From IMG/VR virus record IMGVR_UViG_3300027828_000007, positions 1 to 46,771 of that record: 46,771 nucleotides of DNA; one strand, given 5' to 3'. Position numbers and translations under genes: made by a program. Positions 1 through 46,771 of this stretch are shown here, piece after piece. The notes beneath the pieces were generated by a model. The model saw only the letters and a program-made list of their open reading frames with translations. It searched no databases and was not told where the DNA came from. Source of the DNA: a virus. Lineage: Duplodnaviria > Caudoviricetes. Position 1 is the stretch's first letter. The number at the start of each line of letters is the position of its first letter.

Positions 1-127
1 ACAAGCAAAGCGACAAAGCCAAGGAACCTTGCCCCTCGTTCGCGGACATACTTGGAATGCGCGACCAATTGAGACTTGTCATTCACTCGCGCAAAGAATG
101 GGTTAAGCTCATGGACATGGTACAAGC
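1..127. repeat. Terminal direct repeat, left copy (circular assembly overlap)
   Basis: 1-127 is identical to 46645-46771; 127 is a common assembler k-mer size. Confidence 0.95.
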
Positions 128-155
128 CCCAGGCACCACACTTCCGAAGGATTAG
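1..155 (+). CDS. 3' part of a 53-aa ORF spanning the circular junction (ATG at 46638; MADKQSDKAKEP...GTTLPKD)
   Basis: Open frame through the overlap, GAGGG SD before ATG 46638, TAG at 153-155 just before terS. Confidence 0.65.
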   Translation, partial: KQSDKAKEPCPSFADILGMRDQLRLVIHSRKEWVKLMDMVQAPGTTLPKD

Positions 156-160
156 GTTCA

Positions 161-649
161 ATGGCTGGCAGACCTCAAACGAATGGCAAGATGAAAGCTC
201 TCGAAGCAGAGCGTGACCAACTTCGCGAGGATAACAATAGACTGAGAGCCCTCCTAAGTTCACTCGATCCAAGTCTACTAGAATCCAAAGAAGGACCCCC
301 ACCTTTCGGACAAGTAACAGAAGATAACGCCAAAGACCTATCAAGGCGTGTCCTGGTAATGGCACAAGAGGGGATGATGGAAAACCAGTGGATAGCTACA
401 CTGGGAATGACAGAGGATGAATGGGAGGAAACGCTGATAGGTTTTCCCTCAGTCAGACACGCTGTCTCTCGTGCGCGCGTAAAGGTCAAAGCCAGACTTG
501 AGGCTATTACATCCCAAGCCCTTGATAATAAAGACAATCGCTTCGCCGCAGGGGCTATGAGAGAGCTTCAGAACCTCATACTTGCTAGCACTTCCAAGGG
601 GTCTGGCGCGTCCGGTGACGCCTCATCCCTGGTACGTGTGGACGCCTGA
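161..649 (+). CDS. Putative terminase small subunit
   Basis: MAGRP start, helical HTH-like segment (WIATLGMTEDEWEE..FPSVRHAVSRAR) resembling P22-type TerS; upstream of TerL. Confidence 0.55.
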   Translation: MAGRPQTNGKMKALEAERDQLREDNNRLRALLSSLDPSLLESKEGPPPFGQVTEDNAKDLSRRVLVMAQEGMMENQWIATLGMTEDEWEETLIGFPSVRHAVSRARVKVKARLEAITSQALDNKDNRFAAGAMRELQNLILASTSKGSGASGDASSLVRVDA

Positions 650-751
650 CAAGAACCGCAGAACTCTGCCACTTATTGCAACGCAATCACCCCATATCTC
701 GAATGGTTATACGCTGAAACAGGCTAAGTCCCTGTTATCATTGGCGTTAAC

Positions 752-779
752 ATTTCCCATAATGTGAATTATGAGTGCA
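752..779 (-). other. dif-like (XerC/XerD) recombination site
   Basis: Minus strand TGCACTCATAA-TTCACA-TTATGGGAAAT: 11-6-11 layout; right arm matches E. coli XerD arm TTATGTTAAAT at 9/11. Confidence 0.6.
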
Positions 780-906
780 TAGACCCCCACCCCCCTCCAT
801 ATCCTCAGCGAAGGGGCGGGGGTTAAAAAACGCGCGGGTTCGCAGTACGTATATCTATCCTCCCCCCAATTTTTTCTTGACCCCCTAACCAACATATGCA
901 CACTGA

Positions 907-1167
907 GTGTTACAGAAGTGCCCGGATAAGCGGGTCTGTATTACACAGGATGTGATTTTGGACGAATTTGAGCGTTATCTGGCTGAGTTGGGGTGGTCTC
1001 GCGGTGACCTGTGTACCCGGCTGGGGCTGCATCGGAACACGCCTGGTCGGTGGGGTGATAGTCCCCCGAAGTATGTGATGGCGTATTTGGCGATTGCTGT
1101 TGATATGAAGCGGGCTGGTGAGAGCCTTGTGTCTGGTGTGGCCCCGCAAGGAGGGAAGAAATGCTGA
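907..1167 (+). CDS. Small XRE/Cro-like HTH protein (start probably GTG 952 or TTG 958)
   Basis: FERYLAELGWSRGDLCTRLGLHRNTPGRW..PPKYV HTH pattern. Confidence 0.65.
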   Translation: MLQKCPDKRVCITQDVILDEFERYLAELGWSRGDLCTRLGLHRNTPGRWGDSPPKYVMAYLAIAVDMKRAGESLVSGVAPQGGKKC

Positions 1168-1613
1168 ACAGGTGTGAGAACTGCGATGTTGGTGGGGAGC
1201 AGGCGGTATTGTTGCGGCCCTGCACCCATGGGGACGACCTTGTCCATGCTCAGGTGACGGTTGAGAGTGGGGACCGTGATTTGTGGTTCTGTAGTTGGCG
1301 CTGCTACGGCGGGTGGCTTCGGCGGCGGCAGGGGTATTGCATTACGGGTCTTGGGATCAATTTTGACCGAGAGCACGAAGACCTGCCACGCAGGAAAATC
1401 AAGGGGGAGTTCAGATGGTTTTCCCTTATTGTCTGGGTGGGGAGCGGCCCTGAGTTCTGGGACGAGCGCATTTACCCCACGGTTGATGATATGACGGCTG
1501 ATGAGGTTGATGCAAAGATGCGGGACGTTATCGAGACTGGGGCAAAGGTGAACAACCCCTTCGGGGCATCGGCTCTCAAGAGGGATTACCATATTGCTGG
1601 GGAAGACCAATGA
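1161..1613 (+). CDS. Hypothetical protein with N-terminal Cys cluster (CxxC...FCSWRC)
   Basis: GGAGG SD, overlaps neighbours; TRASH/zinc-finger-like motif. Confidence 0.6.
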   Translation: MLNRCENCDVGGEQAVLLRPCTHGDDLVHAQVTVESGDRDLWFCSWRCYGGWLRRRQGYCITGLGINFDREHEDLPRRKIKGEFRWFSLIVWVGSGPEFWDERIYPTVDDMTADEVDAKMRDVIETGAKVNNPFGASALKRDYHIAGEDQ

Positions 1614-1885
1614 GAATCATCCTGACCCTTGCCCTTCTTTTCACCCTTACGGGGTGCGGGGATAGTGATAGACGCCCTGACGACCCTGACCCATCGGGCA
1701 GCCTACAATATGTGGCCAAGGCCCGCCACGGCTGGTTCTACCAAGACATTGCGACGGGGTGCCTCTGGGGGGTGTACCGCGATGACGGGAATAGCTTGCA
1801 CTGGACCCCTATCGCCTGCCCTTCCGATGTCGGGTATCAGAGGATTATCACCGATGTTCGGGCTAATGCTGATAGGCTGAACTAG
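1610..1885 (+). CDS. Putative lipoprotein
   Basis: Signal peptide with lipobox LTGC; ATGA coupling to upstream gene. Confidence 0.7.
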   Translation: MRIILTLALLFTLTGCGDSDRRPDDPDPSGSLQYVAKARHGWFYQDIATGCLWGVYRDDGNSLHWTPIACPSDVGYQRIITDVRANADRLN

Positions 1886-1909
1886 AGGAAATACGGAAGG
1901 AGATGGGCA

Positions 1910-2176
1910 GTGCCACTGAGTGATGAAGGCCAGTTTGCCGATGCGGCGAAAGACCCGCTCAAGCTGATCGGTGAAATCAAGGAGGACATCCCGCACAACT
2001 GGAGGGTTCTCGTGTCAAACATGGACGCGGTGTGGCCACAGATTTTTCACGGTGACACTGTTGCGACACAGCGAGCACTCCATGAGGTCCTGAATTATTT
2101 CCAATTGCTGACGCATCAAGTTGAGCAGTTGGCAAATTTAGCCGAAGTGCAGGTACGGAAGGAGATGGCGGAATGA
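1910..2176 (+). CDS. Hypothetical protein
   Basis: AAGGAG SD before GTG; coupled to next gene. Confidence 0.6.
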   Translation: MPLSDEGQFADAAKDPLKLIGEIKEDIPHNWRVLVSNMDAVWPQIFHGDTVATQRALHEVLNYFQLLTHQVEQLANLAEVQVRKEMAE

Positions 2177-2373
2177 GTGAGCAAATGCCAAAGCTTGCGA
2201 TGAGCGAAGCCCCCAAGGATGGTTCGTGGTTTTTGGTGACACGGATGGATGGTTCAACCTTTTCCGTCCGGCGCGGAGAGACCTTCATGGAAGCGACGTG
2301 CTGTCTTTCCCGTGTGGCCCTGCCAACGTGCCGATCTTGGTCACCCCAACCCAAGGACCCGTCCAATGAGTGA
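2173..2373 (+). CDS. DUF551-like small protein
   Basis: MSEAPKDGSWFLV N-terminus typical of the family. Confidence 0.5.
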   Translation: MSEQMPKLAMSEAPKDGSWFLVTRMDGSTFSVRRGETFMEATCCLSRVALPTCRSWSPQPKDPSNE

Positions 2374-2403
2374 GGAACTCCCCCAACCACCAGAGGAAGC
2401 GGA

Positions 2404-2583
2404 ATGATGAAAGATAAATTCCACCCTGAAAATGCGCCACAGATGTTCTCGACAATCGAGCGCGTTGCAGCGCGTCTTGGTGTGAAACCAGACGCGAAAG
2501 GCGAATATGAGCTATTCGAGATAATGGAGGCGTTTCTTGACCGCCTTGATTCCGGTTTCCAACCACCAGAGGAAAGCAAATGA
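2404..2583 (+). CDS. 59-aa hypothetical protein (not in ORF track)
   Basis: MMKDKFHPENAPQ...FQPPEESK; GAGG SD; ATGA overlaps on both sides. Confidence 0.6.
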   Translation: MMKDKFHPENAPQMFSTIERVAARLGVKPDAKGEYELFEIMEAFLDRLDSGFQPPEESK

Positions 2584-2732
2584 CTGAAGAAAACGGAGAA
2601 GAACTGCCCCCCAAGGAAAAGACCCCAGAACAGGCGCTCAAGGATGTTGCCAGTGGTGGCGTCAAATCCAAGGCCGAGCGCCAGGAGAAACTGCGTGAGG
2701 CAACGAACAAGCTCAAGGGGAAGTTCGGCTAA
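2580..2732 (+). CDS. 50-aa hypothetical protein (not in ORF track)
   Basis: MTEENGEELPPKEK...KGKFG; GAGG SD; ATGA coupling. Confidence 0.55.
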   Translation: MTEENGEELPPKEKTPEQALKDVASGGVKSKAERQEKLREATNKLKGKFG

Positions 2733-2742
2733 CAGATTGATA

Positions 2743-2816
2743 GGGGCCAGACTAACTCCGGAGGGCGCGGTTGGCGTCCGAGCATACCAAGCACCGCTGC
2801 CGCTTTCTGGCCCACC
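2743..2816 (+). ncRNA. Candidate tRNA-like/C4-like antisense RNA 1
   Basis: 8-bp closing stem GGGCCAGA/TCTGGCCC followed by ACC; two inner hairpins; loop regions complementary to 2842-2849 and 2852-2859. Confidence 0.5.
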
Positions 2817-2865
2817 TCTGCGGAGGCCCATCAAGGAGCCAAGTGGTGCAACCAACCGCTTATCA

Positions 2866-2900
2866 GGTGCGTTATGTGTCAGCATAACATCGCCCAATAT
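2866..2900 (+). promoter_or_regulatory. Phage late-promoter motif GGTGCGTT-N21-CAATAT
   Basis: Same motif and spacing at 3269, 11232 and 20260. Confidence 0.6.
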
Positions 2901-2953
2901 CGACGGGTCGGCTGTGATGGTCGGCGCAGATTGAACGAACGAAGGAATGAACG

Positions 2954-3265
2954 ATGTTTACTGTGAAAGTGTTTAGCGACGGTGTAGCCTGCCCGAGCGG
3001 GATTTACGAAGCTGAAGCCGTCTTCCCTAAATCAAACAACACATCAGGCAGTGTCGATGAGATTGAGATTGAGCGTCCATACCCTCAGTCTCGTGTCATC
3101 GTGTGGCTCGGCCCAAAGAGTTTTGGCGATAACGATGCGCCGAGCAGCCAGAGGGTGACGGTTGAAAACTCAGCTGGAAAGCGTGTCGAGGATTTTCAGT
3201 ACGCTGGGCATGTGTCACTCACACCTCCAGCGGCGGGGAAAATTTGTGGGACTACAGCGCCCTAG
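2954..3265 (+). CDS. Hypothetical protein
   Basis: GAAGGA SD; downstream of the late-promoter motif. Confidence 0.65.
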   Translation: MFTVKVFSDGVACPSGIYEAEAVFPKSNNTSGSVDEIEIERPYPQSRVIVWLGPKSFGDNDAPSSQRVTVENSAGKRVEDFQYAGHVSLTPPAAGKICGTTAP

Positions 3266-3268
3266 AGC

Positions 3269-3303
3269 GGTGCGTTATGAGCCGTGCGGGCGGGGAACAT
3301 TCT
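3269..3303 (+). promoter_or_regulatory. Phage late promoter GGTGCGTT-N21-CATTCT, 7 nt before terL ATG
   Basis: Conserved motif and spacing; no SD before ATG 3311. Confidence 0.7.
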
Positions 3304-3310
3304 CCACCCC

Positions 3311-4873
3311 ATGGCCAATGTCATCCACTTCAAAGGTAATGAGCAACACCCCCACGGGTCCCCGACCCTGTTGGCGTTCCTGCGTGACACCACCTCTGAC
3401 GTAAAACTGATTCAAGGCCCCGTTGAATCCGGCAAGTCCGGTGCATGCATGGCCCAAATCTACATCTGGATGTGCCAGATGCCGCGCTCCCTCGACGGGA
3501 TACGCCGCTCGCGCTTCTTGATTGTGCGCCCCACCTATGGCGAACTGCTCACCTCCGTTATTCGTGACTTCCTCGAATGGTTCCCCGAGGAGCAATACGG
3601 CAAGTTCAAGTCCACGGAACCATATTCGTACAAAATGAAGTTCCTCGACGTGGAGTGCACGGTTGACTTTGTGTCCTACGCCGACACTCAGCCCGACACC
3701 CTCAAGAAACTGCGCTCAACCCAATATACCGCCGCCTGGGTCAACGAAGGGCAATTCACCCCTCTGAAGCTCTTTACGGAAATTATTCGACGCACAGGCC
3801 GCTATCCGTCGAAGAAGATGTGCCCCGATTATGACCGCCGTAAACGGGCCGTCCTTGATAACAACGCGCCTCTGACCCACGACCACTGGATTCTCTACAT
3901 GCGGGGAGACACACCCATCCCCGACGACATCCCCGAAGATCAGCGCATGGCCTACGACAAGCCGGACAACTGGGAGTTCTTCGTCCAGCCCCCGGCCCTG
4001 CTCGAAGTGCGGAACGAGAAAGGGGAAATCGTTGATTACAAATTGAACCCCGATGCCGAAAACCTACAGAACATGGGGGAAAAGCCGTATTCCGAATGGG
4101 GCGGCATGACGCGGGACGAAATCGACCGCGACTTCCGCAACATTACGCGAGAAAACAAGGGCAACGCCGCACGTTATCCCAACTTCATCCGTGAAATCCA
4201 TGTGGCGAAACGGGAACTGACGCCCTACGAGGGGGCACCCATCGAGATTGGTGTTGACCCCGGACAGAACCCCGGCTTCACCATGGGGCAGAAGGTGGAC
4301 GGAAGGATATATTTCCTCCATGCCGAGGAACTTATGAACGTCGAGGCCGTGGATTTGGCCGATAGGATCAAGGCCATACTCAACAAACGCTTTCGTTTCT
4401 ACAAGGATACGGGCCTCGTCATCACTGGCGACCCTGCGGGCGGCTGGGGGCAGCTCAATACACGGACCACCACCAAACAGATATTCGCGGCTGCTGGCCT
4501 TCCGTATGAATTTCAATCCAGAAAAGACAACCCCGACCTTCGCTGGTCAACGGGCCGCTCAATCCTCAATCAGATGGTGAACGGCGAACCCAAACTTCTT
4601 CTATGCCCGGTTAATTGCCGCCAGCTTATCGCCGCATGGGACGGTGGGATGCAGATGAAGGACGGCAAGCTCGACAAGAAAAGCCTCAATGCCAACGTTG
4701 GTGAATCAGCCGAATACCTCCTGTGGGGCATGGGCGAGGCAAAGGATGTCGTGAAGCGTCCCGAAGGATCGACACCGAAGGGTCCGTTCAAGACAGCGGA
4801 GGGAAGTGGAAACGTCTTCTACCTACCGCATCGCAACAAACGAAGAAAAGAAGGGCTGTTCAAGACAGCATAG
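3311..4873 (+). CDS. terL: Terminase large subunit
   Basis: Walker A GPVESGKS, Walker B AAWVNE, C-terminal RNase H-like GVDPG...GDPAG nuclease domain. Confidence 0.92.
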   Translation: MANVIHFKGNEQHPHGSPTLLAFLRDTTSDVKLIQGPVESGKSGACMAQIYIWMCQMPRSLDGIRRSRFLIVRPTYGELLTSVIRDFLEWFPEEQYGKFKSTEPYSYKMKFLDVECTVDFVSYADTQPDTLKKLRSTQYTAAWVNEGQFTPLKLFTEIIRRTGRYPSKKMCPDYDRRKRAVLDNNAPLTHDHWILYMRGDTPIPDDIPEDQRMAYDKPDNWEFFVQPPALLEVRNEKGEIVDYKLNPDAENLQNMGEKPYSEWGGMTRDEIDRDFRNITRENKGNAARYPNFIREIHVAKRELTPYEGAPIEIGVDPGQNPGFTMGQKVDGRIYFLHAEELMNVEAVDLADRIKAILNKRFRFYKDTGLVITGDPAGGWGQLNTRTTTKQIFAAAGLPYEFQSRKDNPDLRWSTGRSILNQMVNGEPKLLLCPVNCRQLIAAWDGGMQMKDGKLDKKSLNANVGESAEYLLWGMGEAKDVVKRPEGSTPKGPFKTAEGSGNVFYLPHRNKRRKEGLFKTA

Positions 4874-4881
4874 GTGAGAAA

Positions 4882-5163
4882 ATGGGCGCTTCCCTTGTCC
4901 CCAATCCGATCAGTCTTGGTTTCAGGGCGTTAACGTTCGGTCTGAACAATATCGAGAACGCGCGGCTCAACCAGCCGGGCTTCCCGAAGGGCGCGGAACC
5001 GAAACCGGATCAGGCCAATCTTTTGCAAGAGGGCGGGGCAACTGCACCTCCCGGCCTTGGCTCGCGTATGCCCAGCATCTACAGCCAGATTGGTGGCGGG
5101 AAGGTCAGGACACCAGACCCCGGTCCTGGTGGCAGGGGTGGATCACCGGGGGGCAGGAAATGA
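4882..5163 (+). CDS. Small Gly/Pro-rich protein, possibly virion-associated
   Basis: AGGTGA SD before ATG 4882; between terL and portal. Confidence 0.55.
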   Translation: MGASLVPNPISLGFRALTFGLNNIENARLNQPGFPKGAEPKPDQANLLQEGGATAPPGLGSRMPSIYSQIGGGKVRTPDPGPGGRGGSPGGRK

Positions 5164-5666
5164 TCGAGACGGACGCAAATCCTGTAGGGGTCATCCCTGT
5201 TTGGCATGTGGTGTTTCGGGATAGCGAACTCAGAACCTTCTGGAATCTGTTTACCATCCCCGGCTATCGCCATGTTGCGGCGTATGGGTATTCAGCGGCT
5301 AATGATGTGTGGATTGTCGTTGACCCCGGCCTGACGACAATGGCCGTTCAGGTTCTTTCCCAGAATGAATTGACTCACTGGGTCGGGCAACATGCGCCGC
5401 GCACCTCTGCAATCCTCCGAATGAAATCCGATGTCAGCGCGCACTTCACGTCACGCTTCGGTCATTCGTGTGTATTCGCCGTCAAACAACTCCTTGGCCT
5501 GCCATCCGGTGCGTTCACCCCGCAAGGTCTTTTCCGTGAGATGCGCAAGCATGGAGCCGAGGATGTGTTTCTCGGCAGACTACCAAAACGAAAGCTCTTT
5601 TCATGGTTGATCTCTCTCCTTCAGCGCCTCCGGCGGAATCAAAGTCCGAAAAGGAAGCCCGCCTGA
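5160..5666 (+). CDS. Putative permuted papain/NlpC-P60-like hydrolase
   Basis: YRHV...WIVVDP...SCVFAVKQLLG...TPQGL: His precedes Cys. Confidence 0.5.
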   Translation: MIETDANPVGVIPVWHVVFRDSELRTFWNLFTIPGYRHVAAYGYSAANDVWIVVDPGLTTMAVQVLSQNELTHWVGQHAPRTSAILRMKSDVSAHFTSRFGHSCVFAVKQLLGLPSGAFTPQGLFREMRKHGAEDVFLGRLPKRKLFSWLISLLQRLRRNQSPKRKPA

Positions 5667-5926
5667 GAGCAGAGGCGCAGGCGAATGCCCGCAATACCAA
5701 AGCCCTTCAAGGTGATCTGCGCGCCCAAACCCGCGAGTTCATGCGGCGCTTCGGCCTGAACGCCGCTCTTGGGCAAGCAGGAAGCCCTGTGGCTGGTGTC
5801 GGCTTCGGTCAATCCACTGGCGGGATAGGTGGTGGTACAACGCCAGCAGGGGGCCTTGGTGGCTCTGGTGCCGGAGGTGGAACGACAGGGATTGGGAGCG
5901 GCTACGTCAGCAACGTGGCGCAATAA
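5603..5926 (+). CDS. Small Gly-rich protein preceding portal
   Basis: Position and composition typical of T7 gp7.3-like assembly/virion proteins. Confidence 0.55.
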   Translation: MVDLSPSAPPAESKSEKEARLRAEAQANARNTKALQGDLRAQTREFMRRFGLNAALGQAGSPVAGVGFGQSTGGIGGGTTPAGGLGGSGAGGGTTGIGSGYVSNVAQ

Positions 5927-5932
5927 CCGCCC

Positions 5933-7483
5933 ATGGACATGACCGACAAGGAAAAGCGGGAACACGAAACGCGGATTAACGAGCAGATCAGCAAGGCTCG
6001 GGAATCCCGCACCCGCTTCCAGACGAGATACAACGCCTACTACGACCTGACAGCGCCGACGAAAAAGCGCGTCGGGAACGATACATCTGACCCGCGTCCC
6101 GCCGACGATCAAGACGACATATTCGACGCGACCTTCGAGGAAGTGTCCGAAAACTTCGCCGCCGACATGCTGGATGAGTTTACCCCCAGCTACCGCCCAT
6201 GGACGAAGCACGAGCCCGTTGGCGGTGTCGCCTCCGTCGCCATGACGAAGAAAATCAAGGAATACATCACGGGCCGTATGGAATACCTGTACGACCAGAT
6301 ACGTCAGTCTTCCTTCGAGGAAGCGGTGCAGGAATGTTATCACGACATGGCCATCGGCCCTGCCGCCCTGATGATCCGCTATTCCCAATCTGGTCCCATC
6401 GACTGTGAATATGTGCCCTTGGCCGAACTCCTTATCCTGCCCGGTCCCCGTGGCGGTATCGGATGGAGAGCATGGGAACGCTATCCCCTTGAGAAAGACC
6501 TGTCCGTCATCTGGCCTGACCTTGATTGGCCGAAGATTCTGGGCAAAGACCCGACCCAACTCCGCAAATCAAATAGCCGCATCAAAATCACGGAATGCTT
6601 TGACCGTGATTACACGAACGATGTTGAGGCATGGGAATACTATCTACTCGTCAAGGGGAAGATCGAAAACGCTGGCTATCAGCAAGGCCCCGGTTCGTGC
6701 CCGCTTCAGGTGGGCCGCATCCGCGTCTCTGTTCCTTCCGCGTATGGTCTAGGTCCTGCCTCAAAAGCAGTCCCCGCAGCGAGAACGCTCAACCGTCTCG
6801 CTTATCTGGAACTGAAACGTCTCGGCAAGGTGGTCGATCCTCCGGGTATTTTTGAAGACCCCGATGGCATCTTCAATCCCGACGAGGGATTTGAGCCGGG
6901 GTATATGTATCAGGCTGGCGAGGGCTTCAAGTTTCACGACATGGCCCCGCAGAACGATATTCGCGAGGGCTTCTTCAAGCGTGAAGAACTGGAGATGGCC
7001 ATCCGTCGAGCCATGTTCCAGGACAAGCCGTTCCAGCGGGGGCTCACCCCTCCGTCCGCTACCCAATGGATAGATGAATCTACGGATCGCGAGAAACGCA
7101 AGGCGCTGCCCCGTGCCCGCGTCCACCGCGAATGGGTGCTGCCCATCCTGAGGCGCTTCGAGTGGGTGCTTGAAATGCGGGGTGAACTGGAAGAACTCCA
7201 GATTGACGGCAAGGCCATCAAGATCGAGCCCGTCTCTCCCTTGTCCAGAGCCTCCGACACGCAATCAGCGCAAGTCTCCATACAAGCCCTTACGGCGATG
7301 GCAGGCGTTTTCCCGCAATTCACAATGGCCGTGGAGATGGTGGAGACAGCACAGAACATCACCAGCAAACTGGGAGATGAAAATATCAAATTCGCAGACG
7401 GCGACCAGGTTCAGCAAATGCTCATGCAGGCTCTTACTCAGGGCCAAGGCGCTGGCGCTCCAGCGGGGGCTCCGACCCAATGA
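5933..7483 (+). CDS. Portal (head-tail connector), T7/BPP-1 type
   Basis: 516 aa; YGLGPA, PPSATQW, IEPVSPLSRA motifs; synteny. Confidence 0.88.
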   Translation: MDMTDKEKREHETRINEQISKARESRTRFQTRYNAYYDLTAPTKKRVGNDTSDPRPADDQDDIFDATFEEVSENFAADMLDEFTPSYRPWTKHEPVGGVASVAMTKKIKEYITGRMEYLYDQIRQSSFEEAVQECYHDMAIGPAALMIRYSQSGPIDCEYVPLAELLILPGPRGGIGWRAWERYPLEKDLSVIWPDLDWPKILGKDPTQLRKSNSRIKITECFDRDYTNDVEAWEYYLLVKGKIENAGYQQGPGSCPLQVGRIRVSVPSAYGLGPASKAVPAARTLNRLAYLELKRLGKVVDPPGIFEDPDGIFNPDEGFEPGYMYQAGEGFKFHDMAPQNDIREGFFKREELEMAIRRAMFQDKPFQRGLTPPSATQWIDESTDREKRKALPRARVHREWVLPILRRFEWVLEMRGELEELQIDGKAIKIEPVSPLSRASDTQSAQVSIQALTAMAGVFPQFTMAVEMVETAQNITSKLGDENIKFADGDQVQQMLMQALTQGQGAGAPAGAPTQ

Positions 7484-7800
7484 CCAAGACAATGAAGTGG
7501 GATGACTTCGATGTTATCCGCGAGGATGACGTTACGGTCGAGTCCGTATTCACCGATGAAATCAACAAGGCCCTAGAGCGCATAGGGTCCGGCCCGGACG
7601 GGGACCATCTCAAGCAATTCCTTATGAAGACCATGACCCGGGGTGCCGCCCCCGGCGCAAGTCCGGTGCGTTTGAGCGAACTCGAAGGTGAGCGACGGTT
7701 CGCCAGATTGTTGTTCAACCGATTAAGCGGAACAAAACATGGCGCTCGAAACCGCACCAGCGGAAAACGAAGTGGAAGCAACGGCGGAAACGCCGAGTGA
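7480..7800 (+). CDS. Bbp19-like small protein
   Basis: SGPDGDHLKQFL...ELEGERR pattern; between portal and scaffold. Confidence 0.6.
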   Translation: MTKTMKWDDFDVIREDDVTVESVFTDEINKALERIGSGPDGDHLKQFLMKTMTRGAAPGASPVRLSELEGERRFARLLFNRLSGTKHGARNRTSGKRSGSNGGNAE

Positions 7801-8407
7801 GGAAGTCGTAGCGGAAGCCACTGAGGCCCCCGCCGATGTAACGGAAGAAGCGCCCGTAGAGGCCGCTCCCGAAGCCGAAGCATCAGAGGGTGAGGCAGAA
7901 GAAGCCCCCTCAGTTCCAGAAACACCAGACGCATACGACATCGCGCTCCCAGAGGAAATCAAACTCGCGGGCGGCGAAGCCGTCACCTTCGATGAAAAGG
8001 ACCCGATGCTTGCGGAGTTCAAGGCCAAGGCTCACGAACTCGGCCTGAGCCAAGAGCAGTTCACGGACTTCCTTTCGTTCGGCGCAAATTTCCTCAAAGC
8101 CAATTTGGACGGCATCAGCACTGTTACTCAGGAGGCGGTGCAAGAACAAATCGCCAAGCTCGGCAAAACACCCGAGCAGCAAGAGCAGCGAGTTCAGAAC
8201 TTGTTTTCCGCGCTTACAAAACGCGGGAACGAGCAAGGCGCAACGGCCCTGATGAATGAAGTCAGGACCGTCGAGAGTTTCGAGTTTCTCGAAAAACTCC
8301 TCGAAGGCGCAAACGGCATGGGCGGCAAGCGCACTCCAGCCATCAACGGGACGATCAAGGAACGGCCTCCGATCCACGAACGTCTATTCGGACAAACAAG
8401 CCGATAG
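7739..8407 (+). CDS. Capsid scaffold protein
   Basis: Acidic low-complexity N-terminus, PETPDAYDI and ELGLSQEQF motifs; directly before capsid. Confidence 0.8.
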   Translation: MALETAPAENEVEATAETPSEEVVAEATEAPADVTEEAPVEAAPEAEASEGEAEEAPSVPETPDAYDIALPEEIKLAGGEAVTFDEKDPMLAEFKAKAHELGLSQEQFTDFLSFGANFLKANLDGISTVTQEAVQEQIAKLGKTPEQQEQRVQNLFSALTKRGNEQGATALMNEVRTVESFEFLEKLLEGANGMGGKRTPAINGTIKERPPIHERLFGQTSR

Positions 8408-8419
8408 GGATAGAAGAAA

Positions 8420-9421
8420 ATGGCAGCCTCATCTGCAACAAACCCGACGCTGGCGGACTGGAAGAACTCCTTGCTTCCTGACGGGAGTGTCGCGTCTGAC
8501 ATCATCGAAATTCTCAACGAGGAAAATGAAATCCTCGATGACGTAACCTTTATGGAAGGTAACCTTCCTACGGGCCACCGCACGGTCATCCGCTCGGGTC
8601 TTCCGAGCCCGACCTGGCGTAAGCTCTACGGCGGCGTTCAGCCGAGCAAATCAACCCGTGTCCAAGTGACGGACAACTGCGGGATGCTCGAAGCCTACGC
8701 CGAAGTGGACAAGGCTCTGGCAGACCTTTCCGGTAATACTGCGGCTTTCCGCCTTCAGGAAGCGCGTGGGCACATCGAAGGCTTCGGCCAAACGGTTGCC
8801 GACACGATGTTCTACGGCGACGAAGGTCTGTACCCCGAACGCTTCACGGGCCTCGCCCCGCGTTATGACTCGCTGTCCGCTGAAAACGCCGACAACATCA
8901 TCGACGCGGCTGGTACGGGTTCGGACAATGCCTCCATCTGGCTTGTCACATGGAGCCCGGACACCTGTCACGGCATCATTCCCAAGGGTTCCCAAGCGGG
9001 CCTTCAGATGAATGATAAAGGTCAGGTGACGATTGAAGACGTGGATGGTTCCGGTGGTCGCATGGAAGCCTACCGGACGCACTTCCGCTGGGACGTGGGC
9101 ATGACTGTCCGCGACTGGCGCTATGTGGTTCGCGTCTGCAACATCGACAAATCAGACCTGACGAAAAACGCCGCTTCCGGCGCTGACCTCATTGACCTGA
9201 TGACGCAAGCCATCGAACTCCTGCCATCGACCACCAAGGGTCGTCTGGCGTTCTATGTGCCCCGCACCGTCCGGTCGTTCCTGCGCCGCCAAATGGTGGC
9301 CAAGGTCGCTTCCTCGACCCTGATGATGGACGAAGTTGCAGGCCGTAAAGTCCTGACCTTCGACGGCATCCCGGTTCGGCGTTGCGATGCCCTGGCTGGC
9401 AACGAAGCCCGCGTTACCTAA
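8420..9421 (+). CDS. Major capsid protein (BPP-1 Bbp17/epsilon15 gp7-like)
   Basis: EGNLPTGH..RSGLP..TWRKLYGGV, FTGLAPRY, RDWRYVVR, FDGIPVRRCDAL. Confidence 0.92.
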   Translation: MAASSATNPTLADWKNSLLPDGSVASDIIEILNEENEILDDVTFMEGNLPTGHRTVIRSGLPSPTWRKLYGGVQPSKSTRVQVTDNCGMLEAYAEVDKALADLSGNTAAFRLQEARGHIEGFGQTVADTMFYGDEGLYPERFTGLAPRYDSLSAENADNIIDAAGTGSDNASIWLVTWSPDTCHGIIPKGSQAGLQMNDKGQVTIEDVDGSGGRMEAYRTHFRWDVGMTVRDWRYVVRVCNIDKSDLTKNAASGADLIDLMTQAIELLPSTTKGRLAFYVPRTVRSFLRRQMVAKVASSTLMMDEVAGRKVLTFDGIPVRRCDALAGNEARVT

Positions 9422-9448
9422 TCCATAGAGAAAGGTGGAGATAAAACC

Positions 9449-9907
9449 ATGATTATGGACGAACTCTTGGAATTTATGGACGCGCAGGCCGAGACGACCG
9501 CCGCAACCCACAATTCCGACTCCTACGTTGACCTCGGCGCTACTGCTGCGGCCCGCGAAATCGGACACGGCGAACCTCTTTACTTCGTTGTGACCTGTGA
9601 CACGACCCCGACTTCGGGTGGTTCGGCAACGGTACAGTTCAAGCTGGTATCGGACTCGACGACCACGATTTCGACGGACGGCACGGAAACCGCGCACATC
9701 ACCACGGACACGATTGCTTATGGCAGCATCGCAGCGGGTGATACGGTTGTGTGCCAAGCCATCCCCGACGGGGCGCTTTGGCCCTACGAGCGGTATCTTG
9801 GTGCTCAGCTTGTGATTGGTACGGCAGCTCTGACGGCAGGCAAGTTCAATGCCTTCCTGACGAAAGACCCGCATCGTATCACGTCGCTCCCGGACGCCAC
9901 TAACTAA
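9449..9907 (+). CDS. Capsid cement/decoration protein (Bbp16-like)
   Basis: MIMDELLEF...ERYLG...LTAGKFNAFLTKD; follows capsid. Confidence 0.8.
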   Translation: MIMDELLEFMDAQAETTAATHNSDSYVDLGATAAAREIGHGEPLYFVVTCDTTPTSGGSATVQFKLVSDSTTTISTDGTETAHITTDTIAYGSIAAGDTVVCQAIPDGALWPYERYLGAQLVIGTAALTAGKFNAFLTKDPHRITSLPDATN

Positions 9908-9917
9908 CAGGTGAACC

Positions 9918-10325
9918 GTGAAAGTACGCTTCAGACTTCCCTTCTACATCAAGGGCTATCGGTTTGAGAAAGGCTGGAACGATGTTCCTGACCAGTTCAA
10001 GGATCAACTGCCCTCTGATGCAGAGGTGGAGGGTGCGAAGGTAAAGGCGGAGGCAGGTGAGAAGAAGGCAAAGCCCGAGAAGGGCGAGAAGGTCGCTGAT
10101 CACGGCGAACGAGCCAAATCCTACCGCCTGCCTCCCAAAGTCTTCAAGGACGAAGACGCGGGGACGGAAGTGGACAGGGAGGTAGTCCTGAAAGCCGCCG
10201 TCTCCGACCATCTTGCGAAAGACCCCGCTAATTCCATTGCGACATGGAATGCGTTGAGCGAGGCGGACCGCAAGAAATATATGCAAGAAAAAGCCGCAGA
10301 GCTGTTACAGCCGTTGGCGGCATAG
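9918..10325 (+). CDS. Hypothetical head-region protein
   Basis: CAGGTG SD, GTG start; operon context. Confidence 0.6.
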   Translation: MKVRFRLPFYIKGYRFEKGWNDVPDQFKDQLPSDAEVEGAKVKAEAGEKKAKPEKGEKVADHGERAKSYRLPPKVFKDEDAGTEVDREVVLKAAVSDHLAKDPANSIATWNALSEADRKKYMQEKAAELLQPLAA

Positions 10326-10337
10326 GGAGCCAATCCA

Positions 10338-11144
10338 ATGACGACCGTATCCAGCACATTTACCGCTGTAGGGTCCAGCGCACAACTCAGCATCAAGCGG
10401 AATGAGAATGTCGAATATTCCCTTTCCGGGTCCGCGACCGCGACCGTTCTGCTTGAAGTGGATCGGAATGGCGGTGGTGCATGGGAAACGGTAGCGACCC
10501 TCGACGCTTCCACCAACCCGTCTGGTACTTACGATCACGTTGGGGACCGCGCAAAGGTCCGCATGACCTGTTCTGCTTATACGAGCGGGACGGCGACGTA
10601 TTCCTTCAATGACGTGGATGTGGTGGGTGAGCAAGTTATTACAGACCCGTATGGCACTGTTCTCGCCACTCCAAAGGAATCCGGCCTTGATTTCACGGCT
10701 GGCAAGCTGTCGGTAGCGGGAACCCCTGTCACGGCAACGGGCGCGGAACTCAATGTTCTCGATGACGCGGCCATTGACCTGACCATTGGTCTTGCGGCTT
10801 CTACCGTTACCGACGCCATGGATATTACCATCACGGTCAAGGACGGCGCAGGCACCGCAATTGATGCGGTCCACGAAATCGAATGGTGGATTTCGGAAGC
10901 GGCTACGGGCATTGGCCTTACGGCTGATTCCTATTCCGGTGATGTGACTGCGGTTACGGGCACGGAATGGCTTGAGCATACTTCGAAGAAGCACTATACA
11001 TACCTCACGGACGTGAACGGCGTCCTTGTTGCCCGTGCGGTAGCAAGCGCCAATCCGACCGACCAGTATGTAGCCGCCCGACACCCGATTACGGGCAAGC
11101 TCGTTGTGTCCGCCGCGAGCGGCACGAACTGGGAAGGCGCATAA
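10338..11144 (+). CDS. Putative structural (head fibre/decoration) protein
   Basis: Thr/Ala/Val-rich beta-type composition; GGGAG SD. Confidence 0.6.
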   Translation: MTTVSSTFTAVGSSAQLSIKRNENVEYSLSGSATATVLLEVDRNGGGAWETVATLDASTNPSGTYDHVGDRAKVRMTCSAYTSGTATYSFNDVDVVGEQVITDPYGTVLATPKESGLDFTAGKLSVAGTPVTATGAELNVLDDAAIDLTIGLAASTVTDAMDITITVKDGAGTAIDAVHEIEWWISEAATGIGLTADSYSGDVTAVTGTEWLEHTSKKHYTYLTDVNGVLVARAVASANPTDQYVAARHPITGKLVVSAASGTNWEGA

Positions 11145-11155
11145 CAACTTCCTCC

Positions 11156-11224
11156 CGGTGGGTGGTTTCTCCTTCCCCTCACCGACACAGCGCGAGGGCG
11201 GTCCTTTCCTCCGGGGGCCGCCCT
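11156..11224 (+). other. Twin hairpins with CU-rich loops; second may act as terminator
   Basis: CGGTGGG/CTCACCG and AGGGCGGTCCT/GGGGCCGCCCT stems; loops contain CTCCTT and TTCCTCC. Confidence 0.55.
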
Positions 11225-11231
11225 TACTGTT

Positions 11232-11266
11232 GGTGCGTTATGACTTGAGTTCCAAAGGCTCAATTT
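11232..11266 (+). promoter_or_regulatory. Phage late promoter GGTGCGTT-N21-CAATTT, 6 nt before ATG 11273
   Basis: Conserved motif and spacing; no SD. Confidence 0.7.
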
Positions 11267-11272
11267 CGCAGC

Positions 11273-11920
11273 ATGACTATTTTCGCCGCTCCTGTTGAAA
11301 TCTTCCGCGCTGCAATGCCGATGCTCGGCCTTGAGCCCCCCGCGTCTATTGACGATCAGACGGATGAGGCGGTGATTGCTAAGGCTGGGTATGAGGGGAT
11401 CGTGGCCGAAGCCCTGATGATGCACGGCTGGTCGTTCGCCACCAAATCCAGCGCCTTGACCCAGGATGCGGAAACCAACGACGAGCCCGCGTATTCATAC
11501 CCGCTTCCTTCCGATATTCTACTGCCGCGCTTTATCCAGCTCGATACCTACCAATTCGAGGACTATGTGGTCCGTGGCGGCAAGATGATCTGTAACGTCG
11601 AGAACGATGACGGGTTCAAGATTTTCTATACATATCGGGCGGGTGAACAGGATTGGCCTGCCGATTTCGCGTGGGGGATTGTCAACAAGCTCGCTGCCTA
11701 TCTGGCGCGGGGCATCCTGAATGACGATCAGAAGGGCAACCTTTATGACGCCATCGGCAATCAGAAGCTCACGCAAGCCAAGGCTCGTGACCGGAACAGG
11801 GGCAGAACACCGCTCCGCGATCCTGACCCCGTGCTGGTCCGTGCATGGCGCGGGTCGCAAGTCACGAACGGCACGAAGATGGCATATAGCTGGACTGCAT
11901 ACGCAGACGCCACGAACTAG
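11273..11920 (+). CDS. Tail adaptor (tail tubular protein A-like)
   Basis: ALMMHGWSFAT, YSYPLPSD, WPADF motifs; synteny. Confidence 0.8.
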   Translation: MTIFAAPVEIFRAAMPMLGLEPPASIDDQTDEAVIAKAGYEGIVAEALMMHGWSFATKSSALTQDAETNDEPAYSYPLPSDILLPRFIQLDTYQFEDYVVRGGKMICNVENDDGFKIFYTYRAGEQDWPADFAWGIVNKLAAYLARGILNDDQKGNLYDAIGNQKLTQAKARDRNRGRTPLRDPDPVLVRAWRGSQVTNGTKMAYSWTAYADATN

Positions 11921-11928
11921 GAGGCGTC

Positions 11929-14082
11929 ATGTCCAGACAAAGAGATTTCAGGCCCTCCTTCGAACGCGGCGAACTGAGCCCCGAGTTTATGCGGCGGGGG
12001 GATAGCGAGGCGTTCAATACCGCCTGCGCCCAATTCAGGAATGCGATCACCGTTCGTGGTGGTGGGGCAAAGAGACGCCCCGGCTCTACGCAACGGGCTG
12101 TCTTGGGAACTCTCCCCGGTCGCCTCCACCGCTATAAGGGCCGCAACGGCGTCAAGGAAGAGCTGTTCCTCTATTATGACACGGGCGATGCGCGGTCTGA
12201 AGTAGCGATATACAATTCATCGGGGACAGCAATCCAGACGATAACGGCTGACCTTCCATGGACAACTGCGGCTGAGATTCAGGAGCTTGTCATCACTTCT
12301 GACGAGAACGCCGTCTATATCTTCCATGAGGACTATATCACTCAGGTCTTGACCTATGGTGCGAGCGGCACATGGACGCGCGCTGACCTGTCTTTCGTTT
12401 CCGGTATCGGGAACAAGATCAATCAGCCGTTCTACCGCTTTGCTGATCCTGGGATTACTATGGGTGTGTCGGCCCGTACCGGGTCAATAACCCTCACATT
12501 TTCCTCCGCTGTCCTGACGGGAACGTCCGCCGATGTGGGCACACGCTTTCGCTTCCTCATCAATAACGAGGTGGAGGTGACGGCGGCGAACACCACCACA
12601 TCATGCACTGCAACGGTTCAGGACACGATATATCCGTCCTTTAATCTCCAAGTGGCTTCGTCTGCGGGGTTCAAGGTTGGCCAGGTTTGCCAAACCGATC
12701 TGGACGAGCTGACCTGTATCGTGACTGCAATTCCCGATGGGACGCACGTTACGGTCGTGATGTTCCAGACCTATGACACGCCGTCCACGTCTTCGGCTAA
12801 TAACCTCGTTGGTCCTGAGTCATCCACCTCGATTACAACTGCGGGGAGCGCATCAACGCCCACCTCTACGACCATCTGGGATGAAAGCCTTGTGTCTGCT
12901 GCTCGTGGGTATCCAAGCACGGGGATCATTCACCGGAACCGTCTATGCCTTGGGGGCTTTCCTCAAGCAACGAACGTGTTTGCTGCTTCCGCCCTCGGTG
13001 CCCTTGGTGACTTCAACACGGGTGATGCCTTCGATAATGAGGCAATTGTCGAAACGCTGGGCGATGACCCGAACTCGACAATCCGGTATTTCTCCTCATC
13101 GAACCAATTGCTCGTGTTCACGGATCGTGGGTCATACTATGTGCCGGAATCATCGGACTCGCCCATGACGCCGACGAACATCGGCTTCTACCTGATTAGC
13201 CCTGATGCGATTGCGAGCGTCCCTCCAGTAACGACTGCGGAGGGCGTTCTATTCATTGATGAAGCGGCAAAACGTATTCTTGTGGCCACCCCGACCGGGA
13301 CGGTGCGCCGTTCATGGTTGACCACCGAGATTTCGGAGGGGGCGTATCACCTGATTTCTGATCCATCGCGCCTTGTGGTTGCTGACGGCCTGGACGGCAG
13401 AAGTGAGCGGTATGCCTTCGCCCTCAATGACGATGGAAGCCTCGTTGTCCTTATGTATCGTCGGGGGCAGGAACTTGTGGCCATGGGAAAATGGTCGCGA
13501 GGGTTCGGGACGTGGGAAGATATTATAGCCGACAATGATGAAGTGGTCTTCATCTCCAAAGCTGGGGATGACTATCGCTTATGCGATCTGGATTTTGATG
13601 CGCTGACAGACGATGAGGTGGCATTCACCGCCGCCGTCGCGGCCCGTGCATCACAAGAGGCAGAGGTGGTCAAAGCCAAGTCTGTCGTCTATTCTGGGAC
13701 ATTGAATGGGTCTGGTGATATGGCGGATTATCCGGCTGACACGGACCTTACAATCGGACATGACTTTGCGTTTACTCTGGAGCCAACCCCTTATGTGAAC
13801 AAATACATGGGTTCAAGGCGGTGCAGAATTACAAGATTTGACGTGGACGTTCTGGAATCAGGACCATTCCGCGTTAGTGCAAATGGCAGGTCTAAGACAA
13901 AACTGTTCTGGCCCTATCTCGGGGGCGATGACCTTTCTGTCGATGGCGCTACGGCGACCAAGACCTACACAGGAACGGCGATGGGCTGGACAGTGGCCCC
14001 ATCACTCCAGATAAAACAGCTAAAAGGCGAAGGAGCCGAGCTGACCGTCCGCGCCGTAACTATGCAAGTGGAGACTTCGTAA
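11929..14082 (+). CDS. Tail nozzle (tail tubular protein B-like)
   Basis: SFERGELSP...RGGGAKRRPGS start; RGYP...HRNRL; 717 aa. Confidence 0.85.
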   Translation: MSRQRDFRPSFERGELSPEFMRRGDSEAFNTACAQFRNAITVRGGGAKRRPGSTQRAVLGTLPGRLHRYKGRNGVKEELFLYYDTGDARSEVAIYNSSGTAIQTITADLPWTTAAEIQELVITSDENAVYIFHEDYITQVLTYGASGTWTRADLSFVSGIGNKINQPFYRFADPGITMGVSARTGSITLTFSSAVLTGTSADVGTRFRFLINNEVEVTAANTTTSCTATVQDTIYPSFNLQVASSAGFKVGQVCQTDLDELTCIVTAIPDGTHVTVVMFQTYDTPSTSSANNLVGPESSTSITTAGSASTPTSTTIWDESLVSAARGYPSTGIIHRNRLCLGGFPQATNVFAASALGALGDFNTGDAFDNEAIVETLGDDPNSTIRYFSSSNQLLVFTDRGSYYVPESSDSPMTPTNIGFYLISPDAIASVPPVTTAEGVLFIDEAAKRILVATPTGTVRRSWLTTEISEGAYHLISDPSRLVVADGLDGRSERYAFALNDDGSLVVLMYRRGQELVAMGKWSRGFGTWEDIIADNDEVVFISKAGDDYRLCDLDFDALTDDEVAFTAAVAARASQEAEVVKAKSVVYSGTLNGSGDMADYPADTDLTIGHDFAFTLEPTPYVNKYMGSRRCRITRFDVDVLESGPFRVSANGRSKTKLFWPYLGGDDLSVDGATATKTYTGTAMGWTVAPSLQIKQLKGEGAELTVRAVTMQVETS

Positions 14083-14537
14083 TGGACCCGGTATCAGCGA
14101 CAATTGCCATAGCGAGTTCCGTCGCTAGTGCGGGGGCCTCCATCTACTCTGGCATCCAGCAGTCCAAAGCCTATGATGCACAGTCTCAGGCGGCACGGAT
14201 TGAAGGGGAGATCGCTGGTATTCGGGGCAAGCAGATCAGCGCCCAGAAGCGGGATGAGCTGAACCGTGTTTTGGCTTCAATTGATACAATGCGTGTCTCT
14301 CGCGGGGTCGGGCTCGATAGCCCCACATCCTTTGCGATCCGTCAGAATGAGCGCGAGCGGTCACGCTATGCGCGTGGCGCCGCTGATTTGGGAACGCGCC
14401 TTGAGCAGTTCAGATCCAACACGGCAGCGAGGGGATATTCCCAAGCAGCAAACTCTGCCTATGTCGGCGGGTTCCTTAATGCCTTGCCTCAACTGGTATC
14501 TGCGGCCGGTGATTTCAGCAGTGCGATTGGGAAATAG
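14082..14537 (+). CDS. Internal virion/ejection protein (small)
   Basis: MDPVSA..Ala-rich, SRGVGLDSPTS; synteny. Confidence 0.75.
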   Translation: MDPVSATIAIASSVASAGASIYSGIQQSKAYDAQSQAARIEGEIAGIRGKQISAQKRDELNRVLASIDTMRVSRGVGLDSPTSFAIRQNERERSRYARGAADLGTRLEQFRSNTAARGYSQAANSAYVGGFLNALPQLVSAAGDFSSAIGK

Positions 14538-14539
14538 AT

Positions 14540-16267
14540 ATGCCCCAGACACTCCCCACAGTTCAGGACGCTACACCCACCCCTAACGTCGATCTCACGA
14601 GTTCGGCGGGGGCGAGCTATCGCGCGCAGTCTGCGCTATTCGGGGATCTGGCGAATTCAGCGGCGGAACTTCGGCAACAGCTCCAGCCCATCCTCGACCA
14701 GCAAGCGGAGGCGCGGGCACTTGAATCTGTTGACCAAGCCTTTGCCCAAAGACCAGAGGGCGACACATCGCTTCCCGATCTGAGCCTTCGCTCGGCATGG
14801 ACACGGCAGGATCAGGTGTATAACAATGCCGTTACCGCAGGCGCTATGGCGCGTGCTGGTATTGACGCAGAAGCAGAAGCCACTCGCCTCAGAGAACAAT
14901 TCTCCTATGATCCTACGGGCTTCGAGAGTGCCTACACGCAATTCGTGGACGGCTATGTCGAGAATGCCCCACCCCAAATCGGGCAGCAAATTGAACTGGA
15001 CATGCTCCAGACCTTTTCCCGTGAGCAAGCGCGCATCGCGGAGCGTACCCGTGTTGCCGCTGTCGGGGAACAGGAAGAAGCACTGACAACCCGCATGGCT
15101 CATCTCGACGAGCAGATGCGGAGCGGCATTACGCAGGGTGGCATAGGCTTTGTTGATTCCGAGGAGGGGTCACGTCTCGCGGCCCAATACGCGGATATTG
15201 TCAACATTCTCGTCGATAACCCCGCTTTCGGACACTCAGCAGAGTGGGGCGCGGATCAGCTAGACACATTCAGCACGAGAGCGCGCGAGAGCGTTCTTAT
15301 CGAGGGTGTACGCGGCATCTATACAGATGAAGGGCCGATTGCTGCGCTAGAGTTCGTGGATGAGCAAGTCCGTTCTATGGACCTTTCCAGCGAGGAAGCG
15401 ATTGGCGTTCGTAGCCGCCTTATGGGTGAGATTAATTCCCTGACGAACATTGACTCTGCCCGGCGTTCCGCCCGGCGTGAGCAGGATGAAATGGCCCATG
15501 AACAGGTCGTGGCTCTGGGCCGTGACTTTCTGGCGCGCGGCCTTGAACAACGTTCCGTCGGGCAACCCCTATCAGAAGAATGGCTGTCCCAAGTCCCTGA
15601 CATGGTTCGCATCGGGGCAATCACAGAATCACAGGCGCGGCAATATATGGATGCATCCACTGGCGCTATTCCGTCTGACGACCGCCTAGTCGCAGAATAT
15701 GAGGATTTTGCCAGAAGGGGGCAGATGTCAGAAGAAGAACTCGTGGCCAACCTGAATCCACTTCTGGGGCGCGGTATCAATGCAGAGGACCGCCGCCGCA
15801 TTCTCGAAATTCGTGATCAGTATGACGACGAGCGCCTGCAAGCTGGTACTGCTGTGATAACTGCGGCATTCGGGCAAGCAGCATTCGATTTTGCCTTCGA
15901 TAATAGTCAGGCAGTTCTTGAGCAGGAAGCGATCTTGGAACTCGGGCGGTGGCTTGAGGATAACCCGGAAGCAACTCGCTTTGACGCGCCGAGGCAGGCG
16001 ACCCTGATTTCCATTCGCTTGGGCCGGAGTATTGGGGCACCGCCCGTTCCTAGACGCGGAGCACCTGACGTGTCGGCAACCGAAGACACCTTCCAGGGGT
16101 GGTGGAATGATTGGCTTGATTACGACATCAGGCAAACCGACACGGGTGGTTGGGGGTCAGAGGCGGAGGCAACCGCGCAGCGTGAGTCGATGAGAAACTA
16201 TCGTGACTGGTGGCAGTATCAAAACAGCCTGACCCAGATGGAGCGGAACCTGAACAATGCCCAGTAA
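14540..16267 (+). CDS. Internal virion/ejection protein (medium)
   Basis: Helical 575-aa protein between small and large ejection genes. Confidence 0.65.
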   Translation: MPQTLPTVQDATPTPNVDLTSSAGASYRAQSALFGDLANSAAELRQQLQPILDQQAEARALESVDQAFAQRPEGDTSLPDLSLRSAWTRQDQVYNNAVTAGAMARAGIDAEAEATRLREQFSYDPTGFESAYTQFVDGYVENAPPQIGQQIELDMLQTFSREQARIAERTRVAAVGEQEEALTTRMAHLDEQMRSGITQGGIGFVDSEEGSRLAAQYADIVNILVDNPAFGHSAEWGADQLDTFSTRARESVLIEGVRGIYTDEGPIAALEFVDEQVRSMDLSSEEAIGVRSRLMGEINSLTNIDSARRSARREQDEMAHEQVVALGRDFLARGLEQRSVGQPLSEEWLSQVPDMVRIGAITESQARQYMDASTGAIPSDDRLVAEYEDFARRGQMSEEELVANLNPLLGRGINAEDRRRILEIRDQYDDERLQAGTAVITAAFGQAAFDFAFDNSQAVLEQEAILELGRWLEDNPEATRFDAPRQATLISIRLGRSIGAPPVPRRGAPDVSATEDTFQGWWNDWLDYDIRQTDTGGWGSEAEATAQRESMRNYRDWWQYQNSLTQMERNLNNAQ

Positions 16268-19200
16268 CGGAACCACATATCAAGACACGATTGACAGATC
16301 GCGCCCCATTTTGGAGAACCCGGACGGCACATTTTCCACTGAGGAAAGTATCACCGTAGAGGAGGGGAGCCTTAACAATGGCCGCCCCACAAACATTCCA
16401 TCAATTTGGGACGGACAGAGGCTATCCGACGACGAGGCTATTCAAAGGGCTGTCGAGAGCGGCATGAACTTTGAGTCTTATGACACGGTGGACGCCGCTG
16501 TCGCGGCGGCGCAAGAGCGGTCTGCTGAAATAGGTGTTGTCCGCGAGGGTGATAGAAAGCCTCCCAGCGGCCCCAAAAACATGCGCGATACAATGATGGC
16601 GAGCGCCGACCGCGAGCGCCAGATTACCTACGAGCAGGAGCTTGAGCGCCGTCGTCAGGAATTGGCGGGCGAGCAGCAGGCTGATACACCCGGTAATGCC
16701 GAACCCGCACAGGGCGCGGACATTGGCCTCACCATGCCCGCAGGTGCGCCGAACACCCCGCCCGGAACCCCGGCCCCGGAGGATGAGGGCGGCATCCTCC
16801 AGACGGCAGGGGCGGTGACGAGTGACGTTGTAACCGGGCTCACGCGCGAAATGCCTTTTGCTGTCGCCAATGGCGTGGTGCGGGCTTTCAACGAGACGGT
16901 GGATTTTGCGGAGTCCGCTTCTGAGGCTGTGTCACGCATTGGCCCTGACGGCTCCGAGGGTGCAATTAGGGCGGCGATTGGCGCGATCCCTGGCGCTGGT
17001 CCTGCCTTGGCGCAAGCATCTCAGCCGGGCCAAGACCTTCCCGATGTTCCTGAATTGCCTCAGCCCGAGTCTGTGACGGGCCAAGCAGTCCAAACGCTAT
17101 CGCAATTCTTGGCTGGTTTTGTGGGCGTTGGGAAAGTAACGAAAGCGGCAAATATTCTGCAAGGCGCAAGCCGAGCCTCATTTTTAGCGAGGGGGTGGCT
17201 GAATGGGGCTCTTGCCGCAGGGACAGTTTTTGACCCCCACGAGGAGAGGCTGTCCAACCTGATACAAGACATCCCCGCGCTCAGGAATCCCGTGACGGAG
17301 TACCTTGCGGCAGACCCCGCCGACGGAGAGATGGAGGGACGCCTTAAATCTGCATTAGAGGACGCCGCGCTTGGCCCCATAGCGGACGGCATTGTTGGTG
17401 GTATCCGCGCCATCCGCGCCGCTCGCAACCTGACGCGCTCGGTTGATGATAGCCTCGCTTTCCTTGACCGCGCTGACGAGGGCGCGAGAGCCGATATTGA
17501 GCGCGATGTGTACCGGAACGGAACACCTGACGGCCCTGCCGTTACCGTGTCAGAACCGCGCCGCATGGAAGATCAACTTGACCTTATCAATCGGTCGGAT
17601 GAGGCGACGGGCCGAAATGGCCTGACACCGACAGAGGCGCAACGTGTCGTGAGCGGCACCACCGTTCCCGGCTACACGCTATCTGATGGGCGTGAACTCA
17701 GCATCAACATGAATGCCCTCAATACAGAGGAAGACATTCAGGCAACGATCAGCCAAATGGCTGATATTTTCGCGCCGGAACTCGAAGGCACAAGACGCGG
17801 CGTTCGTGGTAACGCGACTGTTATTCAGGACTTGCAAACACAATCCGGCTGGGACGCGCTGAACATGCGCCGCGTTGGTCAACCCCTTTCGGACAGCGAA
17901 ACACTTGCCGCTCAAAGCCTCTATGTCACTTCAGGAAGCAATGTCAGAAGCGCGATTGCTCATGCACTGGAGCATCCTGATTCCACCGCCGCCCAGTTCG
18001 CGGCAAGACGGGCACTCACAGTTCACCGCGCCATTCAGGCACAGATTGCGGGGGCAAAAGCTGATGCTGGTAGGGCGCTTCGTGCGTGGGGTATTCCTGC
18101 CGAAGCCACAGCCAATGCTCGCCGTGAAATGGAGAACATTGTTGACCTCCATGGGGGCCGTCTCAGCGAGAAAGACCTGACACGCTTGCAGGAAATCGCG
18201 GGCGACGCGGGCCGTCTCGATACAGCCACACGCCGTGGGTTTCACCCCGTGGCAGAAGTAGCATCCGAATGGATCAGATTCGCGTTCCTTGGCAACCCCC
18301 TGACACAGGCAGCCAACCTTATCGGCAACACCTTTGCCATTGCTTATGATACGCTCCCCCGTCTGGGCGCTGGGGTGCAGGGGCTCCTGTTTGACGACCC
18401 CGCCCTGACACGGGAACTCCGGTCGGTGCTGGATGAATATGCGGGCCTTGCGGCTGGGGCACGAGTCCAGTTCGCCAACTTCGCCAGAACAGCAGACTAT
18501 GCCCGCATGGGCAGAACGCTTGCCGAAGCCGCTCAGAGGCCCACCCTGCGTGGTAAGCTCATGGGGACAGGCGCAGCGATAGCGCGTGATAACCCCATCT
18601 CAGCGACCTTCAGGGGCCGTTTTGATGACTTTGGGTCAAGCGGGCAGAAATGGGTGGATACGAATGGCGGCTCCCGCGCTGTGTCGGCGGAGCGATTTGG
18701 CGCTCAGGGCGGGACCATGTGGGGCAATTTCCTCAATGCGTCCGGCGCCGTGCTGTCTGCGCCTCAAGAGTTCCTCGGCTTTGCTGATGATTTCTTCAAG
18801 GGCATTAACCACTATTCCACCCGCTACCGCCTCGCGGCCCGCCAGGCAAGGGATGAGCTGGGTGAGGGCGCGTCTCGTGAGCAATATACATCTCGCATGC
18901 GTGAGCTTATAGAGAACCCGACCGATGACGCGCTGGAAGAAGCGGTCAATGTCGCCCGGATGCGGACCTTTACCGAGCCCATCGGCAAAAATACGCGGGC
19001 TATTCTCGACCTTAGAAATACGCTGAACAGGGGCGGGCTTCCCCTCGGCAGCCTTCTCATGCCTTTCGTAGTGACGCCATCGAATATCCTCAAATTCGCG
19101 TTCCGCAACAGCATTACGGGGCTTATGTGGAAAGACCTGTGGGATGATCTGGGCGCTGGCGGCGTTCGTGCTGCAACTGCGAGAAGCCGTATTGCGTCGG

Positions 19201-20255
19201 GAACCATCCTTGCGTTCATTGGTGCTGATATGGTGGCGAACGGCCAACTGACGGGTCGGCTTCCCGAGGACCAGGGTGAGCGCGATAGATGGGAGCGTAT
19301 GGGCATTCAACCCTATTCCCTGAAAACCCCGTGGGGCTGGATGAGCTATCGCCGCATGGAGCCCGTTTCCACCATGCTTGCTATTGGTGCTGACATGCAG
19401 ATGGTGATGCAGAACGGGTTTGAAGACACGGACGAGCCGATTGACATTGTTGATGTGGTGTTCCCGTCAATTGGTGCCGCCATTCAGGTGGTGGGCGATA
19501 AGTCATTCCTGACCGGGATTTCACAGTTCATCGAATTTGCCCAAGACCCGGCCCGCTATGGCCCGACATATGGCCGCCAGCTTATGTCATCCGTGGTTGT
19601 GCCGTCTGCTGTGTTCCAAGCGGAGCGCCTTGTGGACCCCGTAATTCGTGACAACTCGAACATCATGAACCGTGTCATGGGGTCTGTTCCCGGCTTCTCT
19701 GAGCGTGTTCCCCCTCGCCGCGACCTCTGGGGCCGTGTCCGCCGTATCGAGTCAAGGGTAGGTGAGCTATATGATGCCCTCTCCCCGTGGGCTATTCGGG
19801 CAAATGACCGCGAGCCCATTGATGAAGAACTGGCTCGTTTGGGCGATGCCCCACAAATGCCGGGGTGGACAATCAGTGTTCGTGGCAGTGTTGGTGTGAC
19901 CGCCCCCGTCAACCTTCGTCATAGACCGGACATCTACTGGCGGTATGTGGAATTGGCCGGGAACGAAGCCCCGTCAATGCCGGGTCGCATGGGATTGCGT
20001 GATTATCTCAATGCCGTGGTATCTGGTGAGCACCCTCACAGCGCCTTCTATGAGCGGCTTCCAGATGACCCGTCCGCCCCGGTCAGCAAGGCCAGTTTCA
20101 TCCGTGACCGCATTCAGGATTCCCGCGATGTGGCGCGAGCTATGCTGGAGCGTGAATACCGGGATGAGTTGAGAGCCATGGCTGATTCATCCCTTGTGCG
20201 GCAGACCGAAGAACAGGCCCGCAGAGAGCAATCGTTCGAGCAGACAGGGCGCTAA
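16257..20255 (+). CDS. Large internal virion/DNA ejection protein
   Basis: 1332 aa; MPFVVTPSNI, GIQPYSLK, WMSYRRMEP, PRRDLWG motifs of large podophage ejection proteins. Confidence 0.75.
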   Translation: MPSNGTTYQDTIDRSRPILENPDGTFSTEESITVEEGSLNNGRPTNIPSIWDGQRLSDDEAIQRAVESGMNFESYDTVDAAVAAAQERSAEIGVVREGDRKPPSGPKNMRDTMMASADRERQITYEQELERRRQELAGEQQADTPGNAEPAQGADIGLTMPAGAPNTPPGTPAPEDEGGILQTAGAVTSDVVTGLTREMPFAVANGVVRAFNETVDFAESASEAVSRIGPDGSEGAIRAAIGAIPGAGPALAQASQPGQDLPDVPELPQPESVTGQAVQTLSQFLAGFVGVGKVTKAANILQGASRASFLARGWLNGALAAGTVFDPHEERLSNLIQDIPALRNPVTEYLAADPADGEMEGRLKSALEDAALGPIADGIVGGIRAIRAARNLTRSVDDSLAFLDRADEGARADIERDVYRNGTPDGPAVTVSEPRRMEDQLDLINRSDEATGRNGLTPTEAQRVVSGTTVPGYTLSDGRELSINMNALNTEEDIQATISQMADIFAPELEGTRRGVRGNATVIQDLQTQSGWDALNMRRVGQPLSDSETLAAQSLYVTSGSNVRSAIAHALEHPDSTAAQFAARRALTVHRAIQAQIAGAKADAGRALRAWGIPAEATANARREMENIVDLHGGRLSEKDLTRLQEIAGDAGRLDTATRRGFHPVAEVASEWIRFAFLGNPLTQAANLIGNTFAIAYDTLPRLGAGVQGLLFDDPALTRELRSVLDEYAGLAAGARVQFANFARTADYARMGRTLAEAAQRPTLRGKLMGTGAAIARDNPISATFRGRFDDFGSSGQKWVDTNGGSRAVSAERFGAQGGTMWGNFLNASGAVLSAPQEFLGFADDFFKGINHYSTRYRLAARQARDELGEGASREQYTSRMRELIENPTDDALEEAVNVARMRTFTEPIGKNTRAILDLRNTLNRGGLPLGSLLMPFVVTPSNILKFAFRNSITGLMWKDLWDDLGAGGVRAATARSRIASGTILAFIGADMVANGQLTGRLPEDQGERDRWERMGIQPYSLKTPWGWMSYRRMEPVSTMLAIGADMQMVMQNGFEDTDEPIDIVDVVFPSIGAAIQVVGDKSFLTGISQFIEFAQDPARYGPTYGRQLMSSVVVPSAVFQAERLVDPVIRDNSNIMNRVMGSVPGFSERVPPRRDLWGRVRRIESRVGELYDALSPWAIRANDREPIDEELARLGDAPQMPGWTISVRGSVGVTAPVNLRHRPDIYWRYVELAGNEAPSMPGRMGLRDYLNAVVSGEHPHSAFYERLPDDPSAPVSKASFIRDRIQDSRDVARAMLEREYRDELRAMADSSLVRQTEEQARREQSFEQTGR

Positions 20256-20259
20256 ATCC

Positions 20260-20294
20260 GGTGCGTTTAGTGGTGGCTTTCCCGGCCCCATTGT
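20260..20294 (+). promoter_or_regulatory. Phage late promoter GGTGCGTT-N21-CATTGT, 6 nt before tail fibre ATG
   Basis: Conserved motif and spacing; no SD. Confidence 0.7.
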
Positions 20295-20300
20295 CGCGCA

Positions 20301-23300
20301 ATGGCACACGTTACTGTCCCCGCTGAGAATAGCTATGTCCGGTACACGTCACAGACGGGAACGGGGCCTTTCGCCTTTACGTTCACGGTCTTCGATGAAG
20401 CCGATCTTGAGGTCCGTGTAAATGGAACGGCTCTGGCCGGGTCCGGCTGGACGGTCGCATGGGATACGTCCGATGAGGGTGGGTACACAGGGGGCTCGAT
20501 TACCCTTGTTTCATCCGTCACGTCCGCTACGGTTGATATTGTATCAATCGTTCCCGCCGTAAGGGGCACTGACTTTTCCTCAGGGGCTATTTCCCCGACC
20601 TCGCTCAACACCGAATTTGACAAGCTGACGGCCATCACCCGCGACCTTCAGCGCGATATGGCGCGGTCGGTTCGCTTTGACCTTGCTGACACCACGGCTG
20701 ATTTGGGCAAATTGTCCGACAATGCCTCCAAAGTTGTCGCAGTCAATTCAAGCGGTACGGCCCTGGAATTTGCCACCAATTCCGGCACAGGTGGGGGCTC
20801 CGGTACGGGGAATGTCTCCAATTCAGGCACTCCAGCGAACAATCAACTTGCGGTATGGACGAACTCGACGACCATTGAAGGCGATTCCGGCCTGACGTGG
20901 GATGGCTCTACTCTTGCTGTCACGGGGTCCATTACCGATGACGGGGTGGCGGTCCCCACCATATCGTCCACGGACACGCTGACGAACAAGACACTTACGT
21001 CTCCTGTTCTGACCACACCTCAGATCAATGACCTGTCCTCGAACCAGCAATATATATTTGCCGCTTCCGAGTTGACGGCTGACCGGACAGTGACGCTCCC
21101 GCTTCTGACCGGGAACGACACATTCACGTTCAACGCCCATGCGGCGACCCTCACCAACAAGACGATTGCTCTTGGCTCGAACACGGTGTCCGGCACCACG
21201 GCACAGTTCAATACCGCGCTTACGGATGGGTCATTTGCCACGCTGGCTGGAACCGAAACGCTCACCAATAAGACCATCGACCTTACGGACAATACGGTCA
21301 CGGGAACATTGGCTGAGCTCAACACCGCCGTTTCCGATGACACTCTCGCGGCGTTCGGGTCCACCAATACCTTCACAGGTGCAAATGATTTCTCTGGTGG
21401 GTCTGTAAAAGTCCCCGCCTCTGCTACGCCCACGATCTCCGCCCAAGGGGACTTCGCTCTCGATACGTCCATTGCGAACTATGCTCCGGGTGGCCTTCGT
21501 TACCATGACGGCACCAATGATATGACGGCAGTGGCGGTTGCCACCTCTGTTCTCACGGGCGGCCCCACTGATGGGCACGTCCTCACCTATGACGCGACGA
21601 GTGACATCTGGTATGCGGCTGCGGCTCCCGGCGCTGGTGGTGGGGTATCGGGCACGGGTACGAATAATGCCGTAGCCGTCTGGTCCGGTACGGGCGCTAT
21701 TGATTACACGGCGGGCTTCACCTTCGACGGGACAAGCCTGACGCTTCCCGCGACCATGTTCATGTCTGAGGTGGCTGCCGCTGCTGCTGATGTCGCTGGT
21801 GGCGGGCAAATCTGGGTCAAGAACGCCACACCGAATGAGCTTTGGTTCACGAACGATGCTGGCAGTGACATTCAGATCACGACCGGGTCAACCATTAATG
21901 CTTTGACGGCATCTGGGACTGCCACGCTTACGAACAAGACATTTGATCTTGGCGGGACGGGTAACTCTCTCACGGGCTCAAAGGCAGAATTTAACACTGC
22001 CTTGCAAACAGACACGTTCGTCATGGGGTCCGATCTCGGGACCAATGTCGCGACCTTCCTGGCCACCCCTTCCAGCGCCAATCTTGCCGCCGCTGTAACC
22101 GATGAAAGCGGGACGGGTGCTCTGGTCTTCGGGACATCCCCGGCGATTACGACACCGACCCTTGTTCTTCAGGACGCCAACGGCGCGGCCCCGACCACGG
22201 ATGGTCAAATCAAATACGACCGGACGGGTGAGAACCTGGAAGTCGGTGACGGCACGGGCACCAAGTCCTTCCCCCATGTGGATGGCACAGCCACCTTCAC
22301 GAACAAGACGATAAATTCGGACAGCAACTCGCTCACAGTTGATCTTTCCGAAGCAACGGTTACGGGCACGACCGCAGAGTTCAATACAGCTCTGTCTGAC
22401 GGTTCGTTCGCGACCCTCGCTGGCACTGAGACGCTGACGAACAAGACCGTCAACCTGTCGTCCAACACCCTGACGGGCACCACAGCACAATTCAACACAG
22501 CCCTCTCCGATGGTTCCTTCGCCACATTGGCGGGGACGGAAACCCTTACGAATAAAACCGTCACCACACCCACCCTGACCCTGAAGCAGAGCGCCACCCC
22601 GACACCCACGGCGGAAGGCGACATTCAATGGGATACGGATAACAACACCATTGTCGTTGGGAACGGCACGGGGCAGACCACGTTCTCTGCCACGGGCATC
22701 ACGGGAACTGGCGCGAACGACCGCCTTGCCGTATGGTCAGGAACGGGGACGCAGGACAGCGACTCAAACCTCACTTGGGATGGCACTACGCTGACGGTCA
22801 GTGGGACTATTTCAGGTGCCGACCTAGCTACTGGCGTTACGATTGACAGCAATACGATTTTACGAGGAACCTCATTTGGTTCAACAAGACTTGTCATTTC
22901 AGGAACTAACGGGGCCGTATCAACAGACGCTAACCTGACATATACCGGAGGCGGCGGAGGCGGGCTTGTCTCCGGGATACTGCACAGCTACACAAATGTT
23001 GTTGACTACCCGGTGCAAGCAAAGCACGAAACATCTGGGGGCGGTAATCCAACCGCAGGGTTTGGTGCTGGGATAAAGATGAGTGCCGACAATGGTGCGT
23101 CATCACTGCACGAGATTGGCACTCTTGAGTGGGTTTGGACGACAGTTACCGACACCGCCGAAGTCTCCGATCTTGTTGGCTATGCCTACGAGGGCGGCGC
23201 GAAGACAGAAGTCTTCCGTGCCGATACGTCGGCTAACCAATTCAATCTTCCGACAGGCTGGCAGTTCGCGGTCAACGGAACACCTCTAAGCTCAGGTGGT

Positions 23301-24239
23301 ATCTCTGCCTCCGCCACCCCATCAGACGGCCAGATCGGCGTCTGGACTTCCTCATCCGCCATGGAAGGCGATGCTGCCCTTACGTTCGACACGACCACTG
23401 ACAGCCTTGTTGTAGCCGCCTCCGGCAACCTGAAATTCGGTGCCGTGACTATCCTTGCTGATAGCGCGGGCACAATGACGCTCTCGAACATCGACGCCAT
23501 TGACGCGACGACCGAGACAACTCTTGAGTCCGCAATCGACAGCCTGTCGAACCTGACGACCACAGGCGCTCTTACTTCTGGGTCCATTGGGTCAGGGTTT
23601 GGCACCATCAACATTGGCACCTCCAATGCAGTGTCGTGCGGGTCAATTGAATTAGGCCATGCTTCTGACACCACACTTGCCCGCGCTTCTGCCGGGAACG
23701 TGAGCGTTGAGGGGACCCTTCTCAAGAAGGTTGGCACAGAAACCATCTGGGTTCCTGCATCTGCCATGGTCGCAGATACAGCGGCACCTGCTGCCAGCGG
23801 GTCGGCGCAAGGCTCAAATGGGGTCATGCGTGAGACGTTTGATTTTGACGCGGCGTCCGACGAAAAAACGCAGTTCACGGTGGCGTTTCCAAAATCATGG
23901 AACCTCGGGACGGTCGGCGTTCAATTTTTCTGGACCGCCAACGCGACGACAGGCGATATAATTTGGGCCGCCGAGGCCGTTGCTGTCAGCGACGACGACG
24001 CGCTTGACGCAACATTCGGCACAGCCGCCACCACAACCGACACGATGAAGGGAACGGCGTATGACCTCGCCGTGTCATCCGCCGCCACGGTAACAATTGG
24101 CGGCACACCTGCCGCAGCCGACCTTGTTGCCTTCCGCGTCTATCGTGACGCCAACGCTGGTGGCGACACACTGTCGGTCGATGGGCTCTTGCTCGGTGTC
24201 AAGATTACCTACACCACAGATGCAGCAAATGATGATTAG
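20301..24239 (+). CDS. Tail fibre
   Basis: T7 gp17-like N-terminal anchor ([19 protein letters not shown]), TLTNKT repeats, C-terminal beta domain. Confidence 0.85.
21192..22560 (+). repeat. Intragenic repeats GTTA(Q/E)FNTAL(S/T)[17 protein letters not shown]
   Basis: Near-identical copies start at 21192, 22365 and 22476 (last two 111 nt apart), plus degenerate copies. Confidence 0.85.
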
Positions 24240-24247
24240 AGGCTGAT

Positions 24248-24496
24248 ATGGCACAGGTCACAATTCAAAGCCCAAACGTAACCAAGAATTTCTCGTTGGA
24301 CGCGGGACAAGTCACGCGCTTACTCAACTATGCGGGCTATGCGCTTGGTGATGGGGCAACAAATCTTCAGAAAGAAGAATGGGTTGTCCGCCGCTTCTTT
24401 GTCCTGATGCGCGATGATCTCAAGAGATTCGAGGACCAACAGGGCTACAAGACGGTACGGGAAACAAATACACAGTTGCCCGTCACGGAGGTCTAA
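24248..24496 (+). CDS. Small tail-associated protein, possibly a chaperone
   Basis: GAGG SD; follows fibre. Confidence 0.6.
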   Translation: MAQVTIQSPNVTKNFSLDAGQVTRLLNYAGYALGDGATNLQKEEWVVRRFFVLMRDDLKRFEDQQGYKTVRETNTQLPVTEV

Positions 24497-25197
24497 TGGC
24501 TCTCGGTGTCACAAACCTTGTTGGCTTCGGTGCGAAGCGTGCAGCCGCAGCTGCTACGTCTGATTTCGCGTTCATCGGGGAAACAACAAACTCGGCTTCC
24601 GGCTATAGCGTCTCATTCCATGGGTCTGCGGCGGCGGGTGATGTGGCAATCGTGGCCGAGAGTTTCGACGGCACGGTGGCCCTGACAGGAACGACAGCGA
24701 CACCACCTACAGGGTGGTCAGTGTTTGACGACACTGTGACGGACACAATTGGTTTTCGCGGGGTTCGCGATCTTAACTCCGGGATTTACTACAAGGTTCT
24801 AACGTCCGGCGATATTTCGACAGGCAGCGTCAGCTCCCAAATCACGGGCGGCGCGGACACCAATCAGTTGATGGCATGTCAGATATGGCGGCCCGTTTCG
24901 ACGCCGAGCTTTTCAGATCAGGAAGTTGCAGCGGGTCTTACCGGCGCTGACGTATCCGTCACGGCATCAAGCGGGACACCGCCGACACTGGTTGTTGGCG
25001 CGGCTTGCGGGGCACAGTTTGACACGAATACATCCCCAGCGTTCACGCAAACAACGACAGTTGGCACAGGAACGAGCGGACTATCGCTCGGGGTGACGTA
25101 TTATGACGCATCTCCATCCAGTCAGACAGTTGATAGCCAGACGGCGGCAACAGATTCACAGACGTTTGTCGCCTACTCAAACCTGAGCTTCGCATGA
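24496..25197 (+). CDS. Putative tail tip/receptor-binding protein
   Basis: MALGVTNLVGFG start, Ser/Thr/Gly-rich beta domain (AAAGDVAIV, PPTGWS, YYKVLT). Confidence 0.55.
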   Translation: MALGVTNLVGFGAKRAAAAATSDFAFIGETTNSASGYSVSFHGSAAAGDVAIVAESFDGTVALTGTTATPPTGWSVFDDTVTDTIGFRGVRDLNSGIYYKVLTSGDISTGSVSSQITGGADTNQLMACQIWRPVSTPSFSDQEVAAGLTGADVSVTASSGTPPTLVVGAACGAQFDTNTSPAFTQTTTVGTGTSGLSLGVTYYDASPSSQTVDSQTAATDSQTFVAYSNLSFA

Positions 25198-25997
25198 CGC
25201 CCGGCATCAAATGGCTGGCGTCTTATCCCAAGAGTGGCAACACATGGGCGAGGCTGTTCCTTCTCAATTACCACATGGCACCGGACGAGCCGATACTTCC
25301 TGACGCGCTTGGGCAAATCCAGTTCTGCCCCGCAGACGATGCCGAATGGCTTATCAATAACGCCACCGGAATGTCACCAAAGGACATGCCCCCTCCTGCT
25401 CCCTTCTTCAGATTGAGAACCGCATTTCAGCAGCATTATCTTCTATGGTGCGCGTCGATTAAGCGCATACCGTATCTCAAGACCCATTCCCCAAACCTCG
25501 TAGCTGACCACCTGTTCCGCATGATTGATGAATCAATTACGGAGAAGGCTGTTTATTTCATCCGTGACCCGCGCGATGTGGCACCCTCATTAGCCGCGCA
25601 CACAGGGGCAGGACATGATGAGATTGTCGATAAGATGGCAAGCCCTTCCTATGCCGTGCAGCGCCCCATAGGCACTGTGAGTCCTATAGGGAACTGGTCC
25701 GAGCATGTGAAGTCATGGGAGGAAATCGCCACGGTCATCAAATATGAAGACCTCCCAAACGCCTTCGAAGTCATGCTTGAGGCTTTCGGACTAGAAAGAG
25801 ATGAGCGGTTCGACAAGGCCGTGAAGTTCACCGACCTCAAAACCCTATCGAAACTGGAAGACGAGCATGGATTCGGTGAGGGCTCCAATCACACAAAGTT
25901 CTTCGGCGGCACCACGCGCAAGCTGAACAAGCCCCAGAGAGAAAAGATTGAGGAAGCCCATGGTGATGTCATGCGGCGGTATGGGTATCTCACATGA
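25194..25997 (+). CDS. PAPS-dependent sulfotransferase
   Basis: 5'-PSB loop WLASYPKSGNTW, KTH, 3'-PB motif IRDPRDVAPS, W.EHVKSW, IKYEDL. Confidence 0.88.
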   Translation: MTPGIKWLASYPKSGNTWARLFLLNYHMAPDEPILPDALGQIQFCPADDAEWLINNATGMSPKDMPPPAPFFRLRTAFQQHYLLWCASIKRIPYLKTHSPNLVADHLFRMIDESITEKAVYFIRDPRDVAPSLAAHTGAGHDEIVDKMASPSYAVQRPIGTVSPIGNWSEHVKSWEEIATVIKYEDLPNAFEVMLEAFGLERDERFDKAVKFTDLKTLSKLEDEHGFGEGSNHTKFFGGTTRKLNKPQREKIEEAHGDVMRRYGYLT

Positions 25998-26458
25998 GCA
26001 CGTTGACCCTGATGCGCGGTATGAGCGACAAGGACGCCACATTCGGGACACTATTCCTGGACGGGTATTATCTGTGCTCCACAGTTGAGGACCAATATCA
26101 GCCCGGACCCGTCAAGGTCATGCACGAGACGCGCATTCCAGAGGGCAAGTATCAAATCATTCTAAGAACACATGGCGGGTTCCACCAGAGGTACAAGGCG
26201 AAATTCCCAGACTTTCACAGGGGAATGCTTGAACTAAAGGATGTCCCCCGTTTCACGGACATTCTCATCCATTGCGGGAATGACGACGATGATACGTCCG
26301 GGTGCGTTATCGTTGGGGAACCCCCCGTCCCATTCTTTGGCCGTCATTGGGTAAGTCGGAGCGTTGATACCTACAAGGAAATCTACCCAGCCTTGGCCCA
26401 ACGGGCAGCGATGTCCGACCTGATTATGCACATAAAGGACTGTGACCATGGAAAGTAA
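25994..26458 (+). CDS. Putative endolysin (DUF5675-like)
   Basis: TRIPEGKY...VPRFTDILIHCGN..DTSGCVIVG; first gene of lysis cassette. Confidence 0.7.
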   Translation: MSTLTLMRGMSDKDATFGTLFLDGYYLCSTVEDQYQPGPVKVMHETRIPEGKYQIILRTHGGFHQRYKAKFPDFHRGMLELKDVPRFTDILIHCGNDDDDTSGCVIVGEPPVPFFGRHWVSRSVDTYKEIYPALAQRAAMSDLIMHIKDCDHGK

Positions 26459-26648
26459 ACCCTTCTGGCAATCCCGCACCCTCTGGGGCGGCGTTATCAT
26501 GTTTGCCGTATCTATTGCGGGCACCCTCGGATGGGAACTCCCCTTCGGCGCTGATGCCTTGACCGACGCGGTTATGACTCTTGTCGGCACCATTGGCGCT
26601 GTTCTTGTGGCTGTTGGCCGCTTGGGCGCGAACAAGCAGCTCTCGTAA
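26448..26648 (+). CDS. Holin
   Basis: KPFWQSRTLWG start, two hydrophobic helices, AVGR end. Confidence 0.75.
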   Translation: MESKPFWQSRTLWGGVIMFAVSIAGTLGWELPFGADALTDAVMTLVGTIGAVLVAVGRLGANKQLS

Positions 26649-26875
26649 TGAGCTTCGGCACCTTTGTCCTCATCGGATTCGCGTCTCTGTGCATTGTCTT
26701 TCTATGGATGGTGTTCAGCAACGCAAAGAAAGCCGGTGGGGATTCGGTATTGGCCAAGCAAGGCAAGCAAGCGGGAAAGGCTAGACGCGATGCACAAGAG
26801 GCTGAGAGGCGTGTTGACGGCATGTCTGATGACGATGCCGCTCATAAGCTGCGCGACGAGTGGTCCCGTGACTGA
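26648..26875 (+). CDS. i-spanin (Rz-like)
   Basis: N-terminal TM followed by charged helical domain. Confidence 0.7.
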   Translation: MSFGTFVLIGFASLCIVFLWMVFSNAKKAGGDSVLAKQGKQAGKARRDAQEAERRVDGMSDDDAAHKLRDEWSRD

Positions 26876-26987
26876 GTGCGAGTATTTGAGCCCCATCTAT
26901 GTCTCTCAGGATGATGTCCTGACGGCAGAGACGGCCCGCCAGATTCTCAGGAATAACGAAGTATGGCGGGAGCTTTGTGATGGCTGA
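26790..26987 (+). CDS. o-spanin lipoprotein (Rz1-like), overlapping i-spanin
   Basis: MHKRLRGVLTACLMTMPLISC lipobox; PIYVS.DD.LT.ETARQIL..N. Confidence 0.8.
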   Translation: MHKRLRGVLTACLMTMPLISCATSGPVTECEYLSPIYVSQDDVLTAETARQILRNNEVWRELCDG

Positions 26988-27240
26988 CCAACCAACACAT
27001 CATGACCTCGACATAAAGATCACCCGCCTTGAGGGGAAGGTGGACGTGATGATCGAGAGATTGGACACATCAATCAAGGGCACGGACGAGCATCGGGGGA
27101 CAATCAGAGCGAGGCTTGACCACCACGAACAGCGGATAGATGGCCTGACCGCGTGGCGTAACAGATTAATCGGCGCGTATATGGGCCTCCTGTTCCTTAT
27201 GGGCGTTATCCAGCTTTGGTTCAAGGGGCACTCCTCGTAA
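26980..27240 (+). CDS. XhlA-like coiled-coil/TM protein
   Basis: Coiled coil followed by a single C-terminal TM. Confidence 0.6.
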   Translation: MADQPTHHDLDIKITRLEGKVDVMIERLDTSIKGTDEHRGTIRARLDHHEQRIDGLTAWRNRLIGAYMGLLFLMGVIQLWFKGHSS

Positions 27241-27258
27241 CAACCCGGAGGGCTATCC

Positions 27259-28413
27259 ATGCCCACACCGCCGTTAAGTGACGAAGACCTAGACATATCA
27301 GTAGCCACATACGTTCGCTGTAATTACAGCACATCAGAAGCCGCATCCGTTCTCGGCTTGTCACCCCGCGCCATGCGGCACCGCCTGAAGACAGCACGAG
27401 AAAAAGGCAAGATGGTCCCGTCCGGGGTCATCCAGGAACCACCCCCTCTAGGGTTCTCGGTCAAGGGAACATCCACCCTTGTTGGCGGTGACGGTGAAAT
27501 CAAAGCCCAGTGGGTCAAGACCGAGGCCGATAAGGAACAACGGGAAGAACAGTTCCGGGCCTTTGCCGAAGAACTTGCCGATATCGTCAAGGGGAAGGTC
27601 AAGCCCACCAAGGAACCCAAATCAACAGAGGCGGACTTGCTTACCGTCTATCCTATGGGTGATCCCCACATAGGGATGTACGCATGGGCCGATGAAGCGG
27701 GGGAGGACTTTGACCTCGATATTGCCGAGCGCGATCTGACCGCCGCTATGGCCCGCCTCGTTCAGTCAGCCCCCAAATCCGAGACGGCATTGATTCTCAA
27801 TCTCGGGGACTTCTTCCATGCGGACAATATGGAAAACCGCACGATGCGAAGCGGCAATGTCCTTGATGTGGACACCCGCTGGCAGAAGGTTCTTCAGGTA
27901 GGGGCGAGGGCCTTTTATACCCTCGTTCAGAGCGCCCTCAAGAAGCACAGGGACGTGGTGATCCGCAATGTCATAGGCAATCACGATGACCACTCAGCGG
28001 TGTTCCTGAGCCTCCTGCTGGACGCCTATTACCGGAACGAGCCCAGAGTGACGGTAGAGCTTTCCCCGAGCGCGGTTTGGTACATGCGCTTTGGAAAGGT
28101 TCTAATCGGGGCGACACACGGTGACAAGGCCAAGTGGAAGGATTTGGCCAAGATTATGGCGGTGGATCGCCCAGACGATTGGGGTCAGTCCGTTTACCGC
28201 TATTGGCACACGGGCCACGTTCACCATGACAGGGTTCAAGAGGACATGGGCGTGGTCATGGAATGCCACCGGACGTTAGCCGCCAAGGACGCATGGCATG
28301 CAGCGCAGGGCTACCGCTCGGGCAGGGCGATGAAGTGCATTGTCTATGACCGCGAGTACGGTGAAGTGGAGCGGCACACGGCAGACATTAGGAGAGTGAG
28401 AGATGGTTCCTGA
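27259..28413 (+). CDS. HTH-fused calcineurin-like metallophosphoesterase
   Basis: N-terminal HTH; GDPH, GDFFH, GNHD, HGD, GHVHH motifs. Confidence 0.85.
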   Translation: MPTPPLSDEDLDISVATYVRCNYSTSEAASVLGLSPRAMRHRLKTAREKGKMVPSGVIQEPPPLGFSVKGTSTLVGGDGEIKAQWVKTEADKEQREEQFRAFAEELADIVKGKVKPTKEPKSTEADLLTVYPMGDPHIGMYAWADEAGEDFDLDIAERDLTAAMARLVQSAPKSETALILNLGDFFHADNMENRTMRSGNVLDVDTRWQKVLQVGARAFYTLVQSALKKHRDVVIRNVIGNHDDHSAVFLSLLLDAYYRNEPRVTVELSPSAVWYMRFGKVLIGATHGDKAKWKDLAKIMAVDRPDDWGQSVYRYWHTGHVHHDRVQEDMGVVMECHRTLAAKDAWHAAQGYRSGRAMKCIVYDREYGEVERHTADIRRVRDGS

Positions 28414-28504
28414 TTTTGACGGCTTGGTCGCCTTCCTGTTTTTCGGCGGTGCTGTGGCTGCTTTCCTATGCTTCGGCATCCTCAAACTTCTAGGTGTCCT
28501 ATGA
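28403..28504 (+). CDS. 33-aa hydrophobic microprotein (MVPDFDGLVAFLFFGG...)
   Basis: AGGAG upstream; ATGA coupling to 28501. Confidence 0.5.
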   Translation: MVPDFDGLVAFLFFGGAVAAFLCFGILKLLGVL

Positions 28505-28743
28505 GCGATGAATTTGAATGCGCTGAAGAAGGCGAGACGGAGCCTACGTCATGGGTCACTCGCGCCTACCTCGAATCCGTGCCCGTCAGAAAATGCGCCG
28601 CCGAGCGAAGACGCGCATGGGCTGTTCTTCTGTTCATTACCACAATGGGGTTCCCGACGAACAAGGCGGGGCTCCAGGCCATAGACGATCTGACGCGCTA
28701 TCTGGAAGGTGGCTTTGCTGGCCCCAAGGATTTGGACAAATGA
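28501..28743 (+). CDS. Hypothetical protein
   Basis: Coupled on both sides. Confidence 0.55.
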   Translation: MSDEFECAEEGETEPTSWVTRAYLESVPVRKCAAERRRAWAVLLFITTMGFPTNKAGLQAIDDLTRYLEGGFAGPKDLDK

Positions 28744-28967
28744 TTGACCGCATAGCAGAGCATATCCACGAGAACGCCCCCGCATATCTGGTGGCAATGT
28801 TCGCCTCCGGCTTCGGTGTTTTGGGGGCTGGCCTATGGGCGTGGTATGACCTGAACCGCAACATGGACCTCATACTTTGCAAACTTGATATTGAGCAGAA
28901 CGCCCTCTGTGGGTGGACTTCTACCATTGCCGAAGACTTGGCAAAGGAAACCCCCGAAACCAATTGA
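28740..28967 (+). CDS. Small membrane protein
   Basis: AAGGA SD; one TM segment. Confidence 0.55.
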   Translation: MIDRIAEHIHENAPAYLVAMFASGFGVLGAGLWAWYDLNRNMDLILCKLDIEQNALCGWTSTIAEDLAKETPETN

Positions 28968-28997
28968 CCTCACTCATCTGTCTTCTCCTCGGGGCGG

Positions 28998-29285
28998 TTA
29001 GCGGCCATGGTATTGCCAGAGAACGGCATTGCAATAAGCGTGGACGGCTCCCTCTGTCATATTAGTCTTATGACAGTGTTGTAGGTGTACAGGATGCTTC
29101 AAAAAGTTAGGCGGGAATGCCCGCCAATAGATTGGCTTTGAAGTAATTTCCTTTGGAGGAGGCTCACCCAATGGCGCGTTGCAATAATAACACAGGTTTT
29201 TCTGTTTTCTGACATACTGCTCGCGCACAGCCCTCCTTTCGTGAGGGGAGAGCGCCGTGTAGTCGGTGGGCAGTTCCATCTTCAC
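28998..29285 (-). CDS. HNH/endonuclease VII-like zinc protein
   Basis: QKNLCYYC...HLQHCH...GAVHAYCN. Confidence 0.7.
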   Translation of the reverse strand: MKMELPTDYTALSPHERRAVREQYVRKQKNLCYYCNAPLGEPPPKEITSKPIYWRAFPPNFLKHPVHLQHCHKTNMTEGAVHAYCNAVLWQYHGR

Positions 29286-29309
29286 CTCCTATATAGAGAG
29301 GGCAAGGCC

Positions 29310-29513
29310 CTATTCGCCCAAGAGCCCAAGAACACTATCCCACCCCATGACGGTATTGCGTTGGGAGTCGGCTTCTGACTGTGCAATTTCTGCCTTGAGC
29401 AAGAGCGGTTCTGCCTTTGCCATATAGCCATCAGCTTCCTGCTGAAGATCCTCTGCACGTTTAGCGCAAGCCTCGCGGGCTTCTTTGATTTTATTTAGTT
29501 CATCGGTAGTCAT
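29310..29513 (-). CDS. Hypothetical coiled-coil protein
   Basis: AAGGA SD; coupled. Confidence 0.6.
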   Translation of the reverse strand: MTTDELNKIKEAREACAKRAEDLQQEADGYMAKAEPLLLKAEIAQSEADSQRNTVMGWDSVLGLLGE

Positions 29514-29977
29514 TTGGTTTCCTTTCCTTTATTCACTTGTGCTTCGTATGCGGCGAGGGCGGGCGATAGTGCGTGGTGAATGTCGCGGACCTTCTGACGC
29601 TCTAGGCCGTATCCGGGCGGCATACACGAAACGTCAATCGCCAATGATATTTCATCGGCGTAGGCCGCTGCCCCCGCCAACTCTCCCGCCAGCTTCTTCC
29701 ACTTGGCGGCTTCGGCTTCTGCGGTTTCGGCGCGGCGTTCCGCTTTGGTTGCGCGAGACTGTGCGTCAACCCGTTCCCAATTTTCCGCCCGCAGTTCCCG
29801 CTTAGAAGAACGCAAGCCACGCTCCGCCTCACTCAGTGCAGAGCGTAGGGCGCGCACGCGGTCCGCATCCTGTTGGAGCAATTCGGCATCATGAGAATAG
29901 TGAACATGCGCTTTGCGGTGTTCCAAGTTTTGCGCAAGCCGCTCCACCGCTTCTTCTGAAATGTTGATGTCAGTCAT
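29510..29977 (-). CDS. Hypothetical coiled-coil early protein
   Basis: Operon context and overlaps. Confidence 0.6.
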   Translation of the reverse strand: MTDINISEEAVERLAQNLEHRKAHVHYSHDAELLQQDADRVRALRSALSEAERGLRSSKRELRAENWERVDAQSRATKAERRAETAEAEAAKWKKLAGELAGAAAYADEISLAIDVSCMPPGYGLERQKVRDIHHALSPALAAYEAQVNKGKETK

Positions 29978-30221
29978 GGGCGGGGTCCTTCAAGACTTTA
30001 GAAAAGCGGGCACCCTTCATTGAGCCCCGCAAACGATCAATGGAGTTTTTGCATTCCGCACAATTGGCAGGCCCGTTGCTTGCGCCGGGATTTACAATTT
30101 CGCCATCACTACCGTCCGCCGCACTAGAAAAATCTCTGTCGCAAAAAGTAAATTCGCCACACCCGGCATCGCTGGCGATGTGAATAATGCCCGTGTCTTT
30201 ATCTAGGAGATACTCGGCCAT
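29970..30221 (-). CDS. Cys/His-rich hypothetical protein
   Basis: IHI..TFC...NCAEC; start MAEYLL. Confidence 0.55.
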   Translation of the reverse strand: MAEYLLDKDTGIIHIASDAGCGEFTFCDRDFSSAADGSDGEIVNPGASNGPANCAECKNSIDRLRGSMKGARFSKVLKDPAHD

Positions 30222-30222
30222 A

Positions 30223-30825
30223 TCACTCACCGCCTTTCTTCTGTGCTGGCGTTCCGTGCCAAAACACTTCGCCATTCAAGTTGATTGAAAATATCGGAAC
30301 AATGTCCGCATCAGGCGCATCATCCACGACCTCGATAGCGCGTTGATCCAGCACCTTGTTGCCGCCTTCGGTTCTGATAACGCATACGGCATGGATCATG
30401 GGGGTCACAATCGCCTTCACCCGATATGGGTGTGCGGGGTCATAGCCCTTCGGGAAAGAAACCGCATCCTCATTCGGAAGGTGCATCACCGTCACGAATA
30501 TATCTGCGGGGTCTATTCCCAGTGCGCGGTGAGCAAGTGATGCATAGCAACAGGCGAACCCCTCGCAGTCGCACCACATCGCGTCACGACAAACCAGCGC
30601 GAGCACATCATCTGGGCGTGGCCAATTGGCGTTCTTCTTCTGGCTGTATTCTAGAGCCGAGGATACTTCCTCAAACACATCGAGGGGACTGGATAGCCCC
30701 CAACGTTCCGCGCCATTCCACGGCCAATCCCTCCAAGCCAACACCGCCTCTTTCACGTAGGCCATATCATCAGGAAGGTTCCCGAGCGCAGATGGGTAGC
30801 CGTATATGGTGGGGGTGTTAGTCAT
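30223..30825 (-). CDS. Transglutaminase-like cysteine protease (BTLCP/Peptidase C93, LapG-like)
   Basis: W.RP..., CDCEGFA (cf. GDCEDYA), HAVCV, VLDQR (cf. VLDN), PIFSIN; Cys-His-Asp triad. Confidence 0.75.
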   Translation of the reverse strand: MTNTPTIYGYPSALGNLPDDMAYVKEAVLAWRDWPWNGAERWGLSSPLDVFEEVSSALEYSQKKNANWPRPDDVLALVCRDAMWCDCEGFACCYASLAHRALGIDPADIFVTVMHLPNEDAVSFPKGYDPAHPYRVKAIVTPMIHAVCVIRTEGGNKVLDQRAIEVVDDAPDADIVPIFSINLNGEVFWHGTPAQKKGGE

Positions 30826-31160
30826 CGTATATTCATCTCCGACCGCCTGTTGCTGGATCTTGTGCGCCATTCTTCGAAGCCCATCTCCGCAGCCTTGAGG
30901 GCGGTCTGCTTGAGCCGCATCTGAAGGCGTGTCGCCAGGACTTCCTTATGAAGCCGCTGATACTCTGGATGGTTCTTCGCTCGCTCCTTGGCCGTTGTCT
31001 TCGCGCCTTCGTCATGGTCAAGGATCACGGCCAGTTTCACGTCCAGCTCGTTCTCCTTTACCGCGACGGCATACTTGGCGCGTTCAAAGTCCTCTGCCGC
31101 GATACGCCACATTTCTGCGTATGGCCCAAGCTCGGGAAGGTTATGGCCTTGATTGCTCAT
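30822..31160 (-). CDS. Helical protein, UvsY-like recombination accessory (tentative)
   Basis: AKNHPEY...FEEWRT..SNRR pattern. Confidence 0.5.
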   Translation of the reverse strand: MSNQGHNLPELGPYAEMWRIAAEDFERAKYAVAVKENELDVKLAVILDHDEGAKTTAKERAKNHPEYQRLHKEVLATRLQMRLKQTALKAAEMGFEEWRTRSSNRRSEMNIR

Positions 31161-31303
31161 AGCCCGAACACCAGCCCAAGAAACAGGAAGAACACCCAAG
31201 CCCCGAAGGCCAAGGTAAAGCCCCCGACCAAGCCAATAAGGGCAGTCCCCAAGGCAATACGGGGCGCGTCTTCAATGAGGATTTGTAGGTCAGTTTTTTG
31301 CAT
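31157..31303 (-). CDS. 48-aa membrane microprotein
   Basis: AAGGAG SD; hydrophobic; ATGA coupling. Confidence 0.55.
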   Translation of the reverse strand: MQKTDLQILIEDAPRIALGTALIGLVGGFTLAFGAWVFFLFLGLVFGL

Positions 31304-31529
31304 TGTCGTTCTCCTTCGGGGGTTCAGGTAAGGGCATCCAGTGGGTTGGGTGGATTATGACCGCCCGCGACCACCTCTCAGGCCCACCGTCAAACAGCCG
31401 CCACACATACGGACCACCCGTTTCTAGTTTTTGCATTTTCGCTTTGCAGGCACCAAATCGCGGCGCAAACACCAACACCCACTCATTCCACATCGGTTCG
31501 CCGTGCTTAAGTTCTTGCCATCCGTTCAT
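31290..31529 (-). CDS. DUF551-like protein
   Basis: PTHWMPLPEPP. Confidence 0.75.
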   Translation of the reverse strand: MNGWQELKHGEPMWNEWVLVFAPRFGACKAKMQKLETGGPYVWRLFDGGPERWSRAVIIHPTHWMPLPEPPKENDNAKN

Positions 31530-31954
31530 CGTTCAACCACCGTTCCATCAAGTTTCTTTTTGAATTTCGTATTGCCGAACCCGCGTGATTGAATCTTCGC
31601 CTTGGGCTTCGGCTTATCTCCCCGTTCCATTGCCTCACGGGCTTTCTCTAGGCGCTTGGTCTTTGCGATTTCCCCAATGTCTGAACCATGTGTGGTCGCA
31701 CCTGTTCCAAATGTCTTGGCCTTCGCGCAATGGGCATGGACGAAGAACATATTTGACGGGTCATCTTCCCCACCACGTTCCAATGCCTGCCAATGTTCCC
31801 GAACCATTTTCGATAGCGGGTCGATAGCCTTCTCACAGATAGGACACCCAAGCCGATAAGAGCCGTTTCCGACATGGATAACGTAGCCCTTCGCCATCTG
31901 CCTCATGCAGATCTCGCGGTACATATTGGGGGTGGGGCTCTTGCGCTTGGTCAT
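31526..31954 (-). CDS. HNH endonuclease
   Basis: CPIC...EHWQALERGG.D..SNM..VHAHCAKAKT. Confidence 0.75.
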   Translation of the reverse strand: MTKRKSPTPNMYREICMRQMAKGYVIHVGNGSYRLGCPICEKAIDPLSKMVREHWQALERGGEDDPSNMFFVHAHCAKAKTFGTGATTHGSDIGEIAKTKRLEKAREAMERGDKPKPKAKIQSRGFGNTKFKKKLDGTVVER

Positions 31955-32145
31955 TGGGGTGGCTCCGGTAACGGCATCCAATGGGTTGGCTCGTAGGGCA
32001 CCGCACGACCGTCCTGCCTAATCCACCCCCGCGCGCCCATTCTTGCAAACTCATAGCGCCTCGGGGAAAGGGGATTAGCTCGGCACAACGCAAGAATATA
32101 AACCCCGTCCTTTGGTGCTGTTTCAATTGGCTGCCATTCGGTCAT
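31951..32145 (-). CDS. DUF551-like protein
   Basis: WQPIETAPKDG...PTHWMPLPEPP. Confidence 0.8.
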   Translation of the reverse strand: MTEWQPIETAPKDGVYILALCRANPLSPRRYEFARMGARGWIRQDGRAVPYEPTHWMPLPEPPQ

Positions 32146-32249
32146 GCAATCACCCATGAAACAATAATGAGAACCGAGAATGCCCCGAGAACACCACAGA
32201 AGCACCCGCAGGCAAACGCGGCAGACTCGCTGGTAAATTCATCCTTCAT
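32142..32249 (-). CDS. 35-aa membrane microprotein
   Basis: MKDEFTSESAAFACGCFCGVLGAFSVLIIVSWVIA; ATGA coupling on both sides. Confidence 0.5.
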   Translation of the reverse strand: MKDEFTSESAAFACGCFCGVLGAFSVLIIVSWVIA

Positions 32250-32986
32250 TCTGTCAGCCCTTCTGCTCTTGCGATTGCGTGTCCGATGAGTTCGGGGATT
32301 TGGGGGACGACTGCGTTTCCACAGCAGTCAATAGTATCTCGCACCAATCGAGCGGGTAGCCCATCGCCCATTGATACAGCCTCGAAACCTGATGCCCACT
32401 CAGGCCCGCAGATTGCGCGACAGTCGCCAAGCTTGGTGACTTCCTGGCGACTTGTGCAGGAAAAGGTACGCCAGTCGATGACAGGTCCTTTCCATCCCTT
32501 TTCGCGGGGGTAGGCAAGAGCCCAAAAGCGGTCGCGGGAGTGTGGTGCGCCAACTGCCGACGCAGGAAAGCAATTCCATTCCGCGTCATACCCGATCTGG
32601 GCCATGGCCCCGAGAACCGTCCCCACCCCTCGTCCAAGCAACGCTGCCACGTTCTCCAACAAGACGACTGGGCGTCCCACCATGCAAAGGGCTCGCACCA
32701 CATACCAGAACAGTCCTGTACGCTCTCCGGTAATTCCGGCACTTGACCCCGCGAGCGATGCGTCCTGGCAGGGGAAACCCGCCGTAACCAGGTCCACATC
32801 CTCTCGATATTTGAGACTGGTAATGTCATCGCAAATTACTACCTCTGGCCAATGCTTCCTGAGAACCTTCTGGCAAAACGGCTCGATCTCGCAGAAGGCA
32901 ACCGTCTCGAAATACCCCGTGCGCTCAAGGCCAAGACTAAACCCGCCCACACCGCTAAACAAATCGAGAACTTTGAGCTTCTGCAC
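32246..32986 (-). CDS. C5-cytosine DNA methyltransferase, alpha polypeptide (GTG start 32986)
   Basis: Motifs I FSGVGG, IV GFPCQD, VI ENV, VIII PHSRDR, X GNAVVPQ; motif IX not evident. Confidence 0.9.
   Translation of the reverse strand: MQKLKVLDLFSGVGGFSLGLERTGYFETVAFCEIEPFCQKVLRKHWPEVVICDDITSLKYREDVDLVTAGFPCQDASLAGSSAGITGERTGLFWYVVRALCMVGRPVVLLENVAALLGRGVGTVLGAMAQIGYDAEWNCFPASAVGAPHSRDRFWALAYPREKGWKGPVIDWRTFSCTSRQEVTKLGDCRAICGPEWASGFEAVSMGDGLPARLVRDTIDCCGNAVVPQIPELIGHAIARAEGLTE
32254..32829 (-). CDS. Nested alternate-frame methyltransferase beta polypeptide (M.EcoHK31I-beta-like)
   Basis: 191-codon frame wholly inside the MTase; WPRSGM, LLPTP and LYQWAMGYPLDW (motif IX-like). Confidence 0.7.
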   Translation of the reverse strand: MTLPVSNIERMWTWLRRVSPARTHRSRGQVPELPESVQDCSGMWCEPFAWWDAQSSCWRTWQRCLDEGWGRFSGPWPRSGMTRNGIAFLRRQLAHHTPATAFGLLPTPAKRDGKDLSSTGVPFPAQVARKSPSLATVAQSAGLSGHQVSRLYQWAMGYPLDWCEILLTAVETQSSPKSPNSSDTQSQEQKG

Positions 32987-32996
32987 GTCATCTGCC

Positions 32997-33407
32997 TCAA
33001 AATGGAATTTGAGAATCGTCATCCACATTTCCGACCTCACGGTCAGTAGATGTTTGTGGCCCACCAAGAAGCGCCAGCGTGGAGTTGAACCCCTGCAACA
33101 CAATCTCGGTTGAATAGCGTTTAGCGCCTGACTGATCTTCCCAGCTTCTCGTCTGGACAGAACCCTCGATGTAGAGCTGCGTCCCCTTGTGGACGTACTT
33201 TTCAATGATCTTGCACAGGGGCTCGGAGAAGCAGGAAACACGGTGATATTCCGTCTTCTCTTTCCGTTCCCCAGAATGTTTATCCCGCCAACTCTCATTC
33301 GTGGCGATGCTGAAATTCGCAATCATCTGCCCCGATGAAGTCATCTTCACTTCCGGCTCACGGACAACGTGTCCTAGCAGGATTGCCTTATTGACTGATC
33401 CACTCAT
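32997..33407 (-). CDS. ssb: Single-stranded DNA-binding protein
   Basis: SVNKAILLG..FSIATNESW..KGTQLYIEG..DDDSQIPF. Confidence 0.95.
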   Translation of the reverse strand: MSGSVNKAILLGHVVREPEVKMTSSGQMIANFSIATNESWRDKHSGERKEKTEYHRVSCFSEPLCKIIEKYVHKGTQLYIEGSVQTRSWEDQSGAKRYSTEIVLQGFNSTLALLGGPQTSTDREVGNVDDDSQIPF

Positions 33408-33685
33408 TGTGGTTCTCCTTTAGCCGCCGGGTCGGAGAACGGCTCCGGGTACCCGATGATCGAAGTCTTCCGATAACAGCAGTCAGGAAAGAATGCGGGG
33501 CCATTCTCACTCAGGCACGTGCAGCAGTCGCTACCCCCGCAGGGCCGCTCCATCAACTTATGCTTCAGAATGCCGTGCTTGACGCCAAGCTCTTGCAGCT
33601 CGGCGCAATCAAGGTCGGGTCCCTCCAGCCAGTAGTCGTCGAAAATTTCTTTGGCGAATGCGCGTAGTGCCTCTAGCTCACTCAT
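33404..33685 (-). CDS. Cys-rich hypothetical protein
   Basis: PCGGSDCCTC...CCYR; coupled to ssb. Confidence 0.6.
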   Translation of the reverse strand: MSELEALRAFAKEIFDDYWLEGPDLDCAELQELGVKHGILKHKLMERPCGGSDCCTCLSENGPAFFPDCCYRKTSIIGYPEPFSDPAAKGEPQ

Positions 33686-33690
33686 CTCTC

Positions 33691-34374
33691 TTACCCCGCT
33701 GCCATAACGTTTGTGTCGCCAAGTTGGTCTTTGATTTCCAGCTCGGATCGTTTCTTCGAACAATGCTCACGCAGTTCTCGCTTATAGGTTTCGTTCCAGC
33801 CCTTAACCTCCGGAGCGATTTCCTTCATAATCAGGTCAAGGTGTGTTGTGTCTTCTGCCGCATCAATCTTTGATGTGATCTTTTCCCATGCGCCGTCTTT
33901 CTTGAGCTGCGCGGATGATTTGGGCTTGGTCCCCACGTTCTTTTGTGTCTTGTCATAGAGGGCGAGGCCGAACGGATTACCGAAGGTCATCAGGGCGCGT
34001 TTCATGGCGTCGGTTTCTGCTTCCTTCGCCGCGCCTTCAATGGCTTCGAACAGGTCTTTGGAGATGCCCGAGCCAAGGCCCGTCCCCGTTCGCGCTACCG
34101 TGTCGCGCTCTGGACCCCGCACCACAATGCGGACTTCGGCCTCATAACCAACCTTCCACAAGTCGCCTGATTTCCCCGCATTATCGACGCGGCTCACCTC
34201 GCGGCAATAGACGGTTTCACGATCCCAGTTACCGAACCCAAAGATGCGATTGGCCTCCGCAATGGCGTGCCAGCCTTCGATGTAGGAAAGGTTCCGGCCC
34301 GCTTGGCTTCGCGTGCTTACAACGTCACGCGATAGCGGCGCTTCCAGTTCTTCAATTTGCTCTTTCGTAAACAT
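33691..34374 (-). CDS. sak: Rad52/Sak-like single-strand annealing protein
   Basis: LSYIEGWHAIAEANRIFGFGNW, AAKEAETDAMKRALMTFGNPFGLALYDK. Confidence 0.9.
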   Translation of the reverse strand: MFTKEQIEELEAPLSRDVVSTRSQAGRNLSYIEGWHAIAEANRIFGFGNWDRETVYCREVSRVDNAGKSGDLWKVGYEAEVRIVVRGPERDTVARTGTGLGSGISKDLFEAIEGAAKEAETDAMKRALMTFGNPFGLALYDKTQKNVGTKPKSSAQLKKDGAWEKITSKIDAAEDTTHLDLIMKEIAPEVKGWNETYKRELREHCSKKRSELEIKDQLGDTNVMAAG

Positions 34375-34405
34375 TATTTCGTGTCCCAGATTTCTTTAGC
34401 TGTGG

Positions 34406-34669
34406 TCATTTCCTCGTTAGCCTTTCGCATTCCAATAGTTGCTGCATGATGGGGCCTAGAAACCCGGCATTATCTTTCAGTGCTTCCAGGTATTCAGACC
34501 CCGGCTGACAGTCCGCATAGAGCGCATCGACCTGACTCCTTATCGAATGAAGGCGCTGCTCTACGTCGATGGTTGCGGGGGAATCGGGGAGGGCAGACTC
34601 CCCCGCTGGCGCGGGCGTTGAGAGGGAGTGCCCCGCGCGGTCTGTAATTGAAACAACCTCACCCATCAT
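34406..34669 (-). CDS. Hypothetical protein
   Basis: GGGAG SD before MMGEVV; 5' part reads through twin hairpins. Confidence 0.5.
   Translation of the reverse strand: MMGEVVSITDRAGHSLSTPAPAGESALPDSPATIDVEQRLHSIRSQVDALYADCQPGSEYLEALKDNAGFLGPIMQQLLECERLTRK
34575..34638 (-). other. Twin GC-rich hairpins with C/U-rich loops
   Basis: GCGCGGG/CCCGCGC and GCGGGGGAGTC/GATTCCCCCGC stems, 2 nt apart. Confidence 0.55.
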
Positions 34670-35036
34670 TCTTCTCCCGTTCAATAAGGGCGGATACAGT
34701 AGCGAGGAGGAGGGCGATGGGTTCGGATTTGTGTGTGACTTCAAAAAGCTCCGCCGGGTCGCCAAGAATTATTACGGCACCGATGAAGTGCCCCGTGGTC
34801 TGCTGAATGGACGAGCGGATACACCCCGGCAGCACTGCTTCTGTAAGAGCGATTACCGCTGAAAGATGTGCCCCCGCGTCCCACATTTGCTCGAACACAG
34901 CGCAATCAAGATTGTTCCACCCCGCCTCATAACCAAGGCTCTTTATCTGGGACAACTCCCACACGGGACGTAAATCATCCGGCCCTGTTGCAGCGGTTAG
35001 ACGCGCTTTCAGTTCTTCAAGTTGATCGAGGGTCAT
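34659..35036 (-). CDS. Hypothetical phage protein
   Basis: LTAATGPD...SAVIALTEAVLPG...PIALLLA pattern seen in alphaproteobacterial phages. Confidence 0.6.
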   Translation of the reverse strand: MTLDQLEELKARLTAATGPDDLRPVWELSQIKSLGYEAGWNNLDCAVFEQMWDAGAHLSAVIALTEAVLPGCIRSSIQQTTGHFIGAVIILGDPAELFEVTHKSEPIALLLATVSALIEREKNDG

Positions 35037-35323
35037 TCCGTATCTCCCTTAGCGCGAGCGAGGGCGGCGTCAAGGGCACGCCAAGAATCCGGGCCATAGC
35101 CATAAGCGGTGACGTATGCCTCCGCCTCATCCCAGTTCGACGGTCTGGCAAACTGGCGAAGGTCACCAAGCACCCCCACCAACTCATCAATAAGGGACTG
35201 TTGCGCTTCTATATGGTCGGCGGCGTCCGTCTCCACATAATCGCTCTCTGGCGACCCAGATAATTGGGACATGTTGTGTACGTACTCTCGCAACCGCTTA
35301 ACCAGTTCTTCTGTCTTAGACAT
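35033..35323 (-). CDS. Hypothetical protein
   Basis: GGAGGAG SD; ELVKRLR..AADHIE. Confidence 0.65.
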   Translation of the reverse strand: MSKTEELVKRLREYVHNMSQLSGSPESDYVETDAADHIEAQQSLIDELVGVLGDLRQFARPSNWDEAEAYVTAYGYGPDSWRALDAALARAKGDTE

Positions 35324-35541
35324 CACTCCTCCGAGCCCCATTTAATTCCGTAGCCAGTGGCGTTCTCGTATGCGTCTGTTGTGCCCGCGTAATCACCTTT
35401 GTTGTCCAGGCGAATAGCAGGGCGGCATTTGATTTCCTGCCACCGCTTGAACTCCTCAAGGGTCTTACCTTGAGCCTCGGCCAACTGTTCATCCGTCAGT
35501 CGCCAAGAACCCGGTTGCTCGTCTTTTGTGTGGTCAGTCAT
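35323..35541 (-). CDS. Hypothetical protein
   Basis: GAGG upstream; operon context. Confidence 0.5.
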   Translation of the reverse strand: MTDHTKDEQPGSWRLTDEQLAEAQGKTLEEFKRWQEIKCRPAIRLDNKGDYAGTTDAYENATGYGIKWGSEE

Positions 35542-35737
35542 TGGGCATAACCTCACCGTGCCAGCCCTCGCTGGTTTGCCAAACCCACACAAGTACATCA
35601 CCAAACCGCGCCGCTCCGCCGTTGCGCTTCCCGTGAATTTTGTGTTGGGGCCAATCAGTCCGCTCGCGGAAATTCTCGATGGCATCAAGCACCTGAGACG
35701 CTTCCTCAAGGGTTGAGATGTTGTGTAGTGTGCTCAC
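35534..35737 (-). CDS. Hypothetical protein, paralogue of 36893-37111
   Basis: STLHNI.TLEEA..DWPQH..GKR..WQTSEGWH. Confidence 0.65.
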   Translation of the reverse strand: MSTLHNISTLEEASQVLDAIENFRERTDWPQHKIHGKRNGGAARFGDVLVWVWQTSEGWHGEVMPND

Positions 35738-35822
35738 AGCCCCACCCCCTTAAGAAGAAGACCAAAGGCACACAGAGCCGAAACCAGAACAGCGAGCTTT
35801 ATTGTTTCAGTGAGGAGGAAGG

Positions 35823-36206
35823 TCATTGGGAGTCGCCCTCGGAAGGTGCGTCTCGGAGCTTTTTAAATTCCTCCGCAGGGGAAAACCAATCATCTTTCAG
35901 GATGTGGCCGATGCGCCGAACGTCAGAAAAGCTCGCCTCTGCTCTGATCGTCTTGCCGACCAAATCCGACCAGTCATCGACGCCAGCAATCTCCATGACG
36001 CGGACAATGAATAGCCCCGCAAATCCTTCGCGGTTGGCGGCCTCCGCTTTTGCACCCTGCCCTGTCTTGGCCCCAAGCACATAGCCACCAAAGCCTTGGC
36101 CGCTCCCGCCGTAGTTAAGACCAAGCGTGACCGACAAGAAACAGCCTCGGTCAAACCGGATCGACGCGGACTCTATTCGCGCGTTTTTAATCTCGTAGTC
36201 ACTCAC
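35823..36206 (-). CDS. Conserved hypothetical phage protein
   Basis: IKNARI...YGGSGQGFGGY...W.DLVGK.IR...IGHILKDDWF. Confidence 0.7.
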   Translation of the reverse strand: MSDYEIKNARIESASIRFDRGCFLSVTLGLNYGGSGQGFGGYVLGAKTGQGAKAEAANREGFAGLFIVRVMEIAGVDDWSDLVGKTIRAEASFSDVRRIGHILKDDWFSPAEEFKKLRDAPSEGDSQ

Positions 36207-36385
36207 GACATATCCTCCAACCATTCGGGCCATCCATCAGGGTCAGCACCCGTGACAACCACAGTTTCATCAACAAGAAGAAGCCAGCCAAAGAAGCACA
36301 CAGCCCCCGGAAACATCAAAGGCGGTAAAGCCACCACAAGGGCACCAAAGCAAAGGGCCGCGAGCATTAGGTGGTGGTGGGTCAT
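36203..36385 (-). CDS. Small membrane protein
   Basis: GGAGG SD; hydrophobic. Confidence 0.55.
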   Translation of the reverse strand: MTHHHLMLAALCFGALVVALPPLMFPGAVCFFGWLLLVDETVVVTGADPDGWPEWLEDMS

Positions 36386-36567
36386 TGGGACGCCTCCAAT
36401 TCTTCAACGCGCTTTTGAAGGCTTGCGATTACGGCAAACGCGGCGCTGATTGCCTTCGCGTACCCAAGCGGTATCGAAAGCTCGTCCGTGCGACAGAGGG
36501 CCTCATCAAGCCACGCCCGCCACTCATCAACGCCACCGAATTGCGGGCCGTGTGTTTCATTGCTCAT
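36382..36567 (-). CDS. Hypothetical protein
   Basis: AAGGAG SD; coupled. Confidence 0.6.
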   Translation of the reverse strand: MSNETHGPQFGGVDEWRAWLDEALCRTDELSIPLGYAKAISAAFAVIASLQKRVEELEASQ

Positions 36568-36896
36568 TGTTGTTCTCCTTCAGCTTTTGCGAGGGCTGCC
36601 GCAAGCGCGTCCCGAACGGCGCGGGCCTCGGGGGCTACAGGGTCGCCATGACTGGCAACCCATTCCTCGGACCCGTATTCATCAAATATGAACTTGAGTA
36701 CCGCTTGGGCTGCCTCATAAAGCTCCGGTGCCGCCGCTATAAGGTGGGCGTTGGCTACCTGCTGAACGTCTAAGTTTGGGTTAAGTGCCCCGTAATTGAG
36801 GAACGCGACGAAGTGGCTGTTAGCCCTGATACCAATCTGCGACGGAGATTGTTTCTTAACCTTCCAAGGCCCAGGCGTATATTTCTTCTCCATCAC
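36564..36896 (-). CDS. 'TPGPW...ANAHLIAAAPEL' family phage protein
   Basis: Motif; paralogue of 37302-37634. Confidence 0.75.
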   Translation of the reverse strand: MMEKKYTPGPWKVKKQSPSQIGIRANSHFVAFLNYGALNPNLDVQQVANAHLIAAAPELYEAAQAVLKFIFDEYGSEEWVASHGDPVAPEARAVRDALAAALAKAEGEQQ

Positions 36897-37111
36897 TCAC
36901 CCTCCAAAGTACGTTCATTAATTTCGGCATGCCAACCGGAAGTTGTTTTCCAGATCAAGATCGTTGTCCCGAGGTTGGTTCTGGCAATTCCGCAATGACG
37001 CTTCCCGAGTTTTCGGTGTTGGGACCAGTCCGGCTTCTCGCGCCAGTCCGCGATGGCAGACAATGCCAAACGGGCATCATCGAGGCTTTGAATGTTGTGG
37101 AGGGTGTTCAT
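36893..37111 (-). CDS. Hypothetical protein, paralogue of 35534-35737
   Basis: GGAGG SD; shared motifs. Confidence 0.65.
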   Translation of the reverse strand: MNTLHNIQSLDDARLALSAIADWREKPDWSQHRKLGKRHCGIARTNLGTTILIWKTTSGWHAEINERTLEGE

Positions 37112-37305
37112 TCCGAACCCTCCAGCGGACAATCAGATTCAACACATGCACCAAGAGCTGCGGGCTTGCCGCATCTAGGACATTGATCTTCTTCATCGCG
37201 GAAGGCCCGTCCCCGGTTCGCCTTCACGCGCTCAAGGACTTCGGCGCACAGTTCGGAAATATGCCGCGCTGAATCCAGAGCCGTTCTTTTGGGTATGGCT
37301 GTCAT
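37108..37305 (-). CDS. Small zinc-ribbon protein
   Basis: CPRC...CVESDC; GAGGTG SD. Confidence 0.6.
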   Translation of the reverse strand: MTAIPKRTALDSARHISELCAEVLERVKANRGRAFRDEEDQCPRCGKPAALGACVESDCPLEGSE

Positions 37306-37634
37306 TTGCTTTCACCTCTGGCTTTTGCGAGAGCATCAATGGCTGCTCCCACCGCCTTGCGACCCTCTTCGCTGTCAGCATTGCGAACCTGCACAACTCC
37401 CTCGCCGTCCATGTAGAGGTCGAGATCAAGCAAAAGCTCCAACGCTCCATAAAGTTCAGGCGCAGCCGCTATAAGGTGGGCGTTGGCTTCGCGGTGAGGA
37501 CCGAAAGCGTGGGCGACGTAGATGCCACCATTTCGGCCATCAGCGCCAATCAGCACCCGCTCATACTTGCCAAGGGCGGCGACAGCGGGCCAATCAATCT
37601 CCCAAGGCCCAGACGTAAATTTTGATTCGGTCAT
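37302..37634 (-). CDS. 'SGPW...ANAHLIAAAPEL' family protein, first gene of leftward early operon
   Basis: AAGGAGGA SD; motif. Confidence 0.75.
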   Translation of the reverse strand: MTESKFTSGPWEIDWPAVAALGKYERVLIGADGRNGGIYVAHAFGPHREANAHLIAAAPELYGALELLLDLDLYMDGEGVVQVRNADSEEGRKAVGAAIDALAKARGESK

Positions 37635-37654
37635 CTCAATTCCTCCTTGTCCCC

Positions 37655-37683
37655 AACATAATTCCAATCGGCAACGGCGTCAA
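37655..37683 (-). promoter_or_regulatory. Leftward sigma70-like promoter
   Basis: TTGACG-N17-TATGTT. Confidence 0.7.
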
Positions 37684-37696
37684 TGCTGAAATGCAA

Positions 37697-37725
37697 TTGA
37701 CAGACATTTTTTTTTGCCGCAAATT
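37697..37725 (+). promoter_or_regulatory. Rightward sigma70-like promoter (leaderless cro-like mRNA)
   Basis: TTGACA-N17-CAAATT, 6 nt before ATG 37732, no SD. Confidence 0.7.
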
Positions 37726-37731
37726 GACCCC

Positions 37732-37950
37732 ATGAATAGCACGAAGAAGTTTTTGCGCGAATGCGAGGCGTTCATAAAAGCGTCCGGCATTACGCAGGCC
37801 CAGTTCGGGCGTGAGGCCGTGAATGACACGGGCTTTATCTCCAAAGTACGTGGTGGGCGGTCGCCTTCTTTGGCCACCGCTGACCGCGTATATCAATACA
37901 TGAAACGCAAATCCCCTGGCAGTCCCCCCAACACCACTGTCAAGGGCTAG
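37732..37950 (+). CDS. Cro-like HTH regulator
   Basis: EAFIKASGITQAQFGREAVND..FI..VRGGRSPSL.TADRV..YM. Confidence 0.85.
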   Translation: MNSTKKFLRECEAFIKASGITQAQFGREAVNDTGFISKVRGGRSPSLATADRVYQYMKRKSPGSPPNTTVKG

Positions 37951-37988
37951 GGGCGGCGGGGGCTGCCCCCAAGTAACCTCGCCGTCCC
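37913..37988 (+). other. Twin hairpins with CCCCAA-containing loops after cro
   Basis: CCCTGGCAGT/ACTGTCAAGGG and GGGGCGGCGGGG/CCTCGCCGTCCC stems, about 3 nt apart. Confidence 0.55.
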
Positions 37989-38006
37989 ACATTAACGAGG
38001 AACCTC

Positions 38007-38366
38007 ATGGCTGAAAACACCAACAATCTATCACACGGAAACGGATTTGACCCCGATGTTATCGAGAGATACGTCTCTCGCTTTGACACCCTGGAAGCCA
38101 CCAAGGACAAGCTGAAAGAAGAACACAAGGCCGAGATTGACAGCCTGAAAGAAGATCAGCGCATTGTTCTTGAGGAAGCGAAACGAGAGCACGGTATTCC
38201 CGTCAAAGCCTTCGAGCATTTCTTCAAGAAACGGGAATTGCAGCGGGCGCTGGCGGAATTCGATGAAAACGGCGACCCCGCAATAATTCACGATGCCGAC
38301 CTTATTGCCGCCGCCTTTGGCCTAGAAGGAACCCCTCTTGGTGATTTTGCCGAGGGGCGGGAATGA
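38007..38366 (+). CDS. GapR (DUF2312)-like DNA-binding protein
   Basis: ERYVSRFDTLE...EDQRIVLEEAKREHGIPVKAF pattern. Confidence 0.55.
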   Translation: MAENTNNLSHGNGFDPDVIERYVSRFDTLEATKDKLKEEHKAEIDSLKEDQRIVLEEAKREHGIPVKAFEHFFKKRELQRALAEFDENGDPAIIHDADLIAAAFGLEGTPLGDFAEGRE

Positions 38367-38707
38367 GCAAATACAAGGCCAAGCGCACCACCATTGATGG
38401 CATTACCTTCGCATCAAAAGCTGAAGCAAAGCGGTACGAAGAACTCAAATACATGGAAATGGCTGGCGAGATTGAATGGCTCGAACTCCAGCCCGTGTTC
38501 CCCCTTCATGCCACGGGCTTCACCGAAGAAGGGCTGACCAACATCAAGATTGGCAAGTATGTGGCGGATTTCCGCTATATCGACGCGGATTCGGGGCGGG
38601 AGATCATTGAGGACGTAAAGGGGTTCAAAACCCCCCTTTACAAATGGAAAAAGAAACATGCGGAAGCCGAGCATGGGGTTGAGATTGTCGAAATAACGTC
38701 AAGGTAG
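38363..38707 (+). CDS. DUF1064-like PD-(D/E)XK nuclease
   Basis: SKYKAK..DGITFASKAEA..YVADF.Y..EDVKG. Confidence 0.85.
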   Translation: MSKYKAKRTTIDGITFASKAEAKRYEELKYMEMAGEIEWLELQPVFPLHATGFTEEGLTNIKIGKYVADFRYIDADSGREIIEDVKGFKTPLYKWKKKHAEAEHGVEIVEITSR

Positions 38708-38718
38708 GAGGAAACGTA

Positions 38719-39156
38719 ATGGCACCGTGGACGGAAGAAAGAACGGATGAACTGAAACGCCGCTGGTTGGCGGGGGAATCCGCACTACAGATTGCTGTCC
38801 GGTTGGGTGATACAACCCGCAACGCCGTCATGGGTAAGCTGCACAGACTGGGCATTCCAAGCCCCAAGATGTACCCCCACGATGGGGCGCGGCGTCCCCG
38901 CGTTTCCATGCCCAAGCCTATGCCCAAGCCCCCCGTCATCAATGCTGGCCCGCCCGTCAAGACAGAGAGCGGATATATCACCCTCGCTGACCTGAAAGAC
39001 GGCATGTGCAAATGGCCGATAGGCGACCCACAACATGACGATTTCCATTTCTGTGGTCGCCCGTCAGTAGAACACCGTTCCTATTGCGAGGGCCATTGTG
39101 CCGCCGCGTACCGCCCTAATGCCAGGGGCCGTGGTGTTGTTGGGGGTGGGGAATGA
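38719..39156 (+). CDS. gcrA: GcrA-like cell-cycle regulator
   Basis: WTEER..LK..W..GESA.QIA..LG..RNAVMGKLHRLG; CKWPIGDP..FCG..YC..H. Confidence 0.9.
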   Translation: MAPWTEERTDELKRRWLAGESALQIAVRLGDTTRNAVMGKLHRLGIPSPKMYPHDGARRPRVSMPKPMPKPPVINAGPPVKTESGYITLADLKDGMCKWPIGDPQHDDFHFCGRPSVEHRSYCEGHCAAAYRPNARGRGVVGGGE

Positions 39157-39539
39157 GTACCTTGGGCCGACCGCTGTGTAAGTTCGTGTTCGAGGGCTCG
39201 GCGCTCACGGGTGATTACGTTTGCGCGGAATGCGGCGTCGGAATAAATCACCCATGCCCCAAGGCAGTAAGTGAACAACCCCAATCCATCCTCTCCCAAG
39301 CACAAGAGATAATCACAGAGCGTCACGAACGTTATGGCGATTGCAACAATGTCATGGCCGCGACCGCTGAAATGTTCCGCGTGTATCAGGGCCTCAAGCC
39401 CGGTGCCTCAAGCGCCCATGACGCGGCGGTGTTCAACATCATTCAAAAGCTGGTCCGCATCGGAAGCGGCCAATCCCACGCCGACAACTGGATCGACATC
39501 GCGGGTTACGCAAGCCTTGGGGCGGAAGTAAGCGAATGA
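39153..39539 (+). CDS. DUF6378-like protein
   Basis: IL..A.EII.ER..YGD...K..R..H.DNWIDIAGYA. Confidence 0.75.
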   Translation: MSTLGRPLCKFVFEGSALTGDYVCAECGVGINHPCPKAVSEQPQSILSQAQEIITERHERYGDCNNVMAATAEMFRVYQGLKPGASSAHDAAVFNIIQKLVRIGSGQSHADNWIDIAGYASLGAEVSE

Positions 39540-40219
39540 CCAAGTGGCGCGAGGAACAGATTGGCGACTGCCGCTTGATCTTGGGCGACTGCCTTGAAGT
39601 CATGCCCACGCTCGACCCTGTCGATGCGGTGGTGACAGACCCGCCCTATGGGATTGGACAGGACGGCGGGCGGGGGCACCGTAAATCGTCTCGCGCTAAG
39701 GTTCAGGAAAAGAAGTCGTGGGACCAATCGCGCCCCGATGCGAGGGTGTTCGAATGGATTGCTGCGGCACCCGCAGGATCAATCATTTGGGGCGGGAACT
39801 ATTTTGCGGACCTTCTTCCCCCTAGAATGGGCTGGCTTTATTGGCAAAAGTTGATCGGTGGAGATTTCTCAGACGGCGAACTAGCATGGACTTCCCGAAC
39901 GGCGGCCCTCAAGGAATTTACTTACCGTAAAACAAACGCGGAGATGGACCACCCAACCCAAAAGCCCGTCGCCCTTATGAAGTGGTGTCTCGGCTTTCTC
40001 CCCAATGCCCAAACCATCCTCGATCCTTTCATGGGCTCAGGCACGACAGGCGTTGCCTGCGTCAAGCTAGGTCGCCGCTTCATCGGCATTGAATTGGATG
40101 AAGGTTATTTTGACATCGCCTGCAAGCGGATTGAGAAGGCTTACGCGCAGCCCGATATGTTTATTGAACCGCCAGCACCAAAACCCAAGCAAGTGGATTT
40201 ATTGGAGGCTGGAGAATGA
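39536..40219 (+). CDS. Beta-class N6A/N4C DNA methyltransferase
   Basis: TDPPY, HPTQKP, DPFMGSGTTG. Confidence 0.9.
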   Translation: MTKWREEQIGDCRLILGDCLEVMPTLDPVDAVVTDPPYGIGQDGGRGHRKSSRAKVQEKKSWDQSRPDARVFEWIAAAPAGSIIWGGNYFADLLPPRMGWLYWQKLIGGDFSDGELAWTSRTAALKEFTYRKTNAEMDHPTQKPVALMKWCLGFLPNAQTILDPFMGSGTTGVACVKLGRRFIGIELDEGYFDIACKRIEKAYAQPDMFIEPPAPKPKQVDLLEAGE

Positions 40220-40554
40220 AACGGGTCATCATAGAGTCGCCTTTCGCTGGCCAAATTGAGCGCAATACAGAATACGCCCGCCGTTGCCTCAAAGATTCCC
40301 TTGATCGTGGCGAAGCGCCGTTAGCGTCTCACCTTCTCTATCCGCAAGTGCTGGATGAGAACGACCCCGCTCAACGCAGGCAGGGGATAGATGCGGGAAT
40401 GGCGTGGTGGTATCCGTGCCCCCCAAATCTCGCGTTCTATGTTGACTATGGGTTCAGCCCGGGAATGAAAAAGGCTTGGGACAAATCGTTAGACGGTGGA
40501 TGGTATCAAGAGCAGCGCACCATAGGCAAGAACCCCGGTGATGCGGATGACTGA
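40216..40554 (+). CDS. Nucleoside-deoxyribosyltransferase-fold small protein
   Basis: VIIESPFAG..N..YAR...GEAPLASHLLY...SPGM. Confidence 0.6.
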   Translation: MKRVIIESPFAGQIERNTEYARRCLKDSLDRGEAPLASHLLYPQVLDENDPAQRRQGIDAGMAWWYPCPPNLAFYVDYGFSPGMKKAWDKSLDGGWYQEQRTIGKNPGDADD

Positions 40555-41911
40555 CCCCGAGGAAGCCCGAGAAAGCCTATCCAACATCGAAGCCGAGCAG
40601 ATGGTTCTGGGCTGCCTGCTGATGAATAACGAGGCGTTCTATGGGGTGGATTCTATCCTGTCCCCCGATGATTTTTCCGAAGGGCTGCACCAGCGTATAT
40701 ACAATGTCATCACAAAGATGATCGAGAAGGGCGGGGCGGCAAGCCCCCTGACCCTCGGCAACTATTTCGATAAAGACCCTGCCATGCAGGAGATTGGTTC
40801 AGGCTATCTCTCGAACCTCGCGGCCAATTCCGTCCCCGCATCCATTGTGAAAGATCATGCGAATCTTGTTCGCCGCCTGAGTGTAAGGCGCGGGCTGCAC
40901 GATATGGGCACCGAGATTGTCGAGCAATCGCTTCACGACGATATAGACAACGACCCCGAAGCCCAGATCGAGGATATTCAAGCGTCTCTGGACGGGCTGT
41001 TGAGCAAGGACGTGAAGGAGGGCTCCAAATCCTTCGACAGAGCCTCACAGGACGCCCTGACACGCGCTGAAGAAGCCTTCAGGCGGAATGGCCCAAGCGG
41101 GCACCTGACGGGCCTCAGATGCCTTGACGCCCATATGGGAGGGTTCAACCCCACGGATATGATCGTGATCGCGGGTCGCCCCGGAATGGGTAAGACCGCA
41201 ATAGCCACAAATATATCCATAAATATGTCAAAAGAAGGCAAGTCCGGCCTGTTCTTTTCCATGGAAATGAGCGCGGACCAATTGGCCCAGCGCATCATGA
41301 GCGCGGAGACGGGCATCAGTGCCCAAGACGTGCAGCGCGGGAACATCAGCGAGAACCAATACAGGGCGATTAGAGACGCCCGTGAGAAGATAAAGAGCCT
41401 TCCTCTGGAGATTGACGAGCGCGGGGCATTGCGCCTCTCACAGCTCGCGGGAAAGGCCCGGAGGGTCAAGAGAACCAAGGGCCTGGATTATATCGTCGTC
41501 GATTATATGCAGTTAATGGGCAGTTCGGGGAAAACCCAGAACAACCGCACAAATGACGTGACTGAAATCACGGGTGGGCTCAAAGCATTGGCCAAGGAAT
41601 TGAATGTGCCTGTCATCGCCCTTTCCCAGCTTTCCAGAGCCGTAGAGCAGCGAGCGGTCAAGCGGCCCACGCTATCGGACCTCAGAGATTCAGGAAGCAT
41701 CGAGCAGGACGCGGACGTGATCCTGTTTCCTTACCGGGAAGAATACTACCTCCGCATGGAGGGTCTGACCGAAGACACCAGCGAGGCGCTGCGCGTTTGT
41801 GCTGGGACCGCTGACCTGATTCTGGCCAAGTGGCGACACGGGCCGACCGGGGATTTTGAACTCAGTTTCGACGCAAGCACCACGACATTCAGCGACCGGG
41901 GGCATCGGTGA
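40547..41911 (+). CDS. dnaB: Replicative DNA helicase
   Basis: AGRPGMGKT, FSMEMS, VVDYMQLM, ALSQLSR, DLRDSGSIEQDAD. Confidence 0.95.
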   Translation: MTDPEEARESLSNIEAEQMVLGCLLMNNEAFYGVDSILSPDDFSEGLHQRIYNVITKMIEKGGAASPLTLGNYFDKDPAMQEIGSGYLSNLAANSVPASIVKDHANLVRRLSVRRGLHDMGTEIVEQSLHDDIDNDPEAQIEDIQASLDGLLSKDVKEGSKSFDRASQDALTRAEEAFRRNGPSGHLTGLRCLDAHMGGFNPTDMIVIAGRPGMGKTAIATNISINMSKEGKSGLFFSMEMSADQLAQRIMSAETGISAQDVQRGNISENQYRAIRDAREKIKSLPLEIDERGALRLSQLAGKARRVKRTKGLDYIVVDYMQLMGSSGKTQNNRTNDVTEITGGLKALAKELNVPVIALSQLSRAVEQRAVKRPTLSDLRDSGSIEQDADVILFPYREEYYLRMEGLTEDTSEALRVCAGTADLILAKWRHGPTGDFELSFDASTTTFSDRGHR

Positions 41912-41917
41912 GTAATG

Positions 41918-41946
41918 TTGCCATTTTGTCCGACAGAGGATATTCT
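41918..41946 (+). promoter_or_regulatory. Sigma70-like promoter for ncRNA 2/initiator
   Basis: TTGCCA-N17-TATTCT; predicted start falls on GGGGCG at about 41952. Confidence 0.7.
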
Positions 41947-41951
41947 TTTAT

Positions 41952-42014
41952 GGGGCGCACAAAGCGCGGATTGATCCCCGCGTTGCGCTCGCTTCCGCAG
42001 GAGCGCCGCCCACC
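41952..42014 (+). ncRNA. Candidate tRNA-like/C4-like antisense RNA 2 (initiator leader)
   Basis: GGGCG/CGCCC followed by ACC; two 6-bp hairpins; loop regions antisense to 42023-42043 including the RBS. Confidence 0.55.
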
Positions 42015-42048
42015 TTCTTTCGCTGCGGGCAAACTGCGGGGATTTCCC

Positions 42049-42804
42049 ATGTGTTTCAATCTTGTCCACCAAGTCATTTACGGTGATCACAATCTCACCC
42101 AATCCGAAAAGCTGGTCCTGATTGTGCTTGCCGAGCACGCCAAGGAAGACCACGGGTGGGAGTGTTGGCCCACTGTTGAGCGGTTAATGCGTGCATCGTG
42201 CAGTAGCAGGCGGACCGTCCAGAGGGCGCTGCGGTCGCTTGAGGATATGGGGTACATCAGGATTGCCAAACATTCGACGGGGAGGCCGGGGGAGCCGACG
42301 ACCTACTGGGTAAATGCTGAATATGTCGCTAGGGGCGCCAGTGTGACGCCCGTAGAGGGGCGCCAGTGTGACGCGGAAGGGGCGTCAAATACGACACAGA
42401 CGGGCGCCAGTGTGACGCCCAAACCTGTAATAGAACCAGTAAGGGAACCTGTAACCGCGCGAACAGCCAAAAAAAGGGCTACGAGGATGCCCGATGATTT
42501 TCCTCTGAAGCTCGACCGAGATTGGGCCACTTCCAAAGGGCTTTCCGAGCATCAGGTCAATCGGGAGGTTGAGAAGTTCACGGAATACTGGGGCAACAAG
42601 ACGGGGCAGGGCTCAACGAAGCTCGATTGGTCAAAAACATGGAAGGTCTGGGTCAACAACGCCATTGACCGAGGATGGGTTGTGCTTTCGGGTGGTGAAC
42701 GACAGCTAACCGACATGGAACGCGAAGTATTGGAACGCCAGAAGAAACGGGAGGGTCCGTCTAACAGCGGACCCGTGTTTCTCGCGGCGGGAGGAATGAG
42801 ATGA
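42049..42804 (+). CDS. Replication initiator (N-terminal winged HTH)
   Basis: LTQSEKLVLIVLAEHA..CWPTVERL..SRRTVQRAL..LE; internal iterons; C-terminal F..YW...DW..TW..W. Confidence 0.85.
   Translation: MCFNLVHQVIYGDHNLTQSEKLVLIVLAEHAKEDHGWECWPTVERLMRASCSSRRTVQRALRSLEDMGYIRIAKHSTGRPGEPTTYWVNAEYVARGASVTPVEGRQCDAEGASNTTQTGASVTPKPVIEPVREPVTARTAKKRATRMPDDFPLKLDRDWATSKGLSEHQVNREVEKFTEYWGNKTGQGSTKLDWSKTWKVWVNNAIDRGWVVLSGGERQLTDMEREVLERQKKREGPSNSGPVFLAAGGMR
42333..42454 (+). repeat. Iterons and adjacent repeats (probable replication origin)
   Basis: GGGCGCCAGTGTGACGC at 42333, 42358 and 42402, degenerate copy at 42380; AACCWGTAA x3 with 12-bp period. Confidence 0.85.
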
Positions 42805-43154
42805 AACCCCGCCTTATCCCCAATACAGCCGCCTTCTATGAAGCCCTGAGAGATCGAAGGGAAGCATTGGGCCTTCATCACCTGGAGCTGGACGACATGA
42901 CGGGCCTTGCCGATGGCCACCTTTCCAAGATCGAAGGGTTTGACCGCGAATGGGGCAAGAGGCCGTTTAATATCACCCCCACCGCCGAATGGTTGATGGA
43001 GACACTGGACCTCGCCCTTGTGGTGATGCCCCGCAAGGACGCGATGCAGATCACCGACCGAACCGTGAGCCGGAAAATCACCCAGAGAGCGGGCCGCGAT
43101 GAAGGCCGGGCAATCATACTATCATACGCTGTGAGGTATCCAGATGGAGAATGA
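42801..43154 (+). CDS. XRE-type HTH protein
   Basis: LRDRREALGL..LELDDMTGLADGHLSKIE. Confidence 0.75.
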   Translation: MKPRLIPNTAAFYEALRDRREALGLHHLELDDMTGLADGHLSKIEGFDREWGKRPFNITPTAEWLMETLDLALVVMPRKDAMQITDRTVSRKITQRAGRDEGRAIILSYAVRYPDGE

Positions 43155-43344
43155 GATGAACGAAGAAGAAGCCAAAAAATGCTTTTGCCCACTACTTGCG
43201 TCAGCTGCGCTGATCGCAAATCTGGAGGGCGGTAAGGGCTATGGCAAATGCGTAGGGTCAAAGTGCATGTGGTGGAGGCCAACATACGGGGCTCTGACCC
43301 GCCGTGACGGGAACTGCGCGATAGTGAGTGAGGAAAGGCGATGA
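43144..43344 (+). CDS. Cys-rich small phage protein
   Basis: EEAKKCFCP..CVGSKCMWWR..GNC. Confidence 0.65.
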   Translation: MENEMNEEEAKKCFCPLLASAALIANLEGGKGYGKCVGSKCMWWRPTYGALTRRDGNCAIVSEERR

Positions 43345-43547
43345 CGAATGTGGTGAGGGGGCTTGTTGGCCGACTTGGCGTTATTTCTGTGATCGTGTTC
43401 GGCCCCATAGCATACCCAGATTTGCTCTGGTCAATAACGCCGGAGGGGGCTGTTGGTTTTCAGAAGTGGCTGTCAATCATCGGATTCTGGGTTCTGCTTG
43501 AACTATTCGGCGTATTCAGTTGGGCTTTTTATGGCGGGCGTAAATGA
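43341..43547 (+). CDS. Small two-TM protein
   Basis: GAGG SD; hydrophobic. Confidence 0.55.
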   Translation: MTNVVRGLVGRLGVISVIVFGPIAYPDLLWSITPEGAVGFQKWLSIIGFWVLLELFGVFSWAFYGGRK

Positions 43548-43667
43548 GGCCCGCGATCAGCAAAAACCAAAAACGCCTCAGAAGCTCGCCTAGGGGTGCG
43601 TTTGGGGGAAATGTCAAAATGATACGTTCGGATCGTAACTGCAACTGTGTGACGGCCCTGAGCCGTT

Positions 43668-44228
43668 GTGAGGTACATTGTGGCCACGAACCGAGACTGC
43701 CAATACTGCGGCACGAGATTTCGCGTCGAATTGAACTCCAGACTGTTTTGCTCTGGCCGATGCCGTCAGCGGTATCACCGCGAGAACCGACTGAAGTGTT
43801 TTTACTGTGGGGAACTCGGAACCAGCCGGGATCACATCTTCGCCCACTCAGCGAGAATAAACGTAGGGCGGGGAACCCGGAACTTCGCCGGGCAGGAGAC
43901 GGTAAATTCCTGCGACGAGTGCAACAATATCATGGGGAACAGGCACCCGTACAGCATTTTGGATCGCGTGGCGTATTTAATCGAGAGGTTGGACGCCAGA
44001 TATCAACTTCAGGTTCAAGTGCCGGAATGGGACGAGGAGGAGTTGGAAGAATTGGGGCAGAACTTGCGCCGCATGATCGGGGCAAAAATCAAGCAGCGGC
44101 AGCGCGCACTGGAGCGCAGGTCACATGCCAAGATCGTTTACGACCGCATTAACAGGCTAACCCATAGCGAAGATGAGATCCCCGAAGATGAGCGAGATAA
44201 GAGCAATGCGTCACCCGCCCCTGAATGA
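43668..44228 (+). CDS. HNH endonuclease-like protein with N-terminal zinc finger
   Basis: CQYC..FCS..C; CFYCG..RDHI...SCDECN. Confidence 0.7.
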   Translation: MRYIVATNRDCQYCGTRFRVELNSRLFCSGRCRQRYHRENRLKCFYCGELGTSRDHIFAHSARINVGRGTRNFAGQETVNSCDECNNIMGNRHPYSILDRVAYLIERLDARYQLQVQVPEWDEEELEELGQNLRRMIGAKIKQRQRALERRSHAKIVYDRINRLTHSEDEIPEDERDKSNASPAPE

Positions 44229-44613
44229 ATTGATGGTGAAACTTAAGGACGCCCAGCGCGCCTATCTCAAGGCCCTTGGATCTCGGGATGACGTGGTTTC
44301 CGACATCATGGGCCACGGGTTTTCACGGGACGCGGTTTTATTCGCGCTGCAAACGGTGGAAGCCAATCCGCAAGATGAGTTTGCCAAGATGGTGCAAGCC
44401 AAGGAATTGATCGAGGCTGCGCCGGGTGGGGCGACGGTTGAGTTTGTTTCCAAGGTGGAGACGCCGTATCGCAAGGACCATGAGATGCAGGTCAAGGCAT
44501 ATCAGGCGGGAAGGGACGCAGCGAAGGGTGGGGAAAGGTGTCAGAGCCCCTACGAGCCCGGAATCCTCCACCGCAAGTGGGTAGCAGGGTGGAGAGACTC
44601 AAAAAAAGGATAG
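44206..44613 (+). CDS. Helical (GapR-like?) protein with C-terminal RMF-like domain
   Basis: AYQAGRDAAKGG..CQSPY....RKWVAGWRD resembles ribosome modulation factor. Confidence 0.6.
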   Translation: MRHPPLNELMVKLKDAQRAYLKALGSRDDVVSDIMGHGFSRDAVLFALQTVEANPQDEFAKMVQAKELIEAAPGGATVEFVSKVETPYRKDHEMQVKAYQAGRDAAKGGERCQSPYEPGILHRKWVAGWRDSKKG

Positions 44614-44617
44614 GTTA

Positions 44618-44788
44618 ATGACAGGAGAGTATGAGGAAGCAATAATTCTTGGGCCGCGCGACCGTGTTAAGGTGATTGGGTCGGAGCGGGCGCTTTCGGT
44701 GCTTGAGAAAGAATTGCTTGCGGCGGGGTTTGTGTGGGATGAGTTGAGGACCGCGTGGGTGCGAACAGCGCGGCGCGGCGATGGCTGA
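44618..44788 (+). CDS. 56-aa hypothetical protein (not in ORF track)
   Basis: MTGEYEEAIILGPRD...; overlaps next start. Confidence 0.5.
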   Translation: MTGEYEEAIILGPRDRVKVIGSERALSVLEKELLAAGFVWDELRTAWVRTARRGDG

Positions 44789-45047
44789 CATTCTTTTTCA
44801 TTACGGCTTTCTGGGGGATTCGTGCTGTCAGATGGTGGGGTACGGTGATGGGGCGGGCGGCGTTTCTTGCCATGTCATGTTTGTGGACGAGACACAACGA
44901 CTTGATTACTCTGTTGGTCTTGAAGATTTGCTTATGGATATTTACGCATCCCCCGGCCAGAGTTGGGTGTTTAAGTACCCTGACCGGGAAGATGTCCACC
45001 GTAAATGGGTCCAGGGGTGGAAAGACTCCAAAGGCTCCAAGGCGTAA
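44781..45047 (+). CDS. Hypothetical protein with RMF-like C-terminus
   Basis: HRKWVQGWKDSK, homologous to the end of 44206-44613. Confidence 0.55.
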   Translation: MADILFHYGFLGDSCCQMVGYGDGAGGVSCHVMFVDETQRLDYSVGLEDLLMDIYASPGQSWVFKYPDREDVHRKWVQGWKDSKGSKA

Positions 45048-45077
45048 ATTTTCACCAGCGGGTTTAGTGTTGGCGGG

Positions 45078-45263
45078 TCATTGGTCCAGTTTCCGCAGTA
45101 GGTCAATTGCCGCGTCAACATCAGCAAGCAATGCCAGCTCTTCGTTTGGGTAGGTGTGGGGCGACCCTTGAGGTTGGTCAGCGTCCGCGCGCTGGTCGAA
45201 ATAGTTGCGTACGTCATCGAGTATTTCTGACGGCTTTGCCGCCCTGATTTGTGCTGGTATCAT
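45078..45263 (-). CDS. Hypothetical protein
   Basis: YFDQRADAD..PNEE..LL; coupled. Confidence 0.6.
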   Translation of the reverse strand: MIPAQIRAAKPSEILDDVRNYFDQRADADQPQGSPHTYPNEELALLADVDAAIDLLRKLDQ

Positions 45264-45481
45264 TGGGCTAACCCCCTGTCTCGGCGCTCCCACGACACAC
45301 CAAGTTCCTTGGCCTTTGCGGCGATTGTAGCGCCCGCCTCTACGGGGTCCATCGTCTCAAACGGGAAGCCCTTGGCGTCTTGCATCAAGCTCGTGACGTT
45401 GCCGTTATGATCCAGCGCCGCGACGCTATACGCCCCCGTTTGGGGGTGACGCCCAAGGCGCAGTCTATCAATTTTACCCAT
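45260..45481 (-). CDS. Hypothetical protein
   Basis: AAGGAG SD. Confidence 0.65.
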   Translation of the reverse strand: MGKIDRLRLGRHPQTGAYSVAALDHNGNVTSLMQDAKGFPFETMDPVEAGATIAAKAKELGVSWERRDRGLAQ

Positions 45482-45505
45482 TTGCTCGGTCTCCTTTAGT
45501 TTGAA

Positions 45506-45700
45506 TTATCCCTTGCGAGTTTGTAACGCCTCCAAGGCAAGCCCTACCCATTTGGGCAAGGGGTTTACCCCGTTAAACCATTTCTGCACCGTGTCAGGGT
45601 GAATGCCAGCGTCATCGGCAAAGGCTTTGCATAGTCCCCAGCGTGATAGGCGCGGGCCGTATAGACGGGCGAGCCTGGTTTGTAGTTGGTTCGGGGTCAT
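45506..45700 (-). CDS. Small HTH protein
   Basis: AFADDAGIHPDTVQKW.NG..PLPKWV. Confidence 0.7.
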   Translation of the reverse strand: MTPNQLQTRLARLYGPRLSRWGLCKAFADDAGIHPDTVQKWFNGVNPLPKWVGLALEALQTRKG

Positions 45701-45906
45701 TGGGCGGCCCCGGCGGCTTCGAGGCGGTCATAGATTTCTTTGCCGTTTTCGGTCAGGCTTTCGTATCCTTTCCACATTGCCCCCGGCGTGAAATACTTAG
45801 AGATGCGACATTGCCTCGCGTACAGGTCCGACCACTGGCCGGAATGATAGTCCACCGCGAAGGCGTAATGTGCCGATACAATGTCAAAGCGGTCAAAATA
45901 AGCCAT
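45697..45906 (-). CDS. Conserved small early protein
   Basis: FDRFDI..A...DYHSGQWS.LY..L.ENGKEIY; AGAAGGAG SD. Confidence 0.7.
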   Translation of the reverse strand: MAYFDRFDIVSAHYAFAVDYHSGQWSDLYARQCRISKYFTPGAMWKGYESLTENGKEIYDRLEAAGAAQ

Positions 45907-45949
45907 ATTTCCAGTCTCCTTCTATCGCGTCACCATTAACGCGGGTTAA

Positions 45950-45969
45950 GGGCTGGCCGGAACCAGCCC
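45950..45969. terminator. Hairpin GGGCTGG/CCAGCCC between early genes
   Basis: 7-bp GC stem without U-tract; role uncertain. Confidence 0.3.
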
Positions 45970-45980
45970 CTAGCGCCTCA

Positions 45981-46295
45981 TTAATCGGCTAAAACCCGGC
46001 CAGCTTCCACGGTCTCAACCCGGAGATTTTCAAGGTCGTGAGGATTGACCATTGTATAGGTGTTGCCAGTCTCGCCGTGAGCCTCGATCAACAGCGCCGG
46101 GGACCATCCCATTTTAGCGATTAACGCGAGGGCCGCGCGGCGGTGCGGATCATCCGTTTCGCCTGAATGATAACCGACCCAGGCGGTGCGCCCCATGCCA
46201 GCATCAGCCTTGACGCGCGATCCCTTGGTGTTGGTGGGTCCATAATACTTGGTTTGGATTGCCACGGTGCGGGCGTTTATGATATTCGGTTCCAT
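45981..46295 (-). CDS. Conserved small early protein (IQTKYYGPTNTKGSRVKA family)
   Basis: Motif; AGGA SD. Confidence 0.7.
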   Translation of the reverse strand: MEPNIINARTVAIQTKYYGPTNTKGSRVKADAGMGRTAWVGYHSGETDDPHRRAALALIAKMGWSPALLIEAHGETGNTYTMVNPHDLENLRVETVEAGRVLAD

Positions 46296-46370
46296 AGTCC
46301 TATTTCCTTCTGTTCAGGTTTGGGATTAGCGCCGGGGGAAGATTCCAGTCTCGCCCCCGGCGTGAATTGT

Positions 46371-46454
46371 TTAGCGTTGCGAAGTCTCGATAATGTCAAA
46401 AGCTATCAGGATCAGGCTCGCGATAAACAAAACAGTCAAAATCAATGCCGTCAT
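46371..46454 (-). CDS. 27-aa single-TM microprotein MTALILTVLFIASLILIAFDIIETSQR
   Basis: AGAAGGAG SD directly after strong promoter. Confidence 0.6.
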   Translation of the reverse strand: MTALILTVLFIASLILIAFDIIETSQR

Positions 46455-46495
46455 TTCCAGTCTCCTTCTTCGCGCTCTGTTGCGCTGATAGGTAT

Positions 46496-46524
46496 AAGAT
46501 AGGCTCTGACGCATTGACCGTCAA
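46496..46524 (-). promoter_or_regulatory. Leftward sigma70-like promoter
   Basis: TTGACG-N17-TATCTT; -35 lies within palindrome ATTGACCGTCAAT. Confidence 0.7.
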
Positions 46525-46551
46525 TACCTAATCTCAAATAAAAATAGGGTA

Positions 46552-46580
46552 TTGCCAAGAAACGGCGGATTTGCTAGGAT
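46552..46580 (+). promoter_or_regulatory. Rightward sigma70-like promoter toward junction ORF/terS
   Basis: TTGCCA-N17-TAGGAT. Confidence 0.6.
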
Positions 46581-46644
46581 AAAAGACGAAAAAAAGTGAC
46601 GGTTCGCCTTATGTTCCATCCAATCGAGGGTCTGGCCATGGCAG

Positions 46645-46771
46645 ACAAGCAAAGCGACAAAGCCAAGGAACCTTGCCCCTCGTTCGCGGACATACTTGGA
46701 ATGCGCGACCAATTGAGACTTGTCATTCACTCGCGCAAAGAATGGGTTAAGCTCATGGACATGGTACAAGC
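46645..46771. repeat. Terminal direct repeat, right copy
   Basis: Identical to 1-127. Confidence 0.95.

Follow-up and report, generated by a model that had tools for sequence, protein, structure and literature searches.

A non-coding three-way-junction leader upstream of a phage replication initiator gene and a possible role in dose sensing

The window, a 46,771-nucleotide stretch that constitutes a complete virus record with terminal repeats, contains between the dnaB gene (ending at 41911) and the replication initiator gene (ATG at 42049) a leader element, 41952-42012, which is real, non-coding and arranged as a three-way junction behind a conserved promoter. The leader may function as a dose-sensing off-switch in which a short copy devoid of the targets docks onto the mRNA by a kiss between P2 loops and covers the ribosome-binding site (RBS), so that initiator synthesis would fall with phage dose; we regard this proposal as evenly balanced. 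Its basis in sequence and covariation is the promoter, the three stems, a P3 loop matching two targets termed T1 and T2, a self-complementary P2 loop and the initiator gene located 3′. The first-pass annotation had described the region as a tRNA-like antisense RNA module belonging to one family with a second element, module 1, near position 2743. The analysis bears out a structured, non-coding leader that precedes an initiator and shows loop-target covariation, and does so in a wider group of phages, but it does not bear out the tRNA-likeness or the joint family with module 1.

The window encodes portal, GP7 capsid, Rad52, SSB, GcrA, DnaB and HTH_36 initiator proteins together with two methyltransferases. 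The presence of the GcrA gene suggests an alphaproteobacterial host, and DNA of this phage is present in marine sediment runs. A gene with a sulfotransferase domain is placed in the tail region (25194-25997), and a separate gene at 44173-44613 has a weak match to ribosome modulation factor. The features discussed below are listed here, with L024 being the nearest relative that carries the element.

2743..2859, + strand: module 1, a separate candidate leader; loop-target pairs 2767-2774 with 2852-2859 and 2791-2798 with 2842-2849
40538..41911, + strand: DnaB helicase gene, upstream context
41918..41946, + strand: sigma-70-type promoter TTGCCA-17-TATTCT; 9 of 12 matches, hexamers unchanged in L024
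41953..42011, + strand: three-way junction from the fold, closing stem P1 pairing 41953-41957 with 42007-42011; P1 is 7 bp in L024
41963..41984, + strand: P2 hairpin, stem 41963-41969/41978-41984 with an 8-nt loop 41970-41977; a pair changed on both sides in L024
41985..42006, + strand: P3 hairpin, stem 41985-41990/42001-42006 with loop 41991-42000; in L024 the loop has changed in step with both targets
42012..42021, + strand: pyrimidine/U-rich tail, from the sequence; in 61 of 63 family loci the 10 nt following P1 contain 5-8 T
42023..42028, + strand: target T1, the proximal repeat and predicted decoy, complementary to the P3 loop
42034..42043, + strand: target T2, overlapping the RBS; pairs with the P3 loop (42034-42039) and, in the phage of the window, also with the P2 arm (42036-42043)
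42049..42804, + strand: replication initiator, 251 aa, HTH_36, O-like/primosomal; Pfam PF13730 (E 6e-19), PHROG 1032, 270 and 391

The promoter is composed of TTGCCA (41918-41923), a 17-nt spacer and TATTCT (41941-41946), as first annotated, and both hexamers are retained in L024 with 6 of the 17 spacer bases differing. A promoter scan gives 3 sites in 2 kb compared with 0.7 ± 0.9 in shuffled sequences, and transcription probably starts near 41952-41953. The 64-nt core folds at -30.0 kcal/mol (z -1.75) into the three stems originally proposed, and because 9 of 200 shuffles fold equally well the folding alone is weak evidence. The junction formed by these stems is three-way and not the cloverleaf that had been suggested. 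ARAGORN reports 0 genes, Rfam has no tRNA match at E≤10 and a four-way cloverleaf with a T-arm and a tRNA score is absent from the leader by ARAGORN, Rfam and the fold, and the supposed CCA-like ACC 3′ end is TAC in L024. In the Rfam search the leader has no gathering-level match and no C4, tRNA or int-alpA match at E≤10. The U-rich tail (42012-42021) is a candidate 3′ end of a short RNA and is not called as a terminator by the terminator scan.

The possibility that the initiator begins upstream and the region is coding, raised in the first-pass annotation as the result that would overturn it, was checked for GTG 41908 and for ATG 41950, the latter being where a gene caller places the initiator start. 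The GTG 41908 frame is open in the window, but its L024 counterpart does not share the frame of the start codon that follows, and no more than 6 of 70 family loci have an open frame across the leader; coding from either codon is rejected on these grounds. Initiator homologues identified by tblastn start at initiator residues 1-21. Within the initiator (42049-42804; P0002-P0005 compared) the N-terminal domain is swapped among close relatives, being of HTH_36, DUF1376 or phrog_26426 type, despite which the C-terminal tail is nearly identical, and three initiator alleles co-occur in sediment runs. A promoter-like site on the minus strand (42269-42242) is located within the initiator gene and is directed back toward the leader.

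Two complementarities between the leader and the region 3′ of it are found as first annotated: ATCCCCGC (41974-41981) is the complement of GCGGGGAT (42036-42043), and CCGCAG (41995-42000) is the complement of CTGCGG (42023-42028). CTGCGG is present twice, at 42023 and at 42034 with the second copy overlapping the RBS, and the P3 loop can therefore pair with both targets. The earlier scheme of two loops for two targets missed this second copy. Both of its pairings are present in the window (p = 0.0015 for the P2 arm against its target and p = 0.005 for the P3 loop against the two sites, each from 2000 shuffles of the downstream 45 nt), but the pairing of loop 1 with the RBS, held to be a conserved feature, is significant in 0 of the 21 viral matches passing the structural filter described below, and half of the 8-nt loop 1 complement (41978-41981) is buried in the P2 stem. 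The P3 loop is predicted to be a target-specific antisense loop. The P2 loop of the window, ATTGATCC, holds a self-complementary GATC at 41973-41976 and is predicted to be a kissing loop, with the 4-bp kiss being weak as a bare duplex (-3.4 kcal/mol).

Among close relatives, the nearest one carrying the module (L024/L005, DnaB 92%) shows P1 lengthened from 5 to 7 bp, a G-C to A-U change on both sides of the P2 stem and a P3 loop altered together with both targets (8+8 nt), and its P2 arm pairs at 7 of 8 positions with the RBS site. The next gene in L024 is a 74-codon ORF with a stop that overlaps the start of a different initiator. In L023/L006 (DnaB 95%) a methyltransferase gene is found in place of the module. 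Judged from these comparisons, the module is non-coding, under selection for pairing and optional.

More distant relatives were collected with the top of P2 as the search motif, which gave 113 matches in viral stretches and a further 120 fetched of about 470, amounting to 180 distinct sequences. A filter using structure only is passed by 21 viral matches and by 17 of 116 distinct cellular-genome matches, and significant pairing (p<0.05) of the P3 loop with two sites farther 3′ is seen in 11 of the 21 viral matches compared with 1 of the 17 cellular ones. Covariation across the relatives links the P3 loop with both downstream repeats, the second of which is at the RBS. In the 3-kb surroundings of 17 elements, namely those of the window, L024 and 15 members picked by hand, an initiator is among the first three genes in 11 (gene 1 in 6), one has a weak primase match and 5 have none; the junction words of int-alpA, an Rfam motif discussed below, are absent in 10 of the 17 including the window, and 6 of those 10 precede initiators. 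Matches of the P2 pattern in GTDB genomes (120 of about 290) were rejected as chance-like. One same-build module, in L389 (G009, 1490-1640), is situated between terminase-side genes and the portal operon and not at an initiator. Lone hairpins with a ATTGATCC loop and without the three-way junction occur in L272, L283, L286, L340, L373, L070, L307, L348 and L363, and such hairpins of other phages (L272 etc.) precede terminator-like or RBS regions.

A junction pattern built from words common to six members, with the loops left unspecified, matches an estimated 1,700 or so viral stretches, from which 120 were fetched and 116 are distinct, with all counts from this sample uncorrected for phylogeny. 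In this sample (six seeds) an initiator lies at most 150 nt away in 84 of the 116 loci, farther away in 1 and is not found in 31, of which 7 had only 300 nt of flank. Both targets pair with the P3 loop over at least 5 nt in 60 of the 116 loci compared with 6.7% of 3,913 cross-locus pairs. In most cases 2-9 nt separate the end of the second target from the start codon. The P2 loop contains a Watson-Crick palindrome of at least 4 nt (4-6-mers) in 105 of 115 cases. When only distinct P2 loops are counted, 30 of 38 are palindromic compared with a mean of 13.1 and a maximum of 24 in shuffles, 0 of 5,000 having as many, and for the control P3 loops the count is 6 of 69. The core of the palindrome changes on both sides (GATC, TAGCTA, TCATGA, TAATTA, TGCA and CGCG), and since its halves are too close together to pair within one strand this covariation argues for pairing between two copies. 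ATTGATCC is the second commonest P2 loop class with 14 of the 116 loci, which were chosen without reference to the loop. All four helices covary in alignments fitted to the model, and G-U pairs are tolerated in the stems. Pairing of an invariant P2 loop with the 16S 3′ tail was considered and is ruled out by the appearance of other loop classes.

The same element is recovered from a protein-selected set consisting of the best 80 DUF1376 loci, which are the closest relatives of a module-bearing initiator and not independent of descent. Model R2 matches 72 of the 80, with 70 directly upstream of the gene. A palindrome is present in 46 of the 63 loci that could be parsed, the other 17 having P2 loops without a 4-nt palindrome (TTAGCG in 10 and AGTTGCTA in 5), and the T1 duplex is stronger than that of T2 in 52 of the 63. 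Across 401 genomes of one class the junction pattern has matches in 21, no more than the reversed control; one of the 21 is the unpublished genome G314, and its sequence supports none of the claims made here. A blastn search of modules 1 and 2, L362 and L421 against cultured phages returned short chance matches only and an initiator scan of viral contigs gave nothing confirmed. In L413 (917-1094, - strand) a group I intron is located directly 3′ of a junction-pattern element, and second, weaker family copies are present 3′ of the initiator in the same phage at L663:2734-2792, L647:2434-2490 and L600:1979-2037.

This large initiator-leader family is an extension of Rfam int-alpA (RF02996, typed 'sRNA'), an orphan motif. 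The int-alpA model scores 16 of 20 tested junction-pattern loci, 8 of them over its 35.8-bit cut-off. As in the window, int-alpA is composed of a three-way junction and a U-rich tail, and in its consensus the P3 loop could base-pair with the 3′ tail of the same RNA. It is found in 13 of 151 cellular genomes as 18 distinct copies, whose P2 loops comprise 7 with a palindrome of at least 4 nt, 7 with GACG and 4 with neither, and both targets pair over at least 5 nt in 11 of the 18 compared with 23% of cross pairs. Integrase genes precede the cellular copies (all 8 long upstream ORFs that were scanned encode integrases), whereas the initiator-leader family is situated before replication initiators, in phages where no integrase was detected. 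The first-pass annotation had put the element forward as an undescribed system, and this is now limited by the int-alpA scores of the core family and by three unnamed structured-RNA candidates (DNAVirus_187, _230 and _4653) listed by Fremin et al. (2023) in aquatic phages, where they precede DUF1376/YdaU genes by no more than 25 bp (PMC10690425). By their table entries these candidates may belong to the family, and the main-text passages on them give no mechanism (PMC10690425). In the literature searched, which did not extend to the Weinberg 2017 supplement, neither kissing through a palindromic loop nor a pair of targets is described for int-alpA or for the leaders of phage initiators. Another Rfam motif, DUF2800 RNA (RF02960), has a first hairpin with a TGATCA-type loop like the P2 of the window, but it is larger, of other architecture and without a score in the window. 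L071 carries a DUF2800 RNA with the P2 loop of the window and a gut-2 RNA before it, and the DUF2800 consensus loop is also palindromic.

The copy in the window is a divergent look-alike of the large family and is probably homologous to it. The int-alpA model (cut-off 35.8 bits) has no match at E≤10 in 41850-42150, and the junction words CUAG, GAAAAG and CCUG are absent from the window and L024. Present in the window are P1, P2 and P3 in a three-way junction followed by the U-rich tail, and also a P3 loop complementary to downstream sites with a self-complementary P2 loop, these last traits being drawn from the present analysis rather than from the int-alpA description. Models R1 and R2 match the window at 26.1 and 29.7 bits, values that are circular, since possession of this loop guided the choice of seeds and the window is itself part of R2. 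Model R3, built from protein-selected loci only, has no match to the element at 41952 or to L024 at E≤3 and matches the intermediates L052, L132 and L323 weakly (16.3, 14.0 and 13.4 bits); L024 is likewise missed by the int-alpA model at E≤3. The window copy carries a P2 loop class native to the family, ATTGATCC, and is positioned before the initiator at 42049. The link to the family is indirect, being drawn from the shared P2 top, architecture, two-target rule and gene context.

In the proposed mechanism the junction would fold during transcription, and in the mRNA its own P3 loop would be caught by T1, leaving T2 open for translation of the initiator (ON); T1 is expected to take the loop because it is transcribed first and is the stronger duplex in most parsed loci. 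Some transcripts would end at the U-rich tail by termination or processing and would keep a free P3 loop. IsrK offers a precedent for a short form that acts upon its own mRNA (PMC4825925). These short copies would accumulate with the dose of phage DNA and kiss the mRNA, at which point two loops would be available for two targets and T2 would be covered whichever loop takes which site (OFF). The outcome would be negative feedback on initiator synthesis and, possibly, exclusion of phages that share both P2 class and P3 code.

A partner RNA is perhaps unnecessary, because in folds of the full leader an RBS-closed cis form is as stable as the junction form in the window (-43.0 compared with -42.1) and in L024. 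The leader could in that case be a kinetic switch acting in cis only, with the junction forming first, the RBS briefly open and a refold to the RBS-closed form following, or with attenuation at the U-tail, and with the P2 palindrome in a side role. The RBS-closed form is the minimum-energy full leader in both phages and arises once T1 and T2 are transcribed, and the U-rich tail is found across the family; the self-complementarity of P2 through many different cores and the retention of two targets are left unexplained, and we consider a purely cis-acting switch rather unlikely.

C4 antisense RNA is processed by RNase P, and the first-pass scheme amounts to such a C4/CI-type processed RNA with two different loops on two targets, which is improbable for this leader. 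The leader is C4/CI-like in logic and is not a C4 member. The likeness extends from the two pairings present in the window to the Rfam C4 structure, likewise a three-way junction whose terminal letters are similar, and to gene order, since in P1 the C4, a2 and b2 sequences are followed by the small gene icd and in L024 the 74-codon ORF is coupled to the initiator. As in the window, replication genes are located downstream in P1 (repL 3′ of c4-icd-ant) and in P4, where CI is a small RNA excised from the leader of the very operon that it represses and lies on the same strand as its targets (PMC4825925). The C4 model (RF01695, cut-off 45 bits) nevertheless has no score in the window while the controls P4 and P1 reach 74.9 and 68.8 bits, and isrK (RF01394) and c4-a1b1 (RF03163) have no match. 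The closing stem of the C4 model is 17 bp ending in CCACC compared with 5 bp in the window and 7 bp in L024, where the ACC end is lost. Two different segments pairing with two different downstream sites, the C4 arrangement, are seen in the window and in 0 of 21 relatives; the leader of the window places one loop on two repeats, and its self-complementary loop has no counterpart in the C4 consensus. An upstream IsrK/seqA leader with a1 and b1 targets is absent, the longest upstream complements being 7 nt and inside dnaB.

Little credence is given to the opposite polarity, in which a single RNA keeps its own RBS closed in cis and dimerization with a trans copy frees it. The stable cis OFF fold of the window is compatible with this, and in Gifsy-1 a short terminated form of IsrK targets, in trans, the longer form of its own transcript (PMC4825925). 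IsrK is an activator and has no sequence or model match to the window, a trans copy adds a loop complementary to T2 and should close the RBS, and T1 outpairs T2 in 52 of 63 loci. Least probable is that the P2 palindromes are a DNA or protein site (methylase, restriction or repressor) or that a counter-transcript from the minus-strand site at 42269-42242 regulates, as enzymes commonly recognize such cores as GATC and AGCT, two methyltransferases are encoded and the minus-strand promoter-like site is present, but the stems accept G-U pairs, the core varies freely if self-complementary at a fixed place in the P2 loop and the minus-strand site is in the initiator segment that is swapped among relatives.

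Extended from the window to the family, the dose-sensing reading becomes a widespread class of self-counting phage leaders in which a palindromic kissing loop dimerizes the RNA and a variable second loop shuts the initiator RBS, a generalization that is possible and, in our assessment, somewhat doubtful. With about 1,700 viral stretches matched by a single narrow pattern, this is a large family associated with initiators, and the comparative evidence favours homodimerization through the palindromic loop as a putative concentration sensor. Plasmid replication control by RNA uses a counter-transcript. In P4, replication is controlled by a processed antisense RNA, according to the passages on CI (PMC4825925). 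Were the class to exist, incompatibility groups would be set by P2 class together with P3 code, the orphan int-alpA motif would gain a mechanism, common aquatic phages without integrase or CI would have a protein-free replication dose control and many natural loop/target pairs with built-in specificity codes would be available. Domains of integrase, resolvase, S24 repressor and ParA (PF00589, PF00239, PF00717 and PF13614) are detected in 0 of 13 near-complete module phages with the controls detected, a count made without a module-free comparison set and so not an enrichment. This absence of integrase and repressor domains appears to argue against classical prophage immunity, and dose control in infection or a carrier state therefore fits better.

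An analogy to the predicted kissing loop is provided by the retroviral dimerization loops of HIV-1 DIS and MoMuLV/MoMuSV, among which are palindromic apical loops, often with 5′ purines, and the GACG loops of MoMuLV/MoMuSV; in MoMuSV a GACG loop forms a kissing homodimer of two base pairs (PMC7357161). The retroviral GACG loop is identical to 7 of the 18 cellular int-alpA P2 loops; the retroviral kiss serves genome packaging, unlike the role proposed for the leader.

Module 1 is a separate candidate with a relation to module 2, the leader described here, that is unproven. The shared ends that had suggested kinship are present, but models R1-R3 have no match to module 1, the family P2 class is absent from it and a scan for homologues gave 52 pattern matches in which only an identical copy in L001/L543 was recovered and no diverged homologue. 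Its loop-target pairs are in C4-like order, and a 30-codon ORF overlaps the start of the next gene, to which it is coupled. In the surrounding region (2743-2966) a downstream hairpin pairs both targets with each other and an 8-nt palindrome is located at about 2756-2763. In the related phage L002 (5100-5750; terminase 62%) a tRNA-Arg(TCT) and several other stem-closed elements with a repeated spacer between them precede the terminase region, a place that module 1 occupies in the window.
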